Origin: Candidatus Enterousia sp. | GTDB taxonomy: Bacteria > Pseudomonadota > Alphaproteobacteria > Rs-D84 | DNA: 57,828 nucleotides | NCBI GenBank assembly: GCA_045114635.1 | Contig: JBGUKY010000004.1 | Coordinates: 1 to 57,828, forward strand | Reading direction: 5' to 3' | Part shown: positions 1-57,828 of the stretch, in pieces | Position numbering within the stretch: position 1 is the stretch's first letter | Layout: each line of letters opens with the position of its first letter | Notes under the pieces: generated by a model | What the model was told of the DNA's origin: nothing | Seen by the model: the letters and a program-made list of their open reading frames with translations, nothing else | Database searches by the model: none | Program-made: the position numbers and the translations under genes

Positions 1-74
1 CGATTTTTAATAATGCGTAAAAAATAATCATAAAAAACTTGCTTTTTTAGACATTTTGATAAATAATATACCCC

Positions 75-98
75 GCATGACACCCTTGGAGGTCATGT
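75..98 (+). promoter_or_regulatory. Hairpin in rplY 5' leader (candidate L25 autoregulatory element)
   Basis: catgac-acccttggag-gtcatg stem-loop between a sigma70-like promoter and the RBS. Confidence 0.4.
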
Positions 99-133
99 AA
101 AACATAAAACAATCGCAATAAAAGGATTATAAA

Positions 134-760
134 ATGGCGATACAATTAAATGCTGAAATTCGCAAAGTTGCTGGCAAGGGGGCCGCACGTGCAGTTCGCA
201 AGAACCAAAACATCCCTGCTGTTATCTATGGCGAAAAGAAAGAACCTGTGTCCATCGAATTGAACGGACATGATTTCAATATGTTGTTGGTACAACCATC
301 ATTGCGAACAAAATTGTTTGAAATCACAGTTGACGGCAACAAAGAAGACGCTATGTTGATGGATATTCAATATCATCCGGTGTCTGACAAAGTTGTTCAT
401 GTTGACTTTAAAAGAATCAATGTCAAAGAACCTGTTCACGTGGTCGTTCCTGTGGAAGTTATCAATGTTGATACATCCAAAGGCATCAAATTGGGCGGTG
501 TTTTGAACTTTGCTGTTCGTAAGGTTGCATTGGTCGGTTTGGTTGACAACATCCCAGAAAAAATCACAATCGATTTGTCTGATGTTACAATCGGCGATAC
601 AGTTCACGGTTCTGACTTGGTATTACCAAATGGTGTTACATTGGGATTACATATGGCTGATTTGGCTTTCGCTACTATCGGTGGTAAAATGCCAGAAGAA
701 GCAGATGCAAAGCAACAGGCCGCTGCCGCTGCAACCGCTGCTGCTCCTGAAAAGAAATAA
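134..760 (+). CDS. rplY: 50S ribosomal protein L25/general stress protein Ctc
   Basis: GKGAARAVR..IPAVIYG, DIQYHPV..HVDF, GIKLGG motifs; AAGGA RBS. Confidence 0.95.
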   Translation: MAIQLNAEIRKVAGKGAARAVRKNQNIPAVIYGEKKEPVSIELNGHDFNMLLVQPSLRTKLFEITVDGNKEDAMLMDIQYHPVSDKVVHVDFKRINVKEPVHVVVPVEVINVDTSKGIKLGGVLNFAVRKVALVGLVDNIPEKITIDLSDVTIGDTVHGSDLVLPNGVTLGLHMADLAFATIGGKMPEEADAKQQAAAAATAAAPEKK

Positions 761-784
761 TATCTTTTTGGTATATAAAAAATT

Positions 785-807
785 AACCGCCCAAATGGGC
801 GGTTTTT
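785..807 (+). terminator. Intrinsic terminator after rplY
   Basis: aaccgccc-aaat-gggcggtt followed by T tract. Confidence 0.85.
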
Positions 808-845
808 CTTTGAATAAAAACCTTTAATTATTTTGTTTTTACCCC

Positions 846-873
846 CTTGAAACTATGGTTTTTATAACTATAT
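846..873 (+). promoter_or_regulatory. RpoH (sigma32)-type promoter of dnaK
   Basis: CTTGAA-N16-CTATAT, resembling the alphaproteobacterial RpoH consensus, upstream of dnaK. Confidence 0.7.
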
Positions 874-908
874 TTCGGTTAAGCGAAAAATTACAAGGAG
901 TAAAAACT

Positions 909-2804
909 ATGGCAAAAGTATTAGGTATTGATTTGGGTACAACTAATTCCGCTATGGCTTTCATGGACGGAACAGATCCAAAAATTATTGAAAACAGTGA
1001 GGGGCAACGTACAACACCATCTGTGGTTGCTATTACATCAAATGGCGATCAATTGGTTGGTATTACTGCGAAGAACCAGGCTGTTACAAATCCTGAAAAT
1101 ACAATTTATGAAATTAAACGTTTGATGGGATTGCGTTATGACAGCCCTGCTGTAAAAGAAATTGAAAAACGCGTTCCTTATAAAATTGTTGCCGGTGATA
1201 ACGGTGATGCATGGGTAGAAATCGAAGGTAAAAAATATGCGCCATCTCAAATCTCTGCGATGATTTTGTCTAAATTAAAGAAAGACGCAGAAAGCTATCT
1301 TGGCGAAACAATTACAGACGCGGTTATTACTGTTCCTGCATATTTTAATGATTCGCAACGTCAGGCTACAAAAGACGCTGGTCGTATTGCGGGTTTGAAT
1401 GTTTTGCGTATTGTTAACGAACCTACTGCCGCTGCATTGGCTTATGGTTTGGATAAAAACAAAGACGGCACAATTGCTGTATACGACCTTGGTGGTGGTA
1501 CATTCGATGTGTCCATTTTGGAAATCGTAGATGGCGTATTCGAAGTTAAATCTACAAACGGTGATACTGCATTGGGTGGTTCAGACTTTGATGCGCGTGT
1601 TTTGAAATATTTAATTGATGAATTCAAAGCACAAACAGGTATCGATTTATCCAATGATAAATTGGCATTACAACGTTTGAAAGAAGCCGCTGAAAAAGCA
1701 AAGATTGAATTGTCTTCTAAAACATCAACAGATATCAACCTTCCTTTCTTGACTGCTGATGCTACTGGTCCAAAACATTTCAATACAACACTTACACGTG
1801 CAAAATTGGAATCTTTGGTGGCTGACTTGATTGAAAAGACAATTGAACCTTGCAAAAAGGCTTTGAAAGATGCTGGCCTTACAACTTCTCAAATCAACGA
1901 AGTTATCTTGGTTGGTGGACAAACACGTATGCCAAAAGTAGTTGAAACAGTAAAAGAATTCTTTGGCAAAGAACCACACAAAGGCGTTAACCCTGATGAA
2001 GTTGTGGCATTGGGCGCTGCAATTCAAGGTGGTGTTTTGAAAGGTGAAGTCAAAGACGTCTTGTTGTTGGATGTTACACCATTGTCACTGGGTATTGAAA
2101 CATTGGGTGGTGTGTTTACACGTTTGATTGACCGTAACACAACAATTCCAACAAAGAAATCACAAATCTTCTCTACTGCCGAAGATAATCAATCAGCTGT
2201 GACAATTCGTGTGTTCCAGGGTGAACGTGATATGGCGGCTGATAACAAATTACTTGGTCAATTTAATTTGGAAGGTATCGCACCTGCCCCACGTGGTATG
2301 CCACAAATCGAAGTGTCTTTTGATATCGATGCAAACGGTATTGTTCATGTGTCTGCAAAAGATAAAGGCACAGGCAAAGAACAAGCAATTTCAATTAAAT
2401 CTGATGGTGGGTTGAGCGAAGAAGAAATCAAACGTATGGTTGATGAAGCCGCTGCTAATGCCGAAGCCGACAAAAAGAAAAAAGAATTGGCTGAAGCGAA
2501 AAATACAGCAGAAACCGCTATATTCAGTATTGAAAAATCACTTAAAGAACATGGTGATAAAATCAGTGCCGAAGAACGCGAAGCAATTGAAACTGCCAAA
2601 AAAGAATTGGCTGATGAATTGGCAAAGGCCGAAGCTACAGCAGAATCTTTAAAGACAAAAACAGATGCTTTGACTGAAAAGGCTATGAAATTGGGCGAAG
2701 CTGTTTACAAAGCAGCACAAGAAGCCCAAAAGCAAGAATCAGAAAATAATGCGTCCGAAGGCGGCGAAAAAGGCGCCACAGATGCAGATTTTTCTGAAAA
2801 ATAA
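909..2804 (+). CDS. dnaK: Chaperone DnaK (Hsp70)
   Basis: [37 protein letters not shown]; start moved to ATG 909 after AAGGAG. Confidence 0.98.
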
Positions 2805-2820
2805 TTCTTCTTCCTCCTAT

Positions 2821-2849
2821 AAAAAACTGGGCAAACGCCCAGTTTTTTT
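2821..2849 (+). terminator. Intrinsic terminator after dnaK
   Basis: aaaaaactgggc-aaac-gcccagttttttt. Confidence 0.85.
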
Positions 2850-2909
2850 GTTGCTTTTTAATAAATATGTTATAGGATTTCTGTTACGCAAATAATAAAA
2901 GGATTTTTA

Positions 2910-3296
2910 ATGCAAACAAAAGAAGCAGTTGTTGTAAATAATTATTTTATAAAAAAAGATGATACTATATGCATAGAATTATATAACGAAGCATGGGGTC
3001 GTTTTGTAATTCCTTATAAAACTTGGTCACAAAATTATTCAAACAGTTCAGATTTGCATCCGGCTAAATTGGCCATAGGTACCAAGGTTTTAGTGCGCGC
3101 ATGTGATCCAAAATCTACTGGAATTTGTGAGTTTGATATTACTAAAAGAATAACACCAGTTTCTGTATCAAAACGCAAATTGGAACGCGATCTAGTTGTT
3201 CCTTATATGACTGTTATTCAGTGCGATAGATTCGCAAACAGTTTGTTGAAAAAATTAAGATATTTAAAAAATAGAAACAATCAAAAATCAAGATAA
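2910..3296 (+). CDS. Hypothetical protein (orphan)
   Basis: 128-aa ORF with AAGGA RBS, own promoter-like sequence and downstream terminator. Confidence 0.7.
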   Translation: MQTKEAVVVNNYFIKKDDTICIELYNEAWGRFVIPYKTWSQNYSNSSDLHPAKLAIGTKVLVRACDPKSTGICEFDITKRITPVSVSKRKLERDLVVPYMTVIQCDRFANSLLKKLRYLKNRNNQKSR

Positions 3297-3303
3297 CGAA
3301 AAT

Positions 3304-3328
3304 AAAAACGGGCGTTGTGCCCGTTTTT
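3304..3328. terminator. Bidirectional terminator
   Basis: aaaaacgggc-gttgt-gcccgttttt between convergent genes. Confidence 0.8.
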
Positions 3329-4415
3329 ATTTCTTTCTTTCGCCAATATAGATACCCATATCTGTTGCGATTTGTAATAATACATTATCTGGTTCAACAT
3401 ATGCATTAGATGTCATTGCACCAACAATGTTTGGGTCTTTCTGTTGTTTTCCAGCCTTGAAGAAATCGTTTAACGATACTGTTTTATATTCGCCGTTTTG
3501 AATAACAGTCATTACATTTGTTTCGTTGTTTTCGATTGCTGTCAATGCAGTTTCTGCAAAACCAGCGGCCAATATTCTGTCGGTTGCAACAGTATCACCT
3601 GCCCTTTGTATGTATTCGGGAAATACAGGTTTGTTGGTTACACCAGCAGCAGTCAATTGACGTGATATCATTTCAGCAGGCTTTCCAGAATGTCCGCGTA
3701 TTGAAATGCTTTCCGATACCATAATAATTCCATAATCGCGTTTAGATTGTTTTATATGTTTAACAAGGTTATTTACATCAAATTTGATTTCTGGAATTAT
3801 AATTGCATCTGCGCCAATTGCGATACCTGCATGTAATGCCAATTGACCACAATCACGTCCCATTGTTTGAACAACAAACCAACGATGATGACTGCGCGCT
3901 GTTAATAACAATTGATCACAATAAGAAACCAGTTGTTGAACCGCAGTATCAAACCCAACAGTTTTGTCTGTTAATGGAACGTCTAAATCAATCGTTTTTG
4001 GTATTGCTACCAGTTGTAAGCCAGTATATATTTCGCTGTACATGTGCGCCAAAGATAAACTACCATTACCACCAATCAAAACCAATGCATCCAATTTCAA
4101 ATCTTTTAACGATTTTTGAAGTTTTTTGTTAAAGGTATTTAATTTCCCTGCGTGTGCAGAAGATTCAAAATTGGTAACATGAGCATTTCCATTGGCTAAA
4201 ATACTTCCCGCCAAATGAGAAGATGCGAATTGAAAAGTTTCATTTGTTAAATCAACTGTTTTTGCCGGTGTACAACACAATCCGTCTGTGCCATCTTGGA
4301 TACCAATAATATTCCATTTGCGACGTACACATCCATCTACGATGCGTTGAATAACTGTATTAAGCCCCGAACAATCGCCGCCAGTTGTCATAATGCCTAT
4401 TTTTTTATGTGCCAA
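3327..4415 (-). CDS. pfkA: 6-phosphofructokinase
   Basis: TTGGDCSGLN, GGNGS, PKTID, MGR motifs; TTG start at 4415 after AGGAG. Confidence 0.88.
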   Translation of the reverse strand: MAHKKIGIMTTGGDCSGLNTVIQRIVDGCVRRKWNIIGIQDGTDGLCCTPAKTVDLTNETFQFASSHLAGSILANGNAHVTNFESSAHAGKLNTFNKKLQKSLKDLKLDALVLIGGNGSLSLAHMYSEIYTGLQLVAIPKTIDLDVPLTDKTVGFDTAVQQLVSYCDQLLLTARSHHRWFVVQTMGRDCGQLALHAGIAIGADAIIIPEIKFDVNNLVKHIKQSKRDYGIIMVSESISIRGHSGKPAEMISRQLTAAGVTNKPVFPEYIQRAGDTVATDRILAAGFAETALTAIENNETNVMTVIQNGEYKTVSLNDFFKAGKQQKDPNIVGAMTSNAYVEPDNVLLQIATDMGIYIGERKK

Positions 4416-4519
4416 TTTAATCTCCTGTAGTTGTTTTATGATTATATCATAAACGCCTTGACAAACAAACAATTTTTGCAATAATTTTGTCAAAGACAAT
4501 AACTCTAGAGGTGTGAATT

Positions 4520-5629
4520 ATGGCAGCAACAAACATTGGAAAAACCAAACGTAGTACAGATGAATTGATAAACGGGGCCGTTGATCGTCAACAATCTTGG
4601 TTAGAAAGACGTCGTATCTTTACACGCAAGTTTTTACAAAGATTTAATATGTTTTCAAATCAAGACAATGTAAAAAACTCTGAAACATATTCAAAAAATA
4701 AAAAGATTATTCGTGCGTATTGGTTTCCTATTGTTTGTGCGTTGATGGTCATTTTGATTGCTGTATTCGTTATGCTTTTCAGAATCAATACACCTGTAAA
4801 AGTTATTGCACCATCTGTTCCAGAACCAATTGTGCGACCTGTAAAAAATACTGAAAAGTACACTACCCCATCATTTGATTTGGTTCGTATTGAAAAAGCA
4901 GGCAATATTATGATTGCTGGTCGTAATGTCCGCGAATCAAATATATCTATTGTTATGAATAAAAAAATTGTTGCCACTGAACACACAAACAAAGATGGCG
5001 AATTTGTATACAGCCCATCTGATATTTTGCAACCAGGCAATTATGTTATTTATTTGGTAGATGCAGATAAAAATATAAAATCAGCAGATTCTGTATTTGT
5101 TTATGTTTCTGAACATGGATATAAAAACTCTGTATCTTTATTGATGACTAAAAATGGCAGCAAGATTATGCAATCACCAGAATTGATGGATGGCGACTTG
5201 GTTGTTTCAAAAATAGATTATTTGGATACTGGTCGTATTGTTGTGACAGGTAAAGCATTGCCAAGATTGCGTGTGTCTTTATCTTTGAATGATAAATATA
5301 TTGGCTTTTCTCGTGTTTCTGATTATAAAAATTTTGGTCTTGGCGCTGATGTTGGCAAACTTGAAAGTGGCAAAGAATACAAATTAAATGTCCGTTTACA
5401 TGATAGCGAAGGCACAACAATCGCAAACATTGAACATAATTTTATTATGCCAGAAATGACCGGTGACGATGATACTTTCTATACCGTTCGCAAGGGAGAT
5501 TGTTTATGGATTATTGCCCGTAATTTCTTGCGCCGTGGCATATTATTCACAATGATTGCCGAACGTAATAATATTGAAAACCCGGATTTGATTTTTCCAA
5601 AACAATTGTTACAAATACCAACCAAATAA
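4520..5629 (+). CDS. Membrane-anchored LysM peptidoglycan-binding protein
   Basis: One TM helix, beta-rich middle region, C-terminal YTVRKGDCLWIIA...NPDLIFP LysM. Confidence 0.85.
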   Translation: MAATNIGKTKRSTDELINGAVDRQQSWLERRRIFTRKFLQRFNMFSNQDNVKNSETYSKNKKIIRAYWFPIVCALMVILIAVFVMLFRINTPVKVIAPSVPEPIVRPVKNTEKYTTPSFDLVRIEKAGNIMIAGRNVRESNISIVMNKKIVATEHTNKDGEFVYSPSDILQPGNYVIYLVDADKNIKSADSVFVYVSEHGYKNSVSLLMTKNGSKIMQSPELMDGDLVVSKIDYLDTGRIVVTGKALPRLRVSLSLNDKYIGFSRVSDYKNFGLGADVGKLESGKEYKLNVRLHDSEGTTIANIEHNFIMPEMTGDDDTFYTVRKGDCLWIIARNFLRRGILFTMIAERNNIENPDLIFPKQLLQIPTK

Positions 5630-5642
5630 CAAAGGTGGTGTC

Positions 5643-5891
5643 ATGAACGAAGATAAAAAATCTAAATATGATTATTTCAATCCATCCGTTTCTGGCAAAG
5701 AACAAAGCGCACAGGAATTGTACGCATCTATATACTCGTATATTAAACACACTACGTTGAAACCTGGTGATTGGATAGCATTAGATAAATTGTTAAAACA
5801 ATTAAAAGGCGCTAAAAACAATCTGCCAAGAAAGGTTTTGCGCAGCATTGCAAATAAATTCGAAAACATAAAAAAACCATACCAAAGGTAA
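5643..5891 (+). CDS. Hypothetical protein (orphan)
   Basis: 82-aa ORF with AAGGTGG RBS. Confidence 0.6.
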   Translation: MNEDKKSKYDYFNPSVSGKEQSAQELYASIYSYIKHTTLKPGDWIALDKLLKQLKGAKNNLPRKVLRSIANKFENIKKPYQR

Positions 5892-5897
5892 AACGAT

Positions 5898-6152
5898 ATG
5901 CCAAAAATTAGATTGAATACACAACCAAGACATTATAACAAAATGGTTGCAACAAGAAACTGTGACTCTTTGATAGAAGGTATCAGAGAACTGGTTGATG
6001 GTTATATGGACATGATGTCTTTTGCAGATAAAAAGCAATTGCTTTATATTGCGCGAACAATAGAATTGAACCAGCAAAATTTATCAGCTAGTAAACGATA
6101 CGGATATAACGCTTGTATTGCGGATATACTAAGAAGATGTAAAGAAAGATAA
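5898..6152 (+). CDS. Hypothetical protein (orphan)
   Basis: 84-aa ORF immediately downstream, followed by terminator 6161-6189. Confidence 0.6.
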   Translation: MPKIRLNTQPRHYNKMVATRNCDSLIEGIRELVDGYMDMMSFADKKQLLYIARTIELNQQNLSASKRYGYNACIADILRRCKER

Positions 6153-6188
6153 AACTAGAAAAGCCGGTTTGATACCGGCTTGTTTTTT

Positions 6189-6318
6189 TGTGTGGGCAAA
6201 AGGAATCGCTCGGCACAAATGTCTGCGCGGCATTCGTTAGCGCTCAAACTTCATAAAATTCGTTTTCTCTTACTTATATTCGCCCCCCCCTTCTCGGGTT
6301 CTCTTCGTTGCAACAAGC
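6189..6318 (-). repeat. tRNA-3'-end-linked structured repeat
   Basis: Begins (plus strand) with a degenerate copy of the tRNA-Gly 3' end (tgtgggcaaaaggaatcg vs tgcgggcaaagggaatcg); shares motifs with 57771-57828. Confidence 0.5.
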
Positions 6319-6354
6319 AAAAAATATAACCGATATAAAATCGGTTTCATTTTT

Positions 6355-6428
6355 TGGTGCGGGCAAAGGGAATCGAACCCTCGTCTAAAGCTTGGGAAGC
6401 TTTCGTTCTACCATTATACCATGCCCGC
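6355..6428 (-). tRNA. tRNA-Gly(CCC)
   Basis: gcgggca..aaagc-tt-CCC-aa-gcttt..ggttcgattcc..tgcccgc-acca cloverleaf. Confidence 0.95.
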
Positions 6429-6572
6429 GAGATAGTGGTAAAATTATACATTATTTCGGCAAAAAAGTCCAGGCCTTTTAATGCATATTTTTAATTTTGT
6501 TTATAAAATAATCGCTTGTTTTTTGTAATAATATGTCGTGTAAGGAGTTTTTAAACAGAGGGATTATATATA

Positions 6573-7163
6573 ATGACCAATAACGAAGTCAAAAATGCCT
6601 TAAAGGAACTACACAGAACAATAGACATGATGGACAAGTCACACATCAACGCTCTACTAAAAATTCTAATAAACGCACAGGGAATAAAAAACTGTGCGTT
6701 TTTTCTTTCTTTGGATGTACGAAAGTTTACAAAAAAACTGTTGTCAGATTTCATAAAATCTGATTTTGTGAATTATCGCCTTTCGCGTCGACAAATGAAA
6801 CAGATATATCAAATATTGGGTGATTATCATATATATCCAAGATGCGGGTTATGTGGTCAGCCTATTATGATAGATTCTGATTATATGAAGTATGAACCAA
6901 GTTTTGATAAAATGGCGTTTTCTTGGGATCATATGGACCCTAAATCTATGGGTGGCAGTGACGAGTTGGAAAACATGGAACCTACCCATAAAATTTGTAA
7001 TAATAAACGCGGCACAAAACCCGCGTACGATAAAAATTGTGAAAATGGTATAAAAATAACTATAAACATAACGTTGCCGCCAGAGATGTGTTGTTCAAAA
7101 TATCGCCCTTCTCGTTTTGGTTTGTGTAAATATGTGAACAAATGTTGTGTAAACGGCAGATAA
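6573..7163 (+). CDS. HNH endonuclease
   Basis: CGLCG zinc motif, SWDHMDPKSMGG, N..PTHKICNNKR. Confidence 0.85.
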   Translation: MTNNEVKNALKELHRTIDMMDKSHINALLKILINAQGIKNCAFFLSLDVRKFTKKLLSDFIKSDFVNYRLSRRQMKQIYQILGDYHIYPRCGLCGQPIMIDSDYMKYEPSFDKMAFSWDHMDPKSMGGSDELENMEPTHKICNNKRGTKPAYDKNCENGIKITINITLPPEMCCSKYRPSRFGLCKYVNKCCVNGR

Positions 7164-7177
7164 AACCCAAGAAATAT

Positions 7178-7206
7178 TTGACTTTTGGGAAAATTTAATA
7201 CATAAT
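7178..7206 (+). promoter_or_regulatory. sigma70 promoter of rpsP operon
   Basis: TTGACT-N17-CATAAT. Confidence 0.7.
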
Positions 7207-7356
7207 AGGCCTGCAAATCCCAAAGATTGCCATTATTGAAACCCCTGTGTACGGTATGTACAAGGAACATCAACCGGCGAGTTTCGCTCTTGATGGATGT
7301 TTTTATGTGGTTTTTGGGATAAAACAAGATAACAAAAAACTAAGGAGCAAAAACAA

Positions 7357-7845
7357 ATGGCAACAGTTATCAGATTGGCACGTTATGGTGCAAAAAAACG
7401 CCCTTATTATCATGTAGTTGTTACAGATTCTCGTAACGCACGTAATTCCGGGGCAATTTTGGAAACAGTTGGTAAATATAATCCAATGTTGGCCAAAGGC
7501 GATGAAAAACGCGTGGTTTTGAACATCGAAAGAATTAAAGATTGGATGTCAAAGGGTGCAAAGCCTTCTGACCGTGTTTACAAATTCTTGGTAAACGCAG
7601 GTTTGGTTTCTGCAAAACCAATTCCAACACAAACAAAGAAAAATCAACCTTCTGAAAAAACTCAAATGAAGGCTAAAGATAAAGCCGATAAATTGGCTAA
7701 AATCGCTGAAGAAAAAGCTGCCGCTGAAGCCGCTGCAAAAGCTGCTGCCGAAGCACCAGCAGAAGAAGCTGCACCAGTTGCAGAAGAAACACCTGCTGAA
7801 GCACCTGTTGCTGAAGAAGCTCCAGCTGAAGCAGTTGCTGAATAA
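7357..7845 (+). CDS. rpsP: 30S ribosomal protein S16 with Ala/Glu-rich tail
   Basis: [26 protein letters not shown]. Confidence 0.97.
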
Positions 7846-7895
7846 TGTTTTTGCTTTAAATTGTTTGGCGGGCGACCGCCAAACAAATATTTGTT

Positions 7896-8357
7896 ATGAA
7901 TAATGAAAATAAAATCTTGGTCGGAAAAATCGTAGCTCCGCAAGGAATTCGCGGAGATTTTCGTGTTCAGACCTATTCCGAAAAAGCAGAAGATTTTAAA
8001 AAGTTTCATATAATTTGTGATAAATGTGAAAGCGAACAATTTCATTTCGTTCGTGTATTAAAGCAAAATGTTATTATTGCAAAAATTGACGGTATAAACG
8101 ACCGAAATACAATAGAATCTTTGCGTGGAACACAACTTTATATTTCGCGTGATGATTTACCAAAATTAAAAGAAAATGAATATTATCAATCTGATTTGAT
8201 AGGTTTTGATGTTATTCGCGGGGGAAATAAGATAGGTATTGTTGACGGATTCCAAAACTTTGGTGCCGGCGACATAATTGAATTAGACAACGGAGAGATG
8301 GTTTCTTTTATCGGTGCAAGAGTTGATACATTAAATAAAGAAATTTTTGTTAAATAA
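7896..8357 (+). CDS. rimM: Ribosome maturation factor RimM
   Basis: GKIVAPQGIRG, EYYQSDLIG, NFGAGDIIE; follows rpsP. Confidence 0.93.
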   Translation: MNNENKILVGKIVAPQGIRGDFRVQTYSEKAEDFKKFHIICDKCESEQFHFVRVLKQNVIIAKIDGINDRNTIESLRGTQLYISRDDLPKLKENEYYQSDLIGFDVIRGGNKIGIVDGFQNFGAGDIIELDNGEMVSFIGARVDTLNKEIFVK

Positions 8358-8367
8358 GCGATACAAA

Positions 8368-8757
8368 ATGTCAAAATATATATTAAATATTGAACAACAA
8401 AAACAAGTAAAAGAATTGTCGGAACCTGTATTTACTGCGGTTGAAAAGTTGTTGGGTGTTATGGAAGCAAATAAAGATCGTTCAACATATGCTAATGTTC
8501 AAAAAGCAACACTGGAATTAAATAAATTATTGTTTCGTTCCAAAGATAGTACACCGACATGGGAACTTGAAGAGATAAGAAAAGCATTGGTAAAATTGGT
8601 TCACAGCGTCCCAAGAATGTCAAGAAGCTTTGTATCGTATAAAGAGTTACAAGATTATTTAGAGATCCTTGACAAACCAATGGCGCGTATTGCTCCATCT
8701 ATAAGCTTTTTGGACCAAATAAAACAAAAATTAGGTTTAGGAATAAAGAAAAGATAG
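8368..8757 (+). CDS. Hypothetical protein (orphan inside rimM-trmD operon)
   Basis: Helical 129-aa ORF, co-oriented and tightly packed. Confidence 0.65.
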   Translation: MSKYILNIEQQKQVKELSEPVFTAVEKLLGVMEANKDRSTYANVQKATLELNKLLFRSKDSTPTWELEEIRKALVKLVHSVPRMSRSFVSYKELQDYLEILDKPMARIAPSISFLDQIKQKLGLGIKKR

Positions 8758-8768
8758 GATAAAAAAAT

Positions 8769-9014
8769 ATGGCAGATAGTTTTAGAATAAGTTTACCGCC
8801 TGTTAGAATAGAATGCAGAGATGAATTCGCGACTGCTTATCGCAAAGGATGTCCTTTGAGAAAACATTTAGAATCAGATGAATCTGTGTATGTTGCGTGG
8901 CCCCAAGATAAAAGTTTATTGCCAAACACAATGGACTTTGAAGAAGCTTGTAATGATATAGTCAAAATGCGCGAAATTTGTGACAAATGTAAACAACAAA
9001 ACAAATTAAGATAA
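8769..9014 (+). CDS. Small Cys-containing hypothetical protein
   Basis: 81 aa, GCP and C-terminal ICDKC; AGGA RBS. Confidence 0.65.
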   Translation: MADSFRISLPPVRIECRDEFATAYRKGCPLRKHLESDESVYVAWPQDKSLLPNTMDFEEACNDIVKMREICDKCKQQNKLR

Positions 9015-9025
9015 GGATTGTACCG

Positions 9026-9463
9026 ATGTTGCACAGTTTTTGTATTAAAGACCAGTTGGTCGATACAAAATTTTGTAATATGATAGATGCTATCATACGG
9101 TTTGCTGATAATGAATTGTGTAAACGCAAAGGTCCATTTCCAAAATATGATACTTATGCTTCAAGCAAAGATACTTTAAGATATCGTATGGCGCACCCTG
9201 TTGCTATATCTAAAATGTCTATGTTGAACTGGCTTGCTGATATGATTAGTGCCATGCCATCAGAACAACTTAGAAAGAAAGTATGGGGTTATTTTGATAC
9301 TCAAACGACATCGTATTGTTACAGCGAACGTCCATGCACCAATCAAATACCTGGCTATCCATATAAATCAAAAAACATCGTAGATTTATTGGAAGAAATT
9401 GAACAAGTAAGACAAGAAAGAATGTCTGCCGGTCTTTCAAGGGAACATTATCGTGGTGAATAA
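9026..9463 (+). CDS. Hypothetical protein
   Basis: 145-aa ORF with AAGGA RBS. Confidence 0.65.
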   Translation: MLHSFCIKDQLVDTKFCNMIDAIIRFADNELCKRKGPFPKYDTYASSKDTLRYRMAHPVAISKMSMLNWLADMISAMPSEQLRKKVWGYFDTQTTSYCYSERPCTNQIPGYPYKSKNIVDLLEEIEQVRQERMSAGLSREHYRGE

Positions 9464-9475
9464 AAGGGATAAATA

Positions 9476-9655
9476 ATGTTTGCAGATAACGAATCTTTAT
9501 TTGTTTGTCCAAAATTAAAAGGCATTGATGTAAAATGTGAACGTGATGAATATGTGAAACAACACGAACATGTTAAACTTGGTGAATATTTAATAACAAT
9601 GCACAAATTGCACGATATATGTTTAACATGTGCAAACAAATACGAAGGTAAATAA
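9476..9655 (+). CDS. Small Cys-containing hypothetical protein (59 aa, absent from ORF track)
   Basis: MFADNESLFVCPKLKG...HDICLTCANKYEGK; AAGGGA RBS; fills the gap before trmD. Confidence 0.6.
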   Translation: MFADNESLFVCPKLKGIDVKCERDEYVKQHEHVKLGEYLITMHKLHDICLTCANKYEGK

Positions 9656-9658
9656 AAG

Positions 9659-10333
9659 ATGCACTTTAACATATTGACTGTTTTTCCAGATATGTTTCCA
9701 GGAACCCTTGGTGAAGGGGTTATTGGGCGCGCTTTGGATAAAAAAATATGGTCATATAATGCAATAAATATTCGTGATTTTGCGATAAACAACTATGGGT
9801 CTGTGGACGATGAACAATTTGGCGGTGGTGCTGGTATGGTTATGCGCCCAGATGTGCTCGGAAATGCCATAGATTCCATTAAAAATCCAGGCAAAATCAT
9901 ATTCTTTTCACCACGTGGCAAGACTTTGAATCAAAAATTAGTGCATGAATATGCTAAATATGATACAATAACCCTGCTCTGTGGTCGATATGAAGGTATT
10001 GATCAAAGAATAATCGACGAATATGATATCGAAGAATTATCTATTGGCGATTATGTGTTATCTGGCGGCGAAATTGCAGCGCAAGTTTTTATTGACAGTT
10101 GCGTTCGCGTGTTAGATAATGTACTTGGTGGCGGTGAAGATGCCGTCCAAAATGAAAGTTTCGAAATCGGCGGGCTTGAATGGCCATTATACACCCGTCC
10201 GTCAGTATGGCGTGGACATAAAGTCCCAGAAGTCCTGCTGTCCGGTCACCATGGCAATATCGAACGGTGGCGGAAACAACAATCGGACGAAATAACAAAA
10301 GAACGTCGTCCGGATTTAATAAAGGAAAACTAA
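9659..10333 (+). CDS. trmD: tRNA (guanine37-N1)-methyltransferase
   Basis: [40 protein letters not shown]. Confidence 0.97.
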
Positions 10334-10334
10334 A

Positions 10335-10727
10335 ATGAGCATTATTAAAAAAATTGAACAAGAACAAGTTGCAAAATTAAAAGGCAACAAAGTTATCCCT
10401 GCTTTCAAAGCTGGTGATACAGTAAAAGTTCATGTTAAAATTAAAGATGGTGATAAATTCCGTATCCAATTATTCGAAGGTGTTGTTATTGCACGCGATG
10501 GTGGAGAAGGAAATAATGCTTCTTTCACAGTACGTCGTGAATCTTACGGCGTAGGTGTAGAACGTAAGTTCCCATTGTATAGCCCAGCAATCGAAAAGAT
10601 TGAAAAAGTTCGCGTCGGTAAAGTTCGTCGTTCGAAATTGTTCTTCTTACGCGGTTTGTCTGGTAAGAAAGCTCGTATTGTTGAAGATTTGTCTGCTAAT
10701 GCTAAAAAAGAAAGCAGCGAAGACTAA
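10335..10727 (+). CDS. rplS: 50S ribosomal protein L19
   Basis: [36 protein letters not shown]. Confidence 0.97.
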
Positions 10728-10761
10728 ATCTTTACAAAAATTAGAACCAAGGGGTGTTAAA

Positions 10762-11118
10762 ATGAAATTGATTAAAAATCTATTTTTTGTTTTAACACCC
10801 CTATTTTTGTTATCTACATCTGCTTTTGCATATGTTGAAAAAGATGTGGCCGTATTGCGTATAATGAACAAGGCTGCAGGAAAAACTCAGGTTGTTTCCG
10901 GTAATGTTGGTGGAACAATCAAACATGATGGTTTAACAATTAAAATAGACAACTGTAAACAATCTGATCCTTTTGATGCAGAAAACTTTTTTGCGTTTGT
11001 GGAAATATATACAAAAACAGATGAACGTATTTTTAGTGGTTGGATGAACCGCAATGAACCTGGTCAAAACCCACTTCAAGATGATACCTATGATGTTTGG
11101 CTTGAAAAATGTGAGTAA
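10762..11118 (+). CDS. DUF2155-family exported protein
   Basis: Signal peptide; IFSGWM...YDVWL..C signature; start moved to ATG 10762. Confidence 0.75.
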   Translation: MKLIKNLFFVLTPLFLLSTSAFAYVEKDVAVLRIMNKAAGKTQVVSGNVGGTIKHDGLTIKIDNCKQSDPFDAENFFAFVEIYTKTDERIFSGWMNRNEPGQNPLQDDTYDVWLEKCE

Positions 11119-11121
11119 GCA

Positions 11122-11454
11122 ATGACAAAGAAAACAAAACTTCAACATATCAAATTTTTTATCAAAGCATCAATAGTTGTGTTCGTTTTGTTGGTATTTA
11201 TTGTGCTTGGTATATTTGTGCGCCCTGCCCAAACATTTGAAAACTCTAATATGAAGAAATGGGCTGATTTAACAGTTGAACAACGCACACAAACGCTTGA
11301 GCGCATTATCAAAAATATATCCGATCAAGAATTGTTAATGAAATGTGTTGATAAAATCGCAAGTTTGCCAAATTCTAACGAAATGTTGATAAAGGATGCG
11401 GCTGTTATTTGTTACACTGGGATACAAATGAATGCTTCAAAAGACGAAGAATAA
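11122..11454 (+). CDS. Hypothetical membrane-anchored protein
   Basis: N-terminal hydrophobic helix; in operon. Confidence 0.7.
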   Translation: MTKKTKLQHIKFFIKASIVVFVLLVFIVLGIFVRPAQTFENSNMKKWADLTVEQRTQTLERIIKNISDQELLMKCVDKIASLPNSNEMLIKDAAVICYTGIQMNASKDEE

Positions 11455-12130
11455 ATTATTTGTATTGTTATTTCTTTTGACTGGTTGTGGAACAACTATG
11501 CCTGCCGATATCGGCAAAAAATATCTTGATGCTAAATACCAATTCAATCCTTTGGGTGAAGGAAAGCTTCCAGACAATGACCCTTTGATTCGTTTTGATA
11601 CTTTTGATTGTGTAACATTTGTCGAAACGTCGCTTGCCGATGGTGATAAAGAAAAACTGACTAAAATCAGATACAAAAACGATAAAGTTGATGTTATAAA
11701 TCGCAACCATTTCATAGAAACAGATTGGTTAAATAGCAATGATTTTGAAAATGTAAGCCATATTTATGGGAAAACCAAAATCAGACATGTTGTGATAGAT
11801 AAGAAGTCCTGGTTCAAACGTGTTTATAATATTGATACAGACTTTGAAAGACAAAACATCGACATAGAATATATACCATATGAATATTTATCAAAAATAG
11901 ATATACAAACGCCTTTTATTGTGTTATTTATACATGACGGCAAAGGTTTTGAAAACAAAATCGGAACTGATTTAGCGGTTGTTCATATGGGTTTTTTATT
12001 ACCGGGTAACATACTGCGCCATGCATCCAGAACATATGGTCGTGTTATGGATACAGACTTTGAATCATACGTGGAAAAACACAAGAAAAACAAACATAAT
12101 ATTGGAATAGCATTGGTAAAAATAAAATGA
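11432..12130 (+). CDS. DUF1460 (NlpC/P60-like amidase) lipoprotein
   Basis: Lipobox LTGC; FDCVTFVE, RNHF, HMGF, RHAS motifs. Confidence 0.8.
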   Translation: MLQKTKNKLFVLLFLLTGCGTTMPADIGKKYLDAKYQFNPLGEGKLPDNDPLIRFDTFDCVTFVETSLADGDKEKLTKIRYKNDKVDVINRNHFIETDWLNSNDFENVSHIYGKTKIRHVVIDKKSWFKRVYNIDTDFERQNIDIEYIPYEYLSKIDIQTPFIVLFIHDGKGFENKIGTDLAVVHMGFLLPGNILRHASRTYGRVMDTDFESYVEKHKKNKHNIGIALVKIK

Positions 12131-13251
12131 ACGAAGAAAAACTTATTATAACTGATATGGGTGCAGATACAGAACACAAGCATTCTGATAAACCTATTTT
12201 GTGTTTAGGTATAGAATCTTCATGTGATGAAACAAGTGCTGCTATTGTGGACAGTGATCGAAATATTTTATCACATATCATTTATTCGCAAATCCCTGAA
12301 CATCAAAAATACGGTGGTGTTGTTCCTGAATTGGCAGCGCGCGCACATATATTGGCCATAGATGAAGTTATAAAATTAACATTGGAACGTGCAAACAAAA
12401 CTATTGATGACATTGATGTTGTTGCCGCTACCGCCGGTCCTGGTTTAATTGGTGGTGTTTTGGTTGGTTGGATGGCTGCTACAGGTATTACAAACGCTAC
12501 AAACAAGCCACTGGTTGCGGTTAATCATTTGGAAGGACACGCATTGGTTCCGCGTCTTAAAGCAGCATCAGCAAGTGATTCTTCAACAAATATAGATGTT
12601 GAATTCCCTTATCTGTTAATGTTGGCATCTGGCGGACATTGCCAGATATTATTGGTTCACGGTGTTGGCAAATATGAATTGATAGGTCAAACTTTGGACG
12701 ACAGTGCCGGTGAAGCATTTGATAAAATATCTAAAATGCTGGGGCTTGGTTACCCTGGTGGCCCCGTTGTTGATAAACGTGCACAACTTGGAAACGTAAA
12801 ACGTTTTCATTTCCCAAGACCTTTGTGTGATAAACCAGGATGTGATTTTTCATTTTCTGGCATCAAAACAGCGGCACGTATGTTGTTAGATAAAACACCA
12901 CAAGACGACATAGATGATACATTTATAAATGATTTTTGTGCATCTTTTCAGGCTGCAGTTGTTGATTGTATAACAAACAGATTACATAACGCATTACATG
13001 ACAAACGTGTTATAAAAGCATCACCAAAAACAATGGTGGTTGCTGGCGGCGTCGCTAAAAACAGCGCTGTGCGTGCCGCCATGGAAGATTTAGCAAACAA
13101 ATCAAATATGTTATTTGCTGCACCGCCTATGGCTTTGTGTACTGATAACGGTGCAATGATTGCGTGGGCAGGTTTAGAGAATTATCGTGTTGGAAATATT
13201 GTCAAAGAACCAATTGCGCCCCGCCCCCGTTGGCCATTAACAGAATTATAA
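12127..13251 (+). CDS. tsaD: tRNA N6-threonylcarbamoyladenosine transferase TsaD
   Basis: LGIESSCDET, GGVVPE.A.R.H, NHLEGH, DDSAGEAFDK, CTDNGAMIA. Confidence 0.97.
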   Translation: MNEEKLIITDMGADTEHKHSDKPILCLGIESSCDETSAAIVDSDRNILSHIIYSQIPEHQKYGGVVPELAARAHILAIDEVIKLTLERANKTIDDIDVVAATAGPGLIGGVLVGWMAATGITNATNKPLVAVNHLEGHALVPRLKAASASDSSTNIDVEFPYLLMLASGGHCQILLVHGVGKYELIGQTLDDSAGEAFDKISKMLGLGYPGGPVVDKRAQLGNVKRFHFPRPLCDKPGCDFSFSGIKTAARMLLDKTPQDDIDDTFINDFCASFQAAVVDCITNRLHNALHDKRVIKASPKTMVVAGGVAKNSAVRAAMEDLANKSNMLFAAPPMALCTDNGAMIAWAGLENYRVGNIVKEPIAPRPRWPLTEL

Positions 13252-13293
13252 AAAATGTTCCTCACATTGATTTGTGGGGATTTTTAGTGTATA

Positions 13294-14331
13294 ATGAAAC
13301 TTATGATAACCGAAGAAAAAAAAGAATTTTACGAGAAGGCTACTGATAATATACTTAAACAAGTGGCTTCTTTAAATTTAACGCCAGACCAACAAAATCA
13401 AGCAATTAAATTGGTGCTTCTTTTGCGTGAATCTTTTAAAGACGAGAAAATAAAAAAAACAACAGCGTTAGCAAATTCTCCGGATAATGTTTGGGATCTA
13501 GGATATGATTCTGCCGGCTTTTGTCGTGTGTCAAGTGTTCTTTTTATGTATGCGATGGAAAACACAGGAGATTGGCAATTGATGTCTATGCCAAAAGGTA
13601 TGTTGGATTATAAGCATCATTGGTTGGTGCATAAAAAAACTGGTAAAGCACTTGATTTAACATACGATCAATTTGCGTTCAAAAACCAAAAAATTCCTTA
13701 TGACAAAGGTGAAAAGACCGCGCCAAATATATCTTTTGATCAAAATGATGATGAACATGTGTTTGCTAAACTTTTGGGGTTTGATTTGACGCAATTGGTT
13801 AACAGTAAGAGAACTGCTAAACCTGCAAAATCTTATTCACAAAGATATGAAGAATTTACAAAAGCAACCGTTAAATTAGCTGAAAAAATTCATGCTGTAA
13901 ACAAAGACAAAATATCTGTACAATATACTTTGCCACAAATAACACTTGCTTTGCGTAATATATATAAGAATCCAGTTTTTCACGAAGCCTTTGTTTCCAG
14001 TAAAATGTCAGAAAACAAATGGTCTTCTGGATTTTGTGCTATGGCTAGTGTTTTAATTTATGAATTATATGGTGGAGATAAAGTTTGGAATATGATGGCT
14101 GTGCATTATAATGATTGGGTTGATAAAAACGGAAACCCAATAAGCTCAGTTGTATTTTTACAAGATAAAACCACAGGCGTTAATTTTGGAACAACCGGAG
14201 AACATTTTTATCCTTTGACTATACCTTATGAAATTGGTAAACCATTAGATGTGGCTCGTTTACATACGCCCAACAAAGAAAAACTTAAACGAATTTTGTT
14301 GCATGAACTAAGCTTAAATACAAAAAATTAA
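13294..14331 (+). CDS. Protein with two tandem transglutaminase/papain-like domains
   Basis: Repeat 1 SAGFC..HHWL..DLTYDQF..IPY..G; repeat 2 SSGFC..VVFL..GTTGEHF..IPY..G; real start may be ATG 13303. Confidence 0.6.
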   Translation: MKLMITEEKKEFYEKATDNILKQVASLNLTPDQQNQAIKLVLLLRESFKDEKIKKTTALANSPDNVWDLGYDSAGFCRVSSVLFMYAMENTGDWQLMSMPKGMLDYKHHWLVHKKTGKALDLTYDQFAFKNQKIPYDKGEKTAPNISFDQNDDEHVFAKLLGFDLTQLVNSKRTAKPAKSYSQRYEEFTKATVKLAEKIHAVNKDKISVQYTLPQITLALRNIYKNPVFHEAFVSSKMSENKWSSGFCAMASVLIYELYGGDKVWNMMAVHYNDWVDKNGNPISSVVFLQDKTTGVNFGTTGEHFYPLTIPYEIGKPLDVARLHTPNKEKLKRILLHELSLNTKN

Positions 14332-14333
14332 AT

Positions 14334-15566
14334 ATGTTACCTAAACCAGAACCTTTTGTTAAACCAGATATGATTTTTAGTGTAAGCGATGCTTCTGCAC
14401 TTCTTAAAAACGTTGTTGAAACAGCTTTTCCAGAAATTCGTATTCGTGGTGAATTATCACAAATAACACACGCCTCGTCTGGTCATTTGTATATGACTAT
14501 CAAAGATACAAATGCCGCAATAAATGCGATTATTTGGCGTGGTACACCGGTCAACTTCAAACTTGAAGAAGGCATGGAAGTAATTATAACAGGACGTTTT
14601 ACAACATATCCTGCGCGCAGTAATTATCAAATAGTTATCAATTCTATTGAAATGGCAGGTGTTGGCGCAATTCTTAAAATGTTAGAGGAACGCAAGCAAA
14701 AACTCGCCACCGAAGGTTTGTTTGATGCTTCTCGCAAAAAAGCACTTCCGCGTTTTCCACAGACAATTGGTGTGGTGACAAGTCCTACTGGTGCTGCATT
14801 CCAAGATATACAAAATAGATTACGCGAAAGATTTCCTGTAAAGGTATTGTTATATCCTGCCACTGTTCAGGGTACTACTGCGGCTGCAGAAGTTGCTGCT
14901 GGTATTGAATATTTCAATCGTATGAATAATGTTGATGTGATTATTGTTGCGCGTGGTGGTGGTGCACTGGAAGATTTACTGCCGTTTTCCGAAGAAGTTG
15001 TTGTTCGTGCCGCAGCGGCAAGTCATATACCACTTATTTCAGGTGTTGGACATGAACCAGATTGGATGTTGATTGATTTTGCAGCTGATGTTCGCGCCCC
15101 AACCCCAACTGGCGCGGCAGAAATGGTTGTTCCAACAAAAATATCATTGATTCAAGAACTTGATAATTTATCGCATCGATTAAATACAGCGTTGACAAAT
15201 CAGATTATCAATTTGAAACGTAATTTGTCGGCCATAAATCTTAAAAGCCCTAAACAAGTTTTAATGGAACAGGCACAAAGACTGGATGACATGGCTCGGA
15301 CTATGAATATTGTTATTGATAAAAAACTACAATATGTACATCAAAGAATCGAACTGGTGTCACGTTTCCCGACTATATTATCGAACAGATTGGCTGTATT
15401 AAATCAATCTGTATCTCATATGGGACAAATGCTGAATTCGTTATCGTATAAAAATGTTCTGCAACGTGGATATGCTATTGTGCGTGATAAAGATAATAAC
15501 ATAGTAAACACTGTTTCGGCGCGACCAGCATCTATTGAATTTGCCGATGGGATTATTGATTTATGA
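14334..15566 (+). CDS. xseA: Exodeoxyribonuclease VII large subunit
   Basis: SGHLY, IGVVTSPTGAA, ARGGG.LEDL, SGVGHE.D, APTPTGAAE. Confidence 0.96.
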   Translation: MLPKPEPFVKPDMIFSVSDASALLKNVVETAFPEIRIRGELSQITHASSGHLYMTIKDTNAAINAIIWRGTPVNFKLEEGMEVIITGRFTTYPARSNYQIVINSIEMAGVGAILKMLEERKQKLATEGLFDASRKKALPRFPQTIGVVTSPTGAAFQDIQNRLRERFPVKVLLYPATVQGTTAAAEVAAGIEYFNRMNNVDVIIVARGGGALEDLLPFSEEVVVRAAAASHIPLISGVGHEPDWMLIDFAADVRAPTPTGAAEMVVPTKISLIQELDNLSHRLNTALTNQIINLKRNLSAINLKSPKQVLMEQAQRLDDMARTMNIVIDKKLQYVHQRIELVSRFPTILSNRLAVLNQSVSHMGQMLNSLSYKNVLQRGYAIVRDKDNNIVNTVSARPASIEFADGIIDL

Positions 15567-15955
15567 TTTATACAGGCTATTTTTCCAAAACAAAAGAATA
15601 CGAACAAAATGGTTTAATACCCGTTGGTATCTCTGGCAAGATTCCAGATGGTTTTACGGGTTTAAGATATCAAAAATTAGCACCAAAATATGACTGGTGG
15701 AAGCATTGGCACGATGAAAAACTGTCGGATCAGTGGTTCAAAGAAAGATATTATGAAACAGTATTGAATCAACTTGATCCATTTGTTGTTGTCCAAGAAT
15801 TACAAAGTTTTGGCGAAAATATAGTGATTTTATGCTATGAAACGCCAGAAAAGTTCTGTCATCGTCATTTGATTGCCGAATGGTTAAACAACAAAGTTGG
15901 TACAAGTATTCGCGAGTTTGAATTTAAATCGCAACCTGATTTATTCAACATTTAA
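15563..15955 (+). CDS. DUF488-family protein
   Basis: MIYTGYF, LAP..W, LCYE...FCHR.LIAEW. Confidence 0.75.
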   Translation: MIYTGYFSKTKEYEQNGLIPVGISGKIPDGFTGLRYQKLAPKYDWWKHWHDEKLSDQWFKERYYETVLNQLDPFVVVQELQSFGENIVILCYETPEKFCHRHLIAEWLNNKVGTSIREFEFKSQPDLFNI

Positions 15956-16026
15956 TCTAATATTATAATTGACAAACGTCGTTTTTGTGTTATATTACGC
16001 CTTATAATATAATAAAGGGATAAGAC

Positions 16027-16461
16027 ATGGCAGACATTGTTGAAACAAGACGTTTTAATAAATACGTACAACAAAGCCTGATAGCAATATTATCAAAGCC
16101 AGGGGTTGAGGTTCGCTTTGTCGGTGACGACAACACACTTAAAACTTTGATTTCTGAATACTATACTGGTTGTGGTCCTGTTGAAAAAGCAAATCCACAC
16201 GTTTTATCGGTTAATAAAGATGGTAAAAAAGTATATGAATACAAATATTCAAAAGATACTGTTTCTGTTTATGTTGGTGAAACTTGTGTTGCAAATGTTG
16301 AATCGCCTGCCCTTAGCAATATGGATATTCAAGAATTAAAAGATGCTTTGATAGAAAAAATTATACAAGATAAAAAAGCCAAACAAGTTGAAATCGCCCG
16401 AAAGAATATGATGTATTACGATATCCGTGCAATGGAAAAATTAAAACAATTTCAAAAATAA
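16027..16461 (+). CDS. Hypothetical protein (orphan)
   Basis: 144 aa, TTGACA-type promoter and AAGGGA RBS; bidirectional terminator 16460-16483. Confidence 0.7.
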   Translation: MADIVETRRFNKYVQQSLIAILSKPGVEVRFVGDDNTLKTLISEYYTGCGPVEKANPHVLSVNKDGKKVYEYKYSKDTVSVYVGETCVANVESPALSNMDIQELKDALIEKIIQDKKAKQVEIARKNMMYYDIRAMEKLKQFQK

Positions 16462-16482
16462 AAACGCCCGTCTAGGCGTTTT

Positions 16483-18135
16483 TTAATGTTTAATAAGAGT
16501 TTTTGCGGACGCAATCGCTTCTTCTGTAATTTTGGCGCCACTTATTATACGGGCGATTTCGTTTATTCTGTTATCACCGGTTATTTCATCAACAGATGTT
16601 ATGGTTGAATTATTATCACTTTGTTTTGATATCTTGAAATGTTTATCAGCAAAACCAGCAACCTGGGCAGAATGAGTTATAACCAATAATTGTTCGTTCT
16701 TCGCCAATTTGTTTAATCTTTCGCCAACAGCAGATGCTGTTGCACCGCTTATACCTGTATCCAATTCATCAAACACAATTGTCTTTTTGTTGTTTGGGTT
16801 ATTAAGCACGACACGCAATGCTAACATAAAACGCGATAATTCGCCCCCGGACGCGATTTTATGCAGCGGAGCAAAAGGTGTACCAGGATTTGTTTTGATC
16901 GTAAATACGACGTTGTCTGTGCCATTAACAGATGGTTCTGAATTTTGAATATCAACAATAAAGTCTGCGGCCCCCAGTTTTAAATCTGGCAATTCGACCA
17001 ATATTTGTTTACGAAGATTATCTGCGGCAACTTTGCGTAATTCGTTTAAACGTATTGCGTGTTCGTTAAACGCTTTTGCGTATTTATCAACATCAGCCTT
17101 GCATTTCTTTAATTCGGCGTCACTGTTATCGATCGCATTCAATTGCGTTTCCATTTCAATCAGTTTGGCTTGTAATTCATCAACACTGCATCTGTGTTTA
17201 CGTGCAGCAGCACGCAATGCAAACAATCTTTCTTCGACAGAATCAATATCGTCGATATTTGTATTTTCAGGATGAATTTGTTCACTTATTTCTGCAACGC
17301 TTGCCGCAGCATCATATAATTTATCAATCGCATCTGAATATGGATTTGGTTCGGTTTTAATACGTTCCAATATGTGTGCGACAGAACATATTTGTTCATC
17401 CAACGAATTGCCATTGTTTTTCAAAACACTTATCGCTTCATTCAAAATACCAGCGTTCTTTTCTGCGTCCATATATCTTGCACGTGTGTTTGCTAATTCT
17501 TCTTCTTCGCCAATTTGTGGGTTTAAATTGCGCAATTCGGAAACATTGTGTTCCAAGAAATCGCGTTCGCTTTCTGATTTTTCAATTAACTCCGTTAACT
17601 GTTTTAATCTTGTTTGTGCATCATGTAGATCTTTATATGCTGATTTTGTTTGTGACAAAACATGTTCAAAATCTTTGTTATATAAACGCGCATATTCATC
17701 CAAAGCTGATAGGTGTGTTGTAACATCTAACAAAGAATGGTTTTCAAATTGTCCATGTATTTCAACAATTTCATCCCCGATTTGTTTGAGTGTTTTAACA
17801 GATACTAGAACGTCATTAACCCATGCTCTACTTTTGCCGTCTTGGGATAATGTTCTGCGCAAAATCAAGCCATCACTATAATCAATACCATTTTCATCAA
17901 GAATCTTTTTAACGTTATCATTAACAAAATCAAATTCTGCGGTCACAGACGCCATTTCGCACCCCGAACGAATTAAACCAGTGTCCGAACGTGCGCCAAG
18001 TGCCAAAGACATTGCGTCAAGCAATATACTTTTACCAGCACCGGTTTCGCCGGTCATAATATTAAGACCATTCCCGAATTCCAGATTCAGTTTTTCAATT
18101 AATACAATATTTGAAATGTTTAAACTAACTAACAT
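16483..18135 (-). CDS. recN: DNA repair protein RecN
   Basis: TGETGAGKS, IHGQ, ASGGELSR, FDE.DTGISG, ITH..QVA; start moved to 18135. Confidence 0.96.
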   Translation of the reverse strand: MLVSLNISNIVLIEKLNLEFGNGLNIMTGETGAGKSILLDAMSLALGARSDTGLIRSGCEMASVTAEFDFVNDNVKKILDENGIDYSDGLILRRTLSQDGKSRAWVNDVLVSVKTLKQIGDEIVEIHGQFENHSLLDVTTHLSALDEYARLYNKDFEHVLSQTKSAYKDLHDAQTRLKQLTELIEKSESERDFLEHNVSELRNLNPQIGEEEELANTRARYMDAEKNAGILNEAISVLKNNGNSLDEQICSVAHILERIKTEPNPYSDAIDKLYDAAASVAEISEQIHPENTNIDDIDSVEERLFALRAAARKHRCSVDELQAKLIEMETQLNAIDNSDAELKKCKADVDKYAKAFNEHAIRLNELRKVAADNLRKQILVELPDLKLGAADFIVDIQNSEPSVNGTDNVVFTIKTNPGTPFAPLHKIASGGELSRFMLALRVVLNNPNNKKTIVFDELDTGISGATASAVGERLNKLAKNEQLLVITHSAQVAGFADKHFKISKQSDNNSTITSVDEITGDNRINEIARIISGAKITEEAIASAKTLIKH

Positions 18136-18240
18136 GCCCGAATTATAGACAAAAAACACACGAGAATTCAAGGCAAATATACTTTGACAATAACGAATAT
18201 TGTGATATAACTGTTTTGCAGTAAAACAAAGGGAAACAAC

Positions 18241-18585
18241 ATGTCTGATTTGCCTGACAAAACATTAGAAATCAATAAAAAAACATATGATGATTTAATA
18301 GACTTTATAGAACATAATCCTGTAACGGAAGATAAAAAACTCGCTGGTACAACCGCTTATTATATTCATGGTAAAGATCATGGGAATGTTTATATTCGCA
18401 CACAAGCCAGAACGTCAAAAGCAATCTATATTGATATTGCCGGAAACAATAAAGAAATTATATCTTTAACAGGCGTTCAACCACGAGAATGGCCGGAATT
18501 AACTAAATTGTTAGAGGGTCGTGCCGAACAAACAAAGTTAGAAAATACAGTTAGAAAATTTTTACAAGAACAACGTATCAAATAA
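18241..18585 (+). CDS. Hypothetical protein (orphan)
   Basis: 114 aa, TTGACA..TATAAC promoter, AGGGA RBS. Confidence 0.7.
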   Translation: MSDLPDKTLEINKKTYDDLIDFIEHNPVTEDKKLAGTTAYYIHGKDHGNVYIRTQARTSKAIYIDIAGNNKEIISLTGVQPREWPELTKLLEGRAEQTKLENTVRKFLQEQRIK

Positions 18586-19024
18586 TTTTATTAAGTGCCC
18601 AGTCGCGCAGCCATAAAATATAGCCGTTGACTTTATAATCTGGATACGCAGAACGCAATAATTCTGCGTATTCTTTTAATTGGTATTTATATTGTTCTAT
18701 AAAGACAGATTTGTCTGTGTCTGTTTTATAGTCTATAAAATCTATGATTTTTGTATCGTGATTTATAAGCAGTCTATCAATTCTACGACTTATAAAATGA
18801 CCATGAACATTACCAGCGATTGGCACTTCTGTTTGTGCAGATTTAACAAAAAAAGGTATTAAATCAGGATGTTTCTTTATGTTTTGTATTGTTTCAGAAT
18901 CACCTGCTTCATAATCTATATCAATAACAACATGCTGCATCAAAGCGTGCATTTGTGTTCCGTTACTGGTTGCAAACTCTTTATTCTTTACACCAGCCAA
19001 AAAATCTTTCAAGTTCTGTGTCAT
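18578..19024 (-). CDS. PD-(D/E)xK nuclease domain corresponding to the AddA C-terminus (separate frame)
   Basis: GTQMH, EVPIAG, RRIDRL, IDYKTD, QL..Y; candidate ATG 19024 overlaps the helicase ORF end. Confidence 0.75.
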   Translation of the reverse strand: MTQNLKDFLAGVKNKEFATSNGTQMHALMQHVVIDIDYEAGDSETIQNIKKHPDLIPFFVKSAQTEVPIAGNVHGHFISRRIDRLLINHDTKIIDFIDYKTDTDKSVFIEQYKYQLKEYAELLRSAYPDYKVNGYILWLRDWALNKII

Positions 19025-21623
19025 TTGTAATCCGTAAAGTATCTTCGTTAACAAATAATTCTTTTGCGTTGCTAAAAACATTCCATAATTGTTTGTGCCA
19101 AACCATGTCTGGTGCACGATCCGTATCGCATCCATATATATACAATTCATCACGTGTTCGGGTCAGCGCAACATAAAGCAATCTGTAATATTCGGAGATT
19201 TGGTCCTGTTTGTTTTTATCAATGATTGGTTGTAATATTTCGCTGTTCCCTGTTTTCCATAACCAAACGTCATAATTAGAGTTTTGGTGTAAATAATTGA
19301 TGTTCAATATGGTTTCTGGTTTTGGGAATGTTAATGTATCTATTAAAAACACCACAGGAGAAGCCAAACCTTTGCTTCCATGAACCGTCATTATTCGTAC
19401 GCCTTGGGATGAGTCCATATCACGTTTAATTTCACTGTCGCCAGTAATAAACCACTTTAGGAAGTGACGCAGTGTTCCTGGTTGTGTTCGCTCATATGCC
19501 AAACACATTGTTAAAAATTCTTCTATTGGATCAATGGCTTGTTTGCCAAGTGCAGATATAAACTTTTTACGTGTATTATTTTTGTTAAAAACATATGTGA
19601 AAAATGAATATGGTGCCAATGTTTTTGATTTCTCTATGGTATCCAACAGGTCGTCATAAAGTTCTGATTTTCGCGTGTTTAAAATATCAAATATTGTGGC
19701 TGATTTTAAATTATTTTTTATTTTGCATAATTCAAAAATATCGCGTTCTTTCAAATAATAAAATGGGCTTTTTAATATACAACATAAACTATAGTCATCG
19801 GATTGGTCAATACAAAATCTTACAAGATAAAGCATATCTTTTATGGCAGAAAATTCGGGTAATTTTATCCTGTCATTTCCTGCAATATCAATATCGCGTT
19901 TTTTAAGTGCATTTGATAATAAATCCACATAACTTCCCCGCTTTTGAACAAGTACCATGATATCTTTTGGATCACGACCGGCTTTTACCAACGCATTAAT
20001 TTTATTGGCAATCATATTAACATAAAGTTTATTCTTTTCTGTTCCGGTTTTATCGCATTTGAAAGTATTGTGTATTTCAACAAAACCCTTGTCGCCAGTT
20101 CTAAAACATTTGTGTTTGTTATTATAAAACCCTGTCTTTTCAACGATTTCAGGACAGTCAAAAAAACAATCTACTGTATCAAGTATAGGCTTAACAGATC
20201 TAAAACTTTGATCCAAAGCAACTTCTTGAATTGTTCTATAATTGTTTTTTATCTGTTCTGCGATTGCTTCGCGACTTAGTGCAAAAGCACGCGGATCTGC
20301 GTTTTGAAAGCCGTATATAGATTGTTTTGTGTCACCAACCACAAATAACGAACGATTATTTTTTGTGTCACCATCTGTAAAGAAATCGCCGGCCAACATA
20401 CGCAATATATTCCATTGTTGTGGGCTTGTATCCTGGGCTTCATCAACCAATATGTGTGATAAAGAAACGTCTAATTGCGATAAAACCCAACCCATAACAT
20501 CTGGTTTCATAAATAGCTTTTGCGTGTATAAAATCAGATCTTCAAAATCAAGCAGATTACGCTCTTGTTTTATAGTGCGATAAGTGTTGGCAAAATCCAT
20601 TGCCAAATCAAACAAAGCCATTGTATCTTTGAATATAGCATTATTTAATATATATTGTTGTGTGTTGTGGACCCGTGTTGCTTCTTCAACAAAATATTCG
20701 TTTTTCAAGACATTTTTTATGATCGTATTATCGCTTGTTAAATACGCAGATTTATATTTTTCAAAATTTATAGTATTATCAATATATTGTTGTGTTAAAT
20801 CTATAATATTTTGAATATACTTTGCCGGCTTTTTTGATGTGTTTTGAAGATTTATTGCGGCTGATACAATGTTTGTTAAATAATCTGGTTTAATTGATGT
20901 GTCGATATCTTTATCAAGATTCAAGATTTTTCGCGTTGTTTCAATAAAATATTCGCGATATTTATTTGTATCTTCAACCTGGAAAAACGAACGATAGCGC
21001 GATAACAATAACTCACGTAATTCATCCATAAAATATTCAGATTTTATATCTATGATACGATAAAATGCATCCATAGTGTTGGTAAGATCAGTAACGCCAT
21101 TAAAAGATTGTTTTATCATTGAATCAAAAGCGTCTTGTAATAAAACAGATTGCGCAGCGCCTGAAACCAAACCCCAAGTTGGTGATATACCGGCCTCCAA
21201 AGGGAAACGATGAAGAATTTCTTCACAAAAACTGTGAATAGTTTTTATTTTAAGCACTTCTGGATTATCGATATACATATAAAACACACGGCGAGCATAT
21301 GCCAAATCTTGTTTGGTTGCTGGTGTGTTTTCAGATATACCATCTAATAATTCTTGTAATGCAGCATCATCCGCCCTTGCCCATTTGCGTAATTGTTCCA
21401 AAATACGATTGCGCATTTCGCCAGCGGCAGCATTAGTATATGTTAAACAAAGTATTCCTGGGGCAATATCATTGTTGTATTCGCCATTCCTAAACAAAAT
21501 ACGTAACAACCGCCGCACAAGAACAGTTGTTTTTCCTGTCCCGGCATTAGCCTGAACCCAAATATTTTCAGATGGGTTTGAAGCTACGTTCTGTGAAGAA
21601 GAAAAAACTTCATTTTTTGACAT
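18981..21623 (-). CDS. addA: AddA-type UvrD helicase (helicase portion)
   Basis: ANAGTGKT, LTYTNAAA.EM, VDEAQDT, VGD.KQSIYGF, MTVHGSKGL, RLLYVALTR. Confidence 0.9.
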   Translation of the reverse strand: MSKNEVFSSSQNVASNPSENIWVQANAGTGKTTVLVRRLLRILFRNGEYNNDIAPGILCLTYTNAAAGEMRNRILEQLRKWARADDAALQELLDGISENTPATKQDLAYARRVFYMYIDNPEVLKIKTIHSFCEEILHRFPLEAGISPTWGLVSGAAQSVLLQDAFDSMIKQSFNGVTDLTNTMDAFYRIIDIKSEYFMDELRELLLSRYRSFFQVEDTNKYREYFIETTRKILNLDKDIDTSIKPDYLTNIVSAAINLQNTSKKPAKYIQNIIDLTQQYIDNTINFEKYKSAYLTSDNTIIKNVLKNEYFVEEATRVHNTQQYILNNAIFKDTMALFDLAMDFANTYRTIKQERNLLDFEDLILYTQKLFMKPDVMGWVLSQLDVSLSHILVDEAQDTSPQQWNILRMLAGDFFTDGDTKNNRSLFVVGDTKQSIYGFQNADPRAFALSREAIAEQIKNNYRTIQEVALDQSFRSVKPILDTVDCFFDCPEIVEKTGFYNNKHKCFRTGDKGFVEIHNTFKCDKTGTEKNKLYVNMIANKINALVKAGRDPKDIMVLVQKRGSYVDLLSNALKKRDIDIAGNDRIKLPEFSAIKDMLYLVRFCIDQSDDYSLCCILKSPFYYLKERDIFELCKIKNNLKSATIFDILNTRKSELYDDLLDTIEKSKTLAPYSFFTYVFNKNNTRKKFISALGKQAIDPIEEFLTMCLAYERTQPGTLRHFLKWFITGDSEIKRDMDSSQGVRIMTVHGSKGLASPVVFLIDTLTFPKPETILNINYLHQNSNYDVWLWKTGNSEILQPIIDKNKQDQISEYYRLLYVALTRTRDELYIYGCDTDRAPDMVWHKQLWNVFSNAKELFVNEDTLRITNDTELERFFGWCKE

Positions 21624-21701
21624 TTATACTCTTGCTTTATTGAAAAGATTTTAGTATATATTTCCTTAGAGTTCAAGGACGTTATTTTAGGAGAAAGAGT
21701 T

Positions 21702-23621
21702 ATGAATCAAACGCTGTTGATTATATCGTTGTCTTTAGGTTTTTTGTTGCTTGTCAGTTTGGTTTGTTTGTTTTTTATTTCACGCAAATCTCAACAAGTT
21801 ATGCATTCTTTGTTGGAAATAATGACACATCCAGAACAAGCAAAAATCAAAGATGCAACGCGTGTTTTACAGACTATATTGAAAGATGAAATTACCAAAA
21901 TTGATGATAATTTCAAATCAATGGCATCGTCACTTGAAAATCAAATTGCACACACAGAAGAAATAAAACATGTGCTGGGCGAGCAAAATGATAAATTAGT
22001 TTCAACAGCGGATGAAGCAACCAAGAAAATCGCCCTTATGTCTCAAAGATTGGATAACACAATCGAAGGTCTGGATAAAATTGTAGCATCTAACGGTTGG
22101 GCAGAAGTTCAACACAGCACGGATAATTTTTCTGCGACAATGGAAAGTTTGTTGAACAGAATAACCGATACTTCAACAACAGCAACCGAAAATGCGACAA
22201 AAGTTCAAGATCAGATAGCACAATGTATCGAACAAGAACAACAAATAAGCGAACAATTGCAGACACATTTCACAAATAATACCGAAGACATGGATAAATT
22301 GACAGCGGCTGCAAACGCGTTGCAGCAACAATTGACAGATTTAAGTTCAAGTGTGACGACTGGTTTTGAAAACGTAACAAATGCATCGCAAAATTATGAT
22401 GAAACAATGCATCAAAACGATAAATTGTTAAGCGATTATTTAACCAAGATGTCTGAATTTACAAAACGTTCCGGTAAAGAATTGACACGTCAAGTCAACA
22501 CAATGACAGAAACTGCTAACGTGGTTGGTGCAAATATTCGTTTGGCTGAAACTTCAATTGATAAACAGTTGCGTAAATTGGAAAGCGCTATCGATGCCTT
22601 AAATAATTCGACAACAAACACAACTGAATCAGTCCGTGGACTTACAAATGAGTTATCTGGCCTTACAAATCGTTTTGACAGCGAAATTCACGAGTTTTCT
22701 ACTGGTGTTGTCAAAGAAATTAAAGATGTTTCTGGGGTTGCAAACAAAACACTTGAAAACACCAAATCTGCAGCGACAGAATTTGCTGATTCTGTAAAGA
22801 GTATGGGTATAGGTGTTCGTGAAACATTGATTGAAATGAACAGGGCACATGCTCAATTATCAGGACAATCTGAAAATCTTATAAAGATGTCCACAGAAAC
22901 AACAGAACAATTAAAACCTTTGTCAGAATTGATAGAAAAATATTATGTGGCCCTGCCCGATTTGGCTGCTGGTTCGCGTGATATGAGTGAAAACCTTAAT
23001 AACATAGTCAATACATTGGTTGAAAAAATCAACACTATGAAAACAAGTATCGCAGAATCTCTGGAAAACATAAACAATTCATCGACACAATTGGGTAATT
23101 TGGCTGGTGAATCACGTCAGCAAATGATTGATTTGATGTCTGATTATGCCAAGGCTGTAGATGCAATGCAAAGTTTGAATAAACAAATGATGGTTGCGCG
23201 TGCCTCTGCACCAATGGATGCGATTAAAGTAGCCCCAAGCGCACCTTTTAAACCAATAAGCACTAAAGATTTTATGAATCAAACAGAAAAACTGTTTGAA
23301 AAACTTTATGAACAGGCTGTTGATTTAACACGTGCTTCGAACGCAGAGATACCTGAAATCGTATGGAACAAATACAATGACGGTGACACCAAGATATTCG
23401 CAAAATGGTTGGTAAAAATGTTTAATGCAACTGATAAAAAGCAAATACATGAATTATTAAGATCTGATAAGATATTTAATTCACAGGCCACACAATTTGT
23501 GCGTAATTTTGAAAAGATATTAAATGGTGCAGAACAAACCAATGATGCCGACAAAGTAAAAACTGCGCTGTTAAAAACAGATCTTGGTACCATATATACA
23601 GTGATACACAAAAGTATATAA
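21702..23621 (+). CDS. Membrane-anchored long coiled-coil protein (possible polar scaffold)
   Basis: N-terminal TM helix followed by ~500 aa of heptad-like repeats. Confidence 0.7.
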   Translation: MNQTLLIISLSLGFLLLVSLVCLFFISRKSQQVMHSLLEIMTHPEQAKIKDATRVLQTILKDEITKIDDNFKSMASSLENQIAHTEEIKHVLGEQNDKLVSTADEATKKIALMSQRLDNTIEGLDKIVASNGWAEVQHSTDNFSATMESLLNRITDTSTTATENATKVQDQIAQCIEQEQQISEQLQTHFTNNTEDMDKLTAAANALQQQLTDLSSSVTTGFENVTNASQNYDETMHQNDKLLSDYLTKMSEFTKRSGKELTRQVNTMTETANVVGANIRLAETSIDKQLRKLESAIDALNNSTTNTTESVRGLTNELSGLTNRFDSEIHEFSTGVVKEIKDVSGVANKTLENTKSAATEFADSVKSMGIGVRETLIEMNRAHAQLSGQSENLIKMSTETTEQLKPLSELIEKYYVALPDLAAGSRDMSENLNNIVNTLVEKINTMKTSIAESLENINNSSTQLGNLAGESRQQMIDLMSDYAKAVDAMQSLNKQMMVARASAPMDAIKVAPSAPFKPISTKDFMNQTEKLFEKLYEQAVDLTRASNAEIPEIVWNKYNDGDTKIFAKWLVKMFNATDKKQIHELLRSDKIFNSQATQFVRNFEKILNGAEQTNDADKVKTALLKTDLGTIYTVIHKSI

Positions 23622-23643
23622 AAAAACGCCTGTAACGGCGTTT

Positions 23644-24252
23644 TTATTTTTGTTTTGATGTTTGACGCGTTGAATTTATAAATGCTTGCAGGCGGCCATC
23701 TGTAGCAAATTGTTGTGGGTTTGACACAACAATATGATCTATGAATACATCTGCTTGTTTAAAATCTTCCATATTACAAGTATTTGTTTTGCGAACTTCC
23801 AAATCACTTGGCATATTTTGGCGCTGTTTTGCAATTTCGAAATTATTCATTGGTGGAATAAACCATAATACCATAAAAGAATACAAGTTGTTCCTGTCGT
23901 GTGTTAAAAACCAATCCATCATTTGACGAACATATCTAGGCTGTATTACATCATAGGTAAAGTTCATACCCCAATGATTTAAAATTTCAAATTCAGGCAC
24001 ACCATAGAGCCATTTTTGTTGACCCGGTTTCCAAAATTGTTCGTTCACAAATAGTTTTGTTGCGAAAGTTTCTGTTTCAAAATATTTTTCATCGCGAAAA
24101 TAATATTCGCGCCCGTCTTGTTCCCCTTCTCGCATAGAACGCGTTGTTGCAGATTTAAGATTATAAAATGCGCTTTTTGGTAAAATATTTTTTATAAAAT
24201 AAGATTTACCGCTGCCTGATAATCCTGTACAAAATAAAACCGTTTTATTCAT
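23644..24252 (-). CDS. Guanylate kinase-like protein
   Basis: GLSGSGKS P-loop, TTRSMREGEQDGREYYF signature; divergent C-terminal half. Confidence 0.7.
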   Translation of the reverse strand: MNKTVLFCTGLSGSGKSYFIKNILPKSAFYNLKSATTRSMREGEQDGREYYFRDEKYFETETFATKLFVNEQFWKPGQQKWLYGVPEFEILNHWGMNFTYDVIQPRYVRQMMDWFLTHDRNNLYSFMVLWFIPPMNNFEIAKQRQNMPSDLEVRKTNTCNMEDFKQADVFIDHIVVSNPQQFATDGRLQAFINSTRQTSKQK

Positions 24253-24296
24253 ATTTTTATCCGCATAAAAAACCCGCACAAAGCGGGTTGTTAAAA

Positions 24297-26384
24297 TTAA
24301 TCTTCCAAGAAACTGCGCAATTTACGTGCACGTGTTGGATGTTTAAGTTTATTAAGTGCTTTTTGTTCGATCTGACGTATACGTTCACGTGTCACACCGA
24401 TATATTCACCAACTTCTTCCAAAGTACTTGTCTTATTAGTGGACATACCAAAACGTTGACGCAAAACAGTTTCTTCTTTTGGATCCAATTCGGACAAGAT
24501 TTGTGTAACAATCTTGCGCAAGTTCTTTTGAGCAGCCGAAGTAAACGGATTCTTTGCTGTTTCGTCAGCAATGATTTCAATACGAGAACTGTCATCTTCG
24601 CTTCCTACAGGTGCTTCCAAAGACATAGGTTTAAGATTAACTTTCATTGCCTTATGAATCTTGTCTACTGGCAAATAGATAATCTTTGATAATTCTTCAG
24701 CGGTTGGCTGACGACCATATTTATGCATAAATTGACGTGATGCACGTTGAATTTTGTGTATGTTATCAATCATATGCACAGGGATACGAATTGTACGTGC
24801 TTGGTCGGCTATACTACGTGAAATGCCCTGTTGAATCCAGTTGGTTGCATATGTAGAAAACTTATTACCCAATCTGTAATCAAACTTGTCGACCGCCTTC
24901 ATCAAACCAATATTACCATCTTGGACAAGGTCAGAAAAATCAAGTCCTAAACCACGATTGCTTGATTTTTTAGCGAATTTAATAACAAGACGCAAGTTGG
25001 CTTCAATCATTTCGCGTTTCGCACGGGCTGCTTCTGCCTGACCGCGACGAACCAATTCGACCACTTTCTTGTATTCTGATGTAGGTTGTCCTGTCTCTTT
25101 CGCGATTGCTGTAATGTCTTCTTGTATCTTCAATACATCTGCTTGATGTTTAGTTGCAAAGTTTTGCCATGCGGCACTTTTGTTTTTAGCCAATTTCTTT
25201 ACCCAGTTGCGGTTCAATTCGTTGCCGGCATATTCAGCCAAGAAGTCTTCGCGTTTAATTTTACAAGCAAGCGCAAGACGCAACATTTTGCCTTCCAATC
25301 CCATCAATAATTGGTCGCGCTGAGTAAGTTTTTCCATTATTTCGGCAATTCTGTCATCATTAAGGCGGATTTTGCCAACGTATTCAAACAATTCAACACG
25401 TAATTTATTATATTTCTTTTCCAATGTTTCGTCAGGTTTTGCGGAACCAAGCAAATTATCTAAGCGTTTTGCTTGTAATTTCTGCATACCAGAGAAAATA
25501 CGTTTAATTTTTGTGAATAAATCTGTGATCATTGGCATAAGCGCATCTTCCATAACAGGAATTGGTACACCAGAAGAACTGCGTTGACCATCTTCTTTCT
25601 TGTCTTCTTCATCTTCATCCAATTCTTCGTCTTCTTCATCTTCGGATGCGACAGAATCTTCTAAAGCGTCTAAATCTTCATCATTTAAATCGTCAACTTG
25701 ATCGACACCTTTGGATTTCAATGTGTCCGCCAATGCAGCCAACGATTTTTGCTCAGATTCACTGGAATACATAACTTCCAAATTGATAATGTGACGTAAT
25801 CTTATATCGCCATTTAACAATTGTTGATACCAATCCAACATAGCTTGAATTGTCATAGGGCTTTCGCAAAGTCCATAAACCATCAATCTGGATGCAGCTT
25901 CAATACGTTGAGCAATAGCAATTTCGCCGGCGGCAGTCAATAATTGAACAGTACCGATTTGTTTAAGATATGATTGAACAGAATCTTGGATGCCCAATAC
26001 TAAATTACCAGTAGAGCTGCGTTCCAATTGTTTGGCGTAGTGTTCATAATCGTCATCATTAACATCAACCTGTTCTGCATCCGCATTCAACAAATCGCGG
26101 GTTTTATCACGATTATAGCTTTCATCGTCTTCTTCGTAATATTTTTCCATATCACGAGCAAATCTATCGCCATCTGTTTCCAATATTTCCAATTCCAAAT
26201 CTTGCTTAAAGAATTCAAGAACTTCGTCTTTTTCTTCGTCTGGTACTTCATCAGCCTGAATAGCGGCATCAAAGTCCATTTGGGATAAATACCCTATTTC
26301 ATTCGCTGACAAAGCCAGTTCTTTTAAACTTTCTGGCAATGAATCGATCAATAATCTTGTTGCTTCATCTAGTTTTTTGGCCAT
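24297..26384 (-). CDS. rpoD: RNA polymerase primary sigma factor RpoD
   Basis: Regions 1.2, acidic NCR, 2 (ANLRLV..GLMKAVDKF), 3 (ARTIRIPVHM), 4.2 (TLEEVG..VTRERIRQIE). Confidence 0.96.
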   Translation of the reverse strand: MAKKLDEATRLLIDSLPESLKELALSANEIGYLSQMDFDAAIQADEVPDEEKDEVLEFFKQDLELEILETDGDRFARDMEKYYEEDDESYNRDKTRDLLNADAEQVDVNDDDYEHYAKQLERSSTGNLVLGIQDSVQSYLKQIGTVQLLTAAGEIAIAQRIEAASRLMVYGLCESPMTIQAMLDWYQQLLNGDIRLRHIINLEVMYSSESEQKSLAALADTLKSKGVDQVDDLNDEDLDALEDSVASEDEEDEELDEDEEDKKEDGQRSSSGVPIPVMEDALMPMITDLFTKIKRIFSGMQKLQAKRLDNLLGSAKPDETLEKKYNKLRVELFEYVGKIRLNDDRIAEIMEKLTQRDQLLMGLEGKMLRLALACKIKREDFLAEYAGNELNRNWVKKLAKNKSAAWQNFATKHQADVLKIQEDITAIAKETGQPTSEYKKVVELVRRGQAEAARAKREMIEANLRLVIKFAKKSSNRGLGLDFSDLVQDGNIGLMKAVDKFDYRLGNKFSTYATNWIQQGISRSIADQARTIRIPVHMIDNIHKIQRASRQFMHKYGRQPTAEELSKIIYLPVDKIHKAMKVNLKPMSLEAPVGSEDDSSRIEIIADETAKNPFTSAAQKNLRKIVTQILSELDPKEETVLRQRFGMSTNKTSTLEEVGEYIGVTRERIRQIEQKALNKLKHPTRARKLRSFLED

Positions 26385-26421
26385 AAAAAACCCTTTGATT
26401 TATTTGTGTAAAATAAAAAAC

Positions 26422-26952
26422 TTATTTTGATGCCTTGCGTTCTGCTTTAGCAATTGCTTCGTGTAACGCAGATTCAGAAACCAAGCCCAATACAATAGGA
26501 CTTTGAATTTGAATCATCGAATAAGATTTGTGTGTTTTTTCACGAATAGATTTCACAGTCGGGTTTGTGCTGCGCATAAGACGTGCAATTTGACCATCTG
26601 TCAAAGCTGGGTAATTCTTTAAAATCCATAAAATACCACCCAAACGGTTTTGACGATGCAATTTTGGTGTATAACCAACGCCTTTTTTATTTTGTTTTTT
26701 CTGGGCTTCTACAATTTCTTCGCGCAAAGTCAATCTTGCTTCTGGATCAGCTTCACATTTTTCAATATCTTCACGTGTAACCTGACCATTGATAATTGGG
26801 TTTAAACCTTGCATTTTATTAGATTCTGCATCGGCAATATTTTTAACTTCCAGTTCGTGCAAACCGCAGAACTCGCCAATTTGTTCAAATGTTAAAGCTG
26901 TGTTTTCAATCAACCAAAGTGCAGTGGATTTAGGCATATATGGATAATTCAT
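26422..26952 (-). CDS. DUF1013 family (TrcR-like cell-cycle regulator)
   Basis: MPKSTALWLIENTALTFEQI..FCGLH.LEV..IAD signature. Confidence 0.85.
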   Translation of the reverse strand: MNYPYMPKSTALWLIENTALTFEQIGEFCGLHELEVKNIADAESNKMQGLNPIINGQVTREDIEKCEADPEARLTLREEIVEAQKKQNKKGVGYTPKLHRQNRLGGILWILKNYPALTDGQIARLMRSTNPTVKSIREKTHKSYSMIQIQSPIVLGLVSESALHEAIAKAERKASK

Positions 26953-27027
26953 GGATTTTTCCTTTGTTAAGACGCGTTCTAATATAGCACAAAATGCGCT
27001 ATATTCAAGCAGTTTTTTTATATTTTT

Positions 27028-28461
27028 TTATAAATTTATATCCCAGACTGTACCAGAAGCGCTATCTTTCAAAACAACACCCTTTTCCTGTAAGTCTGCG
27101 CGGATTTTATCAGCTGTTGCCCAATCTTTGTTTTGTTTTGCCAAAGCACGTTCGTTTATAGCCCTTTCAATATCAGACTCAGTTAAATTCGAACTTTGTA
27201 AAACATCTGACTTTGCTTTTGCAATATAATCGTCTGGATTTTGTTGTAATATATTAAATACCGCGAACAACTCTTTGATTTTATTGGCGATTTCTTGCAA
27301 ATTATATTCCGTTGTTTTTTTAGCAATTTCGGCATTGATAAAATTAAACCAACCAAATGCAGCAGCAATCACTTCCAAAGTATTAAAGTTATCGTTCATA
27401 GCATTTTCGAATTCAGAAACTATTTCTTGGATCTTGGTATCTGTTTTTTCTTTATTGGCACCAGCAAAATCATGACCTTTTAATGCCGAAAATACAGAAT
27501 ACATTTTATAAACGTGTTTTAAAGATTCTGGTAACAAAGTATCCGTAATATCTATGTCTGCAGAATATGTATTGCGTAACAATGCAAATCTTATGATATC
27601 TGCATCATATTTTGCCAAAACATCTTTCAATAAAATACCATTATTCAGTGATTTGCTCATTTTTTGACCGTTTACCTTTACAAGACCGCAATGCACCCAA
27701 TATCTTGCAAATTGTTTGCCTGTCAAAGCTTCAGTTTGCGCAATTTCGTTTTCATGGTGTGGGAACACTAAATCACGTCCACCACCATGAATATCTATCT
27801 GTTCACCAAGATATTTAAGATTCATCGCACTGCATTCTATGTGCCAGCCAGGACGCCCCATACCCCATGGAGATTTCCAAGCAATTTCACCAGGTTTTGC
27901 AGATTTCCATAATGCAAAATCCAAATCGTTTTGTTTGCCTGGTTCAACATCTTTTCTGACGCCCGTATCATTTTTATCAATTTGAATGTGTGATAATTTG
28001 CCGTATTCAGCAAAACTGTCCAATTTAAAATAAACATCACCAAATTCAGAAACATATGCATGACCAGAATCTATCAGTTTTTGAACAAAATTAATAATGT
28101 CGTCAATGCATTGTGTCGCACGCGCCATAATTGTAGGATGAGAATTACCCAAAGCATCCATTTCTTTATCTGTTTGTTGCATATATTTTTCAGCAAATTC
28201 TATTGGGTTTTCCCCAGTTTGTGCGGCATTGTTTATAATCTTGTCATCAACGTCTGTATAGTTGCGGACATATTTTACTTCATATCCAAGATAACGCAAA
28301 TAGCGGGTTATAACATCAAAAACTACTGATTGATACGCATGTCCGATATGTGCATCACCAGATACAGTTATACCGCACGCATACATTTTAACAACGCCCG
28401 GGGTTAACGGGATAAAATCTTCTTTCTTTCTGGTCAGAACATTATAGATTTTTAAAGACAT
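27028..28461 (-). CDS. cysS: Cysteine--tRNA ligase
   Basis: CG.TV, HIGH, DFALWK, GRPGWHIECS, HHENE.AQ, KMSKS. Confidence 0.97.
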   Translation of the reverse strand: MSLKIYNVLTRKKEDFIPLTPGVVKMYACGITVSGDAHIGHAYQSVVFDVITRYLRYLGYEVKYVRNYTDVDDKIINNAAQTGENPIEFAEKYMQQTDKEMDALGNSHPTIMARATQCIDDIINFVQKLIDSGHAYVSEFGDVYFKLDSFAEYGKLSHIQIDKNDTGVRKDVEPGKQNDLDFALWKSAKPGEIAWKSPWGMGRPGWHIECSAMNLKYLGEQIDIHGGGRDLVFPHHENEIAQTEALTGKQFARYWVHCGLVKVNGQKMSKSLNNGILLKDVLAKYDADIIRFALLRNTYSADIDITDTLLPESLKHVYKMYSVFSALKGHDFAGANKEKTDTKIQEIVSEFENAMNDNFNTLEVIAAAFGWFNFINAEIAKKTTEYNLQEIANKIKELFAVFNILQQNPDDYIAKAKSDVLQSSNLTESDIERAINERALAKQNKDWATADKIRADLQEKGVVLKDSASGTVWDINL

Positions 28462-28638
28462 TTTTCTTCCTTTGATTTAGTGCTAATAATAATAAATTGA
28501 AACGGATAATGCAAACACTATGTTTGCGGAAAAAACATATATTAACGACAACAGTAAAAATTAATAAATAATATCGTCACGTTTATATTATGTCATTTAT
28601 CGTGAATATAATCAATAAAAAAAGCTACACACAGCTAG

Positions 28639-29367
28639 TTATCTAGTACATTGGGAGTTTTGATTAATAACATCCATTAAAAAACCGAAAGCCGCTTGAT
28701 TGCCAACTTTCCAACCTTCAAGTACCTTGATAGTTTCTGCGATTTTATCCAATTCTTCATCAGATAAATCTTTCAATTTTCGATTTATGTTTATACCTGT
28801 TTTTGTATACAAATGACGTTGATATCTTATCGGATCATTATTATCACAAAATGGCGCATATTTATGAATCGCATTATATATTGATAAATTGGCATACGCA
28901 TCTGTTCGAAGCAAAGCTTTTAAAGCAAGCATACCCTGCTCTTCTGATGGAAAAACAGCAAAACCACCAGCATCACCACAAGCACCCATTTTGCATGCAA
29001 AAGAACCTGTTCTTATTGCACCAGGGTTCATATTTCTCCATGTGCGCGATCCGTAATTAAGAATAAACCCGGTTCCGTCTGGACGTGTATATCTCACATA
29101 TATATCTTTGGAAGAATCTATTTCAAAAACAATTGGTCTTACATCGTATCCTAATTCGTGATACAGATTGAATCTTTGTTCTAATTTGACCAATGTTTGA
29201 TATGCGGGCTTATAATCAGATGGCAATGGTTCAACAGAACGTTCGTTCCATACTTTAGTATCCATAGGAAATGGCATCGGTGTATCTTTTTGTGCATCAC
29301 GAATACCCTTTACGAAGAAAGGCATTGTAAGCACCAGCGAAAACATCAAAACTTTCTTTTTATTCAT
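28639..29367 (-). CDS. Exported protein with RNxNPG lysozyme-like/virion-type domain
   Basis: N-terminal hydrophobic segment; WRNMNPGAIR..GFAVFPS.EQG..AL..LL..YAP..N...Y. Confidence 0.6.
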   Translation of the reverse strand: MNKKKVLMFSLVLTMPFFVKGIRDAQKDTPMPFPMDTKVWNERSVEPLPSDYKPAYQTLVKLEQRFNLYHELGYDVRPIVFEIDSSKDIYVRYTRPDGTGFILNYGSRTWRNMNPGAIRTGSFACKMGACGDAGGFAVFPSEEQGMLALKALLRTDAYANLSIYNAIHKYAPFCDNNDPIRYQRHLYTKTGININRKLKDLSDEELDKIAETIKVLEGWKVGNQAAFGFLMDVINQNSQCTR

Positions 29368-29489
29368 TGTTTTTTTTACCAAAGCGGGAGCATTTTATAA
29401 GGCGTTTTCGCTTTTGTCAAACTAAAAACAAAAAACGATAAATTCACACTTGCATTTAAAAAACTGTTTATATATAATAACACCCATCC

Positions 29490-29578
29490 GGAGCGTTGGC
29501 AGAGTGGTAATGCAGCGGATTGCTAATCCGTGACCGTAGTAATGCGGTCCATAGGTTCGAGTCCTATACGCTCCGCCA
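29490..29578 (+). tRNA. tRNA-Ser(GCT), integration target
   Basis: ggagcgt..gcgga-tt-GCT-aa-tccgt, long variable arm, ggttcgagtcc, acgctcc-gcca. Confidence 0.95.
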
Positions 29579-29587
29579 CTAATTAAA
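29563..29587 (+). repeat. att core, tRNA-side copy
   Basis: cctatacgctccgccactaattaaa. Confidence 0.92.
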
Positions 29588-29713
29588 ATCCCAGTTTTTG
29601 GGATTTTTTTATTTGTTATTTTAACTTATAAAATAATCAATTTTTCCCAGAAATCAGGCACTTTTATACATATTAACAAAACGATGAATTAATGTAAAAA
29701 TGAGGCTCCGACA

Positions 29714-29748
29714 TGTGCCACTTTCTGTGCCACTTTGTGTGCCACCAC
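29714..29748 (+). repeat. Integrase arm-type sites (left), 12-bp period
   Basis: tgtgccactttc/tgtgccactttg/tgtgccaccac. Confidence 0.7.
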
Positions 29749-29760
29749 AATAAAAATGGC

Positions 29761-31398
29761 GTGATAAAAAAATTGACAATTAGAAATGGCATCTATTATT
29801 ATAGAAGCAAGCAAATCAGCGGAACAACAGTAAAGGATATAAGAATATCCTTGCATACAACAGATTTCTTTGAAGCGGTTAATAGAATGAAGATAGAAGA
29901 TAATATTGTTACATTGCAAAAACAACTAGCAAAAATAGAAACAAAGTTGCTGGATTCTTCAACTGAGCCCACAGAAACCGTTCAATTATTAGAAACTAAA
30001 CAAGCTATTTTAAAAGAAATTGCTGATTTAAAAACTGAGCGAGAATGGAAAAGCATATCCGCAAGTATAAAAAAGCATTCTTTAAACGTATTAAAACCGC
30101 ACCTACCGACAGAAATACCTGCTTCTGGTATGTCAGTGTTAAAACCTAGCAATATTAATATTGTTCAAAACTACAACAACACAACTGCCGCAACTAATAT
30201 TGTCTATCCTACTATTCGTGCAATGTTAGACGAATTTGAAGAAGCTAGAGGCTATGTCGCAACAAACGAAAATATTAAAGAATATAAAAAGAATCACAAA
30301 TATAAAATACATAAATTATATGAGAGATTGTTTGGTTTAGGGGTTTTTGATTTAGAACAACCAATAAGTATTTTAAATGATGTAACATTACTAAACAAGT
30401 GGTTTAACAAAATTGCCGCAACACCTCGTTCTAAGAATTCACCAGAAACTATAGGTATCGCAATGTACGCCAAATATTTATTATATACTAGAGTGTTCTT
30501 AGAATATTGTAATACCAGCAATCAAAGTTATATAACCGCTAAAACATTATCTTTAATCCAGATTCCAGAAGTAAAATCCAGTGACACAATTCCTCATACT
30601 CCATATAGCGAGCAATCTTTAAAAACTATGTTTAATCCCGCAAAATCCAAAGAATTTTTCATTGAATATTCTTATCTTTTTTGGGCTATTGTTATATCGT
30701 TATTTAGTGGTTCAAGAAAAAATGCGGCAACTACTTTAATGTATAAGGATATACGCAAAATAAGGGGTATTGACTCAATATCTTTTATTGAAGAAAAGAA
30801 TACAAACAAATCTTATAAAAATGACGCAACTTCAAGAAAAATTCCTATGGCACCTCAACTTATTAAACTTGGTTTTATAGAATGGGTAAATAATAGGAAG
30901 AAGTTTTTAAATGCTAAGAATACCGATTATATATTTCCTGAATGTACAATAAGATTTTCTGAAACACCAGAGAACAATGGTAAATATGCGGAAGCATGCC
31001 TTAGACCTTTATTTGATCATTTTATAAAGATAGGTATAAAGCATTCAGATTGGGAAAAAGTCAAAGAAACTAGAGAAAAATTTGATTTTCACTCTTTTCG
31101 TAAAAATGCGAACCAAATACTTCAAAAACATAAAGTTACTACAGCAAATATAAATCTAATTATCGGTTGGGATTCAGAAAATATGAGCGATAGAGAATAT
31201 AATCACGACCCATTAAAAGATGAAACAGTAGAATACTTGAAAGATATTGTTGATAACAATTTAAAATACGATTTCCTAGATGAAGAATTCGCTCAATGGA
31301 AGGATATAATGAAAGACACCTATAAATACACGGGTGAGCGAAAGAAAACTGGAAAAAAGCAAACAATTATATCTTCAACAGTTCTACCGCTTCTCTAA
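29761..31398 (+). CDS. Tyrosine integrase
   Basis: N-terminal RNGIYYYR..RISL.T arm-binding domain; catalytic SGSR, HSFR, IGW..Y; GTG 29761 preferred over 29713. Confidence 0.88.
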   Translation: MIKKLTIRNGIYYYRSKQISGTTVKDIRISLHTTDFFEAVNRMKIEDNIVTLQKQLAKIETKLLDSSTEPTETVQLLETKQAILKEIADLKTEREWKSISASIKKHSLNVLKPHLPTEIPASGMSVLKPSNINIVQNYNNTTAATNIVYPTIRAMLDEFEEARGYVATNENIKEYKKNHKYKIHKLYERLFGLGVFDLEQPISILNDVTLLNKWFNKIAATPRSKNSPETIGIAMYAKYLLYTRVFLEYCNTSNQSYITAKTLSLIQIPEVKSSDTIPHTPYSEQSLKTMFNPAKSKEFFIEYSYLFWAIVISLFSGSRKNAATTLMYKDIRKIRGIDSISFIEEKNTNKSYKNDATSRKIPMAPQLIKLGFIEWVNNRKKFLNAKNTDYIFPECTIRFSETPENNGKYAEACLRPLFDHFIKIGIKHSDWEKVKETREKFDFHSFRKNANQILQKHKVTTANINLIIGWDSENMSDREYNHDPLKDETVEYLKDIVDNNLKYDFLDEEFAQWKDIMKDTYKYTGERKKTGKKQTIISSTVLPLL

Positions 31399-31954
31399 CT
31401 CTTTCTTTGGATTGCAGATAATATTTTAATGTTGTGCTTGGCGAAGCGTGACAAACAGCTTGTTGAACAACGCAAACATCAACACCTTGTCGCAACAAAG
31501 ATGAAATCATATAATGGCGACCATAATGACTGCCGCATTTTAATCCAAAAACTTTGAATATTTTAATAAAAGTTCTTGAAACTGAAGGACGAGTAAGAGG
31601 TTTGTTAACGCCCTTCTGACTTTGAAACAAATATGTATCTGGTTTAATAACATTATTCTTTTGTTTTAAATATTTCAAATACTCTGAAAATTCTTTTGAT
31701 ACTTGAGAATTAACACTGTAAGCACAAGGTCTATTGCCTTTGTTTTTATCTTTGGATAAATATATTACAGGTCTAACATTTTCTTGGTCGTCATATACAT
31801 CTGAATATGTTAACGCATAAAAGTTAATAGAACGCATTCCCATACCAAAACTACAAAAAAACATCATTCGTATCATTTCGTGGTGTTTTAGACCTTGGAT
31901 ATATGTGAATATTTGTTTTAATTTAGTGTTGCTTATTTCTTCTTGATTAACCAT
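31367..31954 (-). CDS. Small tyrosine recombinase (catalytic domain only; resolvase/invertase-like)
   Basis: GMR, K, HYGRH, H.S..TT..Y; AAGGAG RBS; TTGGCA-N17-TATAAT promoter. Confidence 0.85.
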   Translation of the reverse strand: MVNQEEISNTKLKQIFTYIQGLKHHEMIRMMFFCSFGMGMRSINFYALTYSDVYDDQENVRPVIYLSKDKNKGNRPCAYSVNSQVSKEFSEYLKYLKQKNNVIKPDTYLFQSQKGVNKPLTRPSVSRTFIKIFKVFGLKCGSHYGRHYMISSLLRQGVDVCVVQQAVCHASPSTTLKYYLQSKERVREAVELLKI

Positions 31955-32198
31955 TTAATAACTCCTTAAAAATGTTAAAAAAAATTCATATTACTATTAT
32001 AAGTTAACATTCATTTGGTGCCAAGCTAATTAGCTGTTTAAATTTTCTTTATTTACTGCGGGTTTTAGAAAAAAAAGACAAATATATGTATTTTTTAACA
32101 TTTTGTCGAATTCATTTTTTCAAATACTGATAAATAGTTTTGAACCAGATAGATTTATATCTGGCAATTAACAACTATCTAACCATAGGAGAATTATT

Positions 32199-33308
32199 AT
32201 GATAGATAGTATTAAATTAGCATTGCCAACAAGTGCGGTTACATTTACTAATTTTGTTGGATATAGAAATGTATCGGAAGACACATTAAAAGAACTGATA
32301 ACTAATAACGGTTATAAAGAAGGATGTGAGTATGTAAATTATGAGAAAATATATATTCATAATAATGGTTATATGCCAGCCATAGGTGTATGTGCGTATA
32401 AAAATCAAGCACCTGTTTTGTGGTTGCGTGTGTCGCTACCAAAGCTACTATATCAAACCAATATGTACGAAATCTGCGAAAATGATTTTGATAAAGTGGT
32501 TCAACAGATTTGTTACGCTGCGACAAATCTTGGAATAGATATTCCAAAATCGGCAATATATAATGCACGAATTTGGGAAGTTCATATTGGTAAGAATATT
32601 GATTTGAATTCTACTGGCTTGAGTGTTGCGACAGTTCTATCAGCTTTAAACAAATTAGCATTTGATAAAAGATTGTCGCAGAGCAAAGTTTATTATCTTA
32701 ATCTGCTAGATAATTGCGACAATATGCAGATAGAATATAAAGAAGGTGAGAAATGGTCTGCTGGTTGCAAGTCTTATGAATATTGCTTTTACAATAAAAC
32801 TCAGGAAGTATTAAAAGATAATTGGGGTCAAGGTTTTATGAAGCGACATCCTGAATTAAATAATGTAATTAGATTAGAATATCGCCTATATAATTCAGAG
32901 TCTGTAAAGCGTGGTTTTGAAAAAGTAGGTATAGATAAAAACATTTGCTTTAAAGATTTCTTTACAGACGCAAATTTCCAGTTACTTAATTTATTTATCT
33001 GGAATAAAGTAATTCGTCCGCAGATATGCTGGCTCGGTTTTATTAATAATGACCCCATGGTTTTATTGAATAAGATGAACGCACTAAATATTAAGCCTGT
33101 AAATGCATTAAAGTTACTTGGTATGTTTTATCTAAATTTAACAGAAAACTCTTGTAGCACGATTAAAATGCTATTTCCGCCACGATCAAACATTGTTGTA
33201 AGATTAAAGCAACAGATTGAAGCGATTAATGGTTTGGAAACAGATAGTCTAGTTGATACCTTCAAGTTCATAGAGATGGAACTTGTGCGAAATCAACCAA
33301 TGATATAA
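32199..33308 (+). CDS. Phage/plasmid replication initiator, gene II/X-like
   Basis: MIDSIKL, SLPKLL..N, EVHIGKN, FYNK..E, IRLEYRL motif order. Confidence 0.65.
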   Translation: MIDSIKLALPTSAVTFTNFVGYRNVSEDTLKELITNNGYKEGCEYVNYEKIYIHNNGYMPAIGVCAYKNQAPVLWLRVSLPKLLYQTNMYEICENDFDKVVQQICYAATNLGIDIPKSAIYNARIWEVHIGKNIDLNSTGLSVATVLSALNKLAFDKRLSQSKVYYLNLLDNCDNMQIEYKEGEKWSAGCKSYEYCFYNKTQEVLKDNWGQGFMKRHPELNNVIRLEYRLYNSESVKRGFEKVGIDKNICFKDFFTDANFQLLNLFIWNKVIRPQICWLGFINNDPMVLLNKMNALNIKPVNALKLLGMFYLNLTENSCSTIKMLFPPRSNIVVRLKQQIEAINGLETDSLVDTFKFIEMELVRNQPMI

Positions 33309-33500
33309 CTCTAAACATACTATTAATATAAATAATATATAAAGATATTAGTGACATTTTATATTATATATTATTATTTATTAATTAAATAACTATATAT
33401 AACCACTTGATTAAATAAAAAATCAGGTGGTTATTTTTTTCATTTCTTTTTAATTTGCTGATAAATAGTTACAAAGAAAATAAAAATAAAGGTAAAGACA

Positions 33501-34271
33501 ATGGAAATTCAAATTGATAAAAACGAAAATCAAATATCATTGAAAGTCATGATTTCGCTTGCGACAGCTTACGGTAAAGCTATGGAAGAAGAATTAAATA
33601 TTGATAATTCTATCCAAGAACCAGATTATATAAGTGATATTGACGATAATATTGTAAAATCAACAAATACATTCTTAAATAACTTAATTAGCCTTAATGA
33701 TTTATTAGTAATTTCAAATAAAGATAGACGACAAGAAATAGATCAATTTATATCAATATTAGTAAACGGGATATTTTCAACTGTATGTCCAATGAATATA
33801 TATTGTTTAGATTTGCGTTCAGATAGCATATTTAATTATAATTCTTTTATAAGCCAAAGAATTACGGATATAGACGATTGTTTTGAAGTGCTTACTAATG
33901 GAGCGATAGAAGATAATCCAGAAGTTCAAAATTACATAATTGTTAATGAGTGTATTGATTTCTTTATGTATGATTGCGACAAGTTTATTCAATCTATAAA
34001 ACAATTATTATCACGGGATAATTATCATATAATTCTACTTTGTTCAGAGCCTGAATTACTAACCGAAGAACTTTTAGTAACTATGAGTCATTATTGTGTT
34101 TTTTGGCTTGGTTCAACACGGGCAAGCAAAGCCATCTTCCACGGTAAAAATGTTGCGTGTAACCCACAAGAACCAGGATATTTTTTATATTCATTTGATA
34201 AAGGAACTTCATATTCCACAGAAAGCATAGAATACAATATATATCCTGATGACCAAGAATTAGATATATAA
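33501..34271 (+). CDS. Hypothetical protein, possibly degenerate FtsK-like ATPase
   Basis: LLVI..(no GKS), IYCLD, YIIVNE (Walker B-like), HIILLCSEP. Confidence 0.45.
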   Translation: MEIQIDKNENQISLKVMISLATAYGKAMEEELNIDNSIQEPDYISDIDDNIVKSTNTFLNNLISLNDLLVISNKDRRQEIDQFISILVNGIFSTVCPMNIYCLDLRSDSIFNYNSFISQRITDIDDCFEVLTNGAIEDNPEVQNYIIVNECIDFFMYDCDKFIQSIKQLLSRDNYHIILLCSEPELLTEELLVTMSHYCVFWLGSTRASKAIFHGKNVACNPQEPGYFLYSFDKGTSYSTESIEYNIYPDDQELDI

Positions 34272-34437
34272 GCCTGAAGTTTAGGTCTGGTTTATTCTTT
34301 TTATCCATTCCATTAAGTCTTTTACTAACATTACCAGACCTAATTAAATTTAATTTTCACATATTTTAATCTTACATAAATATAGATATACATTGTGAAT
34401 CGGAAAGGAAATAACTCTCGTGTAAGGGGTATTATAT

Positions 34438-35274
34438 CTATTGTTCATTCCTACATTCTGGAACGGAATCATCACATATCAGATATTCATAATCACCTTC
34501 TACACCATTAAGTGTTTCGTGAATTAAAATATGAAGTCCCTTAGACGCTCCCGCAGATACTTTTGGAAACGGAGCACTTGGGGTCATATCTCGTAAAACT
34601 GCATTTGCGGAATAATTAGTTTCGCCTACACGAACAAATAATCTATGTATAGTAGGATTTGCTGGTTGCTGATGCATATACAATATATCGTGATATGTTT
34701 CATCAGATATATGTAATTTTCGCCCGCACTGTGATTGAAGCCACATACCCTGTGGAGCATATGGGTGAGCAGATGGACATGGAGTGATTCCCTGTGGAGC
34801 GGTTTCATTAAATGTAAGATTTCCACCAGGACAATAGTGGTCTGCTGGACATATTGTGCATTCGTCAATGTTTGCTGGCAAATAATAACCCTGATTACAA
34901 TTATGAATATTTGGGGTAAAAGTTGCTGTTATGTTTGAAATATTGTTTGCTACACGTAGAAAATCAGTTGTACAACCGTTTCTTATATTGTCTGTGACTT
35001 GTATTTTGAATTTATTACCTTGATCAATATCTTCATTGAAGGTGAAGTTTCCGCCATTACAATCATACACGTCTGGACATACCACACAACCGTCATTATT
35101 AGCTGGCACATAATATCCAGAATTACATTGATATTGGTTTATGGCAAATGTAGCTTGTAAATAAGTATGTGGCGAGAAATTGTTTGAACAACCATTTGGA
35201 ACGTTGGATATAAGCAACTGGTCTGCAAATGCAGATATTGGTATTATTAAAAATGATAACCATTTGTGTTTCAT
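34438..35274 (-). CDS. Exported Cys-rich repeat surface protein
   Basis: Signal peptide MKHKWLSFL..AFA; two C..GYY.PAN.D.C..CP...C.GG repeats; TAATG coupling to upstream gene. Confidence 0.8.
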   Translation of the reverse strand: MKHKWLSFLIIPISAFADQLLISNVPNGCSNNFSPHTYLQATFAINQYQCNSGYYVPANNDGCVVCPDVYDCNGGNFTFNEDIDQGNKFKIQVTDNIRNGCTTDFLRVANNISNITATFTPNIHNCNQGYYLPANIDECTICPADHYCPGGNLTFNETAPQGITPCPSAHPYAPQGMWLQSQCGRKLHISDETYHDILYMHQQPANPTIHRLFVRVGETNYSANAVLRDMTPSAPFPKVSAGASKGLHILIHETLNGVEGDYEYLICDDSVPECRNEQ

Positions 35275-36086
35275 TATTGTAATACTGGACCTGCTATAAA
35301 TTGACCACTGCCTTGGTTGTAGAAAAATTGACCTGTTATTTTGTCGAACATACAAGGGGTGCCGTTATAATCAAGGACAGGAATAAAATCACGAACAAGG
35401 GTGTTATTATCGAAGATTTGAAGATAATATGCTTTGCCTTTAAAGCCTCTTATGTCGCCTTCATAAAAACCTGTTGCATTTGCTTTAAAAAAATAAATAT
35501 TGCCAAAATCAGTCGTATTATATTCATTGACTGCTTGAACTACTGGGCTACCATTTAAATATATTTTTCTTTCAGTTGTTCTTAATTCTAAGTTTACTTG
35601 CTGGTTTGTTCCTATTTTTATAACAGAATTGTTGGCAGGAGGATTATAATTGTTATTTGTTTCTGTAGCAGAACCAAACCTTAAACCAATTCTACCATCT
35701 TCGTATATAAAGAAAAATCGCATATTTCCTTCGCCTGTTGGGGTATTAACAAATCTATATCCAAAAATACTATCGGCAGTGTTAGTGTTTGTTCTGTTAA
35801 TGCCCATTTTTGCATTTATAGCATTTGTGTATTTGTACCCAGTGTCAATCCATTGTGTCCCTGTGGATTCTAAATACTCAATTGGTGTGAATGTCGATAT
35901 TTTCCATCCTGTAAAAGTATAACCATATTTTGTTGGTGGGGTGGACGGTAATATTAAATCACTATCAATTACACAGGTTGAGTTTTGATATGTTGACCCA
36001 TCTTCATTTAACCAGTGCAGGTTTATTGTATCTGCATATGTGAAGCTACTAAATAGTAGTGATAATAATACAAGAAGCCGTTTCAT
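35274..36086 (-). CDS. Exported protein with InlB B-repeat-like stalk and lectin/tail-fibre-like domain
   Basis: Signal peptide; PTKYGYTFTGW; YLESTGTQWIDTG...VRDFIPV..G.PCMFDKITGQFFYN.G.G.F; AAGGAGG RBS. Confidence 0.75.
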   Translation of the reverse strand: MKRLLVLLSLLFSSFTYADTINLHWLNEDGSTYQNSTCVIDSDLILPSTPPTKYGYTFTGWKISTFTPIEYLESTGTQWIDTGYKYTNAINAKMGINRTNTNTADSIFGYRFVNTPTGEGNMRFFFIYEDGRIGLRFGSATETNNNYNPPANNSVIKIGTNQQVNLELRTTERKIYLNGSPVVQAVNEYNTTDFGNIYFFKANATGFYEGDIRGFKGKAYYLQIFDNNTLVRDFIPVLDYNGTPCMFDKITGQFFYNQGSGQFIAGPVLQ

Positions 36087-36104
36087 ATTATCCCTCCTTG
36101 GTTT

Positions 36105-36305
36105 TGGACAACAAGAAACCGCCATTTTTGAAAAAGGCGGTTGGAGGTTCGAAACAATTTACCAGAATTGTGTGCTTATTCCAATACAGCAAGTGTATCT
36201 CTATTAAGCAGCCCTCCAACCGAACTGTTGGAGTTTATCGTCTGTTCTTGCAGACGCTGGTAAACAGGTTTCGACACCCCATTAGGAAAACTCTTCCTAA
36301 CATTG
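36105..36305 (-). promoter_or_regulatory. Switchable structured leader with terminator (C4-antisense-like)
   Basis: Mutually exclusive complementary blocks and terminator 36116-36142 upstream of the cargo RBS. Confidence 0.6.
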
Positions 36306-36391
36306 AAACTATAATACCAAATGTGTGCGTTCACAAGTGGAAAATATATTGATACAACAAAAAATAACACCCGTTTTCACAGGTGCTAATG

Positions 36392-36445
36392 TTATGCTGA
36401 TTGTTTAATCCAATCTTCCAAGAGCATTTTATATACTTCTGCCAT
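36392..36445 (-). CDS. 17-aa small ORF MAEVYKMLLEDWIKQSA
   Basis: AAGGAG RBS 7 nt upstream; downstream hairpin plus T tract. Confidence 0.45.
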   Translation of the reverse strand: MAEVYKMLLEDWIKQSA

Positions 36446-36562
36446 CAGGATTCTCCTTTAGTTTAATGTTAATCTATGATTATTTATCTGAATGTTAAAC
36501 ATACAAAAAATTATCTTTGAAAAATGTAGTTCACTAATATTGAAAATTATGTTATGCTGGAA

Positions 36563-36610
36563 TGTGTATATAAATGTGCCAAAAAGTGTGACACTTTGTG
36601 AGACACTTTT
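36563..36610 (+). repeat. Integrase arm-type sites (right), 12-bp period
   Basis: tgtgtatataaa/tgtgccaaaaag/tgtgacactttg/tgagacactttt. Confidence 0.65.
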
Positions 36611-36680
36611 GAAAAGTTTTGGAATAATTCAATTACAGAACAGGCAGATTTATGGGAATTTGGGATATTTAATATCGGAG

Positions 36681-36705
36681 CCTATACGCTCCGCCACTAA
36701 TTAAA
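36681..36705 (+). repeat. att core, distal copy
   Basis: Identical 25-mer to 29563-29587, followed by a terminator at 36707-36729 (probably the original tRNA terminator). Confidence 0.92.
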
Positions 36706-36738
36706 TAAAACCGCCATTGTGGCGGTTTTATTTGTTTG

Positions 36739-38478
36739 TTACACTTGTTTTTCTTCAGAAGTATGTCCTGGTTGAAATATTTCCACATCACGTGTCATGG
36801 ACAAGAATTTTTTGGCACGCAAAGGTATCAGTTCTTCAACCGGTATTTCTTTTAATTCAATTAACGCATCTGCGACAGATTTAGCCAATAATTCCATTGT
36901 CGTATCCCAGTCTTTGTGTGCACCACCAGCAGGTTCGTCTATAATTTTATCAATTACATTCAATGATGCCATGTCACGCGCAGTCAATTTTAATGCTGTT
37001 GCGGCATTTGCCTTGAACTTGTTGTCTTTCCACAAGATGCTTGCGCAAGATTCAGGAGCAATAACAGAATAAATTGCGTTTTCAAGCATCATTATTCTGT
37101 CGCCTGTACCAATTGCAATTGCGCCGCCAGAACCGCCTTCACCAACATTAACGGCCACATATGGCGTTTTTACACTTAAACCTGTTGCTATTGTTGCAGC
37201 TACCGCTTGCGATTGACCGCGTTCTTCGGCAGCACCACCAGCGAAAGCACCAGCAGTATCAAACAAAGACACAATTGGCAAACTGAATTTTTCAGCCAAT
37301 TTCATTAAACGTTGCGCCTTTCGATATCCTTCTGGATTAGACATACCAAATCTGTGTTGTTGACGTGTTTCAATTGTACGGCCCTTTTCCTGACCAATAA
37401 TTACAGCCGGTATTCCGTACCAATAACCAATTCCACCACACATAGCGGCATCTTCACCAAAACATCTGTCGCCTGCAAGGTAAGTCCACTTATCAACAAT
37501 ACCCCTTACATAATCCAAGAAATGAGGTCTGTTTTCATTTCTTGCCAATAAAACCCTGTCATATTCAGGTGTTTTACCCACATCACGAGATTTCTTTGGT
37601 GTATCAAATTTTGGTGTCTTGATATCGATAACTTTTGGTTCGGCTGGTTGTTTTGTTAAGACTGTTAAAATACGTTCCAATGTTTCTTTTAAATCAGAAC
37701 GATTTACAACAATATCGACCATACCGTGATCATATAAATAATCTGCTGTTTGGAAATTTGATGGTAATTTTTCGTGAATATTTTGTTCGATAACACGACG
37801 ACCAGCAAATCCAATACGCGCACCCTTTTCCGCAATATGTATATCACCCAACATAGCGAACGAAGCAGTAACGCCACCAAATGTAGGATCTGTCAAAACA
37901 ACGATATAAGGCAATTTGTTTTCATGTAACTTGTTCACAGCTACTGTTGTACGTGCCATCTGCATCAAAGATAAAATGTTTTCTTGCATACGCGCGCCAC
38001 CACTGCAAGTTACCATAATGAAAGGATGTTTTAATTCTATGGCGTGTTCTATGCTAGCGATAATTGCATCCCCAGCGGCACGTCCCATAGATCCCATCAT
38101 AAAATCACCGTTCATAACACATACTGTCGAATCTATACCACCTATTTTACCGTCTGCGGTTGATATAGAATCATTTGTGCCAGCATCTTCGCGTGCTTCT
38201 TTTAATCTTTCTTTGTATGGCATTCTGTCCACAAAGTTCAACGGATCATCACTCACAACAGGCAAATCAAATTTTTGCCAATCGATGTCATCGAATAACA
38301 AATCAAATCTTTGTTTTGGATTCATAATAAAAGCACGACCACAACGTGGACAAACGTAATGATTGTTTTTATAATCTTTATAGAAAACTAAACGACCACA
38401 TGCTTCGCATTTTATCCACATCAATCTGCGAACGCGTTCATATTTATCACGGTTATGGTTTTTAATTCCACTCGACAT
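36739..38478 (-). CDS. accD: Fused acetyl-CoA carboxylase carboxyltransferase beta+alpha (AccD-AccA)
   Basis: W.KC..C..C..C zinc finger, SGGARMQE, GFAG.RVI, then RP..LDY, PEGYRKA.R, EGGSGGA, SVI.PE. Confidence 0.92.
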   Translation of the reverse strand: MSSGIKNHNRDKYERVRRLMWIKCEACGRLVFYKDYKNNHYVCPRCGRAFIMNPKQRFDLLFDDIDWQKFDLPVVSDDPLNFVDRMPYKERLKEAREDAGTNDSISTADGKIGGIDSTVCVMNGDFMMGSMGRAAGDAIIASIEHAIELKHPFIMVTCSGGARMQENILSLMQMARTTVAVNKLHENKLPYIVVLTDPTFGGVTASFAMLGDIHIAEKGARIGFAGRRVIEQNIHEKLPSNFQTADYLYDHGMVDIVVNRSDLKETLERILTVLTKQPAEPKVIDIKTPKFDTPKKSRDVGKTPEYDRVLLARNENRPHFLDYVRGIVDKWTYLAGDRCFGEDAAMCGGIGYWYGIPAVIIGQEKGRTIETRQQHRFGMSNPEGYRKAQRLMKLAEKFSLPIVSLFDTAGAFAGGAAEERGQSQAVAATIATGLSVKTPYVAVNVGEGGSGGAIAIGTGDRIMMLENAIYSVIAPESCASILWKDNKFKANAATALKLTARDMASLNVIDKIIDEPAGGAHKDWDTTMELLAKSVADALIELKEIPVEELIPLRAKKFLSMTRDVEIFQPGHTSEEKQV

Positions 38479-38481
38479 AAT

Positions 38482-38760
38482 TTATCCATTCATTTTTTTG
38501 GTTAATTCACGGCTTGGTTTGAACAAAATAGTTCTGTTAGCATCTAAATGTATTATTTTTCCAGTGCTTGGATTATAACCGGCCTTGGTCGCGCGTTTGC
38601 GTGGTTGGAAAGTTCCGAAACCGCGTATTTCAATTCTATCGTCATTTGCCACAGCCGATTTCATATTATCCACGACACAATCTAATATTGCTGTCGCATC
38701 AGAAGCACGCATATGCTTAAATTGTACTTGCAGTGTTCTGATAACATCTGAACGTTTCAT
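38482..38760 (-). CDS. ihfB: Integration host factor beta / HU family
   Basis: RIEIRGFGTF, G.NP.TG, FKPS.EL. Confidence 0.8.
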   Translation of the reverse strand: MKRSDVIRTLQVQFKHMRASDATAILDCVVDNMKSAVANDDRIEIRGFGTFQPRKRATKAGYNPSTGKIIHLDANRTILFKPSRELTKKMNG

Positions 38761-38914
38761 AATAAACAATCCTTTTATTCTTATACCACCTATTATGATA
38801 CCATATTTTATAAAAAATAAAGCGATTTTATTATGTTATATCATTTTAAGAAAACGCTCTTATACAAAAATGCCCTGAAGATCGGTAAAATCTAGTAAAT
38901 AAATGGGGGCAAAT

Positions 38915-39640
38915 ATGTACGATGATAATGATATAAAATGCGCCACTTTACCTTTGATTGGTGATATTGCACCAGCTTTTAGCGCAAATACTACCAATGG
39001 TTCTATAAGATTTCCTGATGATTGTCGAGGACATTGGGTTATTTTGTTTTCCCACCCGATGGATTTTACGCCGGTTTGTACAACAGAGTTTTTATCGTTT
39101 CAATCTATGATAAAAGACTTTCAGGAACTTGATACGGAAATCATCGGGCTTTCTGTGGGGGCCATAGCATCTCACTTAGCATGGTTTCGATCAATACACG
39201 ACGAAATCAATTTCAAAGATTGGAAAAATATAGAAATTACATTTCCTGTTATTGCTGACATAGATTTACATGTTTCAAAATTATACGGTATGATACACCC
39301 AAATACATCAGATACAAAAACCGTACGAACAGTGTTCATAATCGATCCGAACAGCATCATAAGAACCATTTTGTATTATCCACAAACCACTGGTCGCAAT
39401 CTTAAAGAAATAAAGCGCATATTGATAGCGCTTCAAACAACAGATGCTTTTAAAGTTTCAACACCTGCTGATTGGACGCCTGGCACACCAGTTATAGAAC
39501 CTTCACCACAAACAACAAAAGATTTAAAAAAACGCATCAATAACACTAACAAAAACATAGATGTTCAATCATGGTATTTGGCATTTAAGAATTTGCCAGA
39601 AAATAAAATATTCGACAGAATAAAAAAGAAAAAATCTTAG
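38915..39640 (+). CDS. Peroxiredoxin (Prx6-type)
   Basis: FSHP.DFTPVCTTE, YP.TTGRN..EI.R, TPADW. Confidence 0.92.
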   Translation: MYDDNDIKCATLPLIGDIAPAFSANTTNGSIRFPDDCRGHWVILFSHPMDFTPVCTTEFLSFQSMIKDFQELDTEIIGLSVGAIASHLAWFRSIHDEINFKDWKNIEITFPVIADIDLHVSKLYGMIHPNTSDTKTVRTVFIIDPNSIIRTILYYPQTTGRNLKEIKRILIALQTTDAFKVSTPADWTPGTPVIEPSPQTTKDLKKRINNTNKNIDVQSWYLAFKNLPENKIFDRIKKKKS

Positions 39641-39984
39641 AACTTTAACGGCATATCACGCAAATCTTGTGGTGCAGCCATGCTTTCCGGATGCCAACGA
39701 TATTTTTCGACATCTATATTTCCATCTTTTGTAAAACCAACACCTTCGGCCTTTAACATATCATGTTGTACTTTGGCCCATTGTCCGTCCCATAATCTGC
39801 CATCACTGAAAGTTACACGATGCCATGGTAAATTATCTGTTTCACAGGACGCAGACATTGCAAAACCAACAAAACGCGCCATACGTGGTCGTCCCAACAT
39901 TTTTGCAATATCACCATAGGTAACAACTGTCCCAACTGGGATTTTTTCAACGATATCATAAACCTGTTGATTAAAACCTTTCAT
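39637..39984 (-). CDS. Alkyltransferase-like protein (MGMT family, non-catalytic PWHRV)
   Basis: IP.G.V.TYG.IA..G.PR.AR.VG, LPWHRV. Confidence 0.88.
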   Translation of the reverse strand: MKGFNQQVYDIVEKIPVGTVVTYGDIAKMLGRPRMARFVGFAMSASCETDNLPWHRVTFSDGRLWDGQWAKVQHDMLKAEGVGFTKDGNIDVEKYRWHPESMAAPQDLRDMPLKF

Positions 39985-40073
39985 GTTTTTGATTATAGAC
40001 AGATATTTTAAATATGCAAAAAGAATATTTGCAAAACACAAAATACAGTATAACATACAAAAAAGGGCAAAAG

Positions 40074-40256
40074 ATGCAAAAACTTGAATTAATACAAATA
40101 ATGAATCTGGCTGATAAATTAAATCACACAGAATGGATAACTATATTGATGAGATTAAATAACAACGGACAATTGGGACAATTCTTTGAAACAATTCAAC
40201 AACAAGATATGTTAAAATCTGTATTGCAAAGCAAAAAGAAATCACACACCAGATAA
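40074..40256 (+). CDS. Small hypothetical protein (orphan)
   Basis: 60 aa, AAGGG RBS, upstream promoter-like sequence. Confidence 0.55.
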   Translation: MQKLELIQIMNLADKLNHTEWITILMRLNNNGQLGQFFETIQQQDMLKSVLQSKKKSHTR

Positions 40257-40305
40257 AAGCATTTGATTTTTTCTTCAAAAAACATATAATACCGATACAA
40301 CCTAC

Positions 40306-40396
40306 GGAGATATGGCAGAGCTGGTTGAATGCGCGCGACTCGAAATCGCGTATACAGGCAACTGTATCGAGGGTTCGAATCCCCCTATCTCCGCCA
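40306..40396 (+). tRNA. tRNA-Ser(CGA)
   Basis: ggagata..cgcga-ct-CGA-aa-tcgcg, long variable arm, ggttcgaatcc, tatctcc-gcca. Confidence 0.95.
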
Positions 40397-40425
40397 CAAA
40401 TAAAGACATACCAAGTAGTCGGTCT

Positions 40426-41619
40426 TTAAACATCAAAATCATAAGAATTTACAGATTTAGCAATCGCATCAACCAGTTTGTTTTGATGTGCATCTGATTT
40501 TAATAATTTTTCTTCGCTTTTATTTGATAGATGTCCTAATTCAATCAAAGCACCAGGCACAGTAGAACGAAGTACTGCGAATGGCGCATGGCGTACGGAT
40601 GGTCCTTTCTGTTGTTCTATGGATGCCTTGTTCATAGATTTAGCACAGCTATTTGCATATTCTTCGCTTAATTCAGCCACTGCACGTTGTTGTAATGACG
40701 AAAGAGCCACACGAATATCTTTGGAAAATTGTTCAAACCCATCGACATCAATTTTATCTGCTGCATTTTCGGAATCTGCCAATTTCTGTGCTTCTTCGTC
40801 AGATGCTTTTTCAGATAATGTATAAATCGAAAAACCTTTCATATCACGACTTGGATTCGCATTTGCATGTAATGAAATGAATAAATCAGCATGCTTTTTT
40901 TCAGCAAATTCCGCCCTTTCTGCCAATTTAAGATATACGTCTGTGGAACGTGTTAAATATGTTTTATAACCATTTGATTCCAGTTTATTTTTTAATTTTT
41001 TCGCGACCGATAATACTACTGTTTTTTCCTGGGTTCCGCCTTTTCCTATACAACCCGGATCCTTGCCACCATGGCCAGGGTCAATAACAATTATACGCGA
41101 TTTAGCTGTATTAGTTGTTGTTTTAGAACTTGTTTCTGGTGTTTTTACCTTTGCTGTCGTCGTTGTTGTAGCAGTGGTGGTTGCTATGCCGCGCCCTGTT
41201 CCGGCCGCGAAATCAATCACCAAACGATAATCATTATCACCATTTGGTTCCAACACCATAATTTGATTTTTTTCAATCGCATCTATCAAGCCAGATAATG
41301 TGGCCACAATCTGTAATGTTGTGCCATCTTGAATCTGTGTTACGCGTTTTATCAATGTACCGCTAGCAAGTTTTGTTTCAACATCCGTCTTACCAGAAGT
41401 ATTTGATAAATTCACAAATAATTGTTTGTCGCCATAAGATAATGTATAAGAGGGCCGAGATGCTGTTTCTATTACAAGACGTGTTTTCCCGCCAGTTTGT
41501 AATCCTGTTCGTAATGAACGTAATGAATTGGGAGCAGAAAAAGCGACACGTGGTGCAAGGCCCGCAACAAGAGCAGTAAAACTTACTGTTTTCAAAAGCT
41601 GTCTGCGTGTTATTTTCAT
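40426..41619 (-). CDS. amiC: N-acetylmuramoyl-L-alanine amidase (AMIN + Amidase_3), Tat-exported
   Basis: TRRQLLK Tat motif; IDPGHGGKDPG, E, FISLHAN, LIELG.LSN. Confidence 0.9.
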   Translation of the reverse strand: MKITRRQLLKTVSFTALVAGLAPRVAFSAPNSLRSLRTGLQTGGKTRLVIETASRPSYTLSYGDKQLFVNLSNTSGKTDVETKLASGTLIKRVTQIQDGTTLQIVATLSGLIDAIEKNQIMVLEPNGDNDYRLVIDFAAGTGRGIATTTATTTTTAKVKTPETSSKTTTNTAKSRIIVIDPGHGGKDPGCIGKGGTQEKTVVLSVAKKLKNKLESNGYKTYLTRSTDVYLKLAERAEFAEKKHADLFISLHANANPSRDMKGFSIYTLSEKASDEEAQKLADSENAADKIDVDGFEQFSKDIRVALSSLQQRAVAELSEEYANSCAKSMNKASIEQQKGPSVRHAPFAVLRSTVPGALIELGHLSNKSEEKLLKSDAHQNKLVDAIAKSVNSYDFDV

Positions 41620-41709
41620 GAGATACATTATATCAAAAAAATATTGATGTATCAAGAAATGCATATAATTTTTTGATTTAAAAAAACCGCCGTAACGGCG
41701 GTTATAAAA

Positions 41710-42963
41710 TTATCTGCTTACACAATTCGCAAAAGATTGCGCCAGTATAGATGTTTCCGTCTGAGTTAATGTTGTTACTGGGACAGTATAACATCTTGAG
41801 CTGTCGCGGATAATAAACACTTTAGTGCCAAGTTTATAAGCTTTTTGCATACTGTCCATTTGTGCAGAACTTAAAAATGCGTTCTGTGTCAAAGCATTGT
41901 TTGTAAGTCCAGCCTGAACAACCTGATTAGCCGTAGCATAATCATATATTTCAGACATTGAAGTAACTTCCATATAAACACTATAATTTGTGTTTGGATT
42001 TTGTGTGGTATTAGCCGTTGGTGTTGGGAATGTAACATTAGCAACAACAGCGATAGCTTTGTCTAGATTAGGTGTTTCTGATGTAGAACTTGTTGCATGA
42101 GAAACAGTGTTTAATTGCATATTGTCACCACAAGCCAAATTCATACGATTTGTATAACTTGCCAAGACGGCGTCAACAGCCGCTTCCCAGTTAGCGCCCT
42201 TTGAATTTAAATCCAAACTTACAATCTTTTCAGCCCAACCCCAAATGTTTGCGCCAACATTACCAGCATTTGCAAAACGTGTTACCATTTCAGCAGATCC
42301 ACCAGCAACACCAGCACCACAATAATCTGTCAATTGTGTTGTTAACATACTTGTCGTTTCGTTGCCATATGCCAAAGCCACAGAATGGCAAGCCATAGCA
42401 GCTTCTAATTCGCGACGGCGTTGGACGCACAAATCAGAATGAGATTTTGTTAATTTATCAGCCATATTTGCCATTGACAAATAGGACATCAATTCTTGTT
42501 GAACATAAGACGGACAAAGACGTGCAGCAGTATTCATACCACCAGATCCATTTCTGCCGATAGTGTTATATTGAGGTAACAAGATAGATGTATCTTTCTG
42601 CAAACATAACAATGTGTAATTGTACAATTCTGTTTCTGTCGCATACATACAACGACCAGATGTTTTTCCAGGAACAACCGTTGTATCACCACAATAATCA
42701 GTCAAACAGTTCATAATTTTTTGACGACACGCTGTATCCACATCAGGTTGTGTTATCAAGAAATATGTATTTCTTTGGTTTTGAATATATGCATTAACAG
42801 TGCTGTTTTGACCACGCGATCCGGCATTTGAATACCCTGTTGACGTAGTGTAAATAGTGGCACGACCGCCGTCATTTGCAACGGTTCCAGCAGATACCGC
42901 CAACGCAGCATTAGATGCCAAAAGCGCACCAATACAACCGAATGTTAATAAACATCTTTTCAT
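41710..42963 (-). CDS. Secreted Cys-rich hypothetical protein
   Basis: Signal peptide, many paired Cys, 417 aa. Confidence 0.75.
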   Translation of the reverse strand: MKRCLLTFGCIGALLASNAALAVSAGTVANDGGRATIYTTSTGYSNAGSRGQNSTVNAYIQNQRNTYFLITQPDVDTACRQKIMNCLTDYCGDTTVVPGKTSGRCMYATETELYNYTLLCLQKDTSILLPQYNTIGRNGSGGMNTAARLCPSYVQQELMSYLSMANMADKLTKSHSDLCVQRRRELEAAMACHSVALAYGNETTSMLTTQLTDYCGAGVAGGSAEMVTRFANAGNVGANIWGWAEKIVSLDLNSKGANWEAAVDAVLASYTNRMNLACGDNMQLNTVSHATSSTSETPNLDKAIAVVANVTFPTPTANTTQNPNTNYSVYMEVTSMSEIYDYATANQVVQAGLTNNALTQNAFLSSAQMDSMQKAYKLGTKVFIIRDSSRCYTVPVTTLTQTETSILAQSFANCVSR

Positions 42964-43080
42964 GAAACATCCCTCTCTGTTGTGATTATTTTAACATAAT
43001 TTGAAGTGGAACGCAATAAAACTTTCACTAAAAAACACAAAAAAAGTTGATTTAGGCAAATAAATTGATATATTTCAAGC

Positions 43081-44152
43081 ATGGTTATGATCAACAATGA
43101 TATTTTATCTCAAATCTCTGACGACATTGCTGCCGTAAGGGGGTTTCTTTGACCCAGAAAAAATACAATCTGAAGTCGATAAATTAACTGAAATTTCCAA
43201 TCAATCTGATTTATGGGACAACCCCGATTATGCGCGTGGTATTTTGCAGAAAAAATCTGGATTAGAAAAGCAGTTGTCAGAATTGAATCACCTTGAAAAC
43301 GAATATAAAAATCTGGCTGAATTGTACGAGTTGTCACCAGAAGATCCTGATATTAACAAGGCTGTTTCAGAATTATCAGAAGCCGCACACAAGGCAAAGT
43401 TTATTACACTTTTCGGTGATCCAATGGATAACAATGGCGCATTTTTATTTATCCAATCTGGCGCTGGTGGTACAGAAGCACAAGATTGGGCACAAATGTT
43501 ATCCCGCATGTACACAAGATGGTGTGAAAGACATGGGTTTAGCATAGAAGTTGTCGAAGAACACCCTGGCGATGTGGCTGGTATAAAAAGTATCACTTTC
43601 CGTATATCTGGCGAACGTGCATTTGGATGGTTAAAGAACGAAATCGGCGTTCACAGATTGGTTAGGATATCCCCTTTTAACGCGAACGGAAAACGTCAAA
43701 CAAGTTTTGCATCGGTTGATGTATGGCCAGATGTTGATGACAGCATAGAAATCGAAATAAACGAAAAAGATTTGCGCATTGATACTTATCGTGCAAGTGG
43801 TGCTGGCGGACAACACGTTAACAAAACAGATTCTGCTGTGCGCATAACCCATATCCCAACAAACACTGTCGTGACATGCCAAAACGAACGCAGCCAGATT
43901 CAAAACAAAGAAATGGCAATGAAAATGTTGCGTTCTAAATTGTATGAATTAGAAATGCAAAAACGTGCAGCCGAAGAAGATGCCGCAAAAGCAGCCCAGA
44001 AAAAGATTGAATGGGGAAGTCAAATACGAAATTACGTGCTTTACCCTTATCAATTGGTCAAAGATGTGCGGACAAATGTTGAAAAAACAGATTCTGCTGC
44101 TGTCTTGGATGGCGACCTCGATGATTTTATGTTGGCAATGCTTGCAATGTAA
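43081..44152 (+). CDS. prfB: Peptide chain release factor 2 (programmed +1 frameshift)
   Basis: AGGGGG-TTT-CTT-TGA-C at 43138-43153; SPF and GGQ motifs in the +1 frame. Confidence 0.96.
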
Positions 44153-44157
44153 TACTT

Positions 44158-44919
44158 ATGAAGAAACACGACAAATATGCATCTTTTATTACAAAATTAT
44201 ACGGCCAAGATGTTAAAATATCTCAGCCTGATTTTGTTGGGCAGCATCATCCAATATACATTGTGGAAAAAGCTGGGGATAAAAGCATAATTAGGTTTTC
44301 TTCCAAAGAATGCGCCCATAGAAATTTTCAAGTAAGCAACTTGTTAAGAAAATATGGTATACCCGTCCCAGAAATTAGCTTTTATAAATTTGACAAACAA
44401 TATTTTGAAACATATACATTTATAGAAGGGAAAACTTTGTACGAAAGACACCAGGAAGGCATCTCACAAGAACAAATCAAAAAAATTTATGAACAGTTGT
44501 GCGACATTTGCTATCGTATGTCTAGAATACCAGTAAAAGAGGCAGAAAACATCCCGCTTCACACATGTAAAACAGATATGTTTTTTAAACTTTTGAATCT
44601 TTCACAAAGGGTGATTGGTCATTGTGATTTGAATGACAAGAACATATTACTTGATAAAAACGATAATGTTTGCGCAATCCTTGATCTGGACCAGGTAGAA
44701 TTAAAAACTTTTGAATTGATTCTTGTAAATCTTTTCGAAGTTGCCCAAGAAAAAGGATATGATTACAACGTAGAAAGCATAAAAGAATTTTTTCCATCTG
44801 TATATCATAAAAAATCTTTATTAAACCTTTCGAAACAATACGAAATTTACAAAAAAATTGTGAACACAAAGAACAGAATTCTAAACTCCAAACAATTATT
44901 GCAAACCAAATGCAAATAA
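44158..44919 (+). CDS. Aminoglycoside/choline phosphotransferase-like kinase
   Basis: IPVPEI, IEGKTL, HCDLNDKNILL, ILDLD. Confidence 0.75.
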   Translation: MKKHDKYASFITKLYGQDVKISQPDFVGQHHPIYIVEKAGDKSIIRFSSKECAHRNFQVSNLLRKYGIPVPEISFYKFDKQYFETYTFIEGKTLYERHQEGISQEQIKKIYEQLCDICYRMSRIPVKEAENIPLHTCKTDMFFKLLNLSQRVIGHCDLNDKNILLDKNDNVCAILDLDQVELKTFELILVNLFEVAQEKGYDYNVESIKEFFPSVYHKKSLLNLSKQYEIYKKIVNTKNRILNSKQLLQTKCK

Positions 44920-44938
44920 TTTAAAATACACGCATATT

Positions 44939-45015
44939 GCACCCATAGCACAACTGGATAATGCGTTGCCCTCCGAAGGCAGAGATTGCAGGTTCGACTC
45001 CTGCTGGGTGCGCCA
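44939..45015 (+). tRNA. tRNA-Arg(CCG)
   Basis: gcaccca..ttgcc-ct-CCG-aa-ggcag..ggttcgactcc..tgggtgc-gcca. Confidence 0.95.
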
Positions 45016-45051
45016 CAAATTAAAAAAAAACCGCCCAAACGGGCGGTCTTT

Positions 45052-46863
45052 TTATTTCAAAACAAAGTGAACACTGTATTGTGGTTTTTTGTCAGCACCC
45101 AAACTTGCACGAACAACCTTGTTCGAAGCAACCTGAACAGCCTTATACAAATTATCACGGTTTTTGCGTTCTGTTTTTGTTAATTTATCAATCGCATTAG
45201 TGATTTCAATTTGAATTTGACGTTTCATAAATCCAGTATCATCTGTTTCAAAGATACCTGCACTTGAAACCTCTGGCACACCTTTAAGGAAGCCACGTTT
45301 ATCGATTGGCAATGTGACGAATATAGCGCCATTTGAAGCAATCTTTTTACGTGTTTTATACACAGGATCATCCGCACTACGTTCTGTTTCGCCTTCCATA
45401 ACAACAAAACCGGTTTGAATTGATTCACAAACATATGGTTCTACACCATCTTTTAATGCGATAATATCGCCATTATGAACGATCATCATGTGTTTAGCGC
45501 CACCGCGTTCCATCGCCATTTTGCCGTTCAACATTTCAGAAATGAATTCACCATGCATCGGTATGGAAACCTGAGGATGAACCATATCATAAAATCTTTC
45601 AAGTTCTGGACGACCGGCGTGACCGGAAGCGTGTAAATTATTTGTATCAAATATTGTATAGGTTTTAATCCCCATACGCGCCAATTTATTATAAAGGAAC
45701 GAAACATCTTGTTCGCGTCCTGGAATAATAATTGCACTGAAAATAACAGTATCAGTTGGCAATAACTTCAATTCTTTTACATGACCGTTACAAAGACGTG
45801 TCAACATAGCAAACTTTTCGCCCTGGGATCCAGTAAGGAAAATGGCTTGTTTTTCTGCTGGCAAATCTTTGATTTCATCAAAAGTATAAACATCATCTTT
45901 ACCAAGATAACCATATTCGATACCGATTTCGCGGAATTCTGGCAATCCAACATAAGGAACCGGGTTTGGATTACTACGTTCCTTGATACATGCAACACGA
46001 CCCGCTGCACGTGCGGCTTCGGCAAACATTTTAATACGTGCCAAGCTTCGTGAATAACCAGTCACAAAAACACGACCTGGTGCTTTTTTCATCAATTCGG
46101 TTAATGTTTCACGTACCTGTGTTTCAGTTGTTTGCGGGGTCTGTCTTTCACTTGATGTAGAATCACAGACACACGCCAACAATTGCGGATCAGAGCCGAT
46201 TTCAGCAAGACGCGCATAGTTTGTTTTTGGTTCGATTGGGTTGTCATCATTGAAAGTCCAGTCGCCAGTATGTAAGATTTTACCCGCAGGTGTTTTAATG
46301 ATTAACATTTGCGCTTCGGGTATTGAATGCGACACATGAAATGTTTCTACGACAAAAGGGTCAAGATCCAGTTCTGCACCAGTTGCATCGAATTCAACAA
46401 TATCTTTTTCAGGGTTGTAATCAAGTTCAATTCCGTCAAAAGTACGGCGCAAGATTTCGGCTGGAAAACGCGTGCAATATATTGGTTTTCTGAACTTTGG
46501 CCAAATAAACTTAAGCGCACCAATATGGTCTTCGTGACCGTGAGTTATAACGAATGCAACAACATCTTTTTTATGTTTTTCAAGCCAAGTTGTATCGCAA
46601 TATTGAACATCGCCTGCCCCGATTTCTTCTTCCAAGAAACCCATGCCGCAATCGACAATTAAATATTTACCTTTGTATTTATAAACATACATATTTTGGC
46701 CGACGTGTTCCAATCCGCCGAGTGCCATAAAGTACATTTTTTCGTCATTTTTATCACTTTCGTGAGCAGGTTTGTCAGCAATACGCACCTGCATATCGGT
46801 TGTTTCAGCATCTTTAATCTTCTTTTTTAATTTTTCTTTTACTTTTTCTTTAATTTTTACCAT
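45052..46863 (-). CDS. rnj: Ribonuclease J
   Basis: ALGGL..VG.N, THGHEDHIG, HSIPE, HTGD, TGSQGE, HASGH, P.HGE. Confidence 0.93.
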   Translation of the reverse strand: MVKIKEKVKEKLKKKIKDAETTDMQVRIADKPAHESDKNDEKMYFMALGGLEHVGQNMYVYKYKGKYLIVDCGMGFLEEEIGAGDVQYCDTTWLEKHKKDVVAFVITHGHEDHIGALKFIWPKFRKPIYCTRFPAEILRRTFDGIELDYNPEKDIVEFDATGAELDLDPFVVETFHVSHSIPEAQMLIIKTPAGKILHTGDWTFNDDNPIEPKTNYARLAEIGSDPQLLACVCDSTSSERQTPQTTETQVRETLTELMKKAPGRVFVTGYSRSLARIKMFAEAARAAGRVACIKERSNPNPVPYVGLPEFREIGIEYGYLGKDDVYTFDEIKDLPAEKQAIFLTGSQGEKFAMLTRLCNGHVKELKLLPTDTVIFSAIIIPGREQDVSFLYNKLARMGIKTYTIFDTNNLHASGHAGRPELERFYDMVHPQVSIPMHGEFISEMLNGKMAMERGGAKHMMIVHNGDIIALKDGVEPYVCESIQTGFVVMEGETERSADDPVYKTRKKIASNGAIFVTLPIDKRGFLKGVPEVSSAGIFETDDTGFMKRQIQIEITNAIDKLTKTERKNRDNLYKAVQVASNKVVRASLGADKKPQYSVHFVLK

Positions 46864-47128
46864 TTAATATCCTTTTTAAAGTTTAACGTTTGCACACCCG
46901 GCACAATTCATTGTCAATAAAGACAAATCTTTATTCATAGTGAATCTTATGGGTGTGCGGCTTTTTGGTGTCCCAAACAGATCTGGGACAAATAAAGACA
47001 TAAATAATGTCCAAATCTTGTATCACACGTGCATAATATCGCAAAAAACACTTAAAATCAAGATGTATTTGGATATTACTTGACACTACTCTATTTTGTG
47101 CTACTTTTCCCATAGTAACGGAGACAAA

Positions 47129-47935
47129 ATGTACACAATAAAAAAACGCACGGCAAGGGCAAAACAACAATTTAAACGTGATAATGATCTTGGATTTCCC
47201 TATCATAAAACAGATAAAACAAGTCCTGAACGCAGCACATTTATAACACAATTGATGCACAACAAAGAATTTGTTCCTGTGCGCAAAGCAAATGACAAAA
47301 AATACAAAGAATCTGTGCGTGATGTTGTGAAGAAATTCACGCCTTTTGATTGTTTAATAACGCTTGTATTTGTGCTTGCTTTTGGCACGTTTTCCTGTGT
47401 GTTTACAAAAGCAAATTTAGAAATAAAACAAGTGTCCACAATTCAAAAATATATGGCATTGGTAGCATTTACAACACTTGGTTCCCTGCTCGGCTTTGCC
47501 GCAGGTTTTTACACATCGATATCTTTGTATGAATCCAATAAAGACATGGCTATTGAAAATTGTTACAGACGTTTATCTGTTCGTTTATTTGATTTATTAA
47601 AGGAAAATTATCCTGATTTGAACGAAAAGATGTTAAAAGCCTGTAACCCAGAAATGTCACGTGTTATAAACACATTATTGGTTGCAAATATGTCCAAAGA
47701 AGACGTTCTTGAAATTCAAGATTTAGCAATGAAAATATCACGTGAATTACGCGATATTAATCCACAAAATGAAACATCCGTAATGGTGGTATGTAATCGC
47801 TATCTAAAAACAGCTCTTTCCATCATTGAACACAATATGATCACGAACCAATTTTTATACGATTCGGTTTTAAGCATTTACCGCGGAAATCTGCCGGTTT
47901 CGTTTATGTTACAAAACAACCAAAAAACAAAATAG
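47129..47935 (+). CDS. Hypothetical two-TM membrane protein (orphan)
   Basis: Two hydrophobic helices; GGAG RBS. Confidence 0.7.
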   Translation: MYTIKKRTARAKQQFKRDNDLGFPYHKTDKTSPERSTFITQLMHNKEFVPVRKANDKKYKESVRDVVKKFTPFDCLITLVFVLAFGTFSCVFTKANLEIKQVSTIQKYMALVAFTTLGSLLGFAAGFYTSISLYESNKDMAIENCYRRLSVRLFDLLKENYPDLNEKMLKACNPEMSRVINTLLVANMSKEDVLEIQDLAMKISRELRDINPQNETSVMVVCNRYLKTALSIIEHNMITNQFLYDSVLSIYRGNLPVSFMLQNNQKTK

Positions 47936-48177
47936 AAAACGATTCGTTATTTGTCGTATTTGTTTTTATGTATGTGATGATACTATGTGCGGCGACATAG
48001 CCCATTAAATATTTGAAAAATTCGCGAAAAAACTTGATTTTTCGAAAAAAACAATATAGAATGCCTATCGCTGAATAACCAGAACTGAATAATCATCGGT
48101 GTCTTTTGGTCCCGATAGAGATAAGGATTCTGTGAAATGTTCGGCACAAGAAAAACCAAAAACAAAAGGAAAATATT

Positions 48178-48810
48178 ATGGCAAGAGCTGGTGCAAAACG
48201 TAGCACACGTAAATTAAAGATTGGCCGTTCTTTGGGTGTTAACCTTTGGGGTCAGGCTAAATCTCCATTTAACAAACGCAAATATAAACCAGGACAACAT
48301 GGTCCAACATCTCGTGGGGCCTCTTCGTCTGATTATGCAAAACAGATGCGCGCAAAACAGACTTTGAAGGGTTATTATGGTAATATTGGCGAAAAGAAAT
48401 TCCATGCTTACTATGCAGAAGCTGAAAATATGAAAGGTGACGCACCTGAAAACTTGATTGGTTTGTTGGAAAGACGCCTTGACGCTGTTGTATACCGTTC
48501 AAAATTGGCACCAACAGTTTTCTCTGCTCGTCAATTGGTAAGCCACGGTCATATTTATGTTAATGGCAAACGCGTTAAAATCGCTTCTTATCGTGTAAAT
48601 CCAGGTGATGTTATCACAGTAAGCGAAAAAGCAAAACAAATGCCATTGGTTGTGTTGGCTTTGGAATCTGGCGAACGCAACTTCCCAGATTACATCACAG
48701 TAGATAGCGCAAACTTTACTGCAACATTTACTCGTGTTCCAGAATTTGCTGACGTTCCATATCCTGTTCAAATGCAACCAGAATTGGTCGTCGAATTCTA
48801 TTCTCGTTAA
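48178..48810 (+). CDS. rpsD: 30S ribosomal protein S4
   Basis: PGQHG, LERRLD.VVYR, ARQLVSHGH, VVEFYSR. Confidence 0.97.
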   Translation: MARAGAKRSTRKLKIGRSLGVNLWGQAKSPFNKRKYKPGQHGPTSRGASSSDYAKQMRAKQTLKGYYGNIGEKKFHAYYAEAENMKGDAPENLIGLLERRLDAVVYRSKLAPTVFSARQLVSHGHIYVNGKRVKIASYRVNPGDVITVSEKAKQMPLVVLALESGERNFPDYITVDSANFTATFTRVPEFADVPYPVQMQPELVVEFYSR

Positions 48811-48912
48811 TAACAAACGTGATTGGTTTAAAATCCCGCGTTTGTGCGGGATTTTTTATTGCTTTTGCGGCTTAATATTGATATAATTTATTTGATAATA
48901 AAGGTATGTAAA

Positions 48913-49905
48913 ATGGATAACAAAATTGTTTTAACTGGTATTAAGCCAACTGGCACCCCACATATCGGGAACTATATCGGCGCGTTGAAGCCGTTGATCG
49001 ACATGTCGCAAAATCATAAAACAATTATGTTTATCGCCGATTTGCATGCGTTGAATTCTGAAAAAGATGCGAAGAAAATTAAGCAATATACTTATGAAAT
49101 CGCCGCGCTGATGATTGTGATGGGATTGAATTTGGAAAACACTGCTTTTTTCCGTCAGTCTGATATTGATGAAGTCTATAAGTTGTCTGAATTTTTAATG
49201 AACGTTACGCCAAAAGGTTTGATGAATCGCGCGCATTCTTACAAGGCTATGGTCGAAAAAAATAATGAAGTCGGCGAAGATGTTGATGCGGGCGTAAATA
49301 TGGGATTATATACGTACCCTGTGTTGATGGCGGCGGATATTTTGCTTTATAATTCTGATATTGTGCCGGTCGGCAAAGATCAAAAGCAACATGTTGAATT
49401 CGCACGCGATATTGCCGGATATTTTAATAATACTTATGGTGAAACCTTCAAATTACCAATGCCTGTTATCGGTGAAGAAAGCGGATATCTGCCGGGGCTT
49501 GATGGACGCAAGATGAGTAAGTCTTATGACAACACTATTCCGATGTTTGCGCCAAGTGGCGAATTAAAGAAAAAAATTATGCGCATCATCACAGATTCTA
49601 AAACACCAGAAGAACCAAAGAATCCAGATGAATCAACAATATTCCAAATTTATAAGTTCTTTGCCAGCGAACAAGAAACTGCGGCATTACGCGAACGGTT
49701 TTTGGCTGGTGGTATGGGTTATGGCGACGCAAAAAAAATTCTGTTCGAAAAAATGGATTCTGTGTTAAGTGCGCCACGTGCAGAATATGAAAGATTGATG
49801 GCCAACACTTCTGAAATTGATGCAATATTAGAGAAAGGCGCAGCCACAGCAAAATTGATTGCCGCAAAAACCATTGCGAAAGTCAAAAAGAAAATGTTGG
49901 GATAA
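48913..49905 (+). CDS. trpS: Tryptophan--tRNA ligase
   Basis: TGIKPTG.PHIGNY, YPVLMAADIL, VG.DQ.QH, KMSKS. Confidence 0.96.
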   Translation: MDNKIVLTGIKPTGTPHIGNYIGALKPLIDMSQNHKTIMFIADLHALNSEKDAKKIKQYTYEIAALMIVMGLNLENTAFFRQSDIDEVYKLSEFLMNVTPKGLMNRAHSYKAMVEKNNEVGEDVDAGVNMGLYTYPVLMAADILLYNSDIVPVGKDQKQHVEFARDIAGYFNNTYGETFKLPMPVIGEESGYLPGLDGRKMSKSYDNTIPMFAPSGELKKKIMRIITDSKTPEEPKNPDESTIFQIYKFFASEQETAALRERFLAGGMGYGDAKKILFEKMDSVLSAPRAEYERLMANTSEIDAILEKGAATAKLIAAKTIAKVKKKMLG

Positions 49906-49923
49906 ACCTGGGGGAACGGAGAG

Positions 49924-50661
49924 ATGAAAAAAACACTTTTATTAACAGCGGGGCTTATTGGTGCAACGGCGATTGTTGACCTGATTTTTGGTATATTTGA
50001 TAAACCAACAGAAATTCGTAAAATTAATGTTAACGGAGAATGTTTAACATCTGCCCCAAAAGATAGAACCGCAATTACGTTACGTGTAACCACTTTGGAT
50101 AAAAACGCGGCAGTATCTATGAAAATGGCCACCGAAAAGATGTCGCAAATCACAGATTATCTGAAAACCATTGATGTCAAAATGCAAACTACGGAATACA
50201 ATTCGTATGAAAAGACAGAATGGAATCATGAATTACAAAAATCTGAAAACCTTGGTATTGAAACCCGTATCGCATTAGAGGTTTCGGCAAAAGATCCTGA
50301 AATTATAGAATCTGTGTTGAATAAATATGCAGGACAGGAAGATGTGTTCACAGAAAACCTTCGCATGTTCACAAGCACAGAAACAATGAAACCAATATTG
50401 GAAAAATGTTTGGGAGCTGCCGTAGAAGACGCAAGAACACGTGCGAATGCATTGGTTGCTAATGACGGATTAAAAGCGGGCAAATTATTGTCTGTATCTT
50501 ATGACAACGTGTCTTATAATGAACGCCCCTATTCTAATTACAGATTGATGGGCGCAAAAATGGCAACCGCAGAAAGTGTAAGTTTTGATACAGGCGGAAC
50601 TATTGTCGGTAAAGATACAGAAGTAACTGTAACAGTATCTGCAACATTTGAAATAAAATGA
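49924..50661 (+). CDS. SIMPL (DUF541) domain protein
   Basis: I.V.GE..APK, A..DAR.RA..L..G.K.G, VTVTVSATFEI. Confidence 0.8.
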   Translation: MKKTLLLTAGLIGATAIVDLIFGIFDKPTEIRKINVNGECLTSAPKDRTAITLRVTTLDKNAAVSMKMATEKMSQITDYLKTIDVKMQTTEYNSYEKTEWNHELQKSENLGIETRIALEVSAKDPEIIESVLNKYAGQEDVFTENLRMFTSTETMKPILEKCLGAAVEDARTRANALVANDGLKAGKLLSVSYDNVSYNERPYSNYRLMGAKMATAESVSFDTGGTIVGKDTEVTVTVSATFEIK

Positions 50662-51575
50662 ATGAAGTAATTGCTGAATTTGTTGATTATTTGTTGAATA
50701 CGAAAAATTATTCAACACACACTGCAACGGCATACGAAACAGATATTCGCGATTTTATAAAGTTCTTTGCCCGATTTAATGATGGTAATGTTGATTTACA
50801 AGATGTTGCTCGTTGCGATACTTTTTCTTTTCGTGCTTGGATGGCGGATCGCGCCAAACGCGAATTGACACACAAATCAACTGCACGCGCTTTATCGTCA
50901 CTCCGTACTTTTTATAAATGGCTAGCACGCTACAAAAACATCCAAAATGATGCTATTGATTTAATTTCAGCACCAAAGGTGGAACGCAAACTATCAAAAG
51001 CAATCGAAACCACAGATATTTCTGACATGCATGATGCAATTCGCGCATTGGATGCCAATGAACCATGGATTGCAGCACGTGATTGGGCTTTGGTAGTGTT
51101 GATATTTGGTTGTGGATTACGTATAAGTGAAGCATTATCGTTAAAAAACATTGATGTTGCAAATTCACCATCTTCTTTGCATATTATCGGTAAAGGTAAT
51201 AAAGAAAGAATTGTTCCTGTATTGCCTGCTGTAAATATAGCGATTGATAAATATATGAAAATAAATCCATATGGACACAATGCAGATGATCCATTATTTA
51301 GAAGTGTTCGCGGTCTTCCAATGACAGCACGTATGGCGGAAAAAGTCGTTGAAAACCTTCGCCATTATTTACAATTACCAGATTATGTGACCCCACACGC
51401 ATTGCGACATACTTTTGCAACAGCCCTGCTTGCTGGTGGCGCTGATTTGCGTTCTTTACAAGAGTTATTGGGGCATTCTTCGTTGTCCACCACACAATTA
51501 TATACCAAAGTCAATATGGCTGAAATTATGGATGCTTATAAACACGCGCACCCTATGGCACAAAGTGATGATTAA
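50658..51575 (+). CDS. xerC: Tyrosine recombinase XerC
   Basis: YS.HT..AY..D, GLRISE, GKGNKER, TPHALRHTFAT, LLGHSSLSTTQ.YT, AHP. Confidence 0.88.
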   Translation: MNEVIAEFVDYLLNTKNYSTHTATAYETDIRDFIKFFARFNDGNVDLQDVARCDTFSFRAWMADRAKRELTHKSTARALSSLRTFYKWLARYKNIQNDAIDLISAPKVERKLSKAIETTDISDMHDAIRALDANEPWIAARDWALVVLIFGCGLRISEALSLKNIDVANSPSSLHIIGKGNKERIVPVLPAVNIAIDKYMKINPYGHNADDPLFRSVRGLPMTARMAEKVVENLRHYLQLPDYVTPHALRHTFATALLAGGADLRSLQELLGHSSLSTTQLYTKVNMAEIMDAYKHAHPMAQSDD

Positions 51576-51609
51576 AAAAACCACCCGTTTGGGTGGTTTT
51601 TAATTTGTT

Positions 51610-51951
51610 TTATTTTTTCCAAAAAGCAAAACCGCGTTTTTCTTTATGTTCTTCGCGTGATTTGCGTTCTTCACGTGCGCGGCGGCGTTCCGCACGACGT
51701 TCTTGAAATCTTTTTGCAGATTCTTCATCCCTTTGAATCAATTTCAAAGTTGTAACGGACAATTTTCCGTTTCTTACTTCTTCTTCAAATTCAACAATAT
51801 CATTTTCATTTAAAAAACGAATATCTGCTGCTTTTAATGCTGAAGAATGAACAAATACATCATCTGTATTTCCATCTTCGTTTGGTGTATCAGGGGCAAT
51901 AAAACCGAAACATTTTTTGCCGTTATACCATTTGACCTTTCCTTGACGCAT
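51610..51951 (-). CDS. Cold-shock domain protein with charged C-terminal extension
   Basis: GKVKWYN..FGFI, DVFVHSS. Confidence 0.88.
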   Translation of the reverse strand: MRQGKVKWYNGKKCFGFIAPDTPNEDGNTDDVFVHSSALKAADIRFLNENDIVEFEEEVRNGKLSVTTLKLIQRDEESAKRFQERRAERRRAREERKSREEHKEKRGFAFWKK

Positions 51952-52082
51952 AATGAATCCTTTCTATGCTTTGTTAATGATTGTTGGAAACCTTATCAAC
52001 AACCTTAATCATATTTTACATTAAAGGGCAAATAAAACGCAAGAAAAAACACAGGGGATAAAATCTTATCCCCATGTTGTTC

Positions 52083-53489
52083 TTATTTTTTATAATAACG
52101 CTGCAATTCTTTCATGATGAAATTAAAGAACTTGCCCGCCATTGTATCTGTTGGCACAGACCAATCCGCATACGAATAAGGCATAGCTGCCACCAATATA
52201 AACTTTGCCATCCAACGAAAGATCCGTATTTCTTGGTCTTTAGTCAATTTAGCCGGTGCATTTTGCACATAAAAGACTTCGTTTTCAACGGCATTATCAA
52301 CCTTTTCCATAATAATATCTGTGATTTTTTGAGGATAATATATTGTTGATACCTTTGGAAAACCATCAAACAACATATCTTCATCACCTTCGCTGTACAA
52401 AATATTCCAACCAATACGATCAAACAAATCTTCAACACAATCACATATCACAGCATTATATTTTTTAATACCTTCGATATGTAATGTTTCTGTTTTGTTT
52501 TCAATAGCGTCCGCAGCTTTTGTTTTTCTTGTTTCTGCGCGTCTTGATTTTTCATATGCACCATGTGTCTGATGTTCAAATTCAAAAAATGTTCGGACGT
52601 TACAAATGATTTCCATAGGTATGATTTTACCTTTTGTGCCAATATTTAATATCAATTTAGCATCACGATACCCACGCGGATTTGTTATATCAAAAAACTT
52701 GTCACGCACAGCTATGATTTTATCTGGCCACATATTACATATACGTTCAATAAATGTACGCGCCTGAGGGACCAAATCAAACAAACATTTGATGCGCCAT
52801 ACATCTTCCAATCTTTGATATGGTGTTCTTATTTTATCCAATGCACGCACAAGATTCGCTGCTATCTTCTGGTGTCCAGACCCAATAATTCCAAGAACAG
52901 TGGCCGAAGCATCTGTAATATAAGATTTTTCAAATGTTTCATGTATTTTATCAGATATGGCCTTGGCAGAAGCAATACGTTCTGTCTTTGCAATTACATC
53001 ATACGCAGCCTGGGCAACTTCGTTGACATAATCGTTATAATATTTCCCTGTAATTTTATCAATTGCACGAGAAACGCTTTTTTGCGCACCAACAATAACT
53101 GTAACGATTGAAGATACAGCCAAATCTATCTGATGCCCCTTGGTTGATACAAAGAACTGATTACGCATTGGATCAGCATCCAAACGATGATTTACCAAAT
53201 ATGGTTCCAATGGATTAATATCAGAAATTGTGATTGGCACATCTATCGCGCTATCTGTTTCGTAATCATATGCATGTACGGCTGCTTTTGGTGCACCAAA
53301 ACATTTACCAATATACAAAAACACTTCACGGAACCAATCCATAGAATCAGTATAAAGATTGGTCAAATATTCATGTGTTGCAGAATCTATGCGACCAGAT
53401 TTTAACGCATCATCAATTATTTCTAGATTTTTATCATCATGTAATTTGGTCGCAAGAAAAACATCTTGGGCGTCTGTGGTATTAGACAT
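52083..53489 (-). CDS. Protein with divergent RelA/SpoT-like nucleotidyltransferase domain
   Basis: KS..RA..K, D..R, RDKF, GYRD, MEI, H..YE..R motif order. Confidence 0.5.
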   Translation of the reverse strand: MSNTTDAQDVFLATKLHDDKNLEIIDDALKSGRIDSATHEYLTNLYTDSMDWFREVFLYIGKCFGAPKAAVHAYDYETDSAIDVPITISDINPLEPYLVNHRLDADPMRNQFFVSTKGHQIDLAVSSIVTVIVGAQKSVSRAIDKITGKYYNDYVNEVAQAAYDVIAKTERIASAKAISDKIHETFEKSYITDASATVLGIIGSGHQKIAANLVRALDKIRTPYQRLEDVWRIKCLFDLVPQARTFIERICNMWPDKIIAVRDKFFDITNPRGYRDAKLILNIGTKGKIIPMEIICNVRTFFEFEHQTHGAYEKSRRAETRKTKAADAIENKTETLHIEGIKKYNAVICDCVEDLFDRIGWNILYSEGDEDMLFDGFPKVSTIYYPQKITDIIMEKVDNAVENEVFYVQNAPAKLTKDQEIRIFRWMAKFILVAAMPYSYADWSVPTDTMAGKFFNFIMKELQRYYKK

Positions 53490-53503
53490 ATAAAAACCTT
53501 TTA

Positions 53504-54970
53504 TTATTTCATTATCGGGAACAAGATAACATCGCGGGCTGTTGGTTGATTGAACACAATCATAGCCAAACGATCAATACCCATACCAACACCAGATATT
53601 GGAGGGAAACCATGTTCCATAGAACGCACAAAATCATTATCTGGATTAAATGCTTCTTCTTCACCACCAGCAATATTTTTAGCTTGTTCTTCGAAAGCGG
53701 CTAATTGTTGAATTGGGTTTACTAATTCTGAATAACCCTTGCACAATTCACCACCAGCAACCAATAATTGATACATATCTAATCTACGATCATCTTCGTC
53801 ATTATGACGCGCCAATGGAACCATATATGTTGGATAGTTATACAAGAACGTTGGTTGAACTATTTGGTTACGAATCTTGCGTTTATAAACATAATCCACC
53901 AATGTCGGTATAGATTTCAAATCATCCAATTCACCGACCGGGAACATTCCGTTATCAACAAGTTGTTGGCGCAATTTATCAACATCATCAAATTCAAGTA
54001 TGCTGCAACCGAACAATTCGTTCATTTTTGCGGTATAATCTATCATTTCATACTTGCTGAAATCAAGCATTGTGCCTTGGTATTCAATTTGTAATGTACC
54101 GCGTGCCTTTTGAATCAATTCCTGAACCATATTCCAAGTGAAATCAATGTTACGTTTATAATCCCAGTATGCCGCATACCATTCAATCATTGTAAACTCT
54201 TGAAGGTGCATTGCATCCATACCTTCATTACGGAAGTCTTTTGCTACTTCGTATACGCGATCAAAACCAGCACCTATAGCCTGCTTTAAGAATAATTCTG
54301 GGGAAATACGCAATTGAAAATCTGCATCCAAAGCATTATGGTGTGTTGTAAACGGTTTTGCGGCCGCACCAGAAGCAATATTTTGCATGATCGGTGTTTC
54401 TATTTCCAAAAATCCGTTTCTGTTCATGTATTCACGTAAATTATGTGTCATTTGGAAACGACCAAGCAACGCGTTACGCGCTTCTGGATTAGAAATTATA
54501 TCCAAATATCTTTGACGATAACGTGTTTCCATATCTGTTAAACCATGGAACTTTTCTGGCAATGGACGCAAAGCCTTGGCCAAAATTTCATATTTTGAAA
54601 CACGAACAGTTAATTCGCCGGCCGTTGTATGATATAACGTGCCATAAATACCGATAAAATCACCCAAATCAACATTAGCTTTCATAAACTTGTAGTTTTC
54701 TTCACCAAGCTCTTCACGAGACATAGAAAATTGAATTTCGCCTTCGATATCATAAATGCGTCCGAACATCAATTTACCAAGCCAACGAAGCGCTGTTACA
54801 CGACCAGCCAAAACCACAGGTGTTTCGTCTGCTAATTCGCGTGCTTCACAGATTTTATGAGAACGTTCAAATTTATCTTTCCAAACGACACCATCGCGTT
54901 GTTTGATATTTTCAACCTTTTGCAAGCGAGCTTCTAATTCGTTTGTAGATATATTTGTATTTTCTGCCAT
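53504..54970 (-). CDS. lysS: Lysine--tRNA ligase (class II)
   Basis: RYRQRYLD, GA.AKPF.THHN, LRISPEL.LK, FRNEG, G.GIDRL. Confidence 0.97.
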   Translation of the reverse strand: MAENTNISTNELEARLQKVENIKQRDGVVWKDKFERSHKICEARELADETPVVLAGRVTALRWLGKLMFGRIYDIEGEIQFSMSREELGEENYKFMKANVDLGDFIGIYGTLYHTTAGELTVRVSKYEILAKALRPLPEKFHGLTDMETRYRQRYLDIISNPEARNALLGRFQMTHNLREYMNRNGFLEIETPIMQNIASGAAAKPFTTHHNALDADFQLRISPELFLKQAIGAGFDRVYEVAKDFRNEGMDAMHLQEFTMIEWYAAYWDYKRNIDFTWNMVQELIQKARGTLQIEYQGTMLDFSKYEMIDYTAKMNELFGCSILEFDDVDKLRQQLVDNGMFPVGELDDLKSIPTLVDYVYKRKIRNQIVQPTFLYNYPTYMVPLARHNDEDDRRLDMYQLLVAGGELCKGYSELVNPIQQLAAFEEQAKNIAGGEEEAFNPDNDFVRSMEHGFPPISGVGMGIDRLAMIVFNQPTARDVILFPIMK

Positions 54971-54994
54971 TGTTGTTTCCTTTGTTATTTACTT

Positions 54995-55080
54995 AAAAAC
55001 GGACGCATTAAAAGTGCGTCCGTCACAATTGTTTTGGATGGTCGCACATTTTAATTAAAAGAGCGTTTTATCAATTTCAT
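54995..55080 (-). promoter_or_regulatory. Leader-peptide transcription attenuator of lysS
   Basis: uORF MKLIKRSFN (55051-55080), terminator 54995-55023, overlapping antiterminator. Confidence 0.6.
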
Positions 55081-55141
55081 TGTTTAACCAATCTTTCTGT
55101 GGCTAATTTTATACTATAAATTAGGTATTTTCAACAAAAAA

Positions 55142-56251
55142 TTACACAGAATATTTTTCAAACACCCTGTTTAATTGATTGTGAACCTTTATCAAAGTCG
55201 CACATTTTGCCATATGTTTTACCTTGCTTGCACCGATATAAGTACAACAAGATGCTATCCCACCTGTTATATCCTGTAATATTTTATCCAAAGATCCAGT
55301 ATAAGGAATCAAAAGTTCGCGCCCTTCGGATGTTTTATAGTTGCACATACCGCCCGCAAATTTGTTGTTCGCATATTCCGAAGACATACCATAGTACTGT
55401 TTGAAGCATTTGGTTTGTATAACATATTTATCATCAACTAATTCGTTTGTTTGATAATATTTTTCTATGATTTCACCTTCGGCCTCATCAGTACCAGCAA
55501 ATATACCGCCAGCCATAATAAAATCAGCATTCAAACAAAATGCCTTGCATATATCGCCTATATCAACAATACCACCGTCTGCACAAATGTGTCCGTTTAC
55601 AGAATGTGCAATATCAGCACATTCCAAAATCAGTGATACCATCGGTGTTCCACAACCAGTCTGTTTTCTTGTCAAACAAGCAGACCCAGACCCAATGCCA
55701 CATTTTATAATGTCCGCATAATCTAAAAGTTTCAAACACACGTCACCACTGGCGATATTGCCAACCATTATAACAGCATCCGGAAATTCAGCGCGTACTT
55801 TTGCCAGCATATCCAACGCCTTTGGAACATAGAAGTTTGGCGCATCAATACAGATGTTACGCACGCCAGTCCATTGATATTTTGATTCTAAGTCTTTTAA
55901 CTTTTGAATTTGTTCATCGGCATTTTTTAACCCAATTGTTATAAACAAATTATCAAGCGGCACATTTTCAGCGCGGCAATCATTAAGAAAGCTACCTGTT
56001 TCATCAATTGTGTAATGTTTATGAATAGTTGCAAACATACCTTTTTGTAATAATTTCTTTGCGATGGCAAAATTACCCACAGTCGCCATATTTGCATTAA
56101 ACACACCAAGTCCAGTTCTGGTTTGGCCATGTTTAAATTTGAAAACACGTTGAAGATTTACTTCTTTTCTTGAATTAAGATTTATACCCATTTTTGGTTT
56201 GATTAAAATATCTGAATAATCAAGATAAACTTCGGATAATAATTGCGTCAT
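55142..56251 (-). CDS. guaC: GMP reductase
   Basis: LDYSDIL, ANM.TVG, GIGSGSACLTR.QTG, ADGG, YGMSS, SEG; no CBS domains. Confidence 0.85.
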   Translation of the reverse strand: MTQLLSEVYLDYSDILIKPKMGINLNSRKEVNLQRVFKFKHGQTRTGLGVFNANMATVGNFAIAKKLLQKGMFATIHKHYTIDETGSFLNDCRAENVPLDNLFITIGLKNADEQIQKLKDLESKYQWTGVRNICIDAPNFYVPKALDMLAKVRAEFPDAVIMVGNIASGDVCLKLLDYADIIKCGIGSGSACLTRKQTGCGTPMVSLILECADIAHSVNGHICADGGIVDIGDICKAFCLNADFIMAGGIFAGTDEAEGEIIEKYYQTNELVDDKYVIQTKCFKQYYGMSSEYANNKFAGGMCNYKTSEGRELLIPYTGSLDKILQDITGGIASCCTYIGASKVKHMAKCATLIKVHNQLNRVFEKYSV

Positions 56252-56382
56252 AGTGGCTCCTTTCCGTTGGTGATTATAGACAAAGTACACACATAATTTC
56301 AACATAATAAATATCTTGAAAAATATTCCTAAATTTTATTAAATTCTTTTGTCAGAAATAACAAAAACAAAGGGACCAAGAA

Positions 56383-57462
56383 ATGAGAACCATCGGAACA
56401 TCAGCGTTCGGATTGCGCGCACCAATATTCAAAACAGGCGACGATGTCGCATCTATTGTCACAGAAATAGTTTTAAATTCTGGAATACAAATCAAAGATA
56501 AAGATATTGTCGCAATAACAGAAGCAGTTATGGGGCGCACCCAGGGCAATTATGCTTCTGTTGATGAAATAGCAGAAAGCATTAAACAATTGACACACAA
56601 TGCAAAATCTCTGGCTGTTGTGTTCCCTATATTCAGCCGCAATCGTTTTGCAATATTATTGCGCGGTATCGCACGCAGTGCTGATAAAATTACTGTGTTG
56701 CTATCAAGCCCTACAGACGAAGTTGGAAATGTATGTAAAAACCACCCTTTTACTGGTATGAATTATGACGAATATTATAAAAGCATTATTGAAGAGGAAG
56801 GCAAAATCGCCGAAGTTTATATTAGTAATGATGTAAATATTTTAACAGATAAAAATATTGATGCTTTTATTGCTGCAGATATACACACAAAAGATACCAC
56901 AAAACAACAATTATTAACTATTTCAGATAACGTTATAGATTTAACTGATATCTTACACGAAAAAAGCGAACATGGATTATTGGGATCTAATAAAGCCACA
57001 GAAGAAAAAGTAAAACTGTTCCCAACACGCGAATACTGTATGCCAATCATAGAAAAGATACAACAAAACATCCTTGAAAAGACTGGCAAACATATTGAAG
57101 TTATGGTTTATGGCGACGGGTGTTTCAAAGATCCAGTTGGCGGTATTTGGGAATTTGCAGACCCTGTGGTAAGCCCGTCTTATACCAGCGGACTTGAAGG
57201 CACACCAAACGAATTAAAATTGAAATATCTGGCAGATAATAAATTCAAAGATTTGTCTGGCGCCGCATTACAAACTGCAATAAAAAATGACATCAAAGAA
57301 AAAGACGCCTCATTAAAAGGCAATATGGTATCCCAAGGTACCACGCCAAGACGAATAACTGATTTATTAGGCAGTTTATGCGACCTTGTTAGTGGCAGTG
57401 GCGACAAAGGAACGCCGATTGTTTATATCCAGGGATACTTTGACAACTACGCAACAGAATAA
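56383..57462 (+). CDS. Coenzyme F420-0:gamma-glutamyl ligase (CofE)-family protein
   Basis: GLRAPI...GDD, TE, VYGDG.FKDP, DL.GSLCDL.SGSGDKGTP. Confidence 0.8.
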   Translation: MRTIGTSAFGLRAPIFKTGDDVASIVTEIVLNSGIQIKDKDIVAITEAVMGRTQGNYASVDEIAESIKQLTHNAKSLAVVFPIFSRNRFAILLRGIARSADKITVLLSSPTDEVGNVCKNHPFTGMNYDEYYKSIIEEEGKIAEVYISNDVNILTDKNIDAFIAADIHTKDTTKQQLLTISDNVIDLTDILHEKSEHGLLGSNKATEEKVKLFPTREYCMPIIEKIQQNILEKTGKHIEVMVYGDGCFKDPVGGIWEFADPVVSPSYTSGLEGTPNELKLKYLADNKFKDLSGAALQTAIKNDIKEKDASLKGNMVSQGTTPRRITDLLGSLCDLVSGSGDKGTPIVYIQGYFDNYATE

Positions 57463-57473
57463 AGAGATAAATC

Positions 57474-57743
57474 ATGAACAGTGTTGTTGGAGAAATTATC
57501 GGTTGCATTTGTTGTACCTGTACAACAGTGGCATTTTTGCCACAGGCAATAAAATCTATTGTAACAAAAAACGTGTCTGGACTGTCTTTGACAATGTACG
57601 TCATATATTGCACAGGTTTGGTATTTTGGATTTTGTATGGAATATATTTACATTCGATACAAATGATTATTTCTGATGCAATCACACTTTTATTCAGTTC
57701 TATCATTCTGTTTATGATTATAAGATCATACAAGAACAAATAA
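57474..57743 (+). CDS. SemiSWEET (PQ-loop) transporter
   Basis: TT.AFLPQ, SGLSL.MY, W..YG; three TM helices. Confidence 0.88.
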   Translation: MNSVVGEIIGCICCTCTTVAFLPQAIKSIVTKNVSGLSLTMYVIYCTGLVFWILYGIYLHSIQMIISDAITLLFSSIILFMIIRSYKNK

Positions 57744-57770
57744 AAAACACCCTTTCGGGTGTTCAAACTT

Positions 57771-57828
57771 TGGTGCGAGCAAAGTACTTCGGCAACATTG
57801 TTGCCTCGCCTCGCAACCCTTCGGGTTC
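57771..57828 (-). repeat. Second tRNA-3'-end-linked structured repeat (truncated by window edge)
   Basis: tggtgcgagcaaag matches the tRNA-Gly 3' end at 13/14; ends in cccttcgggttc like the 6189-6318 copy. Confidence 0.5.

Follow-up and report, generated by a model that had tools for sequence, protein, structure and literature searches.

RS1 of CTXphi is an integrated element that lacks virion genes and carries a Rep of the Rep_trans/Phage_CRI superfamily, and elements of the CTXphi/RS1 type integrate at dif by means of the host XerCD. CTXphi is listed under Rep_trans in the part of PMC5714925 used here. In the sections of PMC5704250 on which we draw, streptococcal IMEs combine a tyrosine integrase with a relaxase of the RCR-initiator type (MobT/Rep_trans and others) and an FtsK-like TcpA. 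Actinomycete AICEs of the pSAM2 type are built from int, rep and an FtsK-like tra and were confined to Actinomycetales in that study (PMC3218068, in the portion cited here).

We analysed a window of DNA (the whole stretch, 57,828 nucleotides) from Candidatus Enterousia sp., a gut bacterium whose genome (G000) measures 0.87 Mb at 89.7% completeness. An earlier note on this DNA had described a compact element integrated in tRNA-Ser between 25-bp att repeats, and the locus was resolved into the following features.

29490..29578, plus strand: tRNA-Ser(GCT), the integration target (ARAGORN; Rfam tRNA, 60.3 bits)
29563..29587, no strand given: attL core, 25 bp, equal to attR (repeat search, 100% identity)
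29585..29607, plus strand: terminator-like hairpin of the element, immediately 3' of the tRNA, replacing the native one
29713..29745, plus strand: three copies of TGTGCCAC at 12-bp spacing ahead of int, possible arm-type or operator sites
29761..31398, plus strand: IntL, long tyrosine integrase (545 aa from GTG 29761; 561 aa from ATG 29713)
31367..31954, minus strand: YRs, 195-aa tyrosine recombinase, catalytic domain only, Xer-like
31955..32198, no strand given: divergent YRs/Rep control region, 27% GC
32199..33308, plus strand: Rep, 369 aa, initiator of the Rep_trans/Phage_CRI superfamily
33399..33434, plus strand: terminator-like hairpin 3' of rep
33501..34271, plus strand: ORF4, 256 aa, FtsK/HerA-fold pseudo-ATPase
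34438..35274, minus strand: Cargo1, 278 aa, predicted secreted, Cys-rich repeat (ORF 34438-35355)
35274..36086, minus strand: Cargo2, 270 aa, predicted secreted, weak Listeria-Bacteroides repeat (ORF 35274-36125)
36574..36606, plus strand: right-end 12-bp-period repeats TGTGCCAA, TGTGACAC and GTGAGACAC (repeat search)
36681..36705, no strand given: attR core, the same exact 25-bp direct repeat
36702..36734, plus strand: native terminator hairpin common to the tRNA and accD-accA, marking the right flank (counterparts at the G002 and G005 empty sites)

The 25-bp repeat starts inside tRNA-Ser(GCT), and attL contains the final 16 nt of that gene. The proposed integration gained direct support from two congeners (G002 and G005), in which the empty attB was found: here the tRNA abuts the terminator hairpin, with the accD-accA stop next to it, and the 7,118 bp are therefore an insertion with established borders. 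Spacing between the tRNA and accD-accA in a further genome, G105, is the same (tblastn coordinates). A survey of congener tRNA-Ser(GCT) loci, proposed in the earlier note to look for the same backbone with swapped cargo, returned no such case, since IntL, YRs, Rep and ORF4 were absent within 1.5 kb of all 29 loci; the sampled genomes likewise showed no second copy of the element at the site. Together, the exact repeats, the empty sites and the 0/29 occupied loci favour insertion and suggest that it was recent. The 12-bp-period repeats previously noticed at both ends were also recovered, with exact copies of TGTGCCAC in the window limited to three (29714, 29726 and 29738) and one-mismatch copies lying in phase at 36575 and 36587. 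The control region between YRs and Rep contains an inverted repeat (31969-31992 / 32081-32104), and its TAACATTT-type blocks are kept in two related islands (L027 and L058), making it a candidate operator or double-strand origin; the structure of this region is not significant because its fold z-score was only -1.65.

The catalytic set of tyrosine recombinases (R, K, HxxR, H/W, Y) is complete in both IntL and YRs, whose genes converge with a 32-nt overlap of their 3' ends, in agreement with the earlier description of a long integrase facing a catalytic-only recombinase. IntL scored under the cut-off against Pfam Phage_integrase (22.1 bits), and its R319, K350/353, H444, R447, W470 and Y503 are conserved across 20 aligned relatives. 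A tRNA gene lies just upstream at 17/19 loci of IntL relatives, and the family is present in 64/256 congeners and 75/328 genomes of the order; judged from these alignments and contexts, IntL is a member of a lineage-specific, tRNA-targeting integrase family. YRs matched Phage_integrase at 58.8 bits (profile positions 5-169 of 172) and phrog_216 (E 6.5e-29), with R41, K70/72, H143, R146, H169 and Y178/179 invariant in three homologues and with XerC-like, XerA and XerH as the closest solved proteins.

Rep matched Phage_CRI (PF05144) over profile positions 1-217 of 232 at 16.6 bits (E 0.0066), missing the gathering cut-off of 21.7 bits. The same family was matched by 14/68 Rep relatives at E <= 0.01 (best 3.9e-8), and Rep_trans by 1/68 family members. 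Y198, K200, R225 and E227 are present in every member (68/68), and both an acidic residue at 203 and the N' aspartate, D3, in 67/68. The resulting YxKxx[D/E] and RxE patterns fit motif III (YxKxxE, which includes the catalytic tyrosine) and motif IV (W/LxRxE), which are defined alongside the N' Asp in the part of PMC5714925 used here; the motif IV residues and the N' aspartate, which are the metal ligands of the Rep_trans/Phage_CRI scheme, are present in Rep. Clear counterparts of motifs I (RxD) and II (T/SxY/ExG) were not found in the 68-member comparison, and two conserved blocks, S79-x-P-K and H129-x-x-K-N133, may stand in for them.

The Rep model, of moderate quality (pLDDT 67), places Y198 inside a beta-strand (193-199) and most resembled the PDB entries 4cwe, 4cwc and 4cij (Z 8.8, 8.3 and 8.0), with TBPs next at 5.6, in keeping with the TBP-like horseshoe fold of the superfamily; its C-terminal third is an extra, helical and poorly modelled stretch of ~90 residues (pLDDT below 50). 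A fold search of a viral library ranked unnamed viral proteins of 364-382 aa at the top (E 1.5e-9 to 2.7e-6), followed by Inoviridae G2P (E 1.9e-5), and Rep relatives were found neither among 2.9 million viral contigs nor, by sequence match, among PHROGs. At E <= 1e-3, profile searches collected 954 cluster representatives, the majority of which fall below Pfam thresholds, and Rep occurs in 13/256 congeners. Motifs, fold and Phage_CRI matches thus bear out the gene II/X-like Rep of the earlier note at the superfamily level, the structural comparison suggested there having returned Rep_trans initiators as the top PDB folds. Within that superfamily Rep is a branch separate from known annotation, nearer to Phage_CRI.

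ORF4 was modelled by AF2 with a pLDDT of 66-92 per 10-residue block over residues 62-200 (mean about 80). Its top match in VIA was the E. coli FtsK motor (2ius_A; Z 13.3, rmsd 3.5, 181 aa, 17% identity), with TcpA (12.4), HerA and EssC tied within 1 Z at 12.2-12.4 and Rho at 12.1. Foldseek returned EccC (3.6e-5) and FtsK (2.4e-4) in an EccC/FtsK range extending to 1e-3, and hhalign aligned ORF4 with the host FtsK (E 1.1e-4, probability 56%), so that the gene earlier called degenerate FtsK-like merits that description by both fold and sequence match. Walker A (Gx4GK) is absent from 8/8 ORF4 homologues, which therefore points to an old conserved state and not to recent decay. The Walker B position reads NE for DE in ORF4 and NE or NS across homologues, and neither a PF01580 match (Pfam) nor an evident membrane segment was found; by sequence, ORF4 is incapable of ATP hydrolysis. 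It accompanies part of the Rep family only.

The two remaining genes retain the signal peptides attributed to them earlier, as judged by eye (N-termini MKHKWLSFLIIPISAFA followed by DQ in Cargo1 and MKRLLVLLSLLFSSFTYA followed by DT in Cargo2). ATG 35274 is the most likely start of Cargo1 and ATG 36086, preceded by AAGGAGG, that of Cargo2; the genes therefore share a TAATG stop/start overlap, through which Cargo2 appears to be translationally coupled to Cargo1. Cargo2 scored 21.2 bits against Flg_new, under the Pfam cut-off, and the Cys-rich repeat of Cargo1 recurs in host ORFs of 3974 aa and 2734 aa. An element in G176 has counterparts 69% identical to Cargo1 and 41% identical to Cargo2. In line with the earlier note, searches of the six proteins (Pfam, PHROGs, NCBIfam, PADLOC) revealed neither a capsid nor a terminase, nor any Zot, canonical relaxase, T4SS or excisionase family, and on the element we recognised no regulator or oriT and found no small membrane ORFs. 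PHROG matches at E < 0.001 were to integrase families for YRs only; the others were weak (E > 0.009) and to families of unknown function. The host genome, at 89.7% completeness, has no match to Zot/pI (PF05707) and encodes VirB4 and VirD4. Among 31 genomes of the order, G000 together with 30 relatives, 28 have VirB4, and given this conservation the host T4SS may be a protein-secretion system and not a conjugation system.

The six genes together do not make up a conserved backbone: a Rep-centred core swaps both integrases and cargo. From the loci compared, the conserved backbone is the YRs-Rep-ORF4 core, or Rep alone, recurring with four kinds of integrase. L027, at a tRNA-Met site, encodes YRs, Rep and ORF4 at 45, 60 and 33% identity beside restriction-modification cargo and a different integrase, and in it ~145 bp separate YRs from the distal att repeat. 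L058 has YRs at 45% and ORF4 at 32% identity and a Rep from another clade; the backbone DNA of L027 and L058 is nonetheless about 88-90% identical. A Rep-ORF4 pair is found in L045 and L046, adjoining a P4-like integrase and defence genes in L045, and L044 and L050 are Rep-bearing islands between tRNA-derived repeats. Cargo is exchanged throughout, from surface proteins in the window element to restriction or abortive-infection genes elsewhere, and serine recombinases as well as restriction-modification cargo occur in relatives. Distant Rep relatives lie in similar tRNA-side islands of Saccharibacteria. By gene content and sequence, these loci constitute a modular and little-known island family.

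On balance, we regard the locus as an integrative, rolling-circle-replicating and probably helper-mobilised element, and we infer how it is excised, replicated and transferred, and what ORF4 and YRs do, as follows. The 12-bp arm-type repeats on either side of the core would guide IntL in excising a circle. Rep, as a tyrosine nickase of the Rep_trans/Phage_CRI type, would nick an origin, probably within the conserved YRs-Rep intergenic region, and so start rolling-circle replication; the nick could also feed single-stranded DNA to a conjugation channel in trans, as with MobT/Rep_trans of Firmicute ICEs and IMEs, the host VirB4 and VirD4 being a possible source of that channel. ORF4, a catalytically dead FtsK-like protein, might act as an adaptor or regulator and not as a pump, and the Xer-like YRs as a multimer resolver or second site-specific recombinase. 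The cargo would be a coupled secreted pair built from repeats that occur in giant host surface proteins. Several results weigh against this reading: no excisionase, regulator, oriT or canonical relaxase was recognised, Rep scores under the Pfam cut-off and its model is of moderate quality, ORF4 looks inactive and accompanies part of the Rep family only, the host T4SS may serve protein secretion, and Rep is confined to 13/256 congeners, with no second copy of the element at its site.

It is possible, if on the unlikely side, that the locus grew by accretion, a Rep-centred element (YRs-Rep-ORF4 and cargo) having inserted beside an IntL islet of separate origin at the tRNA or recombined with it; the mobile unit today might then be only the whole island of IntL, or the core with YRs as its integrase. 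The L027 and L058 cores lack IntL, the IntL type is five times commoner than Rep among congeners (64 vs 13 of 256), YRs of L027 has an integrase-like position near the distal repeat, IntL and YRs converge with overlap, and the L027 and L058 backbones share about 88-90% DNA identity with differing Rep clades, all of which suit such a history. However, repeat search of the window element gave no att-like repeat in its interior, the borders of the G176 element are not definable, and at each end arm-type repeats accompany the outer core, so that the IntL sites enclose the entire 7.1 kb. Alternatively, the island may be stranded, an integrated rolling-circle plasmid or element now immobile and retained for its surface-protein cargo; ORF4 is a pseudo-enzyme, no excisionase was found in the element and a single occurrence is seen at the tRNA-Ser(GCT) site among the genomes sampled. 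We consider this unlikely, as the two copies of the 25-bp repeat match exactly, the six ORFs are all intact with catalytic residues kept, and the loss of Walker A, common to all the ORF4 homologues, is old.

If the island instead derives from a filamentous phage (inovirus), as a satellite or remnant comparable in principle to RS1, it would have kept the gene-II-type Rep and would need a helper virion for packaging; ORF4 would then be a morphogenesis ATPase in decay, and the secreted proteins would bind receptors. Inovirus pI belongs to the FtsK/HerA superfamily, and the FtsK/HerA-type fold of ORF4, the rank of Phage_CRI/G2P as the best Pfam family of Rep and the unnamed viral proteins and Inoviridae G2P among its viral-library fold matches speak for this origin. 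It is nevertheless quite improbable: Zot/pI is unmatched in both the element and the host genome (89.7% complete), small coat proteins have neither space nor a reading frame in the element, whose genes are spread over the two strands, giant host surface ORFs contain matches to the cargo repeats, Rep has no relative in the viral contigs and no PHROG match, and relatives carry restriction-modification cargo and serine recombinases. Least credible is an autonomous AICE-like element transferring double-stranded DNA through its own FtsK-like translocase. The order att-int-rep-FtsK-like-att in a tRNA gene does mirror AICEs as described in the consulted part of PMC3218068, yet ORF4, at 256 aa, has no Walker A, has NE for the Walker B DE, and lacks an evident membrane segment and a PF01580 match, making this very improbable.

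Returning to a helper-mobilised element, we offer as a speculation, which we think doubtful, that DNA processing and docking are combined in one self-contained module of YRs, Rep and the dead FtsK paralogue, which would couple the Rep-bound single strand to the conserved host VirB/VirD4 system or to FtsK; MobT-TcpA of Tn916-type elements and the recombinase-like relaxase with TcpA of pCW3 would be its analogues. If true, such a module would carry 5-10-kb islands between ultra-small-genome bacteria, even across phyla given the Rep relatives in equivalent Saccharibacteria islands, and would provide minimal mobilisation machinery to organisms believed to be very limited in gene exchange. Independently of this, the 954 representatives define a sizeable unannotated Rep family, a marker for small islands beside tRNA genes both in gut bacteria with reduced genomes and in Saccharibacteria. 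The cargo of such islands comprises genes for restriction-modification, abortive infection or surface proteins, and where genomes measure ~0.9 Mb the islands may be a major path of gene flux. A conserved Walker-less FtsK paralogue beside a rolling-circle initiator is a candidate new transfer or replication adaptor.

The earlier note had held that the gene set fits no canonical PICI, inovirus or IME, and this stands for the first two. A PICI-type satellite was rejected, as Rep is a tyrosine nickase and not a primase-helicase and the PHROG matches at E < 0.001 are integrase families for YRs only, where a PICI would encode packaging redirection; for an inovirus or its satellite, pI/Zot was found neither in the element nor in G000 (89.7% complete), and no small membrane ORFs for coat proteins were found. 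CTXphi/RS1 elements differ further, as the island here brings an integrase of its own and uses a tRNA gene as its site, in a host where inovirus genes were not found. For IMEs the exclusion does not hold: the element has its own integrase, att sites and site-specific insertion, and its genes fit the IME/AICE kind described in the parts of the literature used here. An IME would also excise as a circle and pass through the mating pore of a helper by means of its own oriT or relaxase; VirB4 and VirD4 are present in the host. At the level of the initiator, Rep resembles the pT181/pSTK1-type Rep_trans proteins (4cwe, 4cwc, 4cij) and Phage_CRI/G2P in fold (Z 8.0-8.8) and shares with Rep_trans initiators the N' Asp, motif III YxKxxE, motif IV xRxE and a tyrosine in a beta-strand (PMC5714925, in part). 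It differs from these proteins in its low identity (10-12%), in motifs I and II, which have no clear counterparts, in its extra C-terminal third, and in residing on an integrated island and not on a plasmid or phage.

Compared with streptococcal IMEs as described in the same sections of PMC5704250, the host is a non-Firmicute with a 0.87-Mb genome whose AddA best fits the alphaproteobacterial model, Rep, being closer to Phage_CRI, forms an unannotated branch of its own, neither Walker A and B nor a membrane anchor is present in the FtsK-like protein, a 195-aa recombinase is additional, and the helper on hand is a VirB4/VirD4 system and not of the TcpA type. AICEs, in the cited portion of PMC3218068, have Tra proteins that are active FtsK/SpoIIIE pumps, in contrast to the inactive-looking ORF4, and Rep families (RepSA, RepAM) different from that found here. 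Like streptococcal IMEs, however, the element is small, with a tyrosine integrase and a site at the 3' end of a tRNA or housekeeping gene, and pairs a Rep_trans-related protein, possibly serving both replication and transfer, with an adjacent FtsK-related protein amid modules and cargo that are often exchanged (PMC5704250, same sections). By analogy, it is closer to streptococcal IMEs and actinomycete AICEs than the earlier note allowed.

We found that the element is an insertion in tRNA-Ser(GCT), and the following features of the window define the site:

29490-29578, tRNA-Ser(GCT), the target gene
29563-29587 and 36681-36705, exact 25-bp direct repeat (repeat search of the window)
29585-29607, terminator-like hairpin for the tRNA, borne by the element (hairpin search)

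The six ORFs agreed with the list in the earlier note, the two recombinase genes converging and overlapping by 32 nt. An empty attachment site, which that note had proposed to look for, was present in two relatives of the same genus (G002 and G005), where the terminator hairpin comes immediately after the tRNA, along with the stop codon of the fused accD-accA gene. This junction is exactly the window sequence with 29588-36705 deleted. Relative G105 showed an equal tRNA to accD-accA spacing (tblastn coordinates), and accD-accA lay ≤1.5 kb from tRNA-Ser(GCT) in 19 of 29 congener loci. Matches to the long tyrosine integrase (IntL), the small recombinase (YRs), Rep and ORF4 were found at 0/29 of these loci, and a Cargo1-like repeat protein at one. 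G+C content was 22-32% within the element versus 35-44% in the flanks. Because the repeats are identical and the element is absent from the sampled relatives, the data point to a recent gain. Exact copies of TGTGCCAC number three in the whole 57.8-kb window, at 29714, 29726 and 29738, and two further copies with one mismatch each, at 36575 and 36587, keep the 12-bp phase. In the circularised element these 12-bp arrays would flank the core at distances of ~125 bp and ~75 bp, like arm-type sites.

The surroundings of this tRNA were also inspected. In some congeners a partial or second tRNA-Ser(GCT) copy lies 1-1.4 kb from the full gene (G016:C15:12693-12753 and 14086-14175; G063:C8:64244-65318), and these copies may be traces of other insertions at the same tRNA. 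Just upstream of the tRNA in the window (28639-29382, minus strand) is a gene for a 247-aa protein with an N-terminal hydrophobic segment and a domain matching phage tape-measure and endolysin families (phrog_2276, E 4.4e-11; phrog_873, E 1.4e-7). Since the protein is kept beside the tRNA in G213, G002 and G001 at 47-60% identity, we regard it as a host protein, probably cell-wall hydrolase-like. At 36739-38478 (minus strand), accD and accA are fused in one 579-aa ORF in the genus (matches at 74-92% identity, mostly full-length); in most other families of the order searched they are two adjacent matches.

IntL matched Pfam Phage_integrase at a sub-threshold 22.1 bits. Among 328 genomes of the order, 75 encode its family (ORFs mostly of ~390-650 aa), and among 256 congeners 64 do so, often with multiple copies. 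In 17 of 19 fetched loci the integrase gene follows a tRNA gene (Ser-TGA, Gln, Gly, Lys, Val, Thr, Pro, Tyr or Leu) at a distance of 70-150 bp; the remaining two loci are cut by contig ends. Residues R319, K350/353, H444-x-x-R447, W470 and Y503 are conserved (n = 20 aligned sequences). Given this tRNA-side placement and the conserved catalytic residues of the family, IntL is expected to be the enzyme that made the insertion.

YRs (195 aa) matched the Pfam catalytic-domain profile at 58.8 bits over positions 5-169 of 172, and its length leaves no space for a core-binding domain. Its two homologues, in an island at a tRNA-Met gene (L027) and in the element of relative G176 (L058), are of equal length and 45% identical, and keep R41, K70/72, H143-x-x-R146, H169 and Y178/179; the nearest solved proteins are Xer-type recombinases. 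We considered whether a 28-nt repeat marks the borders of the G176 element, but it proved to be part of a ~135-bp duplicate (75% identity) derived from a lipoprotein-gene leader. The flanks of the G176 element map to two different contigs of the source genome (G000), and with the repeat explained as a leader duplicate, integration of that element by YRs alone is unsupported.

Close homologues of Rep were rare, with only five in a 5.8-billion-protein index (54-94% identity). A profile search of 1.84 billion representatives recovered 954 proteins at E ≤ 1e-3, 688 at ≤ 1e-10 and 166 at ≤ 1e-30, mostly of 355-395 aa. Across an alignment of 68 sequences, D3 is kept in 67 and Y198, K200, R225 and E227 in all 68, while position 203 is acidic in 67. 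These positions correspond to the N' aspartate (D3), motif III (YxKxxE; Y198-K200-203) and motif IV (xRxE; R225-E227) of Rep_trans initiators, motifs that, according to a review (PMC5714925), are found also in Phage_CRI proteins. Phage_CRI was matched by 14 of the 68 sequences (best 3.9e-8) and Rep_trans by one; the window Rep itself scored 16.6 bits against Phage_CRI, below the 21.7 cut-off. The AlphaFold model, which is of moderate quality (pLDDT 67), places Y198 in a beta-strand. Against the PDB, Foldseek had Rep_trans initiators in all of its first six rows (E from 1.6e-3), and VIA-align placed 4cwe (Z 8.8), 4cwc (8.3) and 4cij (8.0) ahead of TATA-box-binding proteins at 5.6. The invariant motifs III and IV, the Phage_CRI matches and the Rep_trans folds thus bear out, at superfamily level, the Rep assignment made from the sequence alone. 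The sole match of the Rep profile in a PDB sequence search, CFAP161A (E 9.8e-4 over 70 residues), was judged spurious, as the fold gives it no support. In a viral library the best Rep rows were viral proteins without names (364-382 aa; E 1.5e-9 to 2.7e-6), with an Inoviridae G2P next (E 1.9e-5); no Rep relatives were found among viral contigs, and a full-text literature search returned no description of this Rep or island family.

ORF4 homologues were found only as the gene immediately following Rep, at L027, L058 and two further Rep loci (L045 and L046), together with four database proteins that came from an alignment search; a single-sequence word-index search recovered the query alone. The ORF4 model, of moderate quality overall, is confident at residues 62-200. 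Among AAA+ proteins, Foldseek returned EccC (3.6e-5), FtsK motor domains (2.4e-4 to 1.1e-3), EssC-D3 and TcpA. In a fold search independent of Foldseek the best match was the E. coli FtsK motor (Z 13.3, rmsd 3.5, 181 residues, 17% identity), with TcpA, HerA and EssC (Z 12.2-12.4) and Rho (12.1) inside the tool's tie margin. By profile comparison, residues 140-231 aligned with residues 528-624 of host FtsK, a region spanning Walker B to the C-terminal motifs (E 1.1e-4, probability 56%), and for ORF4 a language-model atlas listed an FtsK_SpoIIIE cluster at 0.93. The ORF4 profile had no match below E 0.1 in a PDB sequence search, and the only PADLOC match, HNH_I-A (E 0.004), was sub-threshold and disregarded. 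Gx4GK is absent from 8/8 ORF4 homologues and the Walker B DE is replaced by NE or NS, so ORF4 is an FtsK-fold protein whose ATPase motifs are long gone, in keeping with its earlier description as degenerate and FtsK-like.

Among 328 genomes of the order, the Rep profile matched 17, one of them G000, and among 256 congeners it matched 13. A tRNA gene lay within the fetched stretch at 14 of 16 Rep loci examined with flanks. At L027, L044 and L050 a 20-25-nt copy of the tRNA 3' region beyond Rep bounds islands of ~9.5-10.2 kb.

Gene content of four Rep-bearing islands
L027, tRNA-Met: 312-aa recombinase, type IIG restriction-modification gene, 303-aa gene, ORF4, Rep, YRs
L045, tRNA-Met: P4-like integrase, Rep, ORF4-like, methyltransferase and ResIII protein, AAA_21 and RloB
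L044, tRNA-Pro: IntL-like integrase, small serine resolvase, SHOCT proteins, Rep
L050, tRNA-Pro: large serine recombinase, Rep, type III restriction-modification system

YRs and the 303/309-aa gene share 88-90% DNA identity between L027 and L058, yet the Rep genes of these two loci belong to different clades. In a collection of species-representative genomes only two Rep relatives were found, both from Candidatus Saccharibacteria (L025 and L026; 23-24% identity). Their islands have the layout of L050, with a large serine recombinase gene abutting a tRNA gene at the island edge; this gene directly follows Rep in L026, with a type III restriction system intervening in L025. A small SpoVG-like gene sits just upstream of Rep in both (L025 9739-10068 and L026 9520-9828; Pfam SpoVG E 6.7e-9 and 2.4e-10). 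An 80-aa ORF holds the same position in G019 (L024 2577-2819), its likeness being judged by eye. Since island contents around Rep vary, the conserved unit is Rep, often with ORF4 and YRs, rather than the whole set of six genes, and the integrase differs across L027, L045, L044 and L050. Integrases as well as cargo can thus be exchanged.

In the cargo pair we placed the Cargo2 start at ATG 36086, preceded by AAGGAGG, and the Cargo1 start at ATG 35274, which gives a TAATG stop/start overlap. Both proteins carry candidate signal peptides, classical-looking by eye, and are putatively adhesin-like. The Cys-rich repeat of Cargo1 recurs in host ORFs of 3974 aa (G000:C10) and 2734 aa (G000:C18). A sub-threshold Listeria-Bacteroides repeat in Cargo2 also matches the 2734-aa ORF, where the N-terminal repeat of Cargo2 recurs. 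These giant repeat-bearing ORFs sit in a 0.87-Mb genome. The coupled pair is also present in the G176 element (69% identity for Cargo1, 41% for Cargo2), on the opposite side of the core and in the opposite orientation relative to the window element.

Several short sequences accompany these genes. A 17-codon ORF (MAEVYKMLLEDWIKQSA; 36392-36445, minus strand), with AAGGAG in front of it and a terminator-like hairpin behind (36365-36388, minus strand), sits between the right-end repeats and the cargo operon and may be a small regulator or leader. The Cargo2 upstream UTR (36209-36302) contains a hairpin, CTCCAACC...GGTTGGAG, and has a 72%-identical counterpart elsewhere in the genome, on a different contig (G000:C10:33507-33601); it may be a leader common to surface-protein genes. 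In G176 two genes have a ~135-nt leader in front of them, the Cargo2 homologue and a gene for a 386-aa lipoprotein (L058 6741-6874 and 13170-13305), and the same lipoprotein gene in G000 is also preceded by one (G000:C13:3012-3146); no Rfam family matched this leader at E ≤ 0.01. A short repeat between Cargo1 and YRs in G176 (L058 8780-8922) recurs in G000 at C12:75-216, C20:165-225 and C17:37156-37216, near two contig ends, and may be a dispersed, assembly-breaking repeat.

The data show that the element is inserted and modular and to which families its enzymes belong; the remaining life cycle we infer as follows. IntL would excise the element at the outer cores with the arm repeats. Rep would then nick an origin, for which the AT-rich, conserved spacer between YRs and Rep is the most plausible place, and rolling-circle replication would follow. 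This spacer has an inverted repeat and TAACATTT-type blocks common to L027 and L058; folded as single-stranded DNA, it gave a z-score of -1.65, which is not significant. Transfer would be helper-dependent. The host encodes FtsK, VirB4 (805-aa ORF) and VirD4 (770-aa ORF) (G000:C21:83736-84311 and G000:C8:68221-69747), and Zot had no match in its 0.87-Mb assembly, an absence that is provisional at 89.7% completeness. Of 31 genomes of the order (G000 plus 30 relatives), 28 had VirB4, among them 22/22 of high quality, indicating that this reduced-genome lineage has a type IV secretion system as part of its core and that a channel is always at hand for the element, although this channel may not conjugate DNA.

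Streptococcal IMEs, as described in PMC5704250, combine a tyrosine integrase that acts at genes for tRNAs or ribosomal proteins with a relaxase akin to rolling-circle initiators (such as MobT/Rep_trans) and, in many cases, TcpA, a distant FtsK relative; their modules are frequently lost and replaced, and MobT of Tn916 and ICEBs1 has a role in both transfer and replication. AICEs are outlined in PMC3218068 as att-tra(FtsK-like)-rep-int-att within tRNA genes. The element is like both in its integrase, Rep, FtsK-like protein and tRNA site, and these published gene sets argue against the former view that it fits no canonical class. By analogy, it would resemble IMEs and AICEs in how it works. It differs from them in host lineage, in having its own Rep branch, in its dead FtsK-like protein and in its extra mini-recombinase. 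Together, our results show a real integrative element, inserted recently and belonging to a modular, largely undescribed Rep-centred family of the IME/AICE kind.
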